A DNA stretch of 64,000 nt. Origin: Asterias rubens. Its lineage: Eukaryota. The notes beneath the pieces are model-generated. The model was not told where the DNA came from. It did no database searches and worked only from the letters and a program-made list of their open reading frames with translations. The stretch lies in assembly GCF_902459465.1 (NCBI RefSeq), contig NC_047083.1, positions 10,230,001 through 10,294,000 on the forward strand. The letters run 5' to 3'. The position numbers and the translations under genes were made by a program. This document shows positions 1 through 64,000 of this stretch, piece after piece. Positions within the stretch are counted from its first letter, which is position 1; every line of letters begins with the position of its first letter.

Positions 1-868
1 GCCATGCAAAGCGCCCATGCAACCATGCATGGCACCTGTGTAACCATGCAACCCCTCCGTCTACAACGATTCCATAATTCATTTCTGACCTGCATTTTTA
101 ACTTCACCATCAGCAGTACCATAATCATCAAAGACTTCAGTTTTCAACAAAATTACAAAAATATGTTCAGCGTGCAGCATGATAATAAGCAAATCAACAT
201 TGGGACTTAGACTTTTGTTATGGAACATCTATCATTGTCTATCTTCAACTCCTATTCAAACTCCCATGTAACCAGACCGAGGCTGGAGGGAATATATAGT
301 CTGGCCCCTTGATTATGTAATAAGAAACAATATTAAAAAACTGCAAAAGAGGACCAGGAACTTATGATGGGCAAAACATGATAAAAGTCTATTAGAGGGC
401 AGTCAAAAATAATCGCCAAAACAATTTTGTTGAAATAAAAATCTGTAAAAGCAGGAAATAGCTTTTAAACAAAAGGCTGACACATTACTTTCACAGCAAA
501 CAAATAAACCATAAGAAACATAAATCTTGGTCAAACAATGGAATAATGTGAAAATACATTTTAAAAAACTATGGGAAAATGTTGATTGAGGGAAAATGTT
601 CAGACCAGTTTCTGCTAAGCAGAAATGAGCAGGAAACCAGTTACAAATTGTACTGGTAACCTTATTCTGGTAAGCATAATTTTGTTGTGCTTCTAAGCTG
701 CTTTTCTATGGTTCAGGTCTCGAGATCCACAATACTGGAGTGCTCCTTTTAACCTCATTTGTGATTTGTAAAACAATCTGAACCCGGCCCAAATGAACAG
801 GGTCTTTTATTAATTGGGCCCAGGTGTTTGTATTCAGATAAACAGGATGTGTATTTTATTATACTCAC

Positions 869-1999
869 TGGCTTGTTGGAAACGTTGTTTGGCAACCTGT
901 CTCAATCGTTGAATCTCAGTGCGTTTCAAATCATCTAGTCTGGCTCTAATCTTGTCTGAAACACCATCCATGATTTCTGACATTTTACCCGTCTGGAATC
1001 AAAGATCAAAGACAAATAATTCAATAACTTGAGAATAAAAAAAAATAAAAAAATTATTCTCTCATTCTTCGGTGACCAATTGATTCAAAATTATCACATA
1101 TTGTTGTTTTATAAAATTCATGTATAATGTTGGGATACACCAAGTGAGAACACTGTTCTTTGACAATTACCAAACTTAGCCAGTGTCTTTTAAAAAGCTA
1201 TAGTAAACTCACCTTCAAATCATCCAGACTTAAATCATCCAGTTTTTTCTTCATCTCCGGATCATTTTCCAGTGTTTTTACGACCATTCTGAGATAGTTG
1301 TCATATTCTAGTCCAGTATTCTGAAAATATATTTTAATAAAAACATGTCAATCCCTCTAAGTGTCTGATTTTGAAAATCAAAAACCTCAACTTCATTGCT
1401 CCATTTTATCTCTCCGATATGTTTCATCTTCGCCAAGGCCACCGTCAAGGACTCCATTCCCAATAAATGCCAAATACCACCATATTTTGGTGGCGGTATA
1501 CCATAGATCCGAAACTAAAACAAGAAAAGTCGTGTTTGACAAACAAGCAAGCCAGTCAGTTTCACGCCATTTAACCTCTGGTCTAAAAAAAGGAGACTTC
1601 TGCATTTAAGACCAACCCACACACCAGTAATCAGTTGTTCATATACCAAGTCCTTTATAAGTTATCGCCGAGACATCTTTTTTCTTCTTAGGATTTAATT
1701 ATTTTAATTTTAGCCATAAAATAATTTAACATTGACCGTACATTTTTGGAGTTGTAATGACAAGTCCTTGTCGAGGTATTGCTCAGAGCACATGATGTCG
1801 TAGTGATATTGTAATGTCTCGCGGGGCATTTGAGTTTGTAAAGACTAATTTTCTTGTTTTCCTACTTCAAAATACTAACCTCTACTTCTCCCTCCTCCTC
1901 CTCTTCCGATTCTTCAACCTTTTTGTCGAGAACCGGAGCTGCTTGGCACAGAGCCAGCACCGTCGTTAAGAGAAGAATCTCCCTCCAAAGGTTCATCAT
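869..1999 (-). CDS. NUCB: Nucleobindin (NUCB1/2 family), 5' part; gene continues off the left edge
   Basis: Exons 1999-1880, 1320-1213 and 992-869 have GT-AG sites and consistent phases. They give MMNLWREILLLTTVLALCQA (signal peptide)...NTGLEYDNYLRMVVKTLENDPEMKKKLDDLSLDDLK/TGKMSEIMDGVSDKIRARLDDLKRTEIQRLR, matching NUCB2 DTGLYYDEYLKQVIDVLETD...VRTKLDELKRQEVGRLR. A probable non-coding exon has its donor at about 2712. Confidence 0.9.
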
Positions 2000-2125
2000 T
2001 GCACGTTTTGTAAAGGCGCCTTAAACCTGCAGATTTAAAATGAAATCAAGGCCTGTAATTAAGTAAAAATTGTAGAATGATGTCCTTTTAGTTTAAAAAT
2101 AACTTTTTAACTAGAATTTAATGGG

Positions 2126-2600
2126 ATAACTTTCGGTATGGCGCAACCACTTTTTCACTCATTTTTACAAAAAGGGATCTCATTGACATTGAGGTAAATA
2201 AGTACGACCCAGTAAACTGGGGCGCTGTACTCCTTTTTTCATATCGAATGAAAAAGTGGTGGCGCCGGCATATCATATTGAAACTTAAAAAAGAAAATGT
2301 TGAATTGAGACTGACTGACTCCCTGTGACAAATTGAGTTGCAATTCATTTGTCAGCATGGTCAGTTAGTGATGTCGGCTTTTGTGTGTACCCTGTTTCCT
2401 AAATAAAGCAACGATACAATGTATGAAGCAGCTAAGGGAAAAGTTTCCGTATGGCGCCACCACTTTTTCAATCAATTGATATGATTTTTTTTATGAAATA
2501 ATAATTATCTATTCTAATTTACCTCAATGAGATATCCCTTTTACCCTTTTTGTAAAAATAAGTGAAAAAGTGGTAGCGCCATACGGAAAGTTATCCCAGC
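2126..2600. mobile_element. Two adjacent, oppositely oriented copies of a small MITE (termini ...CCGTATGGCGCCACCACTTTTTCA)
   Basis: Terminal inverted repeats at 2126-2270 and 2440-2598. The same family recurs at about 51322-51456 and 52126-52200. Confidence 0.7.
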
Positions 2601-2712
2601 TAAGCATTGTTTGCTATTTGATTTTTAGGATTTTTATTTCAGCATAAAATGGAACCGGCCTCCCATAATTCATAATTTTAATTTAGAATTTTAAGACCCA
2701 TTTTTTACTCAC

Positions 2713-3226
2713 CTTCTTAAAAATATAAATGTTTGTCAGAATTAAGTTGCGCTGCTGTCACCTGCTTAGGTTCACCTCGAATTGCATTTATAAAGTAGTC
2801 AAGTGCTTTCTAACTTTGAATATATACTACAAAAATTACACCATATTGCAGTAATTTGCTGTTTAATTTTTGTTCGACGACCAACTGATGGTAAATCGAC
2901 GTGTCATTTACCAACAACACAAAACCCATGAGGAAATTTCAACTGGTAACCATACACAATGTAATATAAAAAGTACTAGTTGATGGGCACCAGCCATTGC
3001 TGATTTAAATGCCGCCCTCATGTGACATATTTTGGTTTCGGATTTAGAAACAAAATGTCGGCTGCTCGCGAAGGATTCAATCTTCGTTGTCAAGCGAAGA
3101 TTTGATTCTTTTTTACTGCTTCGAAAGCTTCACTGAACACACCATTATCAAAATGCTACTGCTAATTTTACAGATATACCCAAAAGAGAAGTTTGGTCTT
3201 CATTCACGTGATGATTTTATGTAAAT
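2713..3226. promoter_or_regulatory. Probable bidirectional promoter between NUCB (-) and SIRT3 (+)
   Basis: A minus-strand donor (actcac, 2707-2712) ends a putative NUCB 5'UTR exon, and the SIRT3 ATG is at 3227. The genes are head-to-head about 0.5 kb apart. No TSS data. Confidence 0.5.
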
Positions 3227-6200
3227 ATGAGATTGCTAAACAAAGTTATGGCAAGTGTATTGACGCACGGCGGTCCGAAGGGGACAACAGCAAGTTCCAC
3301 TGCCGAAAAAACGACTCAATCGACGGCAGCTGGCAGTGGGCGTCCACGCGGTGGTGGCACATCTGGTAAAACTTCTGCCAAAGTTAGGATAAATGCGGCA
3401 ATAAAAGACAAGGCTACAAAAGGTAGGTATTTAATCATTCTGATTATTCTTACTTACTTTTGCGTAATTTATTGAATAAAAGTGAATAAATAAAAATAAA
3501 TAAAATCGTTGCATTTGTAATTTGCACTTCAGTTTCACTTTCAGTTCCACTTGTCACTTGATTGTTATTATTATTGTTAATAATATAGTTTTGCAGATAA
3601 TAAAGGGTTTTGATACCTTTTTGTAGATTGTTTTTGGCCATAAAAGATGTATTTACTATGTAACATAATTTACCTGTAGAATTTTCAGCCTCATTTATCA
3701 TGTTTATTCGTCAAGTTTTGGAGAGAAAACAAAATGTTAAATCACAGACCAATATTTCACTCATGAGAGTCACATATGAAATTGTGTTAGTAATTTATTT
3801 CTCCAAAATTACAATACCTCGGCAAATAATATTTAAAGGGAAGCTTTGTACCATCATTTTCTTTAAACTGTGTAAGTTTAAAATATAAATCTGGTGGACG
3901 TTTGATTGACTTTATGTTTTGTGTCGTAAAAAAGTAGGCCCTAACCAAATTCTTTTAAACGGTAATTTTAATAAACAAAAAGGAATAATTAATCCAACAA
4001 AACAATTTCAATAGGCTTTAGTATCTAAGAGTTTTCATTTTGCCAATGTTTGCAGGGAGACTTGACGTTCCATTCGATGCTCGTCCGAAATCAACAACAG
4101 CAAGTCTTCCTGGGAGAAACTCATCCCAAACAAGAAATCTCACCACATCAAGCAGCGCTGGTAACGTGAACACAAAGCGCAATGTACGCCAACACCGAGT
4201 CAATGTGCGACCTGAAACAGGACTGAGCCAAGCTTTTGAAAAGTTGACTGTTAAAGATAAGAGAAACTCATCTAGGTAAAGGGATTTGTTTACGTTATGT
4301 TTACAGTGTTGTTGAGCTTAGCTACTTGTTCTGTGAAATTGTGACAAGTTGACTGAGGAAATAAATAAATTTTTAAATAAATCAATTAAAAACTAAAACA
4401 ATTGTTTTTTTATTTCCAGTGCACAGTTTCAACGTCGAAGCTCATCAGCAGCAGGGAGTGCCAGCCATGTCTGTAAGAGCCTTGATGATGTCGCACGATG
4501 GATTCTTATGAAGAAATGCCAGAATATTGTCGTCATGGCTGGAGCAGGAATAAGCACACCTAGTGGGATTCCTGATTTCAGGTCAGTAGGTCAGGTCAAA
4601 AGGTCATTAACCAAGGACTCAAGGTCATGTAAAGGTCACGATTTTATCTTGCTAGTGAAAGTTGCACGACTTGCTTTCCTTGTTAAAATTTGTGTGATGT
4701 ACAGACCAGACTTAAGGACTTCCAATTACAAGGTTGTGGGTTTGAATTCGTCCATAATAATTATTCTCGTCTAGTTAATCACAATTCCTTGATTTGGGCA
4801 ACTCATAATTAAAGACGTTAAACCAATGTTGTATGAGGGAGATTGGCTGTTGCCATCTTGGTGTTTATAACCCCTTGTTGAAGTTTGCTGAGTTCCCTTG
4901 ATGGGAAGATAATTTAACCAAACCACCTCAGCAAACAAACAAACAAACAAACTTTCCTATTATTTAACCTTTGACCTTGTTTTGTTTTAAACTCCAGATC
5001 ACCAGGTTCTGGTCTCTATGACAACCTACAACAATATAACATCCCATTTCCTGAAGCCATCTTTGATATCGATTTCTTCCATCGTGACCCTCGACCTTTC
5101 TTCACTCTTGCCAAAGAGCTGTATCCTGGGACCTACAGACCAAACTACGTCCATTATTTTGTGCGGATGCTTCACGATAAAGGATTGTTACTGAGAATGT
5201 ATACTCAGAATATTGATGGCCTAGAGAGAAGTAAGACACATTTTTATTTTATTTTAATTTTTTGGTAATCATTTTGTCAAATAATAAACAACAAGAGAAA
5301 GAACTCGCTGTGTAATCTTTCAATAATTTGGGGTTGAACAAAGAAAAAACTTACAAGAGTGGAATTTAAACCTTCGACTTCCGGATTAATGTATTTGCCA
5401 AGCTGTCAAGCCCTTATGTTTGGCGAAATATTATGTTATATTTGGAAAATGTTAACAAATGACCAAAAGGTATCTTGTTTGTTGTTTGTACTCTTAAAAC
5501 ATTCAGCAAAGTGATCACACACACACAAATTATAGCTAGGTAGAAAATAATTCAGTTTGAATGCCAGAAAAAGTCTTGAAGGCGTTTTGTTTTAAAGACT
5601 GATTGTGTTTTATGATATTTCAGTGGCTGGTATTTCTTCTGCTAAGTTGGTTGAAGCTCATGGAACATTTGCTTCATCGACCTGTACAAGATGCGATCAG
5701 AAGTATGACGGGGAGGAAACAAAGGTAAACAAACACTCAATTCCTTCATTGGATTTATTTGTGTACTCATAAGAATTATACAAAAAATACTTGTATTTGA
5801 TTTTGAACCTCCATTGCTTGATAGAACCATGTAATTTAGTGACTGGCCAGGAGGACCATTTAGCTTATTATTATTTCATTAGTCCGCCAACGTTGACACT
5901 GGTCAATATTTCAAATGAAACAGAGATGCCTTCCAAGACTGAGCCGGACCACTTTTCGCAAAAGGTGTAGCATTAATTATATCTTGATGTGTTTTTTATT
6001 TAGGTTGAGATAATGAGTGACAAGATTCCTAGATGTAAACAAAGAAGCTGTACGGTATGTAGATTTTAATTTAGCTTCTAAACAATCTTGGATTATTATA
6101 AAGTTTTTTTTTTCTGAATCCAAATAATGCCACTTACATATTATTGTAGTATGTCCAACAAACCTCATAATCCAAGATTTATCACTAATTTAGATAAACC

Positions 6201-7634
6201 TAAATCATGATTTACACAAACAGGTTCAAAGCATTGTAGAGGCACGATTTGGATTGGCTTTTCAGTCCGTACCTTATTCTCTCTGGGGTTTTCCTCCCAT
6301 ATCTAAAACTGAAACTTCCTTCATTGTCTTCTTTCTATTGGGTTCTTGGCTAGTACAGTAATACAGTTTGTTTTTTCTTCACAGCCAGAATAATTGAAAT
6401 GAAATTTGATTTTATTATTTCAGGGTAAAGTCAAACCTGACATCGTTTTCTTCGGAGAGGATCTTCCGAAGAGGTTCTTCTATTACTTAAAGGATTTTGC
6501 TCAGTGTGACTTGGTTATTGTCATGGGAACGTCACTAGAGGTAAATACTGTTTTATAAACTGCCCCTTGATCTGACTGTGTAGAATGGGTAACCCTAACC
6601 CTAACCCTAATCCTAACCCAACCACAGGTCTCCTTTCAGGAGAACCAATCAAAGCGTTGATTGATTCTACACTGAAACCTCTGAACCCCAATAAATAGGC
6701 CCACTTCTCTCTTATCTCTTCAGGCTCCTGACGATAACTAGATAATTGTGGAAAATAGTTAATTTTGCTGAGTTTAAAAGACTAGGTTCCTTTCAAAACC
6801 GGTAGTAGATTCTCAATTTGTTTTCTTTTCCACCCTGTAGGTACAACCCTTCGCTGGTATAATAAACTCAGCCCGGGGTTACATCCCAAGGTTACTTATC
6901 AATAGGGAAGCTGTGGGCCCGTTCGCTAGACCACGTTCAAGCCGCTTCAATGACGTCACAGTAACTGGTGATTTAGTGGACTGTGTTCAGAGGTTTGCTC
7001 GGATCTTGGGATGGAAGACAGCTCTTCAAGAGTTGATTGAGGGACATCAGATAAGACTAGTAAGTTTTCATAATTCTGTGATAAGAGGACCAAACTCAAG
7101 CTCTGGAGTTTCTGTTCAGAAGAGTGTGGGTTAAAATGAATGGATTTGTTGAAATTGTTTTGTTATTTTCTTGATCACAACTAGGATGAGGAATATGGTC
7201 CCCGGAAGCTTCCAGAAACCCCGCCCCCAAATCGTTCCGATTCCATTAATGGAGGTGAAAGTAAGTCGACCAATGACAAGCCGTCGACAGGAGCAAGCAG
7301 TACCAACAATGCAAGAGGAGGTTTCCGTGGTTACAAAGCAAACAGTTGCCAGTCGTTAGACGCTATGAAGGGAAGTCCTGCGAAGACAAACTTGCCCGAT
7401 GGAAGCAAACCAAGAAACTTTCACACAGTGTCAGAAACAACTTCCCCTCTGAACCCACTTGGAAAAATCCACCCCTCGCCACGAGTGGAACGATCCAGTA
7501 AAAAGAGCGTAACTTTTCCAAAACTAAATAACAATATCCCAAGTAAAGGAAGAGGTAAATCGTGGCGTAGTGAGTCATCCGACAGTAGTGATTCGTCAGA
7601 AAGTAGTTCAAACACTGACTCAAGCGATAGTTAA
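3227..7634 (+). CDS. SIRT3: Class I sirtuin, SIRT3-like NAD-dependent deacylase with long N- and C-terminal extensions
   Basis: Exons 3227-3422, 4056-4275, 4420-4581, 4998-5230, 5624-5724, 6004-6054, 6424-6540, 6841-7059, 7185-7634; phases are consistent. Motifs [48 protein letters not shown], Zn cysteines [29 protein letters not shown]. Closest to SIRT3 as recalled. Confidence 0.9.
4710..4880 (+). mobile_element. tRNA-derived SINE (tail TTGGTGTTTATAACCCC)
   Basis: B-box-like GGTTTGAAT and a body shared with minus-strand copies at about 37440-37655 and 56630-56830. Confidence 0.6.
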
Positions 7635-9421
7635 CATGAGGTATATATGTTTCTTGATTTGGTATCAGACTTCAATATCGTCACGGAAAGTTGCGGTTCT
7701 GTTGATACCCATGGTGTGAAGAGGAACTGCTGTGCAACTTTTTGAATTAAGAACTTGTCTTTGAAAAGTAAATTGTGCATGTGTGTGAACATTGTTTTCG
7801 AAGCATCAGTTCATGTGGAGGTCTTGCACTCCAAAGCATTGACATGCTTAAAATTAGGTTCCAACTGCTCTATGCCCAATTGCATAAAGCTGTTAAGTAG
7901 ATAGTTCTGCTTAGCAAATATGTTTGCTAAGCAAGAATTGAGTGGGGTAGGTACCAGTCGCAGCAAAATGTAAACTATGATGTTTTGGCTGGTTACTTAT
8001 CACTGCTAAGCAATTTATTTATGTGCTTAGCAAGTTTGTATGCTTACTACTCGCTTTATGAAGTTTGGGTTTGCTTTATGAAGATGTTGGTAAAAAAAAA
8101 CACTTGTAACACTTCCAGATCAAGAAAAACAATTATGTGTAAAATAAAATAAAAATATTTGTAAATATTGAAATTAAAATAATTCTTCAGTATTAAGTCA
8201 GGTTAACGACTTATTTATTTCAATATTTTGGCTCGTTCTATAATTAATATTTAAAAATAATGTGTGTATTGTATGGTCAGTGCTTTCTTTCATAGATTTA
8301 GTCAATGAAAAGGAACTTTAAAAGATTCATTAGAGCTTGCAATAATCAATTTACAAACTAATCCCTAACACTACGAAAATTACATTTTTGTATTATTTAT
8401 CTTGAAAAAGCTGTGTTTGAAAATAAACAAGTTGTGTTCAAAAAGTTCTCCTAACTTGAGGTGTGTGAAATAAATTTATACATTAAAAATGGCCGAGCAG
8501 CCTTGTTCAAAGGACTCAAGTTTCAATGCTTGATTGGGTGTAAGGTTCGAATCTTGTTCCAGACACTTGACCACTATTGCTTATCTGCACCTTGGAGGAC
8601 ATTCAACAGCCCTCTCGAAGTAATTATGCATTTAGAAATGAAGTTTTAATGAGTTTAATTCATGGAGAGGAGCTTTTGTCTCACAATGTCTGTGCAACGT
8701 TAACTCGCGGAGTAAAAAAATCAGATTTGATTTTGTTCATTGTTTTTGGTAATAATTCGGAGCCACCATATCAGCGTTTCGAAAAGGCCCCAAGTGACAC
8801 AGATTGACTGGCCAGTTTCTGCCAAGTGTGGCGCTATCACATCCCAATGGTCCAAATTTTCTAACTGTAGTAGGGACTGCAGTGTTGGAATGGCCCAACT
8901 ATACATGGGGTACATAGATCTGTAATAACTAGTCTCGATAGAAGACCTTCTCGTGTTGATTACCATCTGGGTTTTTTGGTAGGCTATTTTTATTTGGAAG
9001 GTTTGGAATCCACGGGCAAAGGGATGGGTGGAACTCCCCATATTAAATTGAGCAGAGGTCATTAAACAGTTTGTCTTTACTGTTAAAAGCTGTGAGACTT
9101 CTGAATGCATTGTTTGCTATGGAAGTTTTTTGTCGCGAGACCGGTGTGGGGTGATAGCGCCCTCTTGTTTTTTTTTTTTTTTTGACAACACGTGCAAAGA
9201 CTAGTTTGGCCGTCCCAACTGGAACACTTCCCAAAACTACAGTTGGGGCGATTCTGAAGTTGGGCCGAAACACAGCGGTGTAGAGGCGGCGAATTCACAC
9301 ATACACATCCACATTCAGTCGTCTGTTTTTACCAAAATAAAAGTACCGCAAACATTTGAATGGCTGGTGGTCATTGTCTACGCTGAGTGGTATGTCAGCT
9401 CCCAACTTAGTGACCAGAAAA

Positions 9422-12400
9422 ATGGAGACGAAAGTGTGCTTCAAAAAATGCAACTTCAAGTTGGCTATGTTCTTGCACGTGCTCATATCGAGTGTACTGT
9501 TCGCATGTTTTATGAAGTCGTATGCAGAAACAAGTCATGCTTACACTTCTGAAACTAATTCAAAACATGGAATGAAATCATCAGAAGATCTTGAAGGACT
9601 TAGACCTTCTTCGGACTGCTCTGAAGATGATGACAGTTGCTTCATACGCGACGAAGAACATGAACTTGCCGAAGAAGAAGAAGTGCATGGAATTGCTGGA
9701 GCTAAAACTGAACCTAAAGCCGGCTACACATGGGACAAAAATGGGTACATCATGTTTTGTCCATGTATGGGTGAGTAGAATAGAATAAAGTTGGTGGGTT
9801 TACTTTCCTCTTTTCTTTATGAAATTGAAAACCATTTACCGTTCAGAAGCTCACTTGAAAACAATAATTACTTATTTATTTTTTTATTAATTGTGATAAT
9901 AATAATAATAATATGAAGTGTTCAAACCACAATCAACAGTTAGTGGATCGTGGATGACTAAGTAAAAACAGATATGAGATAGTAGGTTCATAGGTCTTGT
10001 CATTAATAATAAAAGTGAGCCATTCATTAAGAAATTCTCTATTTTATGAAATCTTTCCAATATGTAACTTTTGTTTTTAACAGGTCGTTTTGGCAACCAA
10101 GCAGAGCATTATCTCGGAGCAATGGCATTTGCTAAAGCACTCAACAGAACGTTGGTCTTGCCTCCATTCCGGACATATGTAAGTCTTCATTTACTCACAC
10201 GTACACACCTATCCCTATAAATAGCGCCCTCAAGAATTGAGAGTCCAGAGCATTGACACTAAGGGACGAAAAAGACCAAGTTGTGATAATTTGACTCACC
10301 TGTGAGTGTAAAGATCAGAGGGTTTCATAATTAACTCCAACCATGCTCAGGCCTGCTACTTCACGGAGGCAACGGAGGCGATTGCCTCCGTGTCCTTTAC
10401 CAAGAAGAAAATGCCTTGGTGCCCTTGCCATTTCAAAAACGAAGCATACAGCCCTGCATGCTCAAACTTTATTTCAATGAAGTTTTATAGTCCTATAGTT
10501 TTTATCTTTAGTGTGTGCTTGGATGTGCTGTGATTTGTGTTCTTTTTAATATCTGATTTGTAACTCATTTTTGATTATTTTTTACTTGTACTTGCTTGTG
10601 TATTGGTTTTAAATTGCAAAATACTCCAGGCTGTTTTGACATGCGTGACATTAAAAGGTTTTATGAATTGCAGGGTCATTAGTTTTACACTATTTTCTTT
10701 GTAGGCTCATGCATCATTTGGGGAGTTGTTTCAAGTCAGACCAGCTCTTGAGTTCCATCGTGTGATCCTCATGGAGGATTTCATGAAGTTTCTTGCTCCT
10801 AAATACTGGCCGCCTGGTCAGAGAGTTGGCTACGCCCACCTACCAGTCAACGATGATGGTGTTGCATGCACCATGAAAAATGGTAAAGGATCATTTAAAT
10901 ACTCAAAAGTAACTTGACAATATGTGAGGACTTCTTCTCTCAAAATATCTGCATTTACGTGTGTATGACAGGCCTGGAATTTCATCTTTGAAAGGGCAAG
11001 GCCATTTGTATTTTGCAAGGGGCACTTACATTGGAAAACCTTAAAGTCTATGGGGAACTTTTGAAGGGGCACCAAGATGAAATTCCAGGCCTGTCATACA
11101 CCAGGGCAACATATAGACCATGGCCTCCGTGGCATCTTGTATTTCCAGGCCTGTAACTTTGTCTTCTTGTGTGGACAAAAGCTTCGCCTACAGGGAAACG
11201 AGTGGCAGTTTTTTGTATTCCTTTGAACTTGAGAAAGTTGAGAAGTGGTGTTTAATAAGGCACTGGACATAAAAGAAATATTAGCATAAAAATGTACTTG
11301 TTTGGATACACCAAGTTAGAATACTGCTGTCGATTTCACCAAACTCTTCTTAACTTGGGATTAATCTTAGGACTTAGGAAGAGTTCAGTTCTGTATCCAA
11401 AGACGCATTAAACCCATCCTAAGTTAGGAGGGGTTAGGCCTACTCGTCCTAACTTGAGATGGAATTAATCCTAGCGTTTCGTGATATCGGCTGCGGGTCT
11501 TTGATAAATTACCAAACATTTCCAGTGCCCTTAATAGACAATTTACTTTCACAACCTTTGTGTTGAGGGTTAGCCCTGAAAACATTTTTATCCTCTTTTT
11601 TTTCAGGCAGTCCATTTGGACCTTTCTGGAACCACTTCAACGTTACTTTTGATTTATGCATAAAATATCAACTGTTTAATGTTGCTGACATCAGTAATAA
11701 ACAATCACTGGAAACTACAAAAAGAATCTGGGATGAAAGGTAGGTGTTTAAAGAAGTATAGTTTTTGTTTGATGTTCTTTGGTTTTGTTGTTTTTGTTCA
11801 TCACTGTCCAGGCTTGTGTAGTTGGAGCTAGTATACCACTCATCTTGTATACCGCCCTCTGGTGACAACTTAGAATAATGACACTTATGTACTAAAGCAT
11901 TACTTGGACTCAGAAAATAACCCAATTATTTCTTAAACTAGTCAAGTTGTCATTGCCTCTTTCCTATGATTCTCAATTGAGATTTTTGTTTTATTTTTAT
12001 TTAGAAATATTTCTCAACTAGATTTCTGTATTTTCTGATCCTGTTTATTGATGCTTTGTGTATAATTTGTAATAAATACATCTGCAATTTGAGGCATAGC
12101 ATGGTGAGGTATCAATGTATATTTGGTTTGCGGTGACTAGACGATGACTAGAGCAAGCTAGTCGAAACGTTGAGACCAATTTCAGAAATGACTCCGCGGC
12201 AGTACAGTTAATTATGATCCTATAAGCTAAAGTAGTAGTCCAGTCTAATTTCTATACCATCCGCCCTGGTAATAGTTAAAAGCAGGACAGTTCTTTTCAG
12301 AACTGAGAAGTCTCCCGAACCTCCGATTATCTACTCCACGGCAGTAGAATAAAGCAAGACAGTTCCCTAAGAACAACTCTACCTGGCAAGTAGATACACA

Positions 12401-15400
12401 CATGGTGTTACCGCAAACCAAATATACATACATCTGCAATAAAATTTACCTAAATTTGTATTCTTCCAAACACACATCTTCCTTTTTCATTGTTTTCATT
12501 TTAATGTATGAAATAGCACGATGGTATTATATTGTTAGAGTGTATTTTCATTAATACTTTTGTTGTTCAGCACGTTTGAACGAAAATTACTTGGGAAAAC
12601 GGTTAATTTTTGTTTTTGCATTTCAGTTCATCTTGGATAGTTGTATTTATGGTGTATTGGTGTTTGCTTTCATGAAATTTTGTAAATGTTTATTATTTTG
12701 TGCTGTTATATATTTGTGTACATTTTGCATTGTTTTGGTCAAATAAATACTTCTAATCATTTTTATTTCTAAAATGTTCCCCTTTTTTGATTGCTTGTTT
12801 TTATGTTTTGTATTACTTTACGGGATTGTTTTTTGGGTAGTGATTTGGTTTGCTTTTGGGCAATCCCTAGGCTTCCATTTGTTCTTTGTATTTTAAAATG
12901 TCCATAATGTTTTCATAATATTTGTATACATTTCAAGTATTTTGTTGCTATGTGTTTTTGAGGTTTTCAAACCCTGAATGAATGAATGAATAAATTATTA
13001 TAATTATAATTATTATTCATTACCAGATTCCCACCGATGGAGCATCCTGTTATAGCTCTCCGTGGGTCACCAGGCTCCTACCCAATGCTTGGTGGAAACC
13101 GAGCTATCCAAAAATACTTCAAATGGGAACCTAAGTTTTTTCAAGAAGCTGGAACCTACATCAAGGAGACATTTCAAGATGAGGGGTTCGTTGGAATCCA
13201 TTTACGGAACGGAATAGATTGGGTAAGTAAGATTGATTTTCTAAAACTTGCTTCATTCATTCTCAAATTCCAATGCAGTATTTTGATGATGGTAGTTTTT
13301 AGGTTGGTATTTTTCATGACTTTTATGAAACAACATCTCACCTCAACATCATCTCGATCTAATTTTTAACAATTTTATACATTTTCTATTATAATTGTTC
13401 TCTTTTTCCTGTGCAAATATTTAGTTTTCTATTATAATTGTTCTCTTTTTCCTGTGCAAATATTTAGTTTGGTATTTGATTGTACATGTATGTTTTTGAG
13501 TGATCCAAGTTGTAACAATTTTGTACATTTTGATTTTAATAATAATTGTTTTCTTTTTCCTGTGCAATTATTTAGTTTGGTATTTGGTTGTATGTTTTTG
13601 TATGTTTTTGACGATGGCAATTTTTAATCAGCTTTTTGGGCTATCCTTGGTTGTATTTTTTCTGTTTGCTTGACTGTATTGCCGAAATAAGTAATAATAG
13701 TAAATAATAATATGTGCCTTACCATTGAACTACATTTGTACATTATTGATGCTATGTACTGAACAAATGTTGCTATTTTCTGTTTTGCAATATTTATAAT
13801 GTCGTGAACTATAAATCTGTGTACGATTGTAGAGAAATACATTTTATTTGTTGACCCTAATCCTTACCCCGACCCCTAACACTAGAGTTTCTCATAAATT
13901 CCATTTGTTATATAGCTTTCACTTCTGATTAATTGTGAAAATATCTTTATTATAGGTAAGGGCATGTCAACATGTCGATGACCACCCGTTAAAACGCTTC
14001 ATGGCTTCAACACAGTGTCTGGATGCAACGCCTGACGCCATAGTTACAAAGGTAACAATTTATAAAACTTCTGTGACAGATTTGTTTATAGTCACACAAA
14101 AATCACTTGATTCTTTTGCCCTGAATTTAGTTTGTCCAGAAAGGTATTTCCCTTGAGTTTAAAGGCAGTGGACACTATTGGTAATTACTCAAAATAATTA
14201 TCAACATAAAACCTTTCTTGAATACAAGTAATGGGAAAGGTTGATAGTATAAAACACTGTGAGAAACAGCTCCCTCTGATGTGACGTAGTTTTCGAGAAA
14301 GAAGTATTTTCGAGAAAGAAGTATTTTTTCACAAATTTGATTTTGAGACCTCAGATTTCGAATTTGAGGTCTCGAAATCAAGCATCTGAAAGCACACAAC
14401 TTCAAGTGACCATGGTGTGACAAGGGTGTTTTTTTTTTCTTTCATTATTATCTCGCAACTTTGATGACTGATTGAGCTCAAATTTTCACAGGTTTGTTAT
14501 TTTATGCATATGTTGAGATACACCAACTCTTAAGACTAGTCTTTGACAGTTACCAATAGTGTCCAGTGTCTTTAAATGATTTTGGGTTGAACAAAGACAA
14601 ATTGACTAGGTTGTATGGCTTCTGAATGGCCCCCAGTACAACGATACTTACATAGGTAGACTGCCAACAAAGGGACTCATATCTGTTGGAAAATGATGTC
14701 ATCCCAAAATCAAATTGACCTTGAACCCCCATAAAAATGTTTTATAATGTTTTGTAAACACCTTGTGGTTTCTGGAGTATTGACTTTACAACGTTTTGGA
14801 TTATTTTACAGGAATTATGTCTTCCCAGTCTCTCTCACATCCTTGAGCACACGGCAGCTGTATTCAAACATGTCAACGCTAGACATCTTTACATAGCAAC
14901 AGATAAACAACCATATATAGAGGAATTTACAAATCTTCTACAACCAGTTGGGGTAAGTTTTAGAAATCTGTCATACATATTCATTAAAACTCAGCATTGA
15001 TTCCTTAATAAATATTCATAACCTGACTTCATCCATTGATGTACATCCATTACCAATTCATGAATATTCACGGATGCTGTTTCTTAATTTAGATTCTGTT
15101 GACTGAAACCTAACTTTGTAAGGAAAACCTTATGAATAATAATGATTTGTGTAAATTTCATGTTTGAATTCTGTTCTTTTTTTTAGCACCCAATCATACA
15201 GAAACTGACCTTATAATTTGTTTTCTTCCTATTTGTTGAGTTTCTGTTCCTATCTGAAACCTAACTTTGTAAGAATAAACTTTTGAAATAATCATGATTG
15301 TATTTTTATGTTCAATGTTCAGTTTGAACCTCATGAATAATCATGATTTGTATAAATTCTTTTCTTTGTCTGGTACCTTATCATACAGACAGACCTTATA

Positions 15401-16984
15401 AATATTCATGGTCTTTTTCTCTATTTCAGTGTATTTCTGTTTTTATTATTTTCTGTTGTATCTTTTGTTTGTGCTTCTTCTGTGGTCGCCTTACCAGTTA
15501 GTTTTTTTTTTTTTTTTTTTAGAATTAGAGGTGTCTGTCTCTAAGAGATCCAAACATTACCGATTCTAGCAGGGTTAGGCCTATGTAATAAGAAACTTTT
15601 AGTATATTTTATTATTAGAGGCTTTAGGCGCTTTACAAATGTCTTTATTATTATTATTATTATTATTATTCTACGTTTCAAAAAGTGATAATATGCACTT
15701 TGGATCCTTCATGTAAGGGCACAATATAAATATTAAGTTATAGTTGTTATTTTCTAATTTTGTCTTGATCATTAACTGACATTCATTCCAGTTGAGTCAT
15801 ACCTTATACATATTCATTAGTCTTAGGAGTCATACCTTATACATATTCATTAAGATTAGGAGTCATACCTTATACATATTCATTAGTCTTAGGAGTCATA
15901 CCTTATACATATTCATTAGTCTTAGGAGTCATACCTTATACATATTCATTAGTCTTAGGAGTCATACCTTATACATATTCATTAGTCTTAGGAGTCATAC
16001 CTTATACATATTCATTAGTCTTAGGAGTCATACCTTATACATATTCATTAGTCTTAGGAGTCATACCTTATACATATTCATTAGTCTTAGGAGTCATACC
16101 TTATACATATTCATTAGTCTTAGGAGTCATACCTTATACATATTCATTAAGATTAGGAGTCATACCTTATACATATTCATTAAGATTAGGAGTCATACCT
16201 TATACATATTCATTAAGATTAGGAGTCATACCTTATACATATTCATTAAGATTAGGAGTCATACCTTATACATATTCATTAGTCTTAGGAGTCATACCTT
16301 ATACATATTCATTAGTCTTGGGAGTCATATCTTATACATATTCATTAAGATTAGGAGTCATACCTTATACATATTCATTAGTCTTGGGAGTCATATCTTA
16401 TACATATTCATTAAGATTAGGAGTCATACCTTATACATATTCATTAGTCTTAGGAGTCATACCTTATACATATTCATTGACATTAGTCTTAGGAGTCATA
16501 CCTTATACATATTCATTAGTCTTAGGAGTCATACCTTATACATATTCATTAGTCTTAGGAGTCATACCTTATACATATTCATTAGTCTTGGTAGTCATAT
16601 CTTATACATATTCATTAAGATTAGGAGTCATACCTTATACATATTCATTAGTCTTAGGAGTCATACCTTATACATATTCATTAAGATTAGGAGTCATACC
16701 TTATACATATTCATTGACATTAGTCTTAGGAGTCATACCTTATACATATTCATTAGTCTTAGGAGTCATACCTTATACATATTAATAAGTCTTTTTTTCC
16801 TTCCCTTTTTCAGGTGACTGTTCATTATCTGAAACCCGACTTTGTCGAAACAGATCTTATGATTCTTGGCCAAGCAGATTATTTCATCGGGAATTGTATC
16901 TCGTCATTTACCTCCTTCGTGAAGCGAGAACGAGATGCGAACGGGAAACCTTCATCATTCTTCGGCCAAGATTTGAACTTTTGA
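9422..16984 (+). CDS. POFUT1: GDP-fucose protein O-fucosyltransferase 1 (GT65)
   Basis: Exons 9422-9770, 10084-10178, 10705-10882, 11607-11739, 13027-13222, 13956-14051, 14812-14952, 16814-16984. Motifs [75 protein letters not shown]. Start could be ATG 9422 or 9467. Ends ...[10 protein letters not shown]. Confidence 0.92.
12089..12427 (+). mobile_element. Short hammerhead-headed retroelement copy (Penelope/retrozyme-like), 5'-damaged, in POFUT1 intron 4
   Basis: 13-bp direct repeat ATACATCTGCAAT at 12076-12088 and 12428-12440. A 19-bp perfect inverted repeat (12116-12134 / 12410-12428). About 165 nt differ at only about 5 positions from 46211-46375. Confidence 0.7.
14163..14571. mobile_element. 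About 410-bp TTAA-flanked MITE (Kolobok/T2-like), representative full-length copy
   Basis: TTAA on both sides; TIR AGGCAGTGGACACTATTGGTAATT / AATTACCAATAGTGTCCAGTGTCT. Related copies at about 1075-1192, 19455-19822, 24340-24442, 28050-28343, 30785-31160, 32865-33195, 35526-35918, 37725-38280, 41878-42252, 43143-43486, 60800-61170, 61170-61340. Confidence 0.85.
15793..16783. repeat. 30-bp minisatellite, about 33 units, in the last POFUT1 intron
   Basis: Unit GAGTCATACCTTATACATATTCATTAGTCTTAG-like, with variants ATTAGTCTTAGG / ATTAAGATTAGG / ATTAGTCTTGGG and two ATTGAC insertions. Confidence 0.97.
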
Positions 16985-19900
16985 ACATCTCATACATGAA
17001 TTTGTATCCACTGTTTTTTGTTTTGGTTTTTTTTCTCAAATTAGTTTTTGGAGATAATATGGTGGAAACAATTGGAGTGCACTGTTTGGTTTGGGTGTAT
17101 AAGGACAAATTAACCCAAACCTAATACAGTCATTTTATTTTGTTCTATCTCAAATGGTTTATTCTACTCAGAAAGAATTTGTGCAGCATTTCAAAACGGC
17201 AAAGAAATTTAATTAACTAATCAATCAATTCACAGATGGATTTGAAAGAAATATAACACAAAAAGTGCATCATTGTTTTTTATTTTTGGAGGAGTAAATG
17301 AGTTCCACTTCCAAAGTCTTCTAGAAACACACAATTTAGAAATAACTTGTGAAAATTTCATTCAATTCAGTGATAATTTTTTAGTGAAAACAACATGAAT
17401 ATTTTGTGCTTTATCACTGGAGTTTGGTTGCATGTTCATATCTTGCTTATTTTGATTGTGGCAATCAAAATAAACCAAGATATGATGTGGTTCTCCAATG
17501 TTCAACTTTTACATTTTTTTTGACTGAAATATATCGGTGGAGTATTAATGCTGGAGTAGTAATTATTAATCGTATACAGTCGTTTTTGAGTATTTCTTTC
17601 CAAAAATGTATAATGTACTTTGCCAAAAAAAAATATATACTACCAAAGTCTTTTACTTATAAACAGTTAACATTTAGTTTTTTTTTTTCTTCTTTTTTCC
17701 AAACACCAATTCTGTGCTTTGGTCCTAGTGTAATTACCAAAGTCTATTAATTTCCTGAAATAATATCTTCTTTGTATTTTTCACTTATTTTGAATCTTTC
17801 ATTGAGCAGTTGAGATTCTATATCCCTTTTAAAATATTTTGTTGATTATGAAACTATATATTTTTACAAAATGTTTTAGTTTTTGTATTTAATTTTGATG
17901 GTGGCTGGAATAATGGTGTAGTTTTTTTGAATGGAATTTGAGTGATATGCAATTTTATAAACAGAAAAATAAACACATAATATTTTTTTTAATAAAATGT
18001 CTTGGTAATTAAAGATTTATTTTTGTCTCAAATTAATACATGTTAAGTACAGCATCTTTAGAATTAATTGATGGTCTGAAAATCCATGCTGTTTAAAGAT
18101 AAATAATAAATTGTTAGCGTCAGGAATTTTGTTTGTATGAGGCAAGTTCAAGGAAGAAGTCTATTACACATAACAAATTAACCCACCAGTATGAAGCCTT
18201 ATAGTGTACTGCAAGATGCATTACTCTGCGGCCATTCAAATATCTTGTCTAGTTTCTCGTCCGGCGCCAACGAAGATTTTATCTCCATTAAAAGAAAAAA
18301 ACACGCATCCTTTTCTCTCACTGAAATAAATAACATTCTATAAAGGTCACAACTGTAAATGAGTTTTTGTTGAACTTATTTTTTAGAAACTGCTTACCCA
18401 CCAAAAGGAGTTATGAAAAAAATAGTGGCCTGACGTTCGACCCTAGCAGAGTAGAAGGCTAAAACATGTTAAACTTTGGTAAATTTTAGTAGTTTTGTTT
18501 TCTGGTAAAAATCGGAATTTAGCCATCTGTGGGTAATTTAATTTATGTTGCGCTCTCTCCCCTGTTCGACTTCAAGGGTATATTATAACAGTAAAAATGC
18601 CTCAAAAAAATTACTCGGAAACACTTCAAGAAAAAGTACACCGTAAAATATAAGCAATAGAACTTACAACAAACAAACAATTTTTCTTCTTCTATGTCTG
18701 ATTGATGCGAAACTAATAATCATTTCTGATTGGTCAATCGTCATAAGTGTACACCTTATGTGTACACGTATACACGTAGAGCTGTTGCAAACTGGCGCGT
18801 GACTTTAGACTTGATCGCGGTTATTCCTCTGCTTCAGCCACGAAACACCCCACAATCTGTGATCGTAGGCTATGACGAAGGTTCATCTACAAGAGGGCGC
18901 TATTTCATACACTAATGACATTGTATTGAAAACAAGTCTATATGCAGTGACTGGTTCCATGACATGTGCTTTCAAAATTCTGACCAAAAATGGTTGACAC
19001 AAAATCAGAGCAGCTCTATGGATGTGGTTGAGTGCCGTGTGCAAAGTGTTTAAGATTCGCCAAGAATGTTGCTGAGGGGTTTTTCTTGTAGAATTATGAA
19101 GATTTGTCTCTTTCTGTTTGGGAACTAACTAGAGAGGAAGACGCAGTGAGGTTTGGTGTGCCGTGAAGTCATAAACCGTATATTGGGAAGGAAGAGTGTT
19201 GGTAAGTTATGGTTGTGTTTGTTTGTATTATCATTATTATTGTTTTGATATGTCTATCTTATCATTATGTGGTTTAAATATGTGCGGTTGATTTTTAGTA
19301 TAAGAACCAGGGAAAGTGAACAATCTGTCTGAATTAATTGCTGTTTGACAAACTTGTTTTTTTCTCTCTCAAATATCATGAGTTTCCATTGTTGTTCTTG
19401 GAGAAACCAATGCTTATGGTCATTGCCCCCAGGTTATTCAAAAGCTCCCTGTAAAGGGAAGGTACACTATTGGTAATTGTCAAAGACCAGTGTTCTCACT
19501 TAAGGTATCTCAACATATGCATAAAATAACAAACCTGTGGAAACTTTAGCTCAATTGGTCATCTGAGTTGGGAGAAAATGATGAAAGAAAAAACACCCTT
19601 GTTGGACGAATTTGTGTGCTTTTAGATAGAAATAAAAGACTTCTAGCTAGAAGTATTTTATTATTTTAGTGAGAAATTACCTCTATTTCAAAATCTTTGT
19701 TACTTCAGAGGGAGCCGTTTCTCACAATGTTTTATACTATCAACAGCTCTCTAATGCTCGTTACCGAGTAAGTTGTTAAGTTAATATTTGTTTTGAGTAA
19801 TTACCAAACGTGTACCTTCCCTTTAAGTTTACGACGGATGGTAACAGATCATAGAGCTATATAATAAGAACCAACATCCAGATTCTCCCCATACCATTTA

Positions 19901-20836
19901 ATTTCTTTCTTTAAACTCAAGAACTCTTTTTAAAACCATTTTATGTCTTTTTATAATTTGTCGGCTTATTGTTTGGGAAGACATGAACCCTTTGCTCAGT
20001 GGTTGCTTACGTCCATTGCCACTAAGCAAGTGACGTCATTCTAGACCGTACGATGTTTTTTGGTCTGACCATACACACTCTGCCCATTATTTCCTAGAGC
20101 TTCCTATAGGAACATAACTAAATGCTTACCGCTAAAACGCTGGTCCCGCCATTTAAATGTCAATTATGTCTTAAGTGCCTCCTCCTCTTTTTTTTTTCCT
20201 TTTTTTTGTTATATAGATTTTTAGCAGTTTGATTTTTGAAAAACAAGCAAGTTCTGCTCACGTTCTGCTCACGTTCTTAAAAGAGATACTAAAATATTAT
20301 AAAAACGAAGTTCTTTTCAGAATAAGCAAACTTCACTAATTAATTGAATTCCAGTTTAGGCCTAATTGTATTATTATTTGCTATAATTCACTCTTGATGG
20401 GTCTATGCGGTTTCTAATTGGTTTTCCCGATACACAATGTGGCATTTTAATTAACACTTTAAAGGGGCTGTATCAAAGCAGGCATGTAGCTGTATAATGT
20501 TCACTGGGTTTCTACACATACGCCCCACCCGGCCATAGAATGAAGGGAGGCGCGTACCTCATAAGTACCTCATAACATGCAGCAAAAGACTAGAACCAAA
20601 TTTCATAAAGCTGCTTAGCAGTAAATACTGCTTGGCAAGTGAATTTGCTAATCAAAAATGTTGTGGGGCACCAGCCTCGACAATGCAAACTTAATGTAGT
20701 TTGGCTGGTTACCTTTTTCTGCTTTATAGCAATACTTTTCTGTGTGCTGACGCCCCAATATTTGGGACTGGGCAGCCCCTTTAAGCGTCAACCGAAACGT
20801 CATCCTACCATCGCATCCTTGAAGTCGTATACCTAT

Positions 20837-20846
20837 CCATATTTGG
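20837..20846. promoter_or_regulatory. Canonical CArG box (SRF site) in the presumed first intron of the CRP gene
   Basis: CCATATTTGG = CC(A/T)6GG. It lies between a putative 5'UTR-exon donor (19202) and the first coding exon (acceptor 21604). Confidence 0.4.
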
Positions 20847-21616
20847 GGGTGTAGTTCATGGTACATCGACCTTTCATGTAAGCTAATTCCCATTCACTAC
20901 AAGTACGTAGTGTCTAGCTCCCGCCTCGACACCATAGGCATTTAAACAGAAAAATATACCGTTAGCCAGAGGATGTCATTTGCCCATTCACCGGATAAGA
21001 ATGCTTGGTATGTGTGGATCTAGGTCTATAGATTCTAGGCGGTTTACAGTTTCCCGCTGTGCTGAAATATTAAACTGGCAGTTTATGTTGAGTGCGGGGG
21101 AAATAATTATACTGTGTTAAAAATCTATACATGAGCAGATTCAATCTGCAGTCGATCTGCAGTCGAAATATAACTAATCATTTGGAAAAATACATTTAAA
21201 TTTTAACAAATTTAGCGGTAAAAAACGTCAATGACTTTGATAACGTATACCATCCGAAATCTGACTGGGTTTTAAAGATGCAGCTATCGAAATATTATTG
21301 ATTAAAAGACAATAAATTTATTTGATGTGAAATAAACACTAAATTATTTTAAAATCGCGGGTACCCGCCTCAAGCTTCTCTGGGCGACCAAATTGCGTTT
21401 ATCTTTAAAGGCACGGGATAAAGGGACACAAAAAAAGTCATTATTTTTCCTGGCGCGAAACCATAATTCTCACAAACTATTAGTAACCAAGTAACCAACA
21501 TAATACAGCCTATATAACTAACGAATGATCATTTATTGATAGGACAACGTGGGAATGAGGTTAAAATGTCATCAGAATTATCATAAAGTAATTTTCTTTT
21601 TCAGAATTATTGCAAG

Positions 21617-24600
21617 ATGTCGTACGGCGGAGGATCAAAGTGCCCGAAATGTATGAAGAGTGTGTACTCGGCTGAGGAAGCACCCACTCCTGTGCAGGGA
21701 CATAAATTCCATAAGCTCTGCTTCAGATGTGGTATGTAACAACCATTCTGATTGGTCCATATCTTGTATGCAAATTATGCCTGTCTCAGGCACCCACTCC
21801 TGTGCAGGGACATAAATTCCATAAGCTCTGCTTCAGATGTGGTATGTAACAACCATTCTGATTGGTCCTTAACTGGTATAAATATAAGCAAATTATGCTT
21901 GTTTCATGGTTTTCTACGTGAGCCTTAAAGGCAAAGTATACCTTTGGATTTTTTGAACTGCTTGGTTGTTTAAATGTAGATATATACAAAGAAACTAACA
22001 TGTGAAATTCATCTCAGAAGTTGAGATATCACCATTAATCCGGACATGTTGATACAACTTAAAATGTCTTTGGTCTATTTCAAAAAGAGTTATAACTTAG
22101 TAGTCCCAGTAGATATTAAAAAGTTAAGGCTGGCCGTGTCCAAACCCGAGATAGGACTATAGTCTTGACTCTTTGTGAAATGAGGAGTTGTTTTATATTT
22201 AAATTCAACTTTTCTCGGGGAAAATATTTTAAACCAAATTGTATCCTTTACTTTCAGAGGCCTGTAATAAGATGTTGGACTCCGTGACTGTTGCTGAGCA
22301 TGAATTGAAGCTTTATTGTAAACAGTGTCATGGGAAGTTCTTTGGTCCTAAGGGGTACGGCTTCGGTGGTGGTGCCGGTACCCTCGGCATGGACTGCGGG
22401 GAGAGGCACGGTGGAGTCAGACCCCCAAAGTAAGTTAGACCCTGGTGTGGCAGGAGATTCTGCGAACTAGAGCAAGTTCGAGTGAGGTACTATAGTCGAC
22501 TATAGTCGACCATCGGTTGAATTTGCCTGGTAATAGGATGTATACAATGCATAGGTAACCATGGAACATTAACCAGTGGTTGACAAATGGTCGCCACCCG
22601 AACTTGCTCCTAGCAAGAGTTATATATAACTCTATGCTGTGTACAAACTTCTTCTATAGCGCCCTCTTTTGAAACTTCCTCCCAAGCCCATGTTAATTTC
22701 CCAGAGGACAGAATTTCCGGCAGACAGATTTCCCTGTGACACACTGGCATTTATTCCCTGCACCTTTAAATTGCCATCCTCAAAAAAGAAAACGACTACC
22801 ACTCAAAATTATTTTTTTTTTTTTTTTTTTAACTCGGGTTATTTGTAGGGGCTTAAGATTTAAAGAATTGTATCTTGCAATAGTTCATGATAGTTCCCGT
22901 GGCATTTGGACATTCCTCTGCAAATGTATCATGTTTCTCTACACCACATGATGAAATTAAATTATTGTTTAATAAACGCCAATTACTTCGTGATAGTTCA
23001 AAGGAATTTTGAGATTCCTCTGTATATGTTTCTTTATACCAAACGGTGAAGTTACTTGCTTAATAAAAACCAAGATACGAACTAAACTTTCTACTCAATT
23101 TATTTTTCTTGATACAGTCAGCCCTCTACGGTAGCCCAAGCTTACTCTGGTGCTGACTACCAGACTGGCCCACCACCAGAAGGGTCTGATATCTGCCCCC
23201 GATGTGGCAAGGCTGTTTACCAAGCTGAAAAGAGATTGGCTGCCAACCATGTAAGAGTCCTTAAGCGCTTTTATAATATAGATGTCAAAGGCCCTTTTCG
23301 AAACCACGGCATGTCAAAGCCGGCATGTGCGCGTGCTTTGCGTACGTGCTACGTGGGTGGATTTCACAAAGAGTTAGGAATAGTCCTATATCGAGTTAGG
23401 ACCAGTTACTCGTCCTAACTTAGGACTATCCATGCATTTTGTATATCTTCTAGGACTAGTCCTAATTTTTTGTGAAATCGACCCCAGGGCCGGCTTCACA
23501 CGAGAGAACGGAGCCTGAAGCCGAATCAAAAGCCGAAGCCGTGGATTCGAAAAGGGCCACAAAGAAACCCTCTCTGTCATAAGATCTTTGGACCACTGTT
23601 AATGTATTAACTATCTTCTGTTTTTTGAGGATCATGGATGGTGTGCGATCACGTTTTTAAAATTTATTAAATTTAGTTATTTATTTAAAACAGATTTACG
23701 AGCCTCGACGTGTGACGTCAGATGTTCAGGCTGCATTTTTGTATCTGTACATTAAATTGCCAACCATAAAAAAATGTTCCTTATTTATTTTTAAGAATTC
23801 CCTTTTTTTTAAAAATCGATTTCGAAGAAAACAAATTCCCATTGAAAAGCACTGCGGCAGTGGCAATTCTGATGTAGAGAAAAATGCGTTCAGGCAGGCT
23901 ATTAAGTGGGTGCGTTCGTTTAGCCTCCTGGGTCGACCCCGGTGTGTGACGGTTTTTTTTTTCCAGGACGAACGTGGGTAATTATCTGCACACGTTCGTC
24001 CTGGAAAAAGAAAACGCCACACCGGGGTCGACCCGGGAAGCTAATCGAACGCACCCAGTGTAAGGCAGCTTGTCAAAAACATATTTCATTTCTTCATCGT
24101 AGAGGGCGTATAAATCTTATTTGTGAAACTTTTTGTTGTGTTTTGTTTTTGACAGGCTTGGCACATAAAGTGTTTCTGCTGCGCCTACTGCGGCAAGAGT
24201 GTTGACTCAACTAACGTTAGAGATCGGGAGCATGAAATCTTCTGCCAGGGTAAAATCAATTTTCACTCATTTTATGTGTGAAACCATTTCTGAGATCGTT
24301 AATTATTTAAGTAAATTAAAAACAATTTTGCGAGTACAACCTTTCTGGTTCAGGTTTGTTATTTTATGCATATGTTGAGATACACCAAGAGAGAAAATTA
24401 GACTTGTCTTTGACAATTACCAGTAGTGTCCAGTGTCTTTAAGAGTGATATGTAAAGTTTGTCATTTTAAATTGATTGAGTTTCGAGAGATACCAGTCTT
24501 CTCTAACTAATAAATTGTTACTTTGGGTTGGTATTTTCAGCTTGCTATGCAAAGGGGTTCGGCCCCGTTGGCGTTGGCTACGGACAAGGAGCTGGAACTC

Positions 24601-24617
24601 TCGGTAGCACCACTTAG
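21617..24617 (+). CDS. CSRP: Cysteine- and glycine-rich protein (CRP/CSRP/MLP family), two LIM domains
   Basis: Exons 21617-21731, 22258-22429, 23118-23250, 24156-24249, 24541-24617. [12 protein letters not shown]...[16 protein letters not shown]...[24 protein letters not shown]; second [16 protein letters not shown]...[18 protein letters not shown]...[23 protein letters not shown]. Confidence 0.95.
23908..24056. mobile_element. MITE with GGGTGCGTTCG..CGAACGCACCC termini and 3-bp TSD (Harbinger-like)
   Basis: TSD AGT at 23905-07 and 24057-59. A longer copy at 45072-45293 has TSD GAT. Further copies at about 40550-40660 and 57131-57370. Confidence 0.8.
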
Positions 24618-26757
24618 AAACCTCACCCTGACTGCATACAGCCGGAAGGAAAACAGAAGCTGGCATGGTGCCCGACTAACTTTGCGTGACGTCACTGCAT
24701 TATGTAGAAGGCGCTATATGAGATGATTTTCAAATGAATATTCATGAGATGATTTTTCAAATGAATATTCATGAGATGATTTTTCAAATGAATATTAACT
24801 TTATGAGCGTGTTGGTTGAAGTCTGTAAGAGTAATTTACCATCTAGAACCGGCTGTAAAGGATGGTTGGAAAAAAAAACGCGTCTATAATTTTAGATTTT
24901 AGTTTAGTTTATTGGAATAAATCAGAGTTTTCACTTGTAAAGTTTTTCAAACTTCACATACCTCTGTAAAGTTCTTGGACACATTTCTTTATAATGATAT
25001 TTTTTTCTGAAACACTCAGAATCAAATTCATATTTCACATAAATAGTTTGCAAACTCGGCTATGTTTTCTATTATAGAGTGCAAGAATAATAAAGGATTA
25101 TTTTGTCCTGGAAAATAATATTCTACAGAGAGGCTTTTCATTTTATTAATTTAAAACTGCATGTGCTGTAGATGTGGAGGGAAGCTTGCTAACCAGATAT
25201 TCTTAGTTAAATATTACTCGCTGTAACACTCAAGTTAGGCCTATTTGTGAATTGAAGACTATTTCAATATTTATTATCAAAATATAAATTGTTTTTTCTT
25301 GAAAACGGTATCACCACATGTGCCTTTTGTAATAATTAAGTGTACAAATATATATTTATGCATAGATTGGGTTAAAATCACCCTTGAGTAAGAATAGATC
25401 CCCCATAGGTATATAGACTGATGTAGTCTTAGGAATGGTCGACTGTGTATAAAGGGGGTATAAAGCTAATCAGTTCAGTCATTTGAATGCGAAAAGATAG
25501 CATAAGTCAAAACGCTTTGTATTTTATAATTTGCTATACCAAGTCTAATAAACAAAATGCTGAATTAACCTTTGGGTGTCTTGTTCCTTATTGGTAGCTG
25601 TGAAAGTGAATACTATATATATATATATTGAAACAGGGATCAGACTGTTTCATTTTTTAGGCTTTTTTTTAACGAGAGTTGCTGTGATGAAAAAGTTCGT
25701 TGAACTTATACTGAACCAGACGTTTGTGCTGTACGTGGTCTACAAAAGTGACTCAAGATAACATCACGTTATGATAATACCAACAGAAGTATAATGTTCA
25801 AATACACATTAAGTGAAACATGCATCTGCAGTAATAATTGGAATGCATGTTTCACTTCATGCGTATTTTGGAACAATACTATGTCCAGTCCAAAGTATGA
25901 AATTAGTGTTTGCTTTGTCTAATCTGGGAACACAATATATTTATTTTAGTTTTAATAACATGCTCAACCTATGTCTTTACAGTTACATTATAGTTTTTGA
26001 GAAAGAGGAAATTTCTCACTCAAGATTTGAATCTTAAAAAGACTTGCAGGCCTGAAGCATTTCTACCTAAAAGCACAACAAGGAATTGAAGGTGGCAAAC
26101 TATGTATGATAAACCTGATTATACCATTAACCTAATTACCAAAGTTAAACAATAATTGTTTGTGAATAATCAGTATTATGTTTATCCTGGGTGGCTGGAG
26201 GTTCTGTGCCCCCCCCCCCATATGGCGCCCTCTTTTGAATCATTCTTCTCAGGCTCTCGTTAAAATCCCTTCGGTGGGGGGGGGGGGGGGGGGGGGTTGG
26301 CTGCAATTAAGTATTGTGTGACGAGTTGTCATGATATTGAGAAAACCTGATAAGTCAATTTGGCTATAAAGTTTGCCCTTTTGCTCGACAAGTGGAGTGC
26401 AGTTTTATGAAATTGGCAGCAATAAGGTTAAGGGAAATAAACACAATTTCTGGGAGTAGTATTTTGTTCAACATTTTAATTAAGAATCAGTTTCGATAGA
26501 GGGCGGTTTAGTTAATGAATCACCAAGAGGGTTTTCAATTAGCGGGCGAAGTTCATTGGTGATATTTATTGCTGCTCGTACTTTGCAAGGGTGTTTTCAT
26601 CTGACTTTTGATTCTTTAGGGAGCCACTTTGTACATGTACTACATGGCCCCCGGGTCTAACATCTCACCAATGTTTTCTTTCTGGGGCGTTGGTTTATTA
26701 CGCACCGTATTATTTGTTTTTACATGTATCCAAAAGTTGGCAAAGGGGTGTTTTGAG

Positions 26758-26939
26758 TACGTAGTTGAAGTCATGGTGGGCAAGTAGTTTGCCGAAATCG
26801 GACGTTAAGTAAACGTTTTAATATATTTATTCACTTGGGTTAGGGTTAAAACACATTGGTTGACCTCGATTATTTTAAAAACGTTTACTTCACGTTATAT
26901 TTTTGCAAATTATTTGCCCACCATGACTTCAACTACGTA
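26758..26939. mobile_element. MITE with about 35-bp TIR TACGTAGTTGAAGTCATGGTGGGCAA
   Basis: Clear terminal inverted repeats ending in TA. Confidence 0.75.
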
Positions 26940-27749
26940 TCGAAAATACCCCCTTGCCGAATTTTGACTCTTGTTAACTTAAATATTTACAACTGTTGCT
27001 GGTAAAAGATACATCCAGCCCCGGGAGCCATGATGCACAAAATGGCTCTCTAAACAAGCTAAAGTCAGGTGAAAAATATTCAAGTTAGGCTTTCCGCCCT
27101 CTCGTTTGAACAGTTTCCTTTTAAAAATGTTGGACCGCACCTCATCAAAAAGGTTTGATAAGAAAACAAACAATTTTGAAGTTCTGGTAATGCCTGCAAC
27201 CAAAAGGAGTTCCCAGTGAGCTAAAACTAAAATTTAGTATAAACATCTGACGTTACACTTCAAGACTCGTAACTAATACTGTACCATCCTTGAGCCCACG
27301 TCAGGATCTTTCAAAATGCACCTTTGACTCTTTATGTCTGCTTTGCGCACACCGTTAAGTATACATAGCGCCCTCTGTTGATGTTGGAGCTCAATAGTAA
27401 TAATAATAATAATATGGATTTATAATACATTAAAAAGCAGCGTTATATTTATTTAAAGTGGCGGCAACGAAACACCACAACATGAAAAGAGAAACGCACC
27501 GTGGCACTAATGGGCTTCCGTACTCTTTAACTGTGGACTTAGATCCCGATAAGAAAATAGCAAATACAACGAAGTAACTATCTATATAGAGACTTGCGGT
27601 AACGCCATGTAATGACTATTGTCTGAAATTTAATGAGTTGGGTGGTTCTGAAAATAACCATTGGTTTCAACTCGACGTTTCGGTCAGTATGTAACTATCG
27701 TTTTGTGAATAACCATCAGTATAATCATCAGAGACAGGAAGTTTGCAAA

Positions 27750-30233
27750 ATGGCAATAGTTGGAAACAGAAGAGGCTGGATTGCTGTGGCTTGTTTGAAT
27801 GTAACTTGGATGTTATGGACGGGAACTATTAAAGGTCTTGGATTGATGATACCGAGTCTTATGGAGCAATTTACAGCTCAGACTTGGCTGATAGGGTGGA
27901 TGATAGATATTGTTATTGCAGTTATTAATATTTCAGGTAATTTATCTTCAGTGAAAATATCGTCTTCTTTTCTGTTTGGGAATCACTCTTCATCGTTCTT
28001 GTTATCATTTTCTTTCATTACTTACAGCTATTGGTACTACTACTTAAAATAATTACTTGGTATTGAGCAAAGGTGAGCTGTTGATAATAAAACAGTTAAT
28101 AATGGCTCCCTTTGAAGAAACGTAGTTTTTAAGAAAAAGGGTGTTTCTTTACTCAAAATATTAAAATACTTCCAGACTTGAAGCCTTTTATTTTGCATCT
28201 GGAAGCAGACACTTGTCCACCAAGGTAGTTTTTCTTTCATTGTTCTCCTGTATCTTCGATGACCAATAGAGTCAACTTTTTCACAGATTTGTTATGCATA
28301 CACATTATGCTGGGATTCAACCAAAGATGTCCAGTGCCTTTAAAACATACACAGAATTATTACTTATACAAGACCGTCAGTTTTACCGTTAGGGGCGACA
28401 TTCGGTCCTAGATTTGTTGTCACTTTAAACTCACAAATGAATAAACCAATATTATGCAAGTCTTAGAACACACTTCTTATGTGGAATGATTGGTGCACTG
28501 TTCGCAATTTATGGTCCCGATTTACTGTTTGGTTCTGTGTTTTACAACCTGATAGGACCGGTAGCTGCACCGTTGGGGGCGACATTTGGTGTTAGAGCTG
28601 TTGTCATGGTGAGCGGTATGATGGTTGGAGGTTCTTTGATTGTGGCTTCATTTGGTTCAATCGTTGCTCAACTCATAATGATACTGGCGATTGGATATGG
28701 TAAATCGAAACAAAGTTTGACAAATCTCGTTTTTTTCTTCTTCTTATGAACTCAAAGGACCAACAAGTTTTTTTTAAATGCCCCCCCCCCCCAAAAAAAA
28801 AAAAAAAACTGGAAAAAATCGAAAACAGTTTGAAAAATCGAGATACAGTCTTTTCATCAAGGCAATAATATGACAACTTCATTCAAACATTATAATTACT
28901 CTAAATTGTGAAATGTTCCTTTTGCTTTAAAGGGCCAGGAATGAGCTTCGCAAATATTCTGACAAAAGTTGAAATAGCACGTCGTTTCGAGCATAACTAC
29001 GCAACAGCTAATGGAATCGCACAAACAGGAAACCCACTTGGACTGATCTTAGTCGTTCCTTTAATCAAACTATGTCTTGATACATACGGATGGAGGGGTG
29101 CATTTCTTGTGTTAGGAGGACTGAACCTGAATCTTGTCGTATGTGGCGCCCTTCTAGGTAAACCATCAATTGAGACGAATCGAGAATCTTTCAAGTCTGT
29201 TCCTTCTTGCGAGGAGGGAACCACCACAAAGAGTAGTACTTTAAGAAACGCTTTGGTGATTCTAAAAAGTCGATTCGGCATCTCTGTTTGTCTGCGTCTT
29301 ACCTTCTGGATCCCAGCTATTATGTTTATTTGTAACACTGTAGTGGACGCTTTCTGGAGTATTTACTACGTCAACCACGTGGAAGTTAAAGGTTTCACCT
29401 CAGATAACGCAGTGGTCTTCATCACAGCGGCTGGTGTGGCCAAACTATTCTCAAAAATTGGTTTTGGAATTCTGGTCGATAGAGGGATTTTGAAGCTGAG
29501 ACCAGCACTCGCTATTGTTATAATAGTACCTATGATTTGTTTAATCATTGATCCATGGATGGACTCCTATTGGCTGTTGCTAATTAATGTCGTCATCTTT
29601 GCAGCCTTCTCTAGTGCCCTGGCGTCTTTGAATGATGTTTACACGAGGGAGTTAATTGGAAGGGACCTGATTGCTTGTGCATTTAGTTGGATGGGTTTGG
29701 CAATCGGTATCATAACCTTCTGCAGCGGATTTTTACCAGGTAAATTAATATTCATGAAGTTTTTTTTATCTACTATGCCATAAATGCTCTTCATAACAAC
29801 GCAGCGAGGCAAGCTAGAAACAAGTTTAGTTTTGAGGTAGTTGATCCAATATACTGGCTGCAAACTTAATAAGTGTTTCTCTTTCACACGCAGCGAGGCA
29901 AGCTAGAAACAAGTTTAGTTTTGAGGTAGTTGATCCAATATACTGGCTGCAAACTTAATAAGGCCGTGTCCGAAACGGTGACTTCGGCTACAGCTATGGC
30001 TAGCTCGCGCGCGTCTGCCTATTCTTCAACACTGGTAGACGCGCTGATCTAGACGTAGCTGTAGCCGAAGTCGTCGTTTCGGACACGGCCTAAGTGTTTC
30101 TCTTTCACATTTAGGTTGGATACTCGAGCAGACTGGAAGCTATGACGTAGCATTCGTCGTCACAGGATGTCTTTATATTCCACCGTTGGTGGCACTCTTT
30201 ATAGAAAGTGTTCTTCTACAAAGAAACACTTGA
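27750..30233 (+). CDS. SLC16/monocarboxylate transporter-like MFS protein
   Basis: Exons 27750-27936, 28556-28699, 28933-29739, 30115-30233. GWIAVAC...KGLG (TM1), ANGIAQTG, YGWRGAFLVLGGLNLNLVVCGALL, GWILEQTGSYDVAF are SLC16 hallmarks; multiple hydrophobic segments. Confidence 0.88.
29962..30090. mobile_element. 129-bp Tourist/PIF-Harbinger-like MITE with TAA target duplication
   Basis: TIR GGCCGTGTCCGAAAC / GTTTCGGACACGGCC; TAA at 29959-61 and 30091-93. The empty site is visible in the duplicated segment just upstream. Confidence 0.88.
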
Positions 30234-31409
30234 TCTTTGGTTGTATGCAATGTTTTTGTTGTGCTTTTGGGCTCATATTATGGAGTTATTCGTGTTGACA
30301 AGTTATATTTACTCAAACACTTATTAAATTTGGTGAAGTTTGCAGATACTACTATTCCGTCCACGTCGATTCAAGTATAGTGCGCCACCTAGAGGGTGCA
30401 CTGGGCCAGGCGAAATTGTTTTGTAGTATTATTATTAGTTTTGTATGACATAAAAAACTGCAGGATCTCTTTTGGCGAACTTACGTTTTTTTATGGTGGA
30501 TATGAAACGTTGTCATTAGGAAAGTTAAGATATGAAGAGCGTGTTGTCAATGTCGATGTGAGGCTTGGTTTACTTTTCAAGATGGACAAAAGGTATCACT
30601 GGTGTTAACACTGTGTCTTTAGTGACGTACTTTTTAATGAAATTGTTTCAACCCTGCAGGATCTTGGCTGTACAACATTGACCGAGCAAAAAGTTTGTAA
30701 CATTAATTAAATGTTCTCGGATTGTCCTTCGTTTTGAAAAGTTCACCATTATAGTTGGGTACATGTAAACACTTAAAATCTCCCTTAAAGGCACTGCACA
30801 CTATTGGTAATTATTACTCGAAATAATTGTTAGCTAAAAACTTTCTTGGTAACAAGCAATGGAGAGCTGTTGATAGTATAAAATATTGTGAGAAACGGCT
30901 CCCTCTGAAGTAATGTAGTTTCTGAGCTAGTAATTTTCCACTCAATTAATAAAAACTTAATTAGCTGAAGCCTTTTATGCATCTGACGAAAGCACACAAA
31001 GTAGGGCAACAGGGTTGTTCCCTTTCATGATTCTTTCGCATCTTCAATGACCAATATTGAGCCCAAATTTTTCCAGGTTTGTTATTTCATGCAAGTTGGG
31101 ATACACCAAGATAGAAGACTTGTCTTTGACAATTACCAAAAGGTGTCCAGGGCCTGTAAATGACCATTAAGGTATTGCAGGGACGTGTCCGTGCGGCTTG
31201 CCTTTGGCCGGGCCACCAGGTTTGTTTTTCTTACAAAGTAGTCTTTTTTAAAAGTACACAACCATAAAAAGTTGTAAATGTTATAATTATGTGTGGTGCA
31301 CTTATCGACCTAAATACCTATAAATGAATTACAATGATAAAGGTTGTGTCAAACTCAAGTTTGTTCTTTGTTATTGATGTAAACGATACTGAAATTAATC
31401 ACGTGAGGA

Positions 31410-31690
31410 TTAAGTACCTCGTTCGTACAAGTGACAGTTCTCAACAAACATGACGTCATCCACGAGAGCTTCGAATTGAGTGACGTCATTAAGTTGACAC
31501 GTCATCTTCTTCCCATCTTGGATGATATTGAATGATTGACACTTCGCCTCCCTGGTACACTTCGAGCCACATTCAAGGTTTGTACCAATTCTTGTACAGT
31601 GAATCTCTCTTGTCACCAACGCAGAGCAGGGAACCAGTGTTATCAATATCTCTACATCCAATCCACAACTCGATCTCCTCTGACGTTTTG
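31410..31690 (-). pseudogene. Truncated, internally deleted paralog of the C-type lectin/PAN gene
   Basis: One frame gives EEIELWIGCRDIDNTGSLLCVGDKRDSLYKNW (compare LQLWIGCKDVDNTRKMRCQGDQDNTLYPNW in the neighbour). Another frame gives LECGSKCTREAKCQSFNIIQDGKKMTCQLNDVT...CHLYE (PAN-like). No start codon or signal peptide. Confidence 0.75.
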
Positions 31691-31694
31691 GCGC

Positions 31695-32462
31695 CTAAAC
31701 AGTTAAAGGCTCATAATAGAAGCATGTGTCCATAGATGTGACGTCGGTGATGACGTCAGCTTCAAGACGAGTTGCGTCATTGTGCTGGCAAATGATTCCA
31801 TCAAGCTTCTTCAAGAGATTGAAGGAGTGGCAGTGGGGCTCGGCCCAGCAGGTCAGACCACACCCAATAGGGTGTTTGACGATAAAGCTCTTGATCTGAT
31901 GGTTGAGCATACACAACTCGGGCGCGTGGATGTAAAGAGCCGATGAGGGCGCTATTCGAGGTCGGTATAACTCTACCTTCGTTTCACAGGCCACAAAGAA
32001 GAGACTGTTACAATTCCTATCTGCAAGCATCCCGCTGTATTCTCCTTTCATCCTTATGCAATCGTGTGCTTCATTCGGCTCGTTGTCATGCCAATTTGGA
32101 TAAAGTGTGTTATCTTGATCACCTTGGCAACGCATCTTTCTTGTATTGTCAACATCCTTACACCCAATCCAAAGTTGTAAGTCTCCGGACGGTACTGCAC
32201 CTTTAAGTATCATCCATTTGGTCATCTCGTCCCATAAATAATCGTACTCACTGTCTGTATTTGGGACTATCATATTTACCCCAAGTTGTTCACATGCCTT
32301 TACACCATCGTCATAATTCATCTTGCTGGACAGTAAAATGTAGCATGAATCATTCCATTCCTTCCAACCAGGTGGACATGCTGACGTCACAGCACTAACA
32401 GCAACAACAACAACAACAAGTGCGGTTTGAAAATACTTCTGAGATGCAGTCGTAGATGCCAT
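31695..32462 (-). CDS. Secreted C-type lectin (EPN type) with C-terminal PAN/apple-like domain, intronless CDS
   Basis: 255-aa ORF: signal peptide, CPPGWKEWNDSCY, LWIG, NWHDNEPNE...C...ADRNC, CE; then C-x-CGLTCWAEPHCHSFN...CQHN...CFYYE. Confidence 0.9.
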   Translation of the reverse strand: MASTTASQKYFQTALVVVVVAVSAVTSACPPGWKEWNDSCYILLSSKMNYDDGVKACEQLGVNMIVPNTDSEYDYLWDEMTKWMILKGAVPSGDLQLWIGCKDVDNTRKMRCQGDQDNTLYPNWHDNEPNEAHDCIRMKGEYSGMLADRNCNSLFFVACETKVELYRPRIAPSSALYIHAPELCMLNHQIKSFIVKHPIGCGLTCWAEPHCHSFNLLKKLDGIICQHNDATRLEADVITDVTSMDTCFYYEPLTV

Positions 32463-35400
32463 TTTTCAGAATAAAATCAAGATCTCAATTTTGTTGAGAG
32501 ATTTAAAACTCTGTCTAATGAGCAGTGTATTCTCTGACGCAGTCTGAATAATGTCGTCGCCCACTCTGATCGTCTCACAGCCTATAATGCTCGAGTTAGC
32601 AATTTCAGCAATGACGACTACTCTGCTGACGGCTAACAATTGTTTTCATGTAGACCTATCCCATAATACTTGTGATACATTGCATTGTTCATGTGGCACA
32701 TAAAAGGTCAGTCATTATCTATTATTCCCCAGAGAATCATTAACAGTTTCCAACCCAACGGAGGCGCCACCAGTAATTCACACCAGTAATTCACACAAAC
32801 AAATACCGTTCCTAAGGGGTGATATTTTTTACTTTGCGCATTGCGGTGAATTTTTGTGTAATGGCTTTCTGCCACTATTGGTATTACTCATTATAATTGT
32901 TAGCATAAAGACTAACTTGGTAATGAGCAATAAAATTGAGAGCAGTTGATAGTTGTGAGAAACGGCTTCCCTTGAAGCAACGTAGTTTTTGAGAAAGAGG
33001 TAATTTCTCACCGGAAGTCCTTTTTTTATGCATCACATGTGCAACCAGGGTGGTTTTTTTTTCATCATTCTCTTGCAATTTCGATGACCAATAGCTCAAA
33101 TTGTCACAGTTTTTTTTATTAATTCATAATGTTAGGAAACACCAAGTGAACATACTAGTCTTTGACAAAAATATTACCAAATGTGTCCAGTGCCATCTGT
33201 TTTTGGAACAATCCTATGTAGAGATAGATACATTAAAACTAACCCATGAAAAACCCTGGAAAGCGCCCCTTTGTTTTTGCGCACATTGACGCGCTGCTTG
33301 GTCACGATCACCGCTGCAGCTTTCATTATATTCTTGCATTATTGAGTTCAGAATAAGGGAATCAATGTGTAATGAAGAGGTTTTCAACTAGTGGTTTAAA
33401 CCCATGCCGAGGCCTGGACTTGATAATTTTTCCAAGACGAAGTCGAGGTAAATTATAAAGAACCAGGCCTCATAAATACATTTACGGTCAAAAAACATCA
33501 ACACCTTTGGTCACAAGGTAAAATGAATGCAAAAATTATAATTATTCAATGATTTCTTTCAACACAACACCCCTCCAGCTATGAAATGGTTAAAGGCGAT
33601 CAGGTACCATAATCATTTACAGGATTATTGTTGTCAAATTAATTGAAAGCCGGGCTGTTTCTATGCTCCAAAACCGTATAGCTAATAGGGTAATACATCA
33701 AATACTGTTAATAAAGTGACCCATAATAAAATAACTGACTATAGCTAGCATAGAAGTCACATAGATGTATAATTGGAAAATGTACATCATTTTTTATAAT
33801 TTTTTAAAGTAGTGGTTAGCCCTTTCGCTCATCGGTTTAGAAGTCGGGGTGTGGGGCTATTGAGCTGCAGATCAGATTTTGTTTACAAACAGCTTGGAAA
33901 AGCAACCGATCGTTATTATAATTAGTTAAAAATATTACTTTTGTCTTTGCCTTGGAAAAAAATACTAATGATGACATTTTTTGTCACCAATTTGTATGGA
34001 GCTATAGCTTCATGAGGAGGGCCGGTGTCAGATGCAATTGTGTCCGCCATGCAATACTGTCCGACCCGGACTGTTTTGCATATGCAATCGTGTCCGGGGC
34101 TATCCAAAAACCGTCCGGTGGACATGTACATGAATGTACATGTACATTGTGCGCGCGTAAGTGAGCGTGCATGCTCTGAACCTACGTATACGCAGCATGA
34201 ATATTCACGTATTTTATAATTGCAGCGAATACCCATCGGCCGAACATTTCCCATGTCATTAATGACATGCACTTAGCTTGTAAAAAAAAATGGCGATTTT
34301 CTTTAATAGCCATAGACCCTCTTGCACACGTCACAAGCCCCAAAACTGTCCCCCACACTGAGGTCCATTAACAGCTATCATTGGCTGACAGTTGCGCGTG
34401 AACACGCGAATGCATGTTTCAATGTTTGAAATCAAAGATGGCGGTCAATGAACGTGGTCTCAAATACTGGCCTTCGTTAGTTAAGTTCAGTTTGGGTTCA
34501 GTTTGATTAGATAATCCGGTACAAATTATTGTTCGTGGTCTGCATGGGGGCTAGATAAGATTTAGTCATTAGTCTTGGTCACAAGACACTCCAGTTGTGT
34601 CGTCTAATAAACCATCACCCACGAACAACTCACCCGCCACTAGAGGGCACCATCACCCCAGTAACCGCTGACAAATTTACATTTTCCTCATAGAAGAAGT
34701 GCCCGTTAACCAGAGGAAACTTTCTGTGCCCCTTTTAGAAGTTCAAGGCCTTATTTAAAACACACAAACCCGCAACCCACTCAAAGCGGTAGGCTCTGTC
34801 ACTCAAAGTCAGAGTTGTGATGCAGTAGTTGCACCTTGAAGAAAACTAATTAAAAAGAGCTCTCCATTTATTACCAATAGAGGTCGCACTTTGAGGGCGA
34901 TGATAAAAAAAGAGCTCTCCATTTATTATCGATAGAGGTCGCACTTTAAAGGTGATGATACAAAGAATTTGGACGCAGCATCGATTTGCACATAGAGATT
35001 AGACCACAACTCACGTGTAAAAACGCAATAGACTAATATTCTCTACCCGCAGTAGTAGAGAAATTAAGAGGCCAAGGTAAGACCAAACAATGCTCTCTGT
35101 TTTTAGTGGAACAAAGGGACATTTTTATTTGAAAACTGGAAGATTTTTCTAGTGAAATACTCATGTTGGGTGATGTTGTAGGTTTAATATGTTCAAGTTT
35201 TGGGGGCTAATTAAATTAAAGCGGCCGGCCTCCGGGATTTTCCCCTAGCCGTCCCACTCCCAGGCCTCACTCCTCAGTAGTCAGTGAGTAACAAAACAGA
35301 GAGACAAGTTGGGCCAAAAGCTGTCTGAAATTTTAAAAATCTGATTTCTGTAGGTAAGGGGAGGTAAGAAGTTAACCGTTAACGAATGTCTCTCCATGCC

Positions 35401-35485
35401 ATGGCTCTGGCTTGCTGGAGTAATGAAACCCGAACCTGCAAGGGAAGTGCAACCACTTCACTTTTCATTTTGTGTGGCTTTGTTT

Positions 35486-35505
35486 GTTCTGGAATTTTCC
35501 AGAAA
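35486..35505. promoter_or_regulatory. Perfect four-pentamer heat-shock element in FKBP4 intron 1
   Basis: gTTCt-gGAAt-tTTCc-aGAAa, about 130 nt downstream of putative 5'UTR-exon donors (35354/35364). Confidence 0.7.
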
Positions 35506-36288
35506 GAAATATTTTTGTTTCTTCTTTAAAGGCAGTGGACACTATTGGTAATTTCTCAAAATATTTATTATCATAAAACCTTACTTGATTACGAGTAATA
35601 GGGAGAGGTTGATAGTATAAAATTGTGAGAAACAGCTCCCTCTGAAGTAATGTAGTTTTTAAAAAAGAAATAATTTTCCACAATTTTTGATTTCGAGACC
35701 TCAGATTTAGAATTTGAGGTCTCGAAATCAAGCATCTGAAAGCACACAACTTCTTGTGACAAGGGTGTTTTTTTCTTTCATTATTATCTCACAACTTCGA
35801 CGACCATTGGAGCTCAAATTTTCGCAGGATAGTTATTTTAGGCATATGTTGACTGTTGAGATGCACCATCTGTGAAGACTAGTCTTTGACAATTAGCAAT
35901 AGTGTCCACTGTCTTTAATTGTCAATTTTGACAATCACAATGACAATCACACATAAGTCATAAATGAAATCAAGTTTCAGTAAATAGTATATTGGAGAAG
36001 GGCAATAAATTGATTGATACAAAGTATAGAAACTATAAACAATGGTGTGGAAAAAAAATGAAGGTTCACAATAAATGTCTCTATGTTTTACCATGATTTT
36101 ACATTCTTTCTTTTTTTAGTCAAATTTGTACAGCCCTGGGCCTTATTTTTACATGGCAGTGAGTCTATGACCAAACAATCAACACACCAGAAACAATTAA
36201 ATTCTTATTGTTACAAAGTATGGAACCTTTACGGATACTTAAGTTGTGTAATTTGTTGAATTTGACTTTCATTTCAGAGTTTTAAAAC

Positions 36289-39200
36289 ATGGCTGTTGAG
36301 AAAGAAATGGACCAAGCACCACAGAAACACCCCCTCGCTGAAACAGGAGAAGATATCACCCCTAATAAAGATGGAGGAGTCCTGAAGGCTATTATCAAAG
36401 CAGGAGTTGGTGAAGATGGACCCATGAAGGGAGATAATGTCAGTGTACATTATGTCGGGACGTTGCTAAACGGAGAGGAGTTTGACTCAAGCAGACGCAG
36501 AAATGAAAAGTTTTCTTTCAAGTTGGGAGAAGGTAAGACGTAGCTTACAAGTAAAAAGACATAATAGGGAGACCAACATCCTAGGGTTAGTTAGCTCAGT
36601 TGCTGGAGCTCTAGTACCTTAATCCGAAGGTAGATGGTTCGAATCCCGCTCTAGTGAATATTTCTTTGTCCAACCCCAAATCATTTCATATTTTTGATAA
36701 TGAAACCAAATATGCCTCATAAGTGAACTTAAAACTGTAGCTCGCAAGCCTGAGGAAACCATAAACAAGAGTACTTGCTTAGGTCAGGAACCAGAAACAC
36801 CGGGGTTAACCCCTATCCTTCCACAATAAGTCTTCTTTTATTTGTATGAAAACTTGTTTGTGTCTTTGGTTTCGAGTTAGAAAACAGAAGTGCATCTTAG
36901 GTTGTAAAGGATTGCAGGTTTGAGGAAGATGTTATTGTTGTGCTAACTTAACTTTCTAGCGCCTTAAATTTGACTGTTCTTGTTTTTTAGGTCGGGTGAT
37001 TAAGGCGTGGGATTTGGGCGTGGCTACCATGAAACGAGGCGAGGTTGCTGTACTGACATGTGGGTCTGAGTACGCTTACGGCAAGAATGGTAAGTGTTTA
37101 AAGTTAGAAAAGCAGAATAGGTAATAGGTCTGTGATGTGCAAGGAATATTCCTTTTGTTTCCATTTGGTCCTGTGGTAAAGTCCTTCTCTAATTTTGAAA
37201 ATCAAACCCTACTTTTGTTTTCGACAGGTCAAGGTAAAATTCCAGCCGATGCAACGCTGGTTTTTGAGGTGGAGCTTTTTGATTGGTCAGGAGAAGATTT
37301 GAGTGAAGCTAAAGACGGCGGCATCATGCATCGAACCCTTGAGGCTGGATCTGAGTATGATAAACCAACAGATAATTCAGCTCTGGAAGGTAACAAAGAA
37401 ATTATAGCTTGGTTAGATGATATTCCTGTCAAGAGAACTCGGCAAACTCCCACAAGGGGATTATAAACACCAAGCTGGCAACAGCCACTCTCTCTCATAC
37501 AAACATTGGTTCAACGCCTATGATTATGAATTACACAAATCAAGAAATTGGGATTCAGCTACTAGATAATAAAACTTATTCCAGTCATTGTGAAATCAGC
37601 GGTTAGCTTGGGGGATTTGAACTCTTAACCTTGTGATTGCAAGTCCTGCAGTCTAACCACTGGTAATTTGATGTGATTTATGCCTAAATTCACCTATTAT
37701 AAAGTTGTCTTTCAGGGTCCCCCACACTGGACACCTTTGGTAACTGTCAATGACCCGTCTTCTCACTTGCTGTATTCCAACATATGCATAAAATAACAAA
37801 CCTGTGAAAATTTGTGCTCAATAGACCTATCCATTAGGCTCCACCCACGACGCATGTGTGAGCAAGAACACGTGAGCCTCTCCAATGCCTTTCTGCACAA
37901 TCTGCCGCGCGTGCCAAGCATACGTGCACGCATGTTGGACCTTATTTGTCGACTTTCGTTGCGTTGTGATGGGTCAATACGCAATGGGGCACAGCTTATT
38001 GGATCGGTCTATTGGTCGTTGAAATGAAGTTGCAAGAGAATAATGAAAGAAAAAACACCCTTGTTGCACAAATTTGTGTGCTTTCAGATGCATAATAAAA
38101 GACCTTAACTGAAATTTTATTATTGAGTGAGAAAGTACCTTCCTAGAAAAAATGTTTTTTCAGAGGGAGCTGTTTCTCACAATGTTCTATACTATCAACA
38201 GCTCTCCATTACTTGTTACCAAGTCAGTTTTTATGCTAATAATTATTTTGAGTAATTACCAATAGTGTCCAGTGCCCATAAGTCTGAATCACATAATTAA
38301 TAATGATTACAATACTTGCTTTGTTTCAGTTCATATTATCGGCAAACATGGCGACCGTGTCTTCGATGATCGCGATGTCAGCTTCATCCTGGGTGAAGGT
38401 ACAAATTGAGACTGTTATTTCTCCGTATTCCTAGATTTCAAGATATTTATTTTAAAAATCTAAATTTTGCCTACATCTTTTGTAGAGTGTTGTGGCCGAG
38501 CGGATAAGAGCACCCAACTCAAGCTCTGGTGTTTTTGTTCAGCAGAGTGTGGGTTTGAATCCCGGTCGGTCGTGACACGTGTGCCCTTGAGCAAGACACT
38601 TAACTGTAATTGCATTTCTCCACCCCCGGTGTAACTGGGTACCTGTGAGAGCGAGCAAGAGATGGTTTATGTGAATGATTACCTAGCAGCACCGGCTGTA
38701 TACTCCCTAGGGAGCTGAGCTGGTTTAAGGAATGAAATATATGGCCCAGTGACCAGAGGTAATAAAGTCAGAAGTGCTTTGAAATACCCTTCAGGCTGTG
38801 ATAAAGTGTTATAATGATTGATTGTTATTATTATTACAGTTACGATTGATTTTTTGTTCAGGATGTGATCATAATATACCTGAAGGACTTGAAAGGGGTC
38901 TTCAAGAAATGAAGAGTGGTGAACTCGCAGAGTTTAAACTCCAACCGAAGTATGGGTTTGGTGAAGCCGGGAACGCAGACTTCAATATTCCAGCTGATGC
39001 TAGCCTTACATATCAAGTCAAACTCACATCATTTGAAAAGGTAAAGAATAAGAAATGTATGGATTGATAATAATAATAATAAGCATTTATATAGCGGCAT
39101 ATCTGGAAAACTAATCCAAGGCGCTGGAGAGGAAAGGAAACTGAAACAAAACAGTTTATACAAAGAAAAGGATCCAAAGATAAGTTGGGTGGGTAGGGTG

Positions 39201-42200
39201 TCATATTTCGAGGCTTGCATTTCTTTTAAAATTTATCATCTTTGGTTTTATCATTTTTTTTTCTGCAGGCAAAGGAGTCATGGGAAATGAATCCAACTGA
39301 GAAATTGAGCTCAGCAGAGATTGCTAAGACAAAAGGAACAGAGAAGTTTAAGGTAAGAAAAATTTAGATAAGATGATCATTAAAGCCTGTTCATACTACC
39401 TGTGAATTCGAAGTGAATTAATTTGGTGTCACAGGGCCGTTTGTCGTTGCGATTGTTTCGCAGGAGATGAGCACAACTCAACTGTTGCGAATTATTCATT
39501 GCTAAAACAATTTGTATCGCATTCGCTGGATAAGGCTTTACTCATATTGATTTAAAGGCAGTGGACAGTTTTTGAATTTTTATATTGACTGTTTTATATT
39601 GAATATTGAATATTTTATTTTGACTGTTTTATATTGACTGTTTTATATTGAATATTTTATATTGCATGTTTTATATTGAATGCTTTATATTGACTGTTTT
39701 ATATTGACTGTTTTATATTGACTGTTTTATATTGACTGTTTTATATTGTATATTTTATATTGAATGTGTTATATTACATTTTTTATATTGAATGCTTTAT
39801 ATTGAATGCTTTATATTGACTGTTTTATATTGACTGATTTACATTGAATATTGAATATTTTAATTTGACTGTTTTATATTGAATATTTTATATTGCATGT
39901 TTTATATTGAATGCTTTATATTGACTGTTTTATATTGACTGTGTTATGTTGAATATTTAAGTTTGAATGCTTTGTTTTGAATGCTTTATTTTGAATGTTT
40001 TATAGTGAATGTTTTATATTGACTAATTTATACTGAATGTGTTAAATTGAATGGTTATTTTGATAGATTTTGGAACGATCTTGTTATAATGAAACTAAGC
40101 ATGTTTTGGCTTAATTTTAGGTCTCTGCTTACTCTGCTTTATACCCAAAGCATTTTGTTCATTTTGTGTTTGGTGGCCATTTTCCCTTTATTAGATTTGT
40201 GCTAATTTGTGCACTAGATTTGTAAAGTGAAAATGCTTAGGTGAAGTTCACAAAAAACATTTATTAACTTGTACCTTAATTTCTTTTCGCATAGGGTGGT
40301 GAATACAAGAAAGCAGTGAAGCAATACAAGAGAATCACGGACTACTTGGATCACGATTCCGAATTCTCAGAGGAAGAGAAAAAGACGTCAAACGAGCTTC
40401 TTTTGGCCGCACATCTTAATCTTGCAATGTCTTATATCAAGATGGAAGAGTTCACTCAAGCTGTTGAAGCATGTGATAAGGTTAGTACCGAGTATCATTC
40501 GCCCTCTTGGTGTGACCTCATGCACCTTGGGCCAGCCCCAAGTGACCCGTTCCACAAGCAGGGCACAAGCTGACCCGGGTGAGCCCCTGGAATGACGTCA
40601 AAGCTATTTGAACGTACCGGGGGCAGACCAGGGTCGACCCTGGGAAGCTAATCGAACGGACCCATAGTTATAGCAAGAAAAGTTCTCTTAAGAACATAAT
40701 CTACCCAGCAAATAGCTGACACATGGTGTTACGTCACCTTGTTATGCCTAAAATCCTATATGAAATTATATGAAATGAAATCACAATTGACTTATTTCTA
40801 AATACTTCTTTGTCATAGGCGCTTGAGATCGATGACAAAAACATCAAAGGTCTGTTCCGACGAGGGCAGGCTAACCTTTCCATGGCTGACCCTGTCTTAG
40901 CAAAGAATGACTTCAGTCAAGTTGTAGCTCTGGATCCAAACAACAAAGCCGCTAAGAACCAACTCGTTATCTGTCAACATAAGATTAAACAAGCCAATGA
41001 CAAGGAGAAGAAACTCTATGGAAAGATGTTTGAGAAGTTTGCCGAGCGAGACAGAAAGGTAAGGACCAGAAATCTATCACGATTTGATAATGTTTTTTGG
41101 GTTTGAACAAAGAACTGACTAGAGTGGGATTCGAACCAACGGTCTCCGGATTATTGTGCCGGCGCTCTACCAACTGAGCTATCTAGCCGTATTTTTGCGG
41201 AGTCCCTATTTTGTCAATATCTTTGTTCGGGGGTGCCAGTCCGAAGCCATGCAACCGTTAACTGCTGTGTAGCCAGGGATCACACCCAAATTACGATACA
41301 ACCTGGGAAGCGGCAGCCAGGGGATCACCTTAAGGGGATGCGACTTTTTGTTTCAGATATTAATATAAACCACAAGGGAAACTGACTGGGCAAATTTTGA
41401 AATGATTTTTGGGGTTGAACGAAGAATTGACTAGAGTGGGATTCGAACCAACGACCTCCGGATTAACGTGCCGGCGCTCTACCAACTGAGGTATCTAGCC
41501 CTATTTTGTCAGTTTCTTTTTTTAGGGGTGCCAGTTTTGATAATGTGACAAAAGCTCTGTTTCACACTGTATTTCTTAGACCCATAGGATACAGGATACA
41601 GCCCTGTGGAAGCCCCAGTGTTTCTTTACCCCCCCAGTTTCCTTGGCACACTTCCACACTGTCCCCACTTAGGTCCCCAGTCTACAGGATTCCGGTCGCA
41701 CCTTTCCAGAATAACCCAGGTTTTTATCCATTACCCCTACTCCAGAGCAGGGGTTGCTATTCCCCAGGTAATTGCTAGAGAAGATCAGGGGTAAAGCGTT
41801 CATAGTGTGAAAGGGGCTGGTTGTTATTCCCTGGGGTTACCCTTTGTTTCAATGTTTCAAAATTTCAAATTGTTCATCTTAAAGACAGTGGACACTATTG
41901 GTAATTGTCAAAGACCAGTCTTCCCACATAGTGTATCTCAACATATGCCTAAAATAAAAATCTGTGAAAGTTTGAGCTCAATTGGTCGTCGAAATTGCAA
42001 AATAATAATGAAAGAAAAACTCACCCTTGTCACACGAAGTTGTGTGCTTTCAGATGCTTGATTTCGAGACCTCAAATTCTAAACTTGAGGTCTCAAAATC
42101 AAATTCGTGGAAAATTACTTCTTTCTCGAAAACTACGTACAGAGGGAGCCGTTTCTCACAATGTTTTACACTATCAACCTCTCCCCATTACTCGTCACCA

Positions 42201-42592
42201 AGAAAGGTTATATGCTAATATTTGTTTTGAGTAATTACCAATAGTGCCCATGGCCTTTAATGTTCCTCATGTCGTTTTATTGCATTTCTTCAACAACACC
42301 TCAAGTTCTTTCTGGTATCAGGAAAACTTATATTTAGTTAGAACTTCATTATTTTCTTGTTTACAGTCTGCAAGAAAAACTGACGTTGTTTATTTGTTTG
42401 TTTTTCATTTTAGATTGAAGAAGCGACTAAACCTAGCACTGAGCTACCCACAGACTACGGTGGCGTATTTAATAAAGAAGATGTGGATGCTCCTTCCAAT
42501 GGTGGAGATGCACAAAGTAATGAACCATCAAATAGCAGTCAGGAAACAAGTGAGACACCGAATACTGTTGGGGCAATGGAAGCGGAGGTATA
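36289..42592 (+). CDS. FKBP4: Large immunophilin FKBP52/51 (two FKBP domains + TPR)
   Basis: Exons 36289-36532, 36991-37089, 37227-37389, 38329-38398, 38862-39040, 39269-39352, 40295-40480, 40819-41058, 42415-42592. Motifs DITPNKDGGVLK, VSVHYVGTLLNGEEFDSSR, VIKAWDLGVATMKRGE, KIPADATLVFEVELF, AKESWEM, HLNLAMSYIK, KGLFRRGQA; ends MEAEV*. Confidence 0.95.
36585..36690 (+). mobile_element. tRNA-derived SINE head
   Basis: A-box TAGCTCAGTTG, B-box GGTTCGAATCC, tail ...CAACCCCAAATCATT shared with the 41095-41500, 53400-53495 and 57590-57740 copies. Confidence 0.75.
37824..38012. mobile_element. Small MITE (AGACC..GGTCT, AT duplication; ISL2EU-like) nested in a TTAA MITE
   Basis: Interrupts the host consensus CTCAAT|TGGTCG; ends read CAATAGACC...GGTCTATTG. 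End coordinates are approximate. Confidence 0.65.
38488..38800 (+). mobile_element. tRNA-derived SINE with CORE(MIR)-like central domain
   Basis: GTGGCCGAGCGG A-box, GGTTTGAATCCC B-box, then GTGCCCTTGAGCAAGACACTTAAC...CCACCCCCGGTGTAACTGGGTACC, resembling the CORE motif. Confidence 0.65.
39560..40060. repeat. Degenerate 13-14-bp AT-rich tandem repeat (GTTTTATATTGACT) in FKBP4 intron 6
   Basis: TTTTATATTGA recurs throughout the interval. Confidence 0.85.
41095..41530 (-). mobile_element. Tandem tRNA-like SINE units (312-bp period)
   Basis: 72-nt cloverleaf-like heads at 41117-41188 and 41429-41500, separated by a body also seen at 47455-47570 and 57690-57740. Confidence 0.8.
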
Positions 42593-45394
42593 GGGATGAT
42601 AACCCAACTGCTGTTTCATGTCCTCGTTTCAAGCACTGACTTGTAAAATACAGCTTAGAATTCAATTCTCTCATTGAAAATGCCTGAAATTTAATAATTG
42701 TATTAATTTTATTCCCGATAGCGACTATCATGAAATGATCAAAGATTCTTTATCTCAGGTGTGGAAATTTGGGTTGAAATGAAACATTTTTAATGGTTGA
42801 TGATGTATAAAATAAATGCAGTTTATTTCACGAGACAACCTCAGCATGTTTGGTTGACTGTAGGATTGGAATTGTTATAGACAGTTTAACCTTTGACATG
42901 TCATGGTTGCGACACAGGGCCTGTACTTCCTGCAGGCACAAAGTGTACACAGGTCCGTGAAAGAAAACTAAACCCAACTCTTCAGTAGAACCTCTAAATC
43001 CATTCAGCTGGTTATTTTGACAGCATAAAATGTAAAAACTTCCTGATGTTAATGGTTACAATGTAGAATTTTGCTTACTAGGAAATGTGCAACTACAAAT
43101 GGGCCCAAGTTTAGCAAGAACCTGCACACCAAGAGTCGTTATTTAAGGCACTGGACACTATTGGTAATTGTGTCCTCTCCCTTGGTGTATCTCAATATAA
43201 AAAACCAAACCTGTGGAAAATTTGAACTCAATTGGTTGTTGACTTTGCGAGAGAATAATGTTAGAAAAAACACCCTTGTCACACGGAGTTGTGTGCTTTC
43301 AGATGAATGAATTCAAGTCTTCAGCTGAGGCCTCAAATTCAATTCAATATTTAGTGAGAAAACTGCCTGACTTCAGAGGGAACCTTTTCTCACAATGTTA
43401 TGAACAGCTCTCCATTACTTGTTACCAAGTTAGTTTTTTTATGCGTACAATTATTTTGATAAATAACCAGTGGTGTCCAGTGCCTTGAAATCTATTTAAA
43501 CAGAAAATTAAAATGTAAAATAATGTTCTAAGTAAAATGAACTATTTGGAATGTCTTGTATGGATCGTCAAAAGTAGTAGATAGCTCGTAAATTTTCCCT
43601 GTGAAACTGAAAATTAATTGGATGTTATAATTGAAAATACTGAACTTTAGACGTGGAATATTATAAAATGAATCAACGTTCATTGAAATAAATGTTTGAA
43701 TATTTGAAAGCTTAGTGCATAGTTTCTGCTTAAAACTGGTAGAACTTCCAGGTATTTTTTTTTATATTTTAAGAGCAAACCATCGACGATGCATCCGATG
43801 TCATTGATGATGTCATTTATAAATGACAATTTGTTTGCATGTAATGCCGGGTTGAAGATGGATGGAGAAAAAAAACTTACTATTTTCTGTTTTTACATAT
43901 TTTTTATAAGTTTGCTAAAAATAATCACACTTCTTTATTTTAATGCAATTAACAAAATGACCATCGGACAAACTGACTTCTCAAAACAAGTCATGGTTGA
44001 GGACTGTGAGTCTTCAACTTTTTTCCTCAGTTCATGATTTGACACTTTTTATCTTTCTTAATCTTCCAGTTTCTTAAAATAGATAGGGAGACATCACAGT
44101 GAAGAAAGACTTTTCCCTTGTTTTGATCAAACTTCAAGATTTCTTTTTGAGATGCTTTGTAGAGAGCTTGTCAAGCTCCAGATGTAATTTTCAATCTTGA
44201 GTTGTTTTACTCTCCTAAAAGCATTGCTGCTGTCCTGGAGAGGGTGGGTTGCAAAATCCATTTATGCTGTGTGCTCGTGCTGTCCATGAATTGAATTGCC
44301 CTTTTGTTGACCAAATTTCAAGATTTATATTTGTTGTAATCTAGGAAGCCTGTAAACATCTAGATGTAAATGAATTAAAAGTTGAAGCCCTGTTTATGAC
44401 CAAGCTTCAAGATGTTTATTTGTGGCATGTAGAGAGTCGTTTAATGTCTAGAACACAAGATATTAACTCCATATGAAGAAAAAAAAACTACATATTTTTC
44501 AGGATTTTTCATTTTTGTATAAACAGCAGGGCCCAATTTCATTGCTCCGCTTTTTACCTCTAAATTCTGTACTTCCTTTTACCTGTCTCCACTTACTGTG
44601 CAACCACCAAATTTCTGCGCTAGCTGTGTATAAATTAAAAGAATGCATAGTACGAGGAGAACGCACGCGCATAAGCAAAAATGTCCTTCTAACCCGTGAA
44701 ATACATGCGAGTACATAATTCCCTGCTTCCTAAGGCTTAAGCGCCGATTCTTTGCTTATGGAAAGCCATAAAAATGGGCTCTGATCAAAAGTCGAAATTA
44801 TTGAAAGTTTAACATGAAGCATTTATAATATAAATTGTTTTAGCTTAATGTTTTGCTTTCTCGCAATGCTCTATTTGTTTTTGGTACATCTCATGTGAAT
44901 ATAGTCTCCTGTGCATGCTTGCAGGTTTATCAGTATGAATGATAAGGATATTAAAAATATGAATTCATTATACATTGAGTAATGTGTGTAGTTGAAACTT
45001 TCATGAAATGTCTGTGGCTATGAAGTTATTATTGATACAGCACCTATACAGTAGTAAACCATACTCCCGATGGGTGCGTTTGTTTAGCTTCCCTGGGTCG
45101 ACCCGGGTGTGCCCCCGCTGCGTTCGAATAGCTTTGACGTCATTCCAGGGGCTCACTCAGGTCACTTGGGGGTGACCCGATGAGCATGACGTTACCACGA
45201 GAGGGCGAGTGTGATCGTTCGATTAGCTCTTGTCAGGGGCTCACCTGAGTGAGCACCGCGAGGTCGACCCAGGGAAGCTAATCGAACGCAACCGATGAAC
45301 TACCTCGTAATGTAAACCAACAAACTTGTACAACAGTTTTATAGCTCTTGCAGTACGCACTGCTAAAACATTGAATTCAATCTACCTCTAGCCA

Positions 45395-45510
45395 CTGGGC
45401 AATCTCGGTAGTCTAGTTGGTAAGACACTGCTCTAGAATTCCAAAGGTTGAGGGTTCAAACCCCACCCGAGTAATATGCATGTGATTTTTTTTCACAGAA
45501 CTCTGGAAAG
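45395..45510 (+). mobile_element. tRNA-derived SINE (second family)
   Basis: A-box TAGTCTAGTTGG, B-box GGTTCAAACCC. Confidence 0.7.
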
Positions 45511-46203
45511 AACTTATAGTGTAAAGTGCTAACACATATCTATCCCGATGCAAGTTTAACATCTCCTGAGTTTATGACACAAAATCTAAAACTTCTCACA
45601 TGAAGAGTGAAGTATCTTGCCTGCCATGAAATGCACGAATCACGTATTTTGTAAGCAAACGTTACATGGTCCCGTCTGTTTAGAATCATTGTCTTAGGAC
45701 AACAAAATGGAGACATCCAAAATTTTACATCAACTTTTGAAAATTTATTAGTAATATACCGATACGTAATTGGTACAGTTTAAATATGTTGTACATTAAT
45801 TATAAAAGTGTAATGAGTTTGTACACAACACAATATTTTTTTTAAATAATGGCTACACAATTACACTAATAATTTATAACAAAATACATTAATATTGTTG
45901 GCCATCACCATTTATGATCTACACATAAATAGTTGAATTAAGTTTCACATAGAAAGAATACATTTTCTACATATTTTAATATACTATCCCCTTTCCATAC
46001 CATCCTGAGCTTTTGATCTTTTTGACTGGATCTTAGTACATGTACTCGAAATGTAATCCATTTTACCTGGAATCCACATATAAGTCAATTACTCGGTGTC
46101 ATTAAAAATAACTATATGACTTTAACCGGTATATATATATACTTTAAAAGGGTGGTATTATGTTGATATTAATATTATTAAGATATTCATATTATTAACA
46201 TCT

Positions 46204-46247
46204 GTCTCCTGACGATGACTAGAGCAAGCTAGTCGAAACGTTGAGAC
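46204..46247 (+). ncRNA. Minimal type I hammerhead ribozyme
   Basis: Stem I GUCUC(46204-08)/GAGAC(46243-47); core CUGACGA(46209-15); extra U; stem II GACUAG/CUAGUC with 6-nt loop; GAAA; palindromic ACGU stem III; cleavage triplet GUU (cut after 46242). Confidence 0.8.
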
Positions 46248-46832
46248 CAATTTCAGAACTGACTCCGCGGCAGTTCAGTTAATTACGATCCTATAAGCTA
46301 AAGTAGTAGTCCAGTCTAATTTCTATACCATCCGCCCTGGTAATAGTTAATAAACAGGACAGTTCTTTTCAGAACAAAATTTTTCGCGGCAAAATGTTAA
46401 CCAAATGAAAATATTACGCACCTATCCTTTACTTCTCCTTCCCCCTAAAAAAAACCCACCAAAAACAAAAATGCACCTAAATATATCAATATTAATACTA
46501 TTCATCACAAATAAATAAACAATAGGAGTAAACGACAGATAAACACAAATGATCCAAGTTAAGTTCCATGACTTTGTTCTACTTTGGGCCAAGGTTGGGG
46601 GCTAACATAAAGTAATAATTGACGTAGTGATACACCATAGATTAAGATTAATAAGTCCTCATTTACAACATTCTAATCCAAATTTTACAAATAGAATTCA
46701 CCTTTTTTTTTATTGCAGACTTTTCGTAATACTTCAGCTACTACTTCAGTAACTGTTTCAGTTGAACTTGCTTTTGGTGGATTGCTGGCCATTGAGTGAA
46801 AACGCATCCCTAATAAAATAACCTTGTTGAAT

Positions 46833-47147
46833 AACACTCGTTTCAGACAGGCGTGCCGGAGTCACGCCGAACCAAATAGATTAGAAGCGACTCTAGGTCA
46901 ACCAAAATAAATTTTGGTTTAAGACAGGCGAACTTAACATAACATTTACTTTGGCTTGGCTCATATGACAAGATCGACGTCTGAAACCAAGGCGCTTCAG
47001 AGTCATTCCGAACGACTGCAACTGTCGATCTTTCGACTTCTAGCACGTCCAGTCACTCTTAACTATTTCAGACGTCAAACTTTTCATGTGCTCAATTCAG
47101 AATTTGGTTTGGCGTGACTGTAGAGCGCCTGTCTGAAACGGGTGCTA
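46833..47147. mobile_element. About 315-bp MITE with about 44-bp imperfect TIR, about 25 nt past the TMEM41B stop
   Basis: CACTCGTTTCAGACAGGCG...AGTCACGCCGAACCAAAT and the reverse-complement arm at 47100-47147; TA flanks. Confidence 0.8.
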
Positions 47148-47170
47148 TAGACATAATCAGAGGTTAATTA

Positions 47171-50100
47171 TTACTCAAATTTCTTACCCAATCTATTTTT
47201 CAATATAACGGGTAGTATAGACACAATAGCTAGTACGGCTAAAACAATAACTGAAGTCCATGATACAGTGTCTCCATAGTGACTCAAGTCATATAAAGTA
47301 GTTCCGGCTTGAATTGCTACAAATGACGGGGGAGCTACTCCTAGAAAAAACACAAGAGAAGATCATTATTCAGCCAGGATGTACTAACAATGTATGTTTT
47401 ATAAGTGACCTTATAATCTCTTAGAGCTTCATCCTCATTTAAGAAGAGCAACCCTACTCTTGGTTCGGGATGCAAGTCAGAAGCCATACAACTGCTAGGT
47501 AGCCGGGGATCGCACCCAAGTTACGATACAACCTTGGAAGCGGTAGCCAGGGACTTTTTATTTCAGATATCATTTTTATAAAAGATACATTAATGTTTGA
47601 ACTAACAAAAACACTTGACATACCTAAGAATGTCCCAATGAAGAATGGTGTAATGGGAACTTTGAGGACTGGTGAGGTAATATTGATGAACCAATTAGGC
47701 AGAAACGGCGTGATTCGTAGAAAAATAATATAGTTCAGCAGATGCTCTTGCTGTTTGGCGACCTGGAAAACAAAAAGGAAATAATACTGTATATTAGAAC
47801 TTTGTTATAACTTGATCCATCGTACACTGCACTCAACAAAGTAGCCTTTTGAGGAAAGATTTACAGAATCCCTAATATCAATTAAGAATTGAAACAACTT
47901 TTTCAGAGCATCAAAGATCTGTTCATGTTGCTGCCACAGATCTTTGTCTTATGGTATTATGTATGCTTCAATAATCAACACAATTAAATTTTACATAGAT
48001 AGTATGTTTTTCGTCAAGGAGGTACATTTACTCAATGGAAAAACTCAAGTCAGCCGGACTTTTCCGGTTAATACGAGTTATCTGGCCCCATTGCTTAAAA
48101 CTTAAACATTGCCCTTCCTTGATCTCTAACAAATAATGTCAAAATGAGAAACAAAAATTAAAAATGAAGATCTTTATCTTTCCTGTACGGCCATCTGCTT
48201 TTTTTTGCTGCATAAATTATTGCAAAGTTTTTATTTCATTTCATTTCTAACAATTCACAAAGTACAAATGGAAACAGTTACTCAAAAGATTTCTATCTGA
48301 CGTTGTTTTTGGATAAATAAAACACAATAGTGAACAAACAAGTGTTTTGGTAGGTACTGCTTGTTATTGAAAACATTAATCACTATGAAATAAGCCACGT
48401 AACTCACCGTTTTAGACCAACTCTCTACTTTCTCTGGTATATACTTCATAACAAGGCGTACACCGACGAGGTAGGATATTAAATAACAATTAGACGCTCC
48501 AATGGCTGAACACTGCAGATTAAAAAGAACAAAAACAAACCATTTTGTTATTTCCATTTTAGTGACTCAGGAAATTTTCTTCTAGAAAAACTTCCTTGCT
48601 TAGAGAGGTACAGCAGCTTTCGATAGTACATTTTGTGAATCATTTCACTTTGAAGTATCATGTGGTTATGGACAAAAAATAGTTGCTACCCATCAAAATT
48701 TTAAATAATAAGCTTTTAATGATGCCATTTATTTAGTGGTACTTACCAAACAAACCAGGAGTAATGCAAGAGGGAATGGGAACAAGAACCCAGACAGAAT
48801 GCTGAGAAAGATGGAGCCTGGAATTGCAAATGTCTGTAAACTAAAAACAGCTAAGGAATACAAGATAGAATCATTTTTTTAGTGTTCTTAATTGCTATCT
48901 CTTCATTAATTCAGCCATGATATTTGGTCCCTGGAAAAAAGGGACAATTTTATTGAGTAAATCTATATGGTGGAGGCTTAACAGCTTAATAGACTTTTTC
49001 AAGCTATTTCATCAGGCAAGTAGGGTACCCTTCAAAAAACAAATCAACAAACAAACAAACTAATTGATTCAAAATGCTTTGAACTCAAGATACAAAAGGA
49101 TACAATATATAAGTTATGAAGAATGCCACTAAGACAGTGACGTAGTACGTTTTACTATAGCGAGATAAGACTCTTCCTAGTGCTTTGGCATCTTCAATAT
49201 CTCTTGGCAGTTTGATGTACTGGACCTCATCTCTGCAGAGAAAAAAACAAACATTTAGATGGTTAGCAATCTTCAATGAACAAGCTAGCGAATACGTGCA
49301 AGGTGCGATCATTGAATGAAAGGTCTTGAACTTCACTCTTGAAAGAACCCAGCAATTTTCCTCTGGTAAGGGGAACATCTAGAAGAAAAATGTAAGCAGG
49401 CCTGTTATACATAACGGAGACAACGAAGGCGATTGCCTCCATGCCCCCTGGTTATTGCCTTGGTGCCCTTGAAAAAATACCATTAGAAATTTGCAATTTC
49501 CTCATATGGTGCGCTTTACCAAGAAGAAAAAGCCTTGGTGCCCTTGCCCTTTAAAAAACGAAGTTTGCGGGCCTGTGTAAGTTTGAAGTGGAACCTTGCA
49601 AAGGGCACAACAGCGACATTTGCAACATTACAACAGTTCAATAGATTTGTTACATATTCCAATTCCAAATATTATTTTATGCTGTCGATTTTTTTTAGTT
49701 ATTAACTAATACTTACGGATCCAGTTGTGGGAAACTGTAGTAAACAAACGTCATAAAACCTAATGCTGAGAAGAATATCAGAGCAAGAATAATGAAAGAT
49801 CTGGTCGTTTTACCCGGCTGGTCATCAGGTGGTGACTCATCTGCAGATTCAAAAAAGAAAAATTAACAAACGTTATTAAATTTGAAAGAAAGATGTAAAA
49901 TTCAACCCCCCCCCCCCCCCCCCCCCCCAGCACAATTTATCATAACTGCATGATTGCTCTTGCGTCTTATTTATTAATTAATCAACACTAAGTCTAATTA
50001 ATATGATTAATCATAAATAACTTAAATTAAAAAGAGAGTACAGACAGTGGACCATGGCGGAGTATGTATAGTTGCGATAACGTAACCCTCCTCCCGACGG

Positions 50101-50635
50101 CCGCTGGCGGTCGTCGGGAGGAGGGTTACGTTAGTCGAGTAGGCCTATAGAAAAACTGAGATTCTTGAGAAGAATAATTTGCATTTTTGGGGCTTATTTT
50201 TAATTGCAATTTTTTTCCCCTATTAAAAATACTACATTTACAATGATTTACTGATACTAATAGTATTATAAAAATTAGCATTGCAAAGCATTGGTAGACA
50301 AGAAGAAGAAGAGTTAGTTATGTGTACATGTAGTTATCTTTGTTTATGAATTGGTGTTTACTGTATCCGGTCTTTGTTGTCATCATGCAGTGAACATGTG
50401 ACCATCTAAAAATGTCAGTTCAGGTGGTCAATTTCATCATTCGATCCGACCATGACCGGTGAATGATGTACAGTTCAGAAGTCTGATTATTTACACCACT
50501 AAATCACCATTGTTTTAACCAAAAGTTACACAAATAATACCTTCATAGTTAGTCTTATAACTCACCAATTTTTGAGGAATTATCTGGATTTTCTCCTCTA
50601 ATAGGAGCCCGTTTATAAACCGTTTCAGTAGCCAT
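47171..50635 (-). CDS. TMEM41B: TMEM41B / stasimon (DedA/VTT-domain ER lipid scramblase)
   Basis: Exons 50635-50566, 49840-49717, 49232-49104, 48840-48747, 48512-48408, 47762-47624, 47340-47171; phases are consistent. LPRDIEDAKALGRVLSRY, FLQTFAIPGSIFLSILSGFL, FLRITPFLPNWFINITSP, GVAPPSFVAIQAGTTL, C-terminal KKFE*. Confidence 0.95.
48841..49103 (-). other. U12-type (minor spliceosome) GT-AG intron 3 of TMEM41B
   Basis: 5' splice site GTATCCTTTT (49103-49094). Branch-point-like TTCCTTAGC lies about 10 nt upstream of the 3' AG, and there is no long pyrimidine tract. Confidence 0.88.
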
Positions 50636-51158
50636 AATTCTTGGATTGCACTCCGCTTTTCGGCAAAATTTAGCTGAGTAACACTTAAAAACATCGACTT
50701 GGAGGAGGTATACTTGTTCCCAGGGCTAAAGTCACACATTGCTCGACCCCGCAACATCATCTGGGCCTGTGTATGTGAGGGTATTCGTTTGTGAAGCTTC
50801 TTCACCAACAAGTGAGTTACCCCTCCTGTTACTGTATGGGTTGTAGATCGAAATCATTTATTTATACAAGTCATTGTAATTCATTAATTAAATATTTTAA
50901 TTAAATTAGTAATATTAAAAATAACACATTAATTTTTTCATTTCTTTAAAAAAATATATAATTAGCTATTTGTAAAATAATTTCAAATTGTATTATGGAA
51001 ATAATATGAAATATATAACACTTCGATTTTGAGCTATATATAAATGAATGAGTATTTTCTTTTTGGAATGTGGTGGTAATTTCGATTTTGTCACTTAGGA
51101 AACCGAGATAGTGAGGCGTCAGTTTTTTTCTTGTTTTTCATCCAAGATTTATGAATGA

Positions 51159-61571
<10,413 letters not shown>

Positions 61572-61919
61572 TAAGTAGTATTCTTATTATGCCCATTTGA
61601 TGATTGTTCCCAATTAAAGATACTCTCTCTCCAGTGCAGTGGCGCAAAATGCGCTTCGGTGGTCATAACAAGTTAACACCAACCATCCCAGATCAGCTGC
61701 TGATCTCGCTGCAGCTGCCATACCCTGTCCAGTCCACTTCTTAATGTCAGTTATCTAAGATGTTCCTGGACGACCTCTCCTTCTCTTTCCCTCCACTGAC
61801 TCCTGGATTATTTCTATTGATCCAACAGGCCTACTTGTAGTCATAAGAAAGGATTACAGTGATAGAAAAGACTGTAGTCACTCTAATTCAGACAGTTTCT
61901 CAATTTGAGACTTTATTTT

Positions 61920-62210
61920 TGGGACAGCTACTTAAGTTGGGGCAATTACTTATGTTGGGACAGTGACATAAGTTGGGATAGTGACTTCAGTCGGGACAGC
62001 TACTTAAGTTGGGACAGTAACTGTTGCGCAAGTTGGGACAGTTAATACTGAAGTTGGGGCAATTACTTAGGTTGGTTAAGTGACTTAGGTTGGGACAATG
62101 ACTTAGGTTGGGACAATGACTTAGGTTGGGACAATGACTTAGGTTGGGACAATGACTTAGATTGGGACAATGACTCAAGTTGGGACAGTCACTCAAGTTG
62201 GGACACTTAG
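61920..62210. repeat. Degenerate 18-bp repeat (TGACTTAGGTTGGGACAA)
   Basis: Recurrent AGTTGGGACA / GGTTGGGACA. A similar motif occurs at 9205-9275. Confidence 0.85.
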
Positions 62211-62547
62211 TTTATGTAATGTAAGTGTTGGTGTAATTTTAATTCAAGAAAAGACTTTGCAATGGCTTTGCAACAAACATTCCAAGTAAATCTATTCCAG
62301 TCACCTCGTTGTGCCATGAGTAAAGAAAACACAGTTTAAGGAATGTTGAGCTCAGGTTTGGACTTCATTGTTGATTGTGGCCCTACAACAATAACTCATA
62401 TTTGCCAACATTCCTGCTCATCAAGCGGAAACTGTTGAATGCACTTATTTTAATGTTTTGGGATTCCCAGAATGTATACCTGGCTCCATGCCTAAACAGG
62501 GTTTGTTTGGATATGCACGGAATCAATCAAATTCAGACTCTGCTAAG

Positions 62548-62830
62548 ATTGGTATACCTGGCCTCATGCTAAGCATGGTTGGTTTGGCTGTGCAGTACTG
62601 AACCCATCAAACTCAGACCCTGGTAAAGATTGGTATGCCTGGCCTCATGCTAAGCATGGTTGGTTTGGCTGTCCAGTACTGAATCCTTCAAACTCAGACT
62701 CTGCTAAGATTGGTATACCTGGCCTCATGCTAAGCTTGGTTGGTTTGGCTGTGCAGTACTGAACCCATCAAACTCAGACCCTGGTAAAGATTGGTATGCC
62801 TGGCCTCATGCTAAGCATGGTTGGTTTGGC
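62548..62830. repeat. 80/81-bp alternating tandem repeat, about 3.5 units
   Basis: ATTGGTAT(A/G)CCTGGCCTCATGCTAAGC at 62548, 62629, 62709 and 62790. Confidence 0.9.
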
Positions 62831-63759
62831 TGAACATCGCATGTTAAGCAAGTTTGGTTTTGGCGTGTTTGGTTTGGCTGAGCATACTGTACTAATTAGA
62901 GTGTTTGGTTTGGCTGAGCATATCATGCTAAGCGTGTTTGATTTGATATAAGACTTCCATGCTAAGCGTGTTTGGTTTGACTAAGCATCCCATACTAAGC
63001 ATGGTTGGTTGGGCAGAGCAGAACTTCACTAGGAATTTCAGTTTTTAGGATAACAAAAAAAGCCCCTGGTTTTTCTGTGAAATGCATTCAAAGTTAACAA
63101 TGATCAAACCAATTGAACTTTTCTGTGAACATGTTTGGTTGAAGTACGACTCGGATTGGCCTGAAAGGATTGTTGTTTGTGCTGACTAAGGCTGGGAACG
63201 AAGCTGTTGCTATGTTATGATTCAGTTTTGTGTTGACGTAGAAACTTGTTTTGTCCGAGGGGGTTCAAAGTCTGACTTATGCTTCATTGCTTGACTATAC
63301 ACTTCAGTATTTGAGCTGAAGGTAGAACGAAGAATTGGACTCTGCTTATTCAGTATGTGGAGTTCGTTTAGGTTTAACAATGTCAAAGTCACGTTTCAAT
63401 GTTTGTGGTTTCGGCTGTTTGCAAAAATACGTGATCGCATTCAAACTTAAGGTTAGGCCCTATTGAAACTCAGTGAGTGTTTTTGAGCATTGCAAAGTTA
63501 TCGGTAAAAATACACGTTTTTGTGCAATATGGGGTTTAACCTACCATAGGGAAGGAAAAGTGAAGTTGAAGTTTTGGTACAAAGGGCAAAACGTGATCAA
63601 TATTTAAACTGACCTTAGTAAAAAATATCTGTTTATATATGGGAAACACTGCATGATTTTCAATTCAATCCAATAATTTATTTGTCCATTAAAAAGATAA
63701 AAATGGAAAATTTACATGTCAAAACATTGATAACAAGCTCCTTTGCCATTCCATTAAAG

Positions 63760-63978
63760 TTCGTTAAGGGGCTTAAGGATATAGATGCCAGAAGTCTTTT
63801 CACATTCTCACAAACAAGTAGCACAAGAGGGCATGACATGAAGCTCTTCAAATGCAGGCTAAACAAAGGGCACAATCTCAGAAAATACTTCTTCACACAG
63901 CAAGTGGTAGACAACTGGAATAGACTCCCAGCAAAAGTGGTCTATGCTAGGACAAAAAAATCAGTTCAAAAACAGCTT
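63760..63978 (+). mobile_element. 3' fragment of a CR1/L2-group LINE ORF2
   Basis: ...KGLKDID...TRGHDMKLFK...RKYFFTQQVVDNWNRLPAKVV..., the typical CR1-group C-terminal motif TRGH...FF...VV..WN.LP. Confidence 0.85.
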
Positions 63979-64000
63979 TGACAAATACCTGAGTGAAAAT

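Follow-up and report, generated by a model that had tools for sequence, protein, structure and literature searches.

Gene Structure and Transcript Evidence

The window, i.e., the whole 64,000-nucleotide stretch of Asterias rubens DNA that was analyzed, contains a POFUT1-family gene that was rebuilt as eight exons on the plus strand, spanning 9422–16984, with all introns of the GT-AG type (Table 1). The coding sequence is in frame (1359 nt), encodes a protein of 452 aa and ends with QDLNF-TGA. The features listed for this gene in a first-pass annotation were all found in the sequence where it had placed them. The NCBI A. rubens protein XP_033645535.1 (P0339, 462 aa) equals this model plus ten N-terminal residues, its translation beginning farther upstream, at the in-frame ATG at 9392. 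Of the in-frame ATGs in the transcript, the one at 9422 comes second and lies in the stronger Kozak context. Both starts are candidates, giving n-regions of 23 (9392) or 13 (9422) residues. The extent of the 5′ leader, reaching to the small upstream ORF, was deduced solely from the lengths of RNA contigs. The ENA fragments P0340 and P0341 are translations of exon 1.

Table 1. Coordinates of the POFUT1-family gene and associated features, counted from the first nucleotide of the window.
Feature	Position	Strand	Content or basis
Small upstream ORF, 8 codons + TGA	9360–9386	+	Frame differs from that of the main ORF; read from the sequence
First in-frame ATG, context agtggtATGtc	9392–9394	+	Start in the NCBI 462-aa model P0339
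Exon 1, from the second ATG (agaaaaATGga, strong Kozak)	9422–9770	+	Basic n-region, hydrophobic segment, acidic stem, WDKNGY, CPCMG
Uncharged hydrophobic segment, 18 residues	9461–9514	+	Candidate signal-peptide h-region or signal anchor
Acidic disordered stem, 68 residues, C-x6-C pair (CSEDDDSC)	9527–9730	+	Precedes WDKNGY
Exon 2	10084–10178	+	GRFGNQ donor/acceptor motif (human R43, N46 equivalents); PPFRTY, first half of the shortened hairpin
Exon 3	10705–10882	+	AHASF (10705–10719), second half of the shortened hairpin; GYAHLP, human C126 equivalent changed to Ala
Exon 4	11607–11739	+	SPFGPFW, NVT sequon, extra Cys in F-DLC-IKY
Exon 5	13027–13222	+	Terminal stretch with H 13199–13201, catalytic R 13205–13207, D 13217–13219
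Exon 6	13956–14051	+	RFMASTQC motif; F-M, equivalents of mouse F266 and M267
Exon 7	14812–14952	+	Sequence and PF10250 match
33-bp tandem repeat, ~30 copies	15794–16793	.	Occupies most of intron 7
Exon 8	16814–16984	+	GNCISSF GDP-binding motif 16889–16909; tail QDLNF 16967–16981; TGA 16982–16984
3′UTR, ~1 kb	16985–17995	+	AATAAA at 17968 and 17991; RNA contigs

RNA contigs from four runs (at least three studies) begin at 16813/16814, the exon 8 acceptor, and hold a further 1257–1298 nt upstream, which matches the expectation for spliced exons 1–7 plus the 5′UTR; being assembled contigs, they show presence and splicing rather than level or exact ends. They continue across the stop codon to about 17928–17974 (17928 in X8, 17974 in X2), and depth stops in the bin 17966–18056. 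No alternative last exon was seen among the spliced contigs of the four runs; the path from the exon 8 acceptor through the stop codon into the ~1-kb 3′UTR is unbroken, and no xDEL or xDEF end is restored. The exon 8 product closes with FFGQDLNF-stop. The absence of a KDEL-like tail, which the first-pass annotation had reported, thus holds in the genome, in the RNA contigs and in the Asterias amurensis ortholog (P0153), which begins with METKVC, ends with QDLNF and is 95% identical to the window protein. The Acanthaster ortholog has its C-terminus at the same position as in Asterias and ends with RDLEL, a sequence that might act as a weak retrieval signal.

Fold and Catalytic Residues

POFUT1-family enzymes transfer fucose from GDP-fucose to the Ser/Thr of the C2-x4-S/T-C3 motif in folded EGF repeats, and the canonical enzymes carry four conserved disulfides (the CPC pair, C126–C140, C249–C283 and C267–C354, human numbering). 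The exons of the window gene gave colinear matches to Pfam PF10250 (O-FucT) at profile positions 10–38 (exon 2, E = 3.8e-9), 50–94, 152–190, 227–271 and 295–325; the same domain is precomputed for the cluster of P0339 and for its relatives, and the last exon is ~78% identical to human POFUT1 (5ux6). The AlphaFold model of P0339 has a mean pLDDT of 83.4, with residues 112–462 mostly above 90 and no 10-residue block there below about 85. Foldseek ranks mouse and human POFUT1 highest (5ky5_A, E = 4.8e-43, TM 0.91, rmsd 2.0 Å, 43% identity); POFUT2 structures match the model weakly (TM ~0.5–0.6, 15% identity).

The GDP-fucose-binding and catalytic residues of the human enzyme, R43, N46, H238, R240, D244, D340, S356, S357 and F358 (PMC6096484), are all conserved in P0339, as R128, N131, H320, R322, D326, D420, S436, S437 and F438, which bears out the earlier view that the catalytic motifs are intact. 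The roles of the exon 5 H, R and D residues are taken from the same study, as are those of mouse F266 and M267, which contact the EGF domain (PMC6096484); this F-M pair is kept in the window protein. The conserved N-glycosylation sequon NRT is also kept and fits a luminal location. Judged from its sequence and the RNA contigs, the gene is an intact, transcribed GT65 (POFUT1-family) member with predicted GDP-fucose:protein O-fucosyltransferase activity.

The cysteine pattern departs from that of canonical POFUT1. Of the eight disulfide cysteines, seven are found; all four starfish copies have Ala in place of human C126, which leaves one of the four conserved disulfides without its usual partner, and a new Cys lies 18 residues beyond the C140 equivalent.

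Paralogs and the B-Type Lineage

Four POFUT1-like loci were found in the A. rubens genome, with the tails QDLNF (window), QEYSGF, FHEEL and VADEL. The genome search for a second, KDEL-type POFUT1 that the first-pass annotation had proposed as a check yielded two: FHEEL closes a gene on C21 (7.805 Mb) and VADEL one on C20 (3.517 Mb), and both genes group with canonical POFUT1. The window gene is copy A of a B-type gene that is duplicated in starfish, with copy B on the same chromosome. The window gene shares 48% identity with mammalian POFUT1, ahead of paralogs D (43%), C (40%) and B (39%).

In a careful tree of 48 rows, the window gene falls inside a tail-less clade of 24 rows (support 98/97), with paralogs C and D outside it. 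A careful tree of 88 rows places it inside a clade of 60 rows (99/91), followed by a split of 65 rows (100/96). The same splits separate the window gene from vertebrate, insect and nematode POFUT1, and C and D lie on the canonical side, in trees that are unrooted and in which the deep relations of the canonical subgroups are weakly resolved. Within the 60-row clade, a single member has an E[LF] tail. Over the two sides, EL/EF tails occur in 6 of 66 B-side sequences versus 19 of 25 canonical ones, and the median hairpin length is 8 versus 16 residues.

The B-type lineage includes sequences of a homoscleromorph sponge, anthozoans (corals among them), spiralians (molluscs among them), hemichordates, echinoderms and amphioxus. 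These proteins keep the full GDP-fucose and catalytic apparatus and end 2–9 residues past a conserved FWG/FFG, without the spacer and without an x-[DE]-E-L retrieval signal. In the wider short-hairpin group, tails of the x-x-E-L type do occur in basal members (a demosponge group and lgn143). Both types occur within one taxon in A. rubens (genome evidence), Anneissia japonica (P0363 versus P0087), Branchiostoma (P0167 versus P0173) and Porites (P0371 versus P0413). On these alignments and trees, the window gene is a member of an ancient, widespread, tail-less paralogous lineage, here called B-type, and not the canonical Notch-modifying POFUT1. That it is a functional B-type paralog we hold to be very likely.

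A comparison with canonical POFUT1/Ofut1 (CAZy GT65; human POFUT1, mouse Pofut1, Drosophila O-fut1 and C. elegans POFUT1; structures 5ux6, 5kxh, the 5ky series and 3zy2-6) shows the extent of the common ground. The window protein has the PF10250 domain, the GT-B fold, 43–48% identity, the CPC-MGRFGNQ, HLRxGxDW and GNCxSSF motifs, the F-M contact, the NRT sequon and a predicted hydrophobic entry signal at the N-terminus. Unlike the canonical enzymes, it lacks the spacer and the x-[DE]-E-[LF] tail (RDEF, HEEL, KDEL and similar), has lost the human C126 equivalent, and belongs to a separate clade while canonical genes reside in the same genome. With B-type 'POFUT1-like' proteins, exemplified by S. 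purpuratus P0157, Nematostella P0368, Pocillopora P0164, Lingula P0168, Branchiostoma floridae P0167 and Corticium P0359, it shares the clade (99/91), a short R-T-Y-x-N-V-P-F hairpin, the abrupt FWG/FFG end and the catalytic residues.

The hairpin concerns acceptor binding. In mouse POFUT1, the β-hairpin V72–S91 (H80, F85) contacts the C5-C6 subdomain of the EGF repeat (PMC6096484). In the window protein, 8 residues separate the conserved PP from the V-P-F position, versus 13–18 (median 16) in canonical sequences. Such a halved hairpin need not abolish EGF recognition; whether the acceptor specificity of the enzyme is altered, we regard as about evenly balanced. The shortened hairpin of the B-type lineage had been missed by the first-pass annotation.

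N-Terminal Architecture

Counted from the ATG at 9422, the protein begins with a basic stretch of 13 residues, followed by the hydrophobic segment and the sequence SYA-ET. The segment has a Kyte–Doolittle 19-residue mean of 2.03, and AlphaFold predicts a helix over P0339 residues 22–55, with block pLDDT of 86–90 over residues 21–40. Since the 18-residue run includes one His and two Ser, and since S-Y-A before E-T meets the -3/-1 rule, cleavage and anchoring are both plausible. The hydrophobic run of the Acanthaster ortholog is 26 residues long, compared with the borderline 18 in Asterias, and its length favors membrane anchoring.

The long acidic stem described earlier was recovered: it comprises 68 residues before WDKNGY, and a count of 72 residues from the end of the hydrophobic run gives a net charge of -12 and 26% D+E. 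It is predicted to be disordered (pLDDT <50 over P0339 residues 44–106), and each of the four starfish copies examined has a C-x6/8-C pair. Canonical POFUT1, a soluble luminal protein, has a short cleavable signal peptide just ahead of the catalytic domain, with 4–18 residues in between, and in most other B-type relatives a plain, short signal peptide that looks cleavable is followed by just 16–45 stem residues. In contrast, the starfish A and B copies carry stems of 60–83 residues with the Cys pair and a rewired Cys pattern, and the n-region and hydrophobic segment of the A copies are unusually long. Together with its C-x6-C loop, the long, acidic, disordered stem is a starfish elaboration.

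The predicted layout of basic tail, hydrophobic segment, long stem and catalytic domain would suit a Golgi glycosyltransferase of type II, as had been suggested. It resembles that of the Golgi type II fucosyltransferases FUT1-9, in which a short, basic tail at the N-terminus leads into a single hydrophobic segment and a long, flexible stem then carries the luminal catalytic domain. Their catalytic domains are of the GT10, GT11 or GT23 families, unlike the POFUT1-type domain found here (FUT8, TM ~0.38), and the membrane anchor of the window protein is putative, being read from the layout.

Site of Action and Acceptor Preference

The explanation that we favor, and consider reasonably probable as a whole, is that of a B-type paralog acting beyond the ER with an altered acceptor preference. 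The protein would enter the secretory pathway via its N-terminal hydrophobic segment and, escaping retrieval by the KDEL receptor, would work in a post-ER location. It may be a type II protein that the uncleaved 18-residue anchor keeps in the Golgi, or else be secreted following cleavage between SYA and ET. The enzyme would draw its GDP-fucose from the Golgi pool and attach O-fucose to small Cys-rich (EGF-like) domains. Its acceptor preference would differ from that of canonical POFUT1, whose ER and Notch role would remain with the HEEL and ADEL paralogs. Taken separately, the post-ER site of action, which presumes that absence of KDEL-receptor retrieval leads to action beyond the ER, is a tentative assignment to which we give slightly less than even weight.

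The first-pass annotation had raised the possibility of a re-targeted POFUT1, which is partly supported. Its points on the missing tail, the long acidic stem and the intact catalytic motifs stand; what does not is the implied idea of a Notch-type POFUT1 that lost its ER signal, given the two KDEL-type genes and a tail-less state that is the rule of the lineage (tail in 1 of 60). Taken literally, the proposal means that the Notch-modifying POFUT1 of the species lost this signal and that Notch O-fucosylation moved to a non-canonical compartment. The window gene is indeed the closest of the four paralogs to mammalian POFUT1, and the S. purpuratus B-type protein has the RefSeq name 'protein O-fucosyltransferase 1 precursor'. 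However, two KDEL-type genes that group with canonical POFUT1 lie in the same genome, the EGF-clamping hairpin is halved, and the tail-less state is common to sponge, coral, mollusc and amphioxus members and hence not a starfish event, which makes such a relocation of Notch modification very improbable. An artefact of annotation or assembly, with the true C-terminus in a missed exon, or a decaying gene has an even smaller, near-negligible probability. The 1-kb tandem repeat in intron 7 could mask a mis-assembly, and one conserved Cys is missing, but the spliced contigs of four runs join exon 7-side sequence to 16814 and continue past the stop into ~1 kb of UTR. Moreover, the C-terminal position is identical in A. 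amurensis and Acanthaster, identity to the former is high, the ORF is intact, the splice sites are all GT-AG and the catalytic residues are all kept. In view of the RNA contigs and the orthologs, the artefact or pseudogene reading was taken to be refuted already.

A more serious competitor, though in our judgment an unlikely one, is an ER-resident enzyme without KDEL, held in place by binding to a partner or substrate that is itself retained, the mechanism put forward for POFUT2, POFUT3 and POFUT4, and serving EGF-like clients of its own as an additional O-fucosyltransferase, or chaperone, of the ER. POFUT2 (GT68) and POFUT3/POFUT4 (FUT10/FUT11, GT10) are likewise O-fucosyltransferases of folded Cys-rich domains, unlike the window enzyme in family and in acceptors (TSR and EMI domains), and they are ER-localized although they lack KDEL-type signals (reviewed in PMC11990869), so a missing KDEL alone is no proof of ER exit. 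All known POFUTs require folded domains and act in the ER, and the RDLEL end of the Acanthaster ortholog points the same way. Long-hairpin, canonical-side POFUT1s of cnidarians (Rhopilema, Actinia, Porites lutea and Orbicella) also lack EL tails, which indicates that the tail is not needed universally in the family. Against ER residence, the spacer and x-x-E-L/F are near-universal in canonical-side bilaterians and missing in 59 of 60 B-type sequences, and the two types share genomes; this systematic absence beside tailed canonical genes suggests a different sorting regime rather than indifference to the signal. In addition, the starfish basic tail, 18–26-residue hydrophobic segment and long stem resemble Golgi type II enzymes.

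Extended beyond starfish, the favored explanation of a post-ER B-type paralog leads to a broader and more doubtful proposal: most non-vertebrate, non-ecdysozoan animals might possess, in the B-type POFUT1, a second enzyme of O-fucosylation that is ancient, lacks the KDEL signal and the EGF-clamping hairpin, acts post-ER in Golgi-anchored or secreted form, and targets Cys-rich domains other than those of Notch. If true, this would be an O-fucose pathway absent from every model organism used so far to study O-fucosylation, and in starfish the B-type POFUT1 would have been elaborated further, to a type II enzyme bearing an acidic stem.

Gene Structure and Transcript Support

The POFUT1-like gene of the window (paralog A) belongs to a KDEL-less, short-hairpin POFUT1 lineage, here called B-type, and has canonical paralogs, of the KDEL-type form, in the same genome. 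The window is part of contig C23 (10,582,139 bp) of the 417.6 Mb assembly and has the base composition of eukaryotic DNA (about 36% GC). The gene model was rebuilt from splice sites and stop-to-stop reading frames and comprises eight exons (see the table) with GT-AG boundaries at all introns and a CDS of 1359 nt encoding 452 aa. The protein starts with 13 residues followed by an 18-residue uncharged segment and SYA/ET; a 68-residue acidic stretch then precedes WDKNGY...CPCMGRFGNQ, and the reading frame closes with a TGA at 16982-16984. The first-pass annotation had described a POFUT1 with an acidic N-terminal stem and no KDEL-like tail, possibly re-targeted, and all elements of that description recur at their positions in the rebuilt model.

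The NCBI protein of the gene, XP_033645535.1 (P0339, 462 aa), equals the 452-aa model plus ten residues, MSAPNLVTRK, its start being the in-frame ATG at 9392, further upstream. The context of this ATG is weaker than that of the ATG at 9422, and an 8-codon uORF (9360-9386) lies upstream of both. The Asterias amurensis ortholog (P0153, 451 aa) is 95% identical, starting with METKVC and ending in QDLNF. A pseudogene was rejected on the basis of this identity and of the intact ORF, splice sites and catalytic residues.

Contigs of four public RNA runs were mapped over 16783-19500. In all four runs, a contig begins right at the exon 8 acceptor (16813/16814) and carries 1257-1298 extra upstream bases, the expectation being 1188 nt from exons 1-7 and 70-110 nt of 5'UTR; from these exact starts and upstream lengths we infer the exon 7-exon 8 junction. 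The same contigs continue past the stop codon and reach 17928-17974 in the UTR, which has AATAAA signals at 17968 and 17991. No joint leaving exon 8 ahead of the stop was found in the contigs of the four runs over this interval; joints were seen only in the UTR or downstream (17034>17678 at a depth of about 5, 17416>19463 and 17698>19470), the latter two entering a repeat. Since the contigs are unbroken past the stop and no joint precedes it, QDLNF is the end of the ORF of the mature mRNA. An alternative last exon restoring an ER tail, the outcome against which the first-pass annotation had set its proposal, was rejected together with a mis-called stop, as all four runs pass unbroken from 16814 through the TGA into the UTR.

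Several further observations concern this part of the window. Run X2 carries a C>T difference at 16953, changing Ser to Leu in KPSSFFG five residues before the tail, which is itself invariant; two neighbouring changes in this run, at 16957 and 16966, leave the protein as it is, and over the 3'UTR its contigs diverge from the reference by about 1.6%. Two contigs of run X8 omit 643 bp of the 3'UTR (17034-17678), with 15 other letters inserted and non-canonical ends (CT..AG), probably a UTR indel allele and not an intron. The tandem repeat of intron 7 fills most of that intron, and its open frames of more than 300 codons are not genes. The long ORFs upstream of the window gene included none for a PLAGL2-like zinc-finger partner of POFUT1.

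Table. Features located in the window
Feature	Position	Strand	Basis or description
Exon 1	9422-9770	+	Reading frames and splice sites
Exon 2	10084-10178	+	Reading frames and splice sites
Exon 3	10705-10882	+	Reading frames and splice sites
Exon 4	11607-11739	+	Reading frames and splice sites
Exon 5	13027-13222	+	Reading frames and splice sites
Exon 6	13956-14051	+	Reading frames and splice sites
Exon 7	14812-14952	+	Reading frames and splice sites
Exon 8	16814-16984	+	Reading frames and splice sites
Intron 5 duplication	13382-13470		Perfect 43-bp tandem duplication, 2.1 copies
Intron 7 tandem repeat	15794-16793		33-bp unit, about 30 copies (92% matches)
Edge of very abundant repeat	19452-19500		Contig depth at least 10^5 in four of four runs, many differing loose ends
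MFS_1 transporter match	28908-29783	+	Long open frame, E = 2e-16
C-type lectin match	31695-32462	-	Long open frame, E = 2e-9
Tubulin-tyrosine ligase family match	56246-56614	+	Long open frame, E = 8e-12

Fold and Catalytic Residues

The exon translations match Pfam PF10250 (GDP-fucose protein O-fucosyltransferase) colinearly, and the last exon shares about 78% identity with the solved POFUT1 structures of human and mouse. For P0339, an input alignment of 41 sequences gave an AlphaFold model with pLDDT mostly >90 over residues 112-462 and no 10-residue block below about 85. Foldseek returned mouse and human POFUT1 as the best matches of this model (TM 0.91, rmsd 2.0 Å, 43% identity), followed by C. 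elegans POFUT1; POFUT2 scored much lower (TM about 0.5), and FUT8 lower again. In human POFUT1, donor binding and catalysis depend on R43, N46, H238, R240, D244, D340, S356, S357 and F358 (PMC6096484). All nine are conserved in the alignment with the window protein, so the earlier remark that its catalytic motifs look intact was correct; the F-M pair contacting the residue beside EGF Cys4 and the NRT sequon are also retained. The window gene is transcribed, intact and, judged by these residues, catalytically equipped.

POFUT1-like Paralogs in the A. rubens Genome

When exons 5 and 8 were searched against the complete assembly, four POFUT1-like loci emerged, and two of the four, the window gene among them, are of the B-type lineage. 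Paralog B (P0151, 465 aa) lies on the chromosome of the window gene at 3.286 Mb (G000:C23:3281000-3301000, L009/L010), follows the same 8-exon plan and ends in QEYSGF. Paralogs C (404 aa; C21, 7.805 Mb) and D (405 aa; C20, 3.517 Mb; G000:C20:3510001-3520000, L014), hand-built predictions from tblastn matches and splice sites, end in SPFHEEL and HVADEL, respectively, and both have a short signal peptide directly before the catalytic domain and a long hairpin. HEEL is the tail of Drosophila Ofut1, and ADEL matches the classical PROSITE pattern [KRHQSA]-[DENQ]-E-L. The genome thus holds, twice over, the second, KDEL-type POFUT1 for which the first-pass annotation had proposed a search.

In paralog B, the C-P-C motif is gone (CQRVG) and Asn replaces the fucose-binding Arg (GNFGNQ), the latter change being shared with Acanthaster P0001 and Holothuria P0155. 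Because of these two replacements, paralog B is perhaps further altered, and its binding of the donor sugar may be changed or lost.

Paralog C (minus strand; G000:C21:7800000-7820000, L011/L012) contains exon 2 in two tandem versions about 600 bp apart, at 9569-9763 and 10192-10316 of the reverse complement of the joined stretch. GRFTGQ is encoded by one and GRFGNQ by the other; each is flanked by an AG acceptor and a GT donor, their phase is equal, and their hairpin-encoding ends differ. The pair looks like mutually exclusive exons, which would yield two acceptor-binding hairpins. In paralog D, exons 6 and 7 are fused, the position of intron 3 differs, and the last intron has an apparent GC donor (AAG/GCTAGT), as read from the reading frame alone.

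Distribution and Phylogeny of the B-Type Lineage

Homologs were searched for with the last exon, the Acanthaster relative P0001 and P0339 as queries. Many matches annotated as POFUT1 or POFUT1-like end a few residues past the conserved FWG/FFG. Such early-ending proteins occur in all five echinoderm classes, hemichordates and Branchiostoma floridae among deuterostomes; in Lingula, annelids, a nemertean, many molluscs and rotifers among spiralians; and, outside Bilateria, in anthozoans including Nematostella and in the sponge Corticium. In a careful ML analysis of 48 sequences (all trees are unrooted), the window gene fell in an early-ending clade of 24 rows (support 98/97), with paralogs C and D, vertebrates, insects and nematodes outside it. 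An 88-sequence tree recovered a clade of 60 rows (99/91) made up of Corticium, anthozoans, spiralians, ambulacrarians and amphioxus, in which a single row, the Acanthaster ortholog (RDLEL), has an E-L end. One split further out (65 rows, 100/96), these rows are joined by a demosponge-type group whose hairpins are intermediate and whose tails read x-x-E-L.

Branching within the 60-row clade roughly follows animal phylogeny, and both POFUT1 types are found together in A. rubens, the crinoid Anneissia, Branchiostoma and Porites. Because of this branching and coexistence, the sequences indicate that B-type arose by an ancient duplication and not by repeated recent tail loss. None of the vertebrate, insect and nematode sequences returned by the searches fell in the B-type clade, which is consistent with, without proving, loss in these groups. 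With an amphioxus canonical POFUT1 as query, vertebrates filled the matches listed, and no echinoderm canonical sequence was among them.

Cnidarians possess a second, long-hairpin POFUT1 on the canonical side (P0106, P0403, P0410, P0413, P0419), also devoid of an x-x-E-L end (e.g., FFGLD, AYENI, FKDEK, FDEEK). In this sampling, a classical retrieval signal is present in neither cnidarian type.

EGF-Contact Hairpin and Starfish N-Terminus

Hairpin V72-S91 of mouse POFUT1 shifts so as to clasp the EGF repeat at its C5-C6 half via H80 or F85 (PMC6096484). The alignment gives hairpins of 13-18 residues (median 16) in 25 canonical-side sequences and a median of 8 (range 8-16) in 66 B-side sequences, typically R-T-Y-K-N-V-P-F; that of the window protein has 8 residues. 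As the hairpin is short across the lineage, the acceptor-binding surface is partly changed, besides the sorting signal, and it is mainly this shortening that leads us to suspect a different acceptor preference.

The distance from the hydrophobic segment to W-D-x-x-G-Y, with which the domain starts, is 4-18 residues in canonical proteins, usually 16-45 in B-type and 60-83 in four starfish copies. The acidic stems of these four carry a net charge of -8 to -14, and every one contains a Cys pair with 6 or 8 residues in between. The stem is predicted to be disordered: in the P0339 model, the hydrophobic segment forms a confidently predicted helix, and stem residues 44-106 have pLDDT <50. The N-terminal exon had no match among solved structures. 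All four starfish copies lack the equivalent of human C126 and have a new Cys 18 residues past the C140 equivalent, a pattern that points to a rewired disulfide.

In the A copies, the n-regions are long and the hydrophobic runs measure 18 (Asterias) and 26 residues (Acanthaster). Judged by run length, hydropathy and the -3/-1 rule alone, the Acanthaster run looks like a signal anchor; the Asterias run would be a borderline anchor, and S-Y-A/E-T would also satisfy the signal-peptidase rule. A type II Golgi layout of the window protein is plausible but unproven.

Site of Action and Significance

In the current picture, drawn from vertebrates, flies and worms, POFUT1 is one ER-resident protein, both enzyme and chaperone, that is KDEL-retrieved and essential for Notch. 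We propose that the window protein would escape KDEL-receptor retrieval and could act in the Golgi or extracellularly on EGF-like domains with shifted specificity; to a site of action beyond the ER we give slightly less than an even chance. The main rival is that the protein is kept in the ER by other means, without KDEL. POFUT2, POFUT3 and POFUT4 are ER enzymes though they lack KDEL-type tails (PMC11990869), and the canonical-side POFUT1s of cnidarians likewise lack EL tails; of the two readings, we consider ER retention the less likely one. A schistosome POFUT1 without a KDEL-like tail was earlier remarked on as an oddity (PMC3655985).

The window gene is already annotated as 'POFUT1-like'; apparently new is the view of its lineage as a separate, old paralog whose marks are a lost tail and a shortened hairpin. 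A full-text literature search found no naming or description of this paralogy; the 2006 study of Loriol et al., reportedly the main evolutionary paper on POFUT genes, lay outside this search, and a prior description is possible. In their wide-ranging survey of Notch components, Gazave et al. (2009) explicitly built no O-fut tree.

Taken as a lineage, B-type keeps the chemistry without two features of the canonical working mode, ER retrieval and the EGF-clamping hairpin. The S. purpuratus protein that RefSeq names POFUT1 precursor is B-type. If B-type enzymes act outside the ER or on other domains, lists of Notch components that score POFUT1 as present in animals with this lineage may point to the wrong paralog, and O-fucosylation would be broader than the textbook view in most marine phyla.

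What the first reader, a model, noticed from the sequence alone, without database searches (positions are those of the whole stretch)
46204..46247. Intact minimal hammerhead ribozyme downstream of TMEM41B
All core nucleotides are present: stem I (5 bp), CUGACGA, a 6-bp stem II, GAAA, and GUU at the cleavage site. The extra nucleotide between A9 and G10.1 has precedent in natural hammerheads. The ACGU palindrome replacing stem III is typical of Penelope/retrozyme hammerheads, which work as dimers. This copy is a singleton on the strand opposite TMEM41B, about 1 kb past its stop and about 3.6 kb past the FKBP4 stop. It could cut FKBP4 read-through or antisense RNA if two transcripts pair.
Basis: partly seen in the sequence, partly recalled or inferred. 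Interest (0 to 1): 0.8.

Follow-up and report, generated by a model that had tools for sequence, protein, structure and literature searches.

The report
Penelope-type hammerhead heading a common repeat
The hammerhead-ribozyme motif is real, but it is not a lone host-gene device: it is the first 44 bases of a very abundant jumping-gene fragment of a known kind (Penelope-type), and a single copy like this one is not expected to cut RNA.

Summary
The motif at 46204-46247 (+) is exactly as described. It has a 5-bp helix I, CUGACGA, one extra U, a 6-bp helix II, GAAA, the ACGU palindrome and U17, with the predicted cut at 46242/46243. A descriptor scan finds it once in the window, against about 0.003 expected by chance.

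It is not a singleton. Positions 46211-46375 recur at 12140-12303 with 97% identity, where the ribozyme's 5' part is lost. In a DNA run, word depth jumps from 6.5 to 65,000-73,000 exactly over 46204-46375. Other copies start at the first base of helix I and mostly continue past 46375 into a roughly 150-nt tail that this copy lacks.

All four published hallmarks of Penelope-like-element minimal hammerheads are met (PMC4209133), including the "extra" nucleotide. The related copies show Penelope-style insertion anatomy.

RNA reads cover the family heavily, but 90-95% of them come from other copies, the libraries are unstranded, and no molecule ends pile up at the cut site. No second hammerhead lies nearby, so no dimer can form in cis.

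The idea that it processes FKBP4 or TMEM41B transcripts has no support. It is a new member of a known kind and of low interest. Earlier notes of this scan already report this hammerhead repeat family on other parts of the same genome.

The parts
46204..46247 (+). Minimal type-I hammerhead motif of the Penelope-like-element kind. Helix I is 46204-08/46243-47, core CUGACGA 46209-15, unpaired U 46216, helix II 46217-22/46229-34, GAAA 46235-38, C15.2-G16.2-U16.1 46239-41 and U17 46242. The predicted scissile bond is 46242/46243.
   Evidence: sequence, pattern and descriptor scan. The hallmarks are those listed in PMC4209133.
46204..46375 (+). This locus's copy of the repeat, 172 nt. It has a complete 5' head but lacks the roughly 125-150-nt 3' tail that the family carries.
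   Evidence: DNA word depth is 65,000-73,000 here against 6.5 in the flanks. Loose ends of other copies sit at 46203-46209 on the 5' side. At 46375 the reads run on into the family tail sequence.
46362..46375 (+). Hairpin GTTCT-TTTC-AGAAC at which this copy ends. It shares CUUUUCAG with the histone mRNA 3' stem-loop. In full copies the stem is 7 bp.
12140..12303 (+). Second copy of the same stretch in the window, 97% identical. The 5' strand of helix I and the CU of CUGA are replaced, so this hammerhead is disabled.
12076..12440 (+). The whole retro-insertion around the second copy. A 13-nt target duplication (12076-88 and 12428-40) flanks it. An inverted piece of the element's 3' tail lies at 12089-12137. 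The direct copy runs to 12429.
   Evidence: 12115-12137 is the reverse complement of 12407-12429; 12072-88 matches 12424-40.
40669..40754 (+). 5'-truncated tail piece of a related family, about 80% identical to 12350-12411.

Best explanation
The motif is the 5' head of one 3'-shortened, monomeric copy of a very abundant short interspersed retroelement, about 300-340 nt when complete. The element has no coding capacity. Its ribozyme and its insertion anatomy are those of Penelope-like elements (PLEs). It is therefore most likely a non-autonomous, pLTR/tail-derived element copied by a PLE reverse transcriptase/GIY-YIG endonuclease.

Shown:
- the motif itself;
- its repeat nature and the family boundaries;
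- the PLE-type hallmarks of the ribozyme;
- target-site duplications, an inverted 5' tail piece and two alternative 3' ends in related copies;
- family-level transcription.

Inferred:
- mobilisation by a PLE enzyme (no such ORF was seen here);
- that this lone copy is catalytically idle. It has no helix III, needs a second hammerhead to build one from the ACGU palindrome, and none lies nearby. It landed by chance between FKBP4 and TMEM41B and has no role in their RNA processing.
For: (1) Repeat nature. 46211-46375 matches 12140-12303 at 97%. DNA word depth is 65,000-73,000 on 46186-46401 against 6.5 in the flanks. The 5' boundary of other copies falls at 46203-46209, mostly 46204, with A/T-rich upstream flanks that do not agree with each other.

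(2) Independent copies. L001 and L002 belong to a second subfamily with a 21-nt indel and many substitutions, and both also begin exactly at GTCTCC. L002 has a 9-nt target duplication, CACTGCGGG.

(3) Ribozyme class. [quoted passage not shown] It says that most such motifs occur as single, widespread, probably truncated copies. All of these hallmarks are present here.

(4) PLE insertion anatomy in relatives. The 12k copy has an inverted partial tail at its 5' side plus a target duplication. The direct copy ends at ...ATATACAT, while L002 and the inverted piece run 26-37 nt further. Both ends lie in an A/C-rich loop closed by CATGGTG/CACCATG. This matches the optional 30-40-bp tail and the start of reverse transcription inside an AC-rich stem-loop reported for a PLE (PMC11167929).

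(5) Expected inactivity.
- Single minimal hammerheads gave no detectable cleavage in vitro, and dimers only low cleavage (PMC4209133).
- The anole PLE hammerhead needed the element's protein, and no RNA-seq ends were seen at its cut site (PMC11167929).
- Here the inactive hairpin (-16.1 kcal/mol) beats the hammerhead-compatible fold (-12.1).
- No other hammerhead lies in the window.
- No pile-up of ends and no back-joints appear in three RNA runs.
Against: - No PLE ORF (RT plus GIY-YIG) was found next to any copy examined, so the link to PLE enzymes rests on ribozyme type and insertion anatomy.
- This copy is truncated at the 3' end, which target-primed reverse transcription does not normally produce, and I see no target duplication around it.
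- Why copies start exactly at the first base of helix I is unexplained.
- The RNA libraries were unstranded, and ordinary RNA-seq is a weak detector of partial cleavage.
- The identical hammerhead in L001 and L002 was imposed by my exact-match search, so it does not prove conservation.
- Rfam models do not recognise the motif.
Confidence: 0.85

Rival explanations
1. The element is a retrozyme proper. The family would be a non-LTR retrozyme whose tandem copies are transcribed, self-cleaved by dimeric hammerheads and circularised. This copy would be a solo monomer left by that cycle.
For: The unit size of about 300-340 nt and the low G+C fit metazoan retrozymes (PMC7229834). A 2026 preprint argues that animal retrozymes derive from PLE pLTRs and that dispersed monomers are common. 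Family RNA is abundant.
Against: - No tandem arrangement at this locus, at the 12k copy, or in L001 and L002.
- Copies have target duplications and begin upstream of the cut site, so uncleaved RNA was the template.
- No back-joints and no end pile-ups appear in the RNA reads.
- The ribozyme is the minimal PLE type without a closed helix I or loop-loop contacts, not the canonical type I of retrozymes (PMC7229834).
Confidence: 0.08
2. The ribozyme has been taken over by the host. On + strand read-through from FKBP4, or on RNA antisense to the TMEM41B 3' region, it would cleave in trans-dimer form and shape those transcripts.
For: The motif's core is intact. There is low RNA coverage in the unique flanks, 0-25 reads.
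Against: - The copy is one of thousands with the same head.
- No partner hammerhead lies nearby.
- An intermolecular helix III of 4 bp (ACGU, about -1.7 kcal/mol) is very weak.
- No read ends occur at 46242/3.
- The strand of the flank transcription is unknown.
- The copy carries private changes relative to the family majority (46275, 46351, 46354) and has lost its tail, as expected of a decaying insertion.
Confidence: 0.03
3. It is a chance match, or a plain inverted repeat that only looks like a hammerhead.
For: The minimum-free-energy fold of the 44-mer is a simple extended hairpin. Rfam gives no hammerhead hit.
Against: Descriptor hits expected by chance are about 0.003 per window, and 0 with the strict features. 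The same motif heads a large repeat family. It shows every class-specific hallmark of PLE hammerheads.
Confidence: 0.01

Closest known systems
Minimal hammerhead ribozymes of Penelope-like elements (Cervera & de la Pena 2014, PMC4209133)
   Same: The core is CUGANGA...GAAA...H. Helix I is short and open (5 bp) and helix II is long (6 bp). There is an unpaired nucleotide between A9 and G10.1, a G10.1-C11.1 pair, and a palindromic A15.1-C-G-U16.1 with no loop 3. Such motifs occur massively in a genome, mostly as single dispersed copies.
   Different: No PLE ORF was found beside any copy examined. Here the motif sits at the very 5' end of a short unit rather than inside a recognised pLTR of a full element.
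Poseidon PLE of Anolis carolinensis (Frangieh et al. 2024, PMC11167929)
   Same: The hammerhead lies upstream of an A/C-rich stem-loop where copies end at two alternative sites about 30 nt apart (the optional 'tail'). Targets are AT-rich. There are no RNA-seq ends at the ribozyme cut site.
   Different: The distance from hammerhead to 3' end is about 300 nt here, against about 90 nt there. The element here is non-coding. The biochemistry was not tested here.
Metazoan non-LTR retrozymes (Cervera & de la Pena 2020, PMC7229834; Li et al. 2026 preprint)
   Same: A short, roughly 300-nt, AT-rich, non-coding unit with a type-I hammerhead that is transcribed. Monomeric dispersed derivatives are known.
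   Different: There is no tandem arrangement and no circular-RNA junctions. The hammerhead is the minimal kind, not the canonical kind.

Membership tests
PLE minimal hammerhead (min-HHR) | Conserved core CUGANGA, GAAA, and H at position 17 | tested here: met
   CTGACGA at 46209-15, GAAA at 46235-38 and T at 46242.
PLE minimal hammerhead (min-HHR) | Short open helix I (4-5 bp) and long helix II (6-8 bp) with a G10.1-C11.1 pair | tested here: met
   Helix I is 5 bp. Helix II is 6 bp and starts with G46217-C46234.
PLE minimal hammerhead (min-HHR) | [quoted passage not shown] | tested here: met
   T46216. The feature is named in PMC4209133.
PLE minimal hammerhead (min-HHR) | Palindromic 15.2-16.2 with helix III absent or minimal | tested here: met
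   ACGT at 46238-41 is self-complementary and has no loop.
PLE minimal hammerhead (min-HHR) | Self-cleavage, as a dimer or with the element's protein | not testable with these tools
   There is only indirect negative evidence: no read-end pile-up at 46242/3 in three RNA runs.
Penelope-like element (autonomous) | ORF with a telomerase-like RT and a GIY-YIG endonuclease | tested here: not met
   No long ORF adjoins the copies. Pfam finds nothing of this kind in the ORFs of the window, L001 or L002. I therefore file it as PLE-derived and non-autonomous, not as a PLE.
PLE-type insertion | Two alternative 3' ends about 30-40 bp apart in an AC-rich stem-loop (the optional tail) | tested here: met
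   This holds in relatives. The 12k direct copy ends at 12429, while L002 and the inverted piece at 12089-12114 run 26-37 nt further. The stem is CATGGTG/CACCATG. The 46k copy itself lacks this end.
PLE-type insertion | Target-site duplication, frequent inverted or tandem partial copy at the 5' side, and an AT-rich target | tested here: met
   The 12k copy has a 13-nt duplication plus an inverted tail. L002 has a 9-nt duplication. Flanks are A/T-rich. No duplication was found around the 46k copy.
Non-LTR retrozyme | Head-to-tail tandem repeats of the unit | tested here: not met
   The window holds a single hammerhead. The 12k, L001 and L002 copies are single units.
Non-LTR retrozyme | Circular RNA from self-cleaved monomers | tested here: inconclusive
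   No back-joints appear among about 1,700-1,900 RNA reads per run, but these are ordinary libraries without enrichment for circles.
Rfam hammerhead families | Match to a curated covariance model | tested here: not met
   No hit at the gathering score or at E<=10 on 45900-46600. My inference, not tested, is that a motif without helix III and with the extra nucleotide fits those models poorly.

The most novel reading that the evidence does not exclude
The family may be a distinct PLE-dependent, SINE-like element in which the hammerhead defines the exact 5' end of the unit, and a histone-mRNA-like stem-loop gives an alternative RNA 3' end. The 46k copy stops exactly at that stem-loop. It could then be a retro-copy of such a processed RNA rather than a later deletion. 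No paper in the searched library links Penelope elements with histone stem-loops.
Probability: 0.1. Interest if true: 0.55.

Novelty: new member of a known kind. Interest (0 to 1): 0.15.

Why it matters
Mostly as a correction. An intact-looking ribozyme beside two host genes turns out to be one of thousands of retroelement heads, so it should not be read as a gene-regulatory device.

For people who study Penelope-like elements and retrozymes, the family is a clean example from a marine invertebrate. An earlier scan note, which I did not check, says the genome is a sea star's. The element is a short non-coding unit with a minimal hammerhead at its exact 5' end and PLE-type ends, and it is transcribed at a high level. 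It could serve for a census of how such units are copied.

Tried and rejected
- Rfam at the gathering score, and at E<=10 around the site, gave no hammerhead. The only hit was a meaningless snoRNA match at E=5.
- The repeat finder on 40-52 kb missed the second copy because that copy lies at 12 kb. BLAST of the region against the whole window found it.
- The search of earlier findings by sequence was blank. The operators warn that a blank there means nothing.
- I looked for a PLE ORF near the copies in the window, L001 and L002 and found none.
- I looked for a target duplication around 46204-46375 and for remains of the tail after 46375. BLAST at word size 7 found none. A weak alignment is not significant.
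- The strand of transcription at the locus could not be told, because all three raw RNA runs give equal counts in both mate directions.
- A literature search for Penelope plus histone stem-loop returned nothing.
- I considered the chance-hairpin reading and rejected it on statistics and family evidence.

Full report
**1. Observation**

The sequence at 46204-46247 on the + strand reads GTCTC / CTGACGA / T / GACTAG-AGCAAG-CTAGTC / GAAA / CGT / T / GAGAC. H17 is U, so the predicted cut lies between 46242 and 46243.

I wrote a minimal-hammerhead descriptor. It requires helix I and helix II of at least 4 bp each and GAAA, and allows 0-1 extra base and 2-8 nt in place of helix III. It finds this one site in the window on both strands. 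In 300 first-order Markov resamplings of the window it averages 0.003 hits, and none with the palindrome plus helices as long as here. A simpler pattern is expected 0.05 times. Chance is not a serious explanation.

Rfam does not recognise the motif, either at gathering scores or at E<=10 on 45900-46600. My inference is that a motif without helix III and with an extra core-adjacent base fits those models poorly.

**2. Gene context**

- FKBP_C and TPR exons lie on the + strand, and the last acidic ORF ends near 42590.
- VTT-domain (TMEM41 family) exons lie on the - strand, with the last ORF at 47174-47362.
- The motif therefore lies about 3.6 kb past the FKBP gene's end and about 0.9 kb past the TMEM41-type gene's end, on the opposite strand to the latter.

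**3. It is not a singleton**

BLAST of the region against the whole window shows that 46211-46375 equals 12140-12303 at 97% over 165 nt. In that second copy the 5' strand of helix I and the CU of CUGA are replaced, so its hammerhead is disabled.

Laying reads on 45700-47300 gave the following.
- **Depth.** In DNA contigs of run X25, word depth is 6.5 in the unique flanks and 65,000-73,000 across 46186-46401. The tool warns that this is not a copy number. A roughly 10,000-fold step still means a very abundant repeat.
- **5' boundary.** Other copies diverge from the window at 46203-46209, mostly at 46204, which is the first base of helix I. Their upstream letters are A/T-rich and do not agree with each other (agreement about 0.4). 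These are different insertion sites.
- **3' boundary.** At 46375 nearly all family reads run on into a common sequence (agreement 0.86-0.94 in RNA). That sequence is the one that follows in the 12k copy.

The window's copy is therefore 172 nt, complete at its 5' head and lacking the family's 3' tail.

An exact search of public metagenome contigs for the 39-nt core found two more copies, L001 and L002. Both belong to a second subfamily with a 21-nt indel and many substitutions. Both begin exactly at GTCTCC after unrelated flanks. L002 is bounded by a 9-nt target duplication, which gives a full unit of about 340 nt. The identical hammerhead in these two was imposed by my exact-match search, so it is not evidence of conservation.

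**4. What kind of element**

Cervera and de la Pena (PMC4209133) defined the minimal hammerheads of Penelope-like elements (PLEs). The hallmarks are:
- helix I of 4-5 bp;
- an unusually long helix II;
- the G10.1-C11.1 pair;
- palindromic 15.2-16.2.

They reported thousands per genome, mostly as single dispersed motifs that are "probably related to truncated PLEs", and sometimes as pairs on opposite strands. The motif here meets every structural hallmark. The extra U is a class signature, not an oddity.

The related copies also show PLE-style insertion anatomy.
- The 12k insertion has a 13-nt target duplication (12076-88 and 12428-40) and an inverted piece of the element's own 3' tail at its 5' side (12089-12137).
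- Copies end at two alternative points 26-37 nt apart: ...ATATACAT in the 12k direct copy, and further on in L002 and in the inverted piece.
- Both end points lie inside an A/C-rich loop closed by CATGGTG/CACCATG.

Frangieh et al. (PMC11167929) showed for an anole PLE that reverse transcription starts internally in an AC-rich stem-loop at two adjacent sites. [quoted passage not shown] They also found that targets are AT-rich.

I found no RT/GIY-YIG ORF beside any copy. I therefore call the family PLE-derived and non-autonomous, not a PLE. A 2026 preprint argues that animal retrozymes and their dispersed monomers are exactly such PLE-pLTR derivatives.

**5. Does this copy work?**

A minimal hammerhead has no helix III. 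It must borrow one by pairing its ACGU with that of a second hammerhead.
- **No partner.** No second hammerhead exists in the window.
- **Weak trans pairing.** An intermolecular ACGU/ACGU helix is worth only about -1.7 kcal/mol.
- **Competing fold.** The isolated 44-mer folds best into an extended hairpin (-16.1 kcal/mol) in which G5-A6-C7-G8 pair with C15.2-G16.2-U16.1-U17. The hammerhead-compatible fold is worth -12.1 kcal/mol.
- **Published activity.** Single minimal hammerheads did not cleave detectably, and dimers cleaved poorly (PMC4209133). The anole PLE hammerhead needed the element's protein and left no read ends at its cut site in RNA-seq (PMC11167929). Eight of nine Xenopus retrozyme dimers did not cleave.

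In three raw RNA runs:
- The family is heavily represented, at 200-430 reads per mate direction against 0-13 in the flanks.
- 89-95% of the laid reads run on into sequence unlike this locus, so they come from other copies.
- The two mate directions are equal, so the libraries are unstranded and the transcribed strand at this locus cannot be told.
- The tool lists no place where molecules begin or end, and depth is continuous across 46242/3. The first bin, corrected for partial coverage, gives about 330 against 284 in the next.
- No back-joints of a circular RNA are listed.

Ordinary RNA-seq cannot exclude a small cleaved fraction. Still, nothing supports cleavage, and nothing ties it to FKBP4 or TMEM41B transcripts.

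**6. Open points**

(a) I cannot explain why copies start exactly at helix I. In Drosophila virilis the 3' end of the PLE intron maps to the 5' end of helix I (PMC4209133). The RNA reads that enter 46204 have a weak consensus ending ...CCTCTTCA followed by G, which resembles a splice acceptor. This is only a lead.

(b) The 46k copy is truncated at the 3' end, exactly after the hairpin GTTCT-TTTC-AGAAC (46362-75). That hairpin shares CUUUUCAG with the histone mRNA 3' stem-loop. One single-copy DNA contig of X25 lies on both flanks but holds 331 nt between them, where the window has 184 (table 8). That individual seems to carry about 147 nt more, roughly the size of the missing tail. A later deletion or a haplotype difference is therefore the simplest reading. 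I could not check it further.

(c) Earlier notes of this scan on other parts of the same genome report hammerhead repeats fused to histone-type stem-loops and PLE tails. They are unchecked AI notes. The one on my own window (s1-151460, the 12k insertion) I verified.

**7. Verdict**

The motif is real. It is wrong as to singleton status and unsupported as to host function. The finding is a new member of a known kind, the minimal hammerhead at the head of a PLE-type non-autonomous retroelement copy. It is of low interest in itself.

Noticed in passing
window 46200-46385 vs run X25 contig (table 8): A single-copy DNA contig lies on both flanks but holds 331 nt between them, where the window has 184 nt. 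Another individual seems to carry about 147 nt more here, roughly the size of the element's missing tail.
   Followed up: no
window 46362-46375; also 12290-12305 and L001/L002: The element's hairpin GTTCT-TTTC-AGAAC (7-bp stem in full copies) shares CUUUUCAG with the histone mRNA 3' stem-loop and is followed by a purine-rich GAGAAG in full copies. The 46k copy ends exactly at this hairpin. No paper in the searched library links Penelope elements with histone stem-loops.
   Followed up: partly
window 46834-47157: This is a different repeat, with DNA word depth about 1,600-2,100 against 6.5. It has 47-nt inverted arms at 46831-46877 and 47102-47148, which is MITE-like. It lies between the hammerhead element and the last TMEM41-type exon.
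   Followed up: no
window 40496-40754 and 45070-45293: The repeat at 40496-40665 recurs inverted at 45070-45211 (88% over 95 nt). At 40669-40754 it abuts a tail piece related to the hammerhead family's 3' end. It may be another short element that shares that tail.
   Followed up: partly
window 41116-41188 (-), 41428-41500 (-), 45402-45474 (+): Two tRNA genes (54 and 46 bits) sit in a 312-nt direct repeat just after the FKBP gene's TPR exon. A weak tRNA-like hit (32.6 bits) lies 0.7 kb upstream of the hammerhead.
   Followed up: no
window ~54000-55370: A tandem array with an 85-nt period appears as a ladder of identical 84-aa ORFs in the ORF listing.
   Followed up: no
L001 1500-1640: The flank upstream of the L001 copy is full of GAGACC/GGTCTC words, which is the sequence of the hammerhead's helix I 3' strand. 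I cannot say whether this is coincidence.
   Followed up: no
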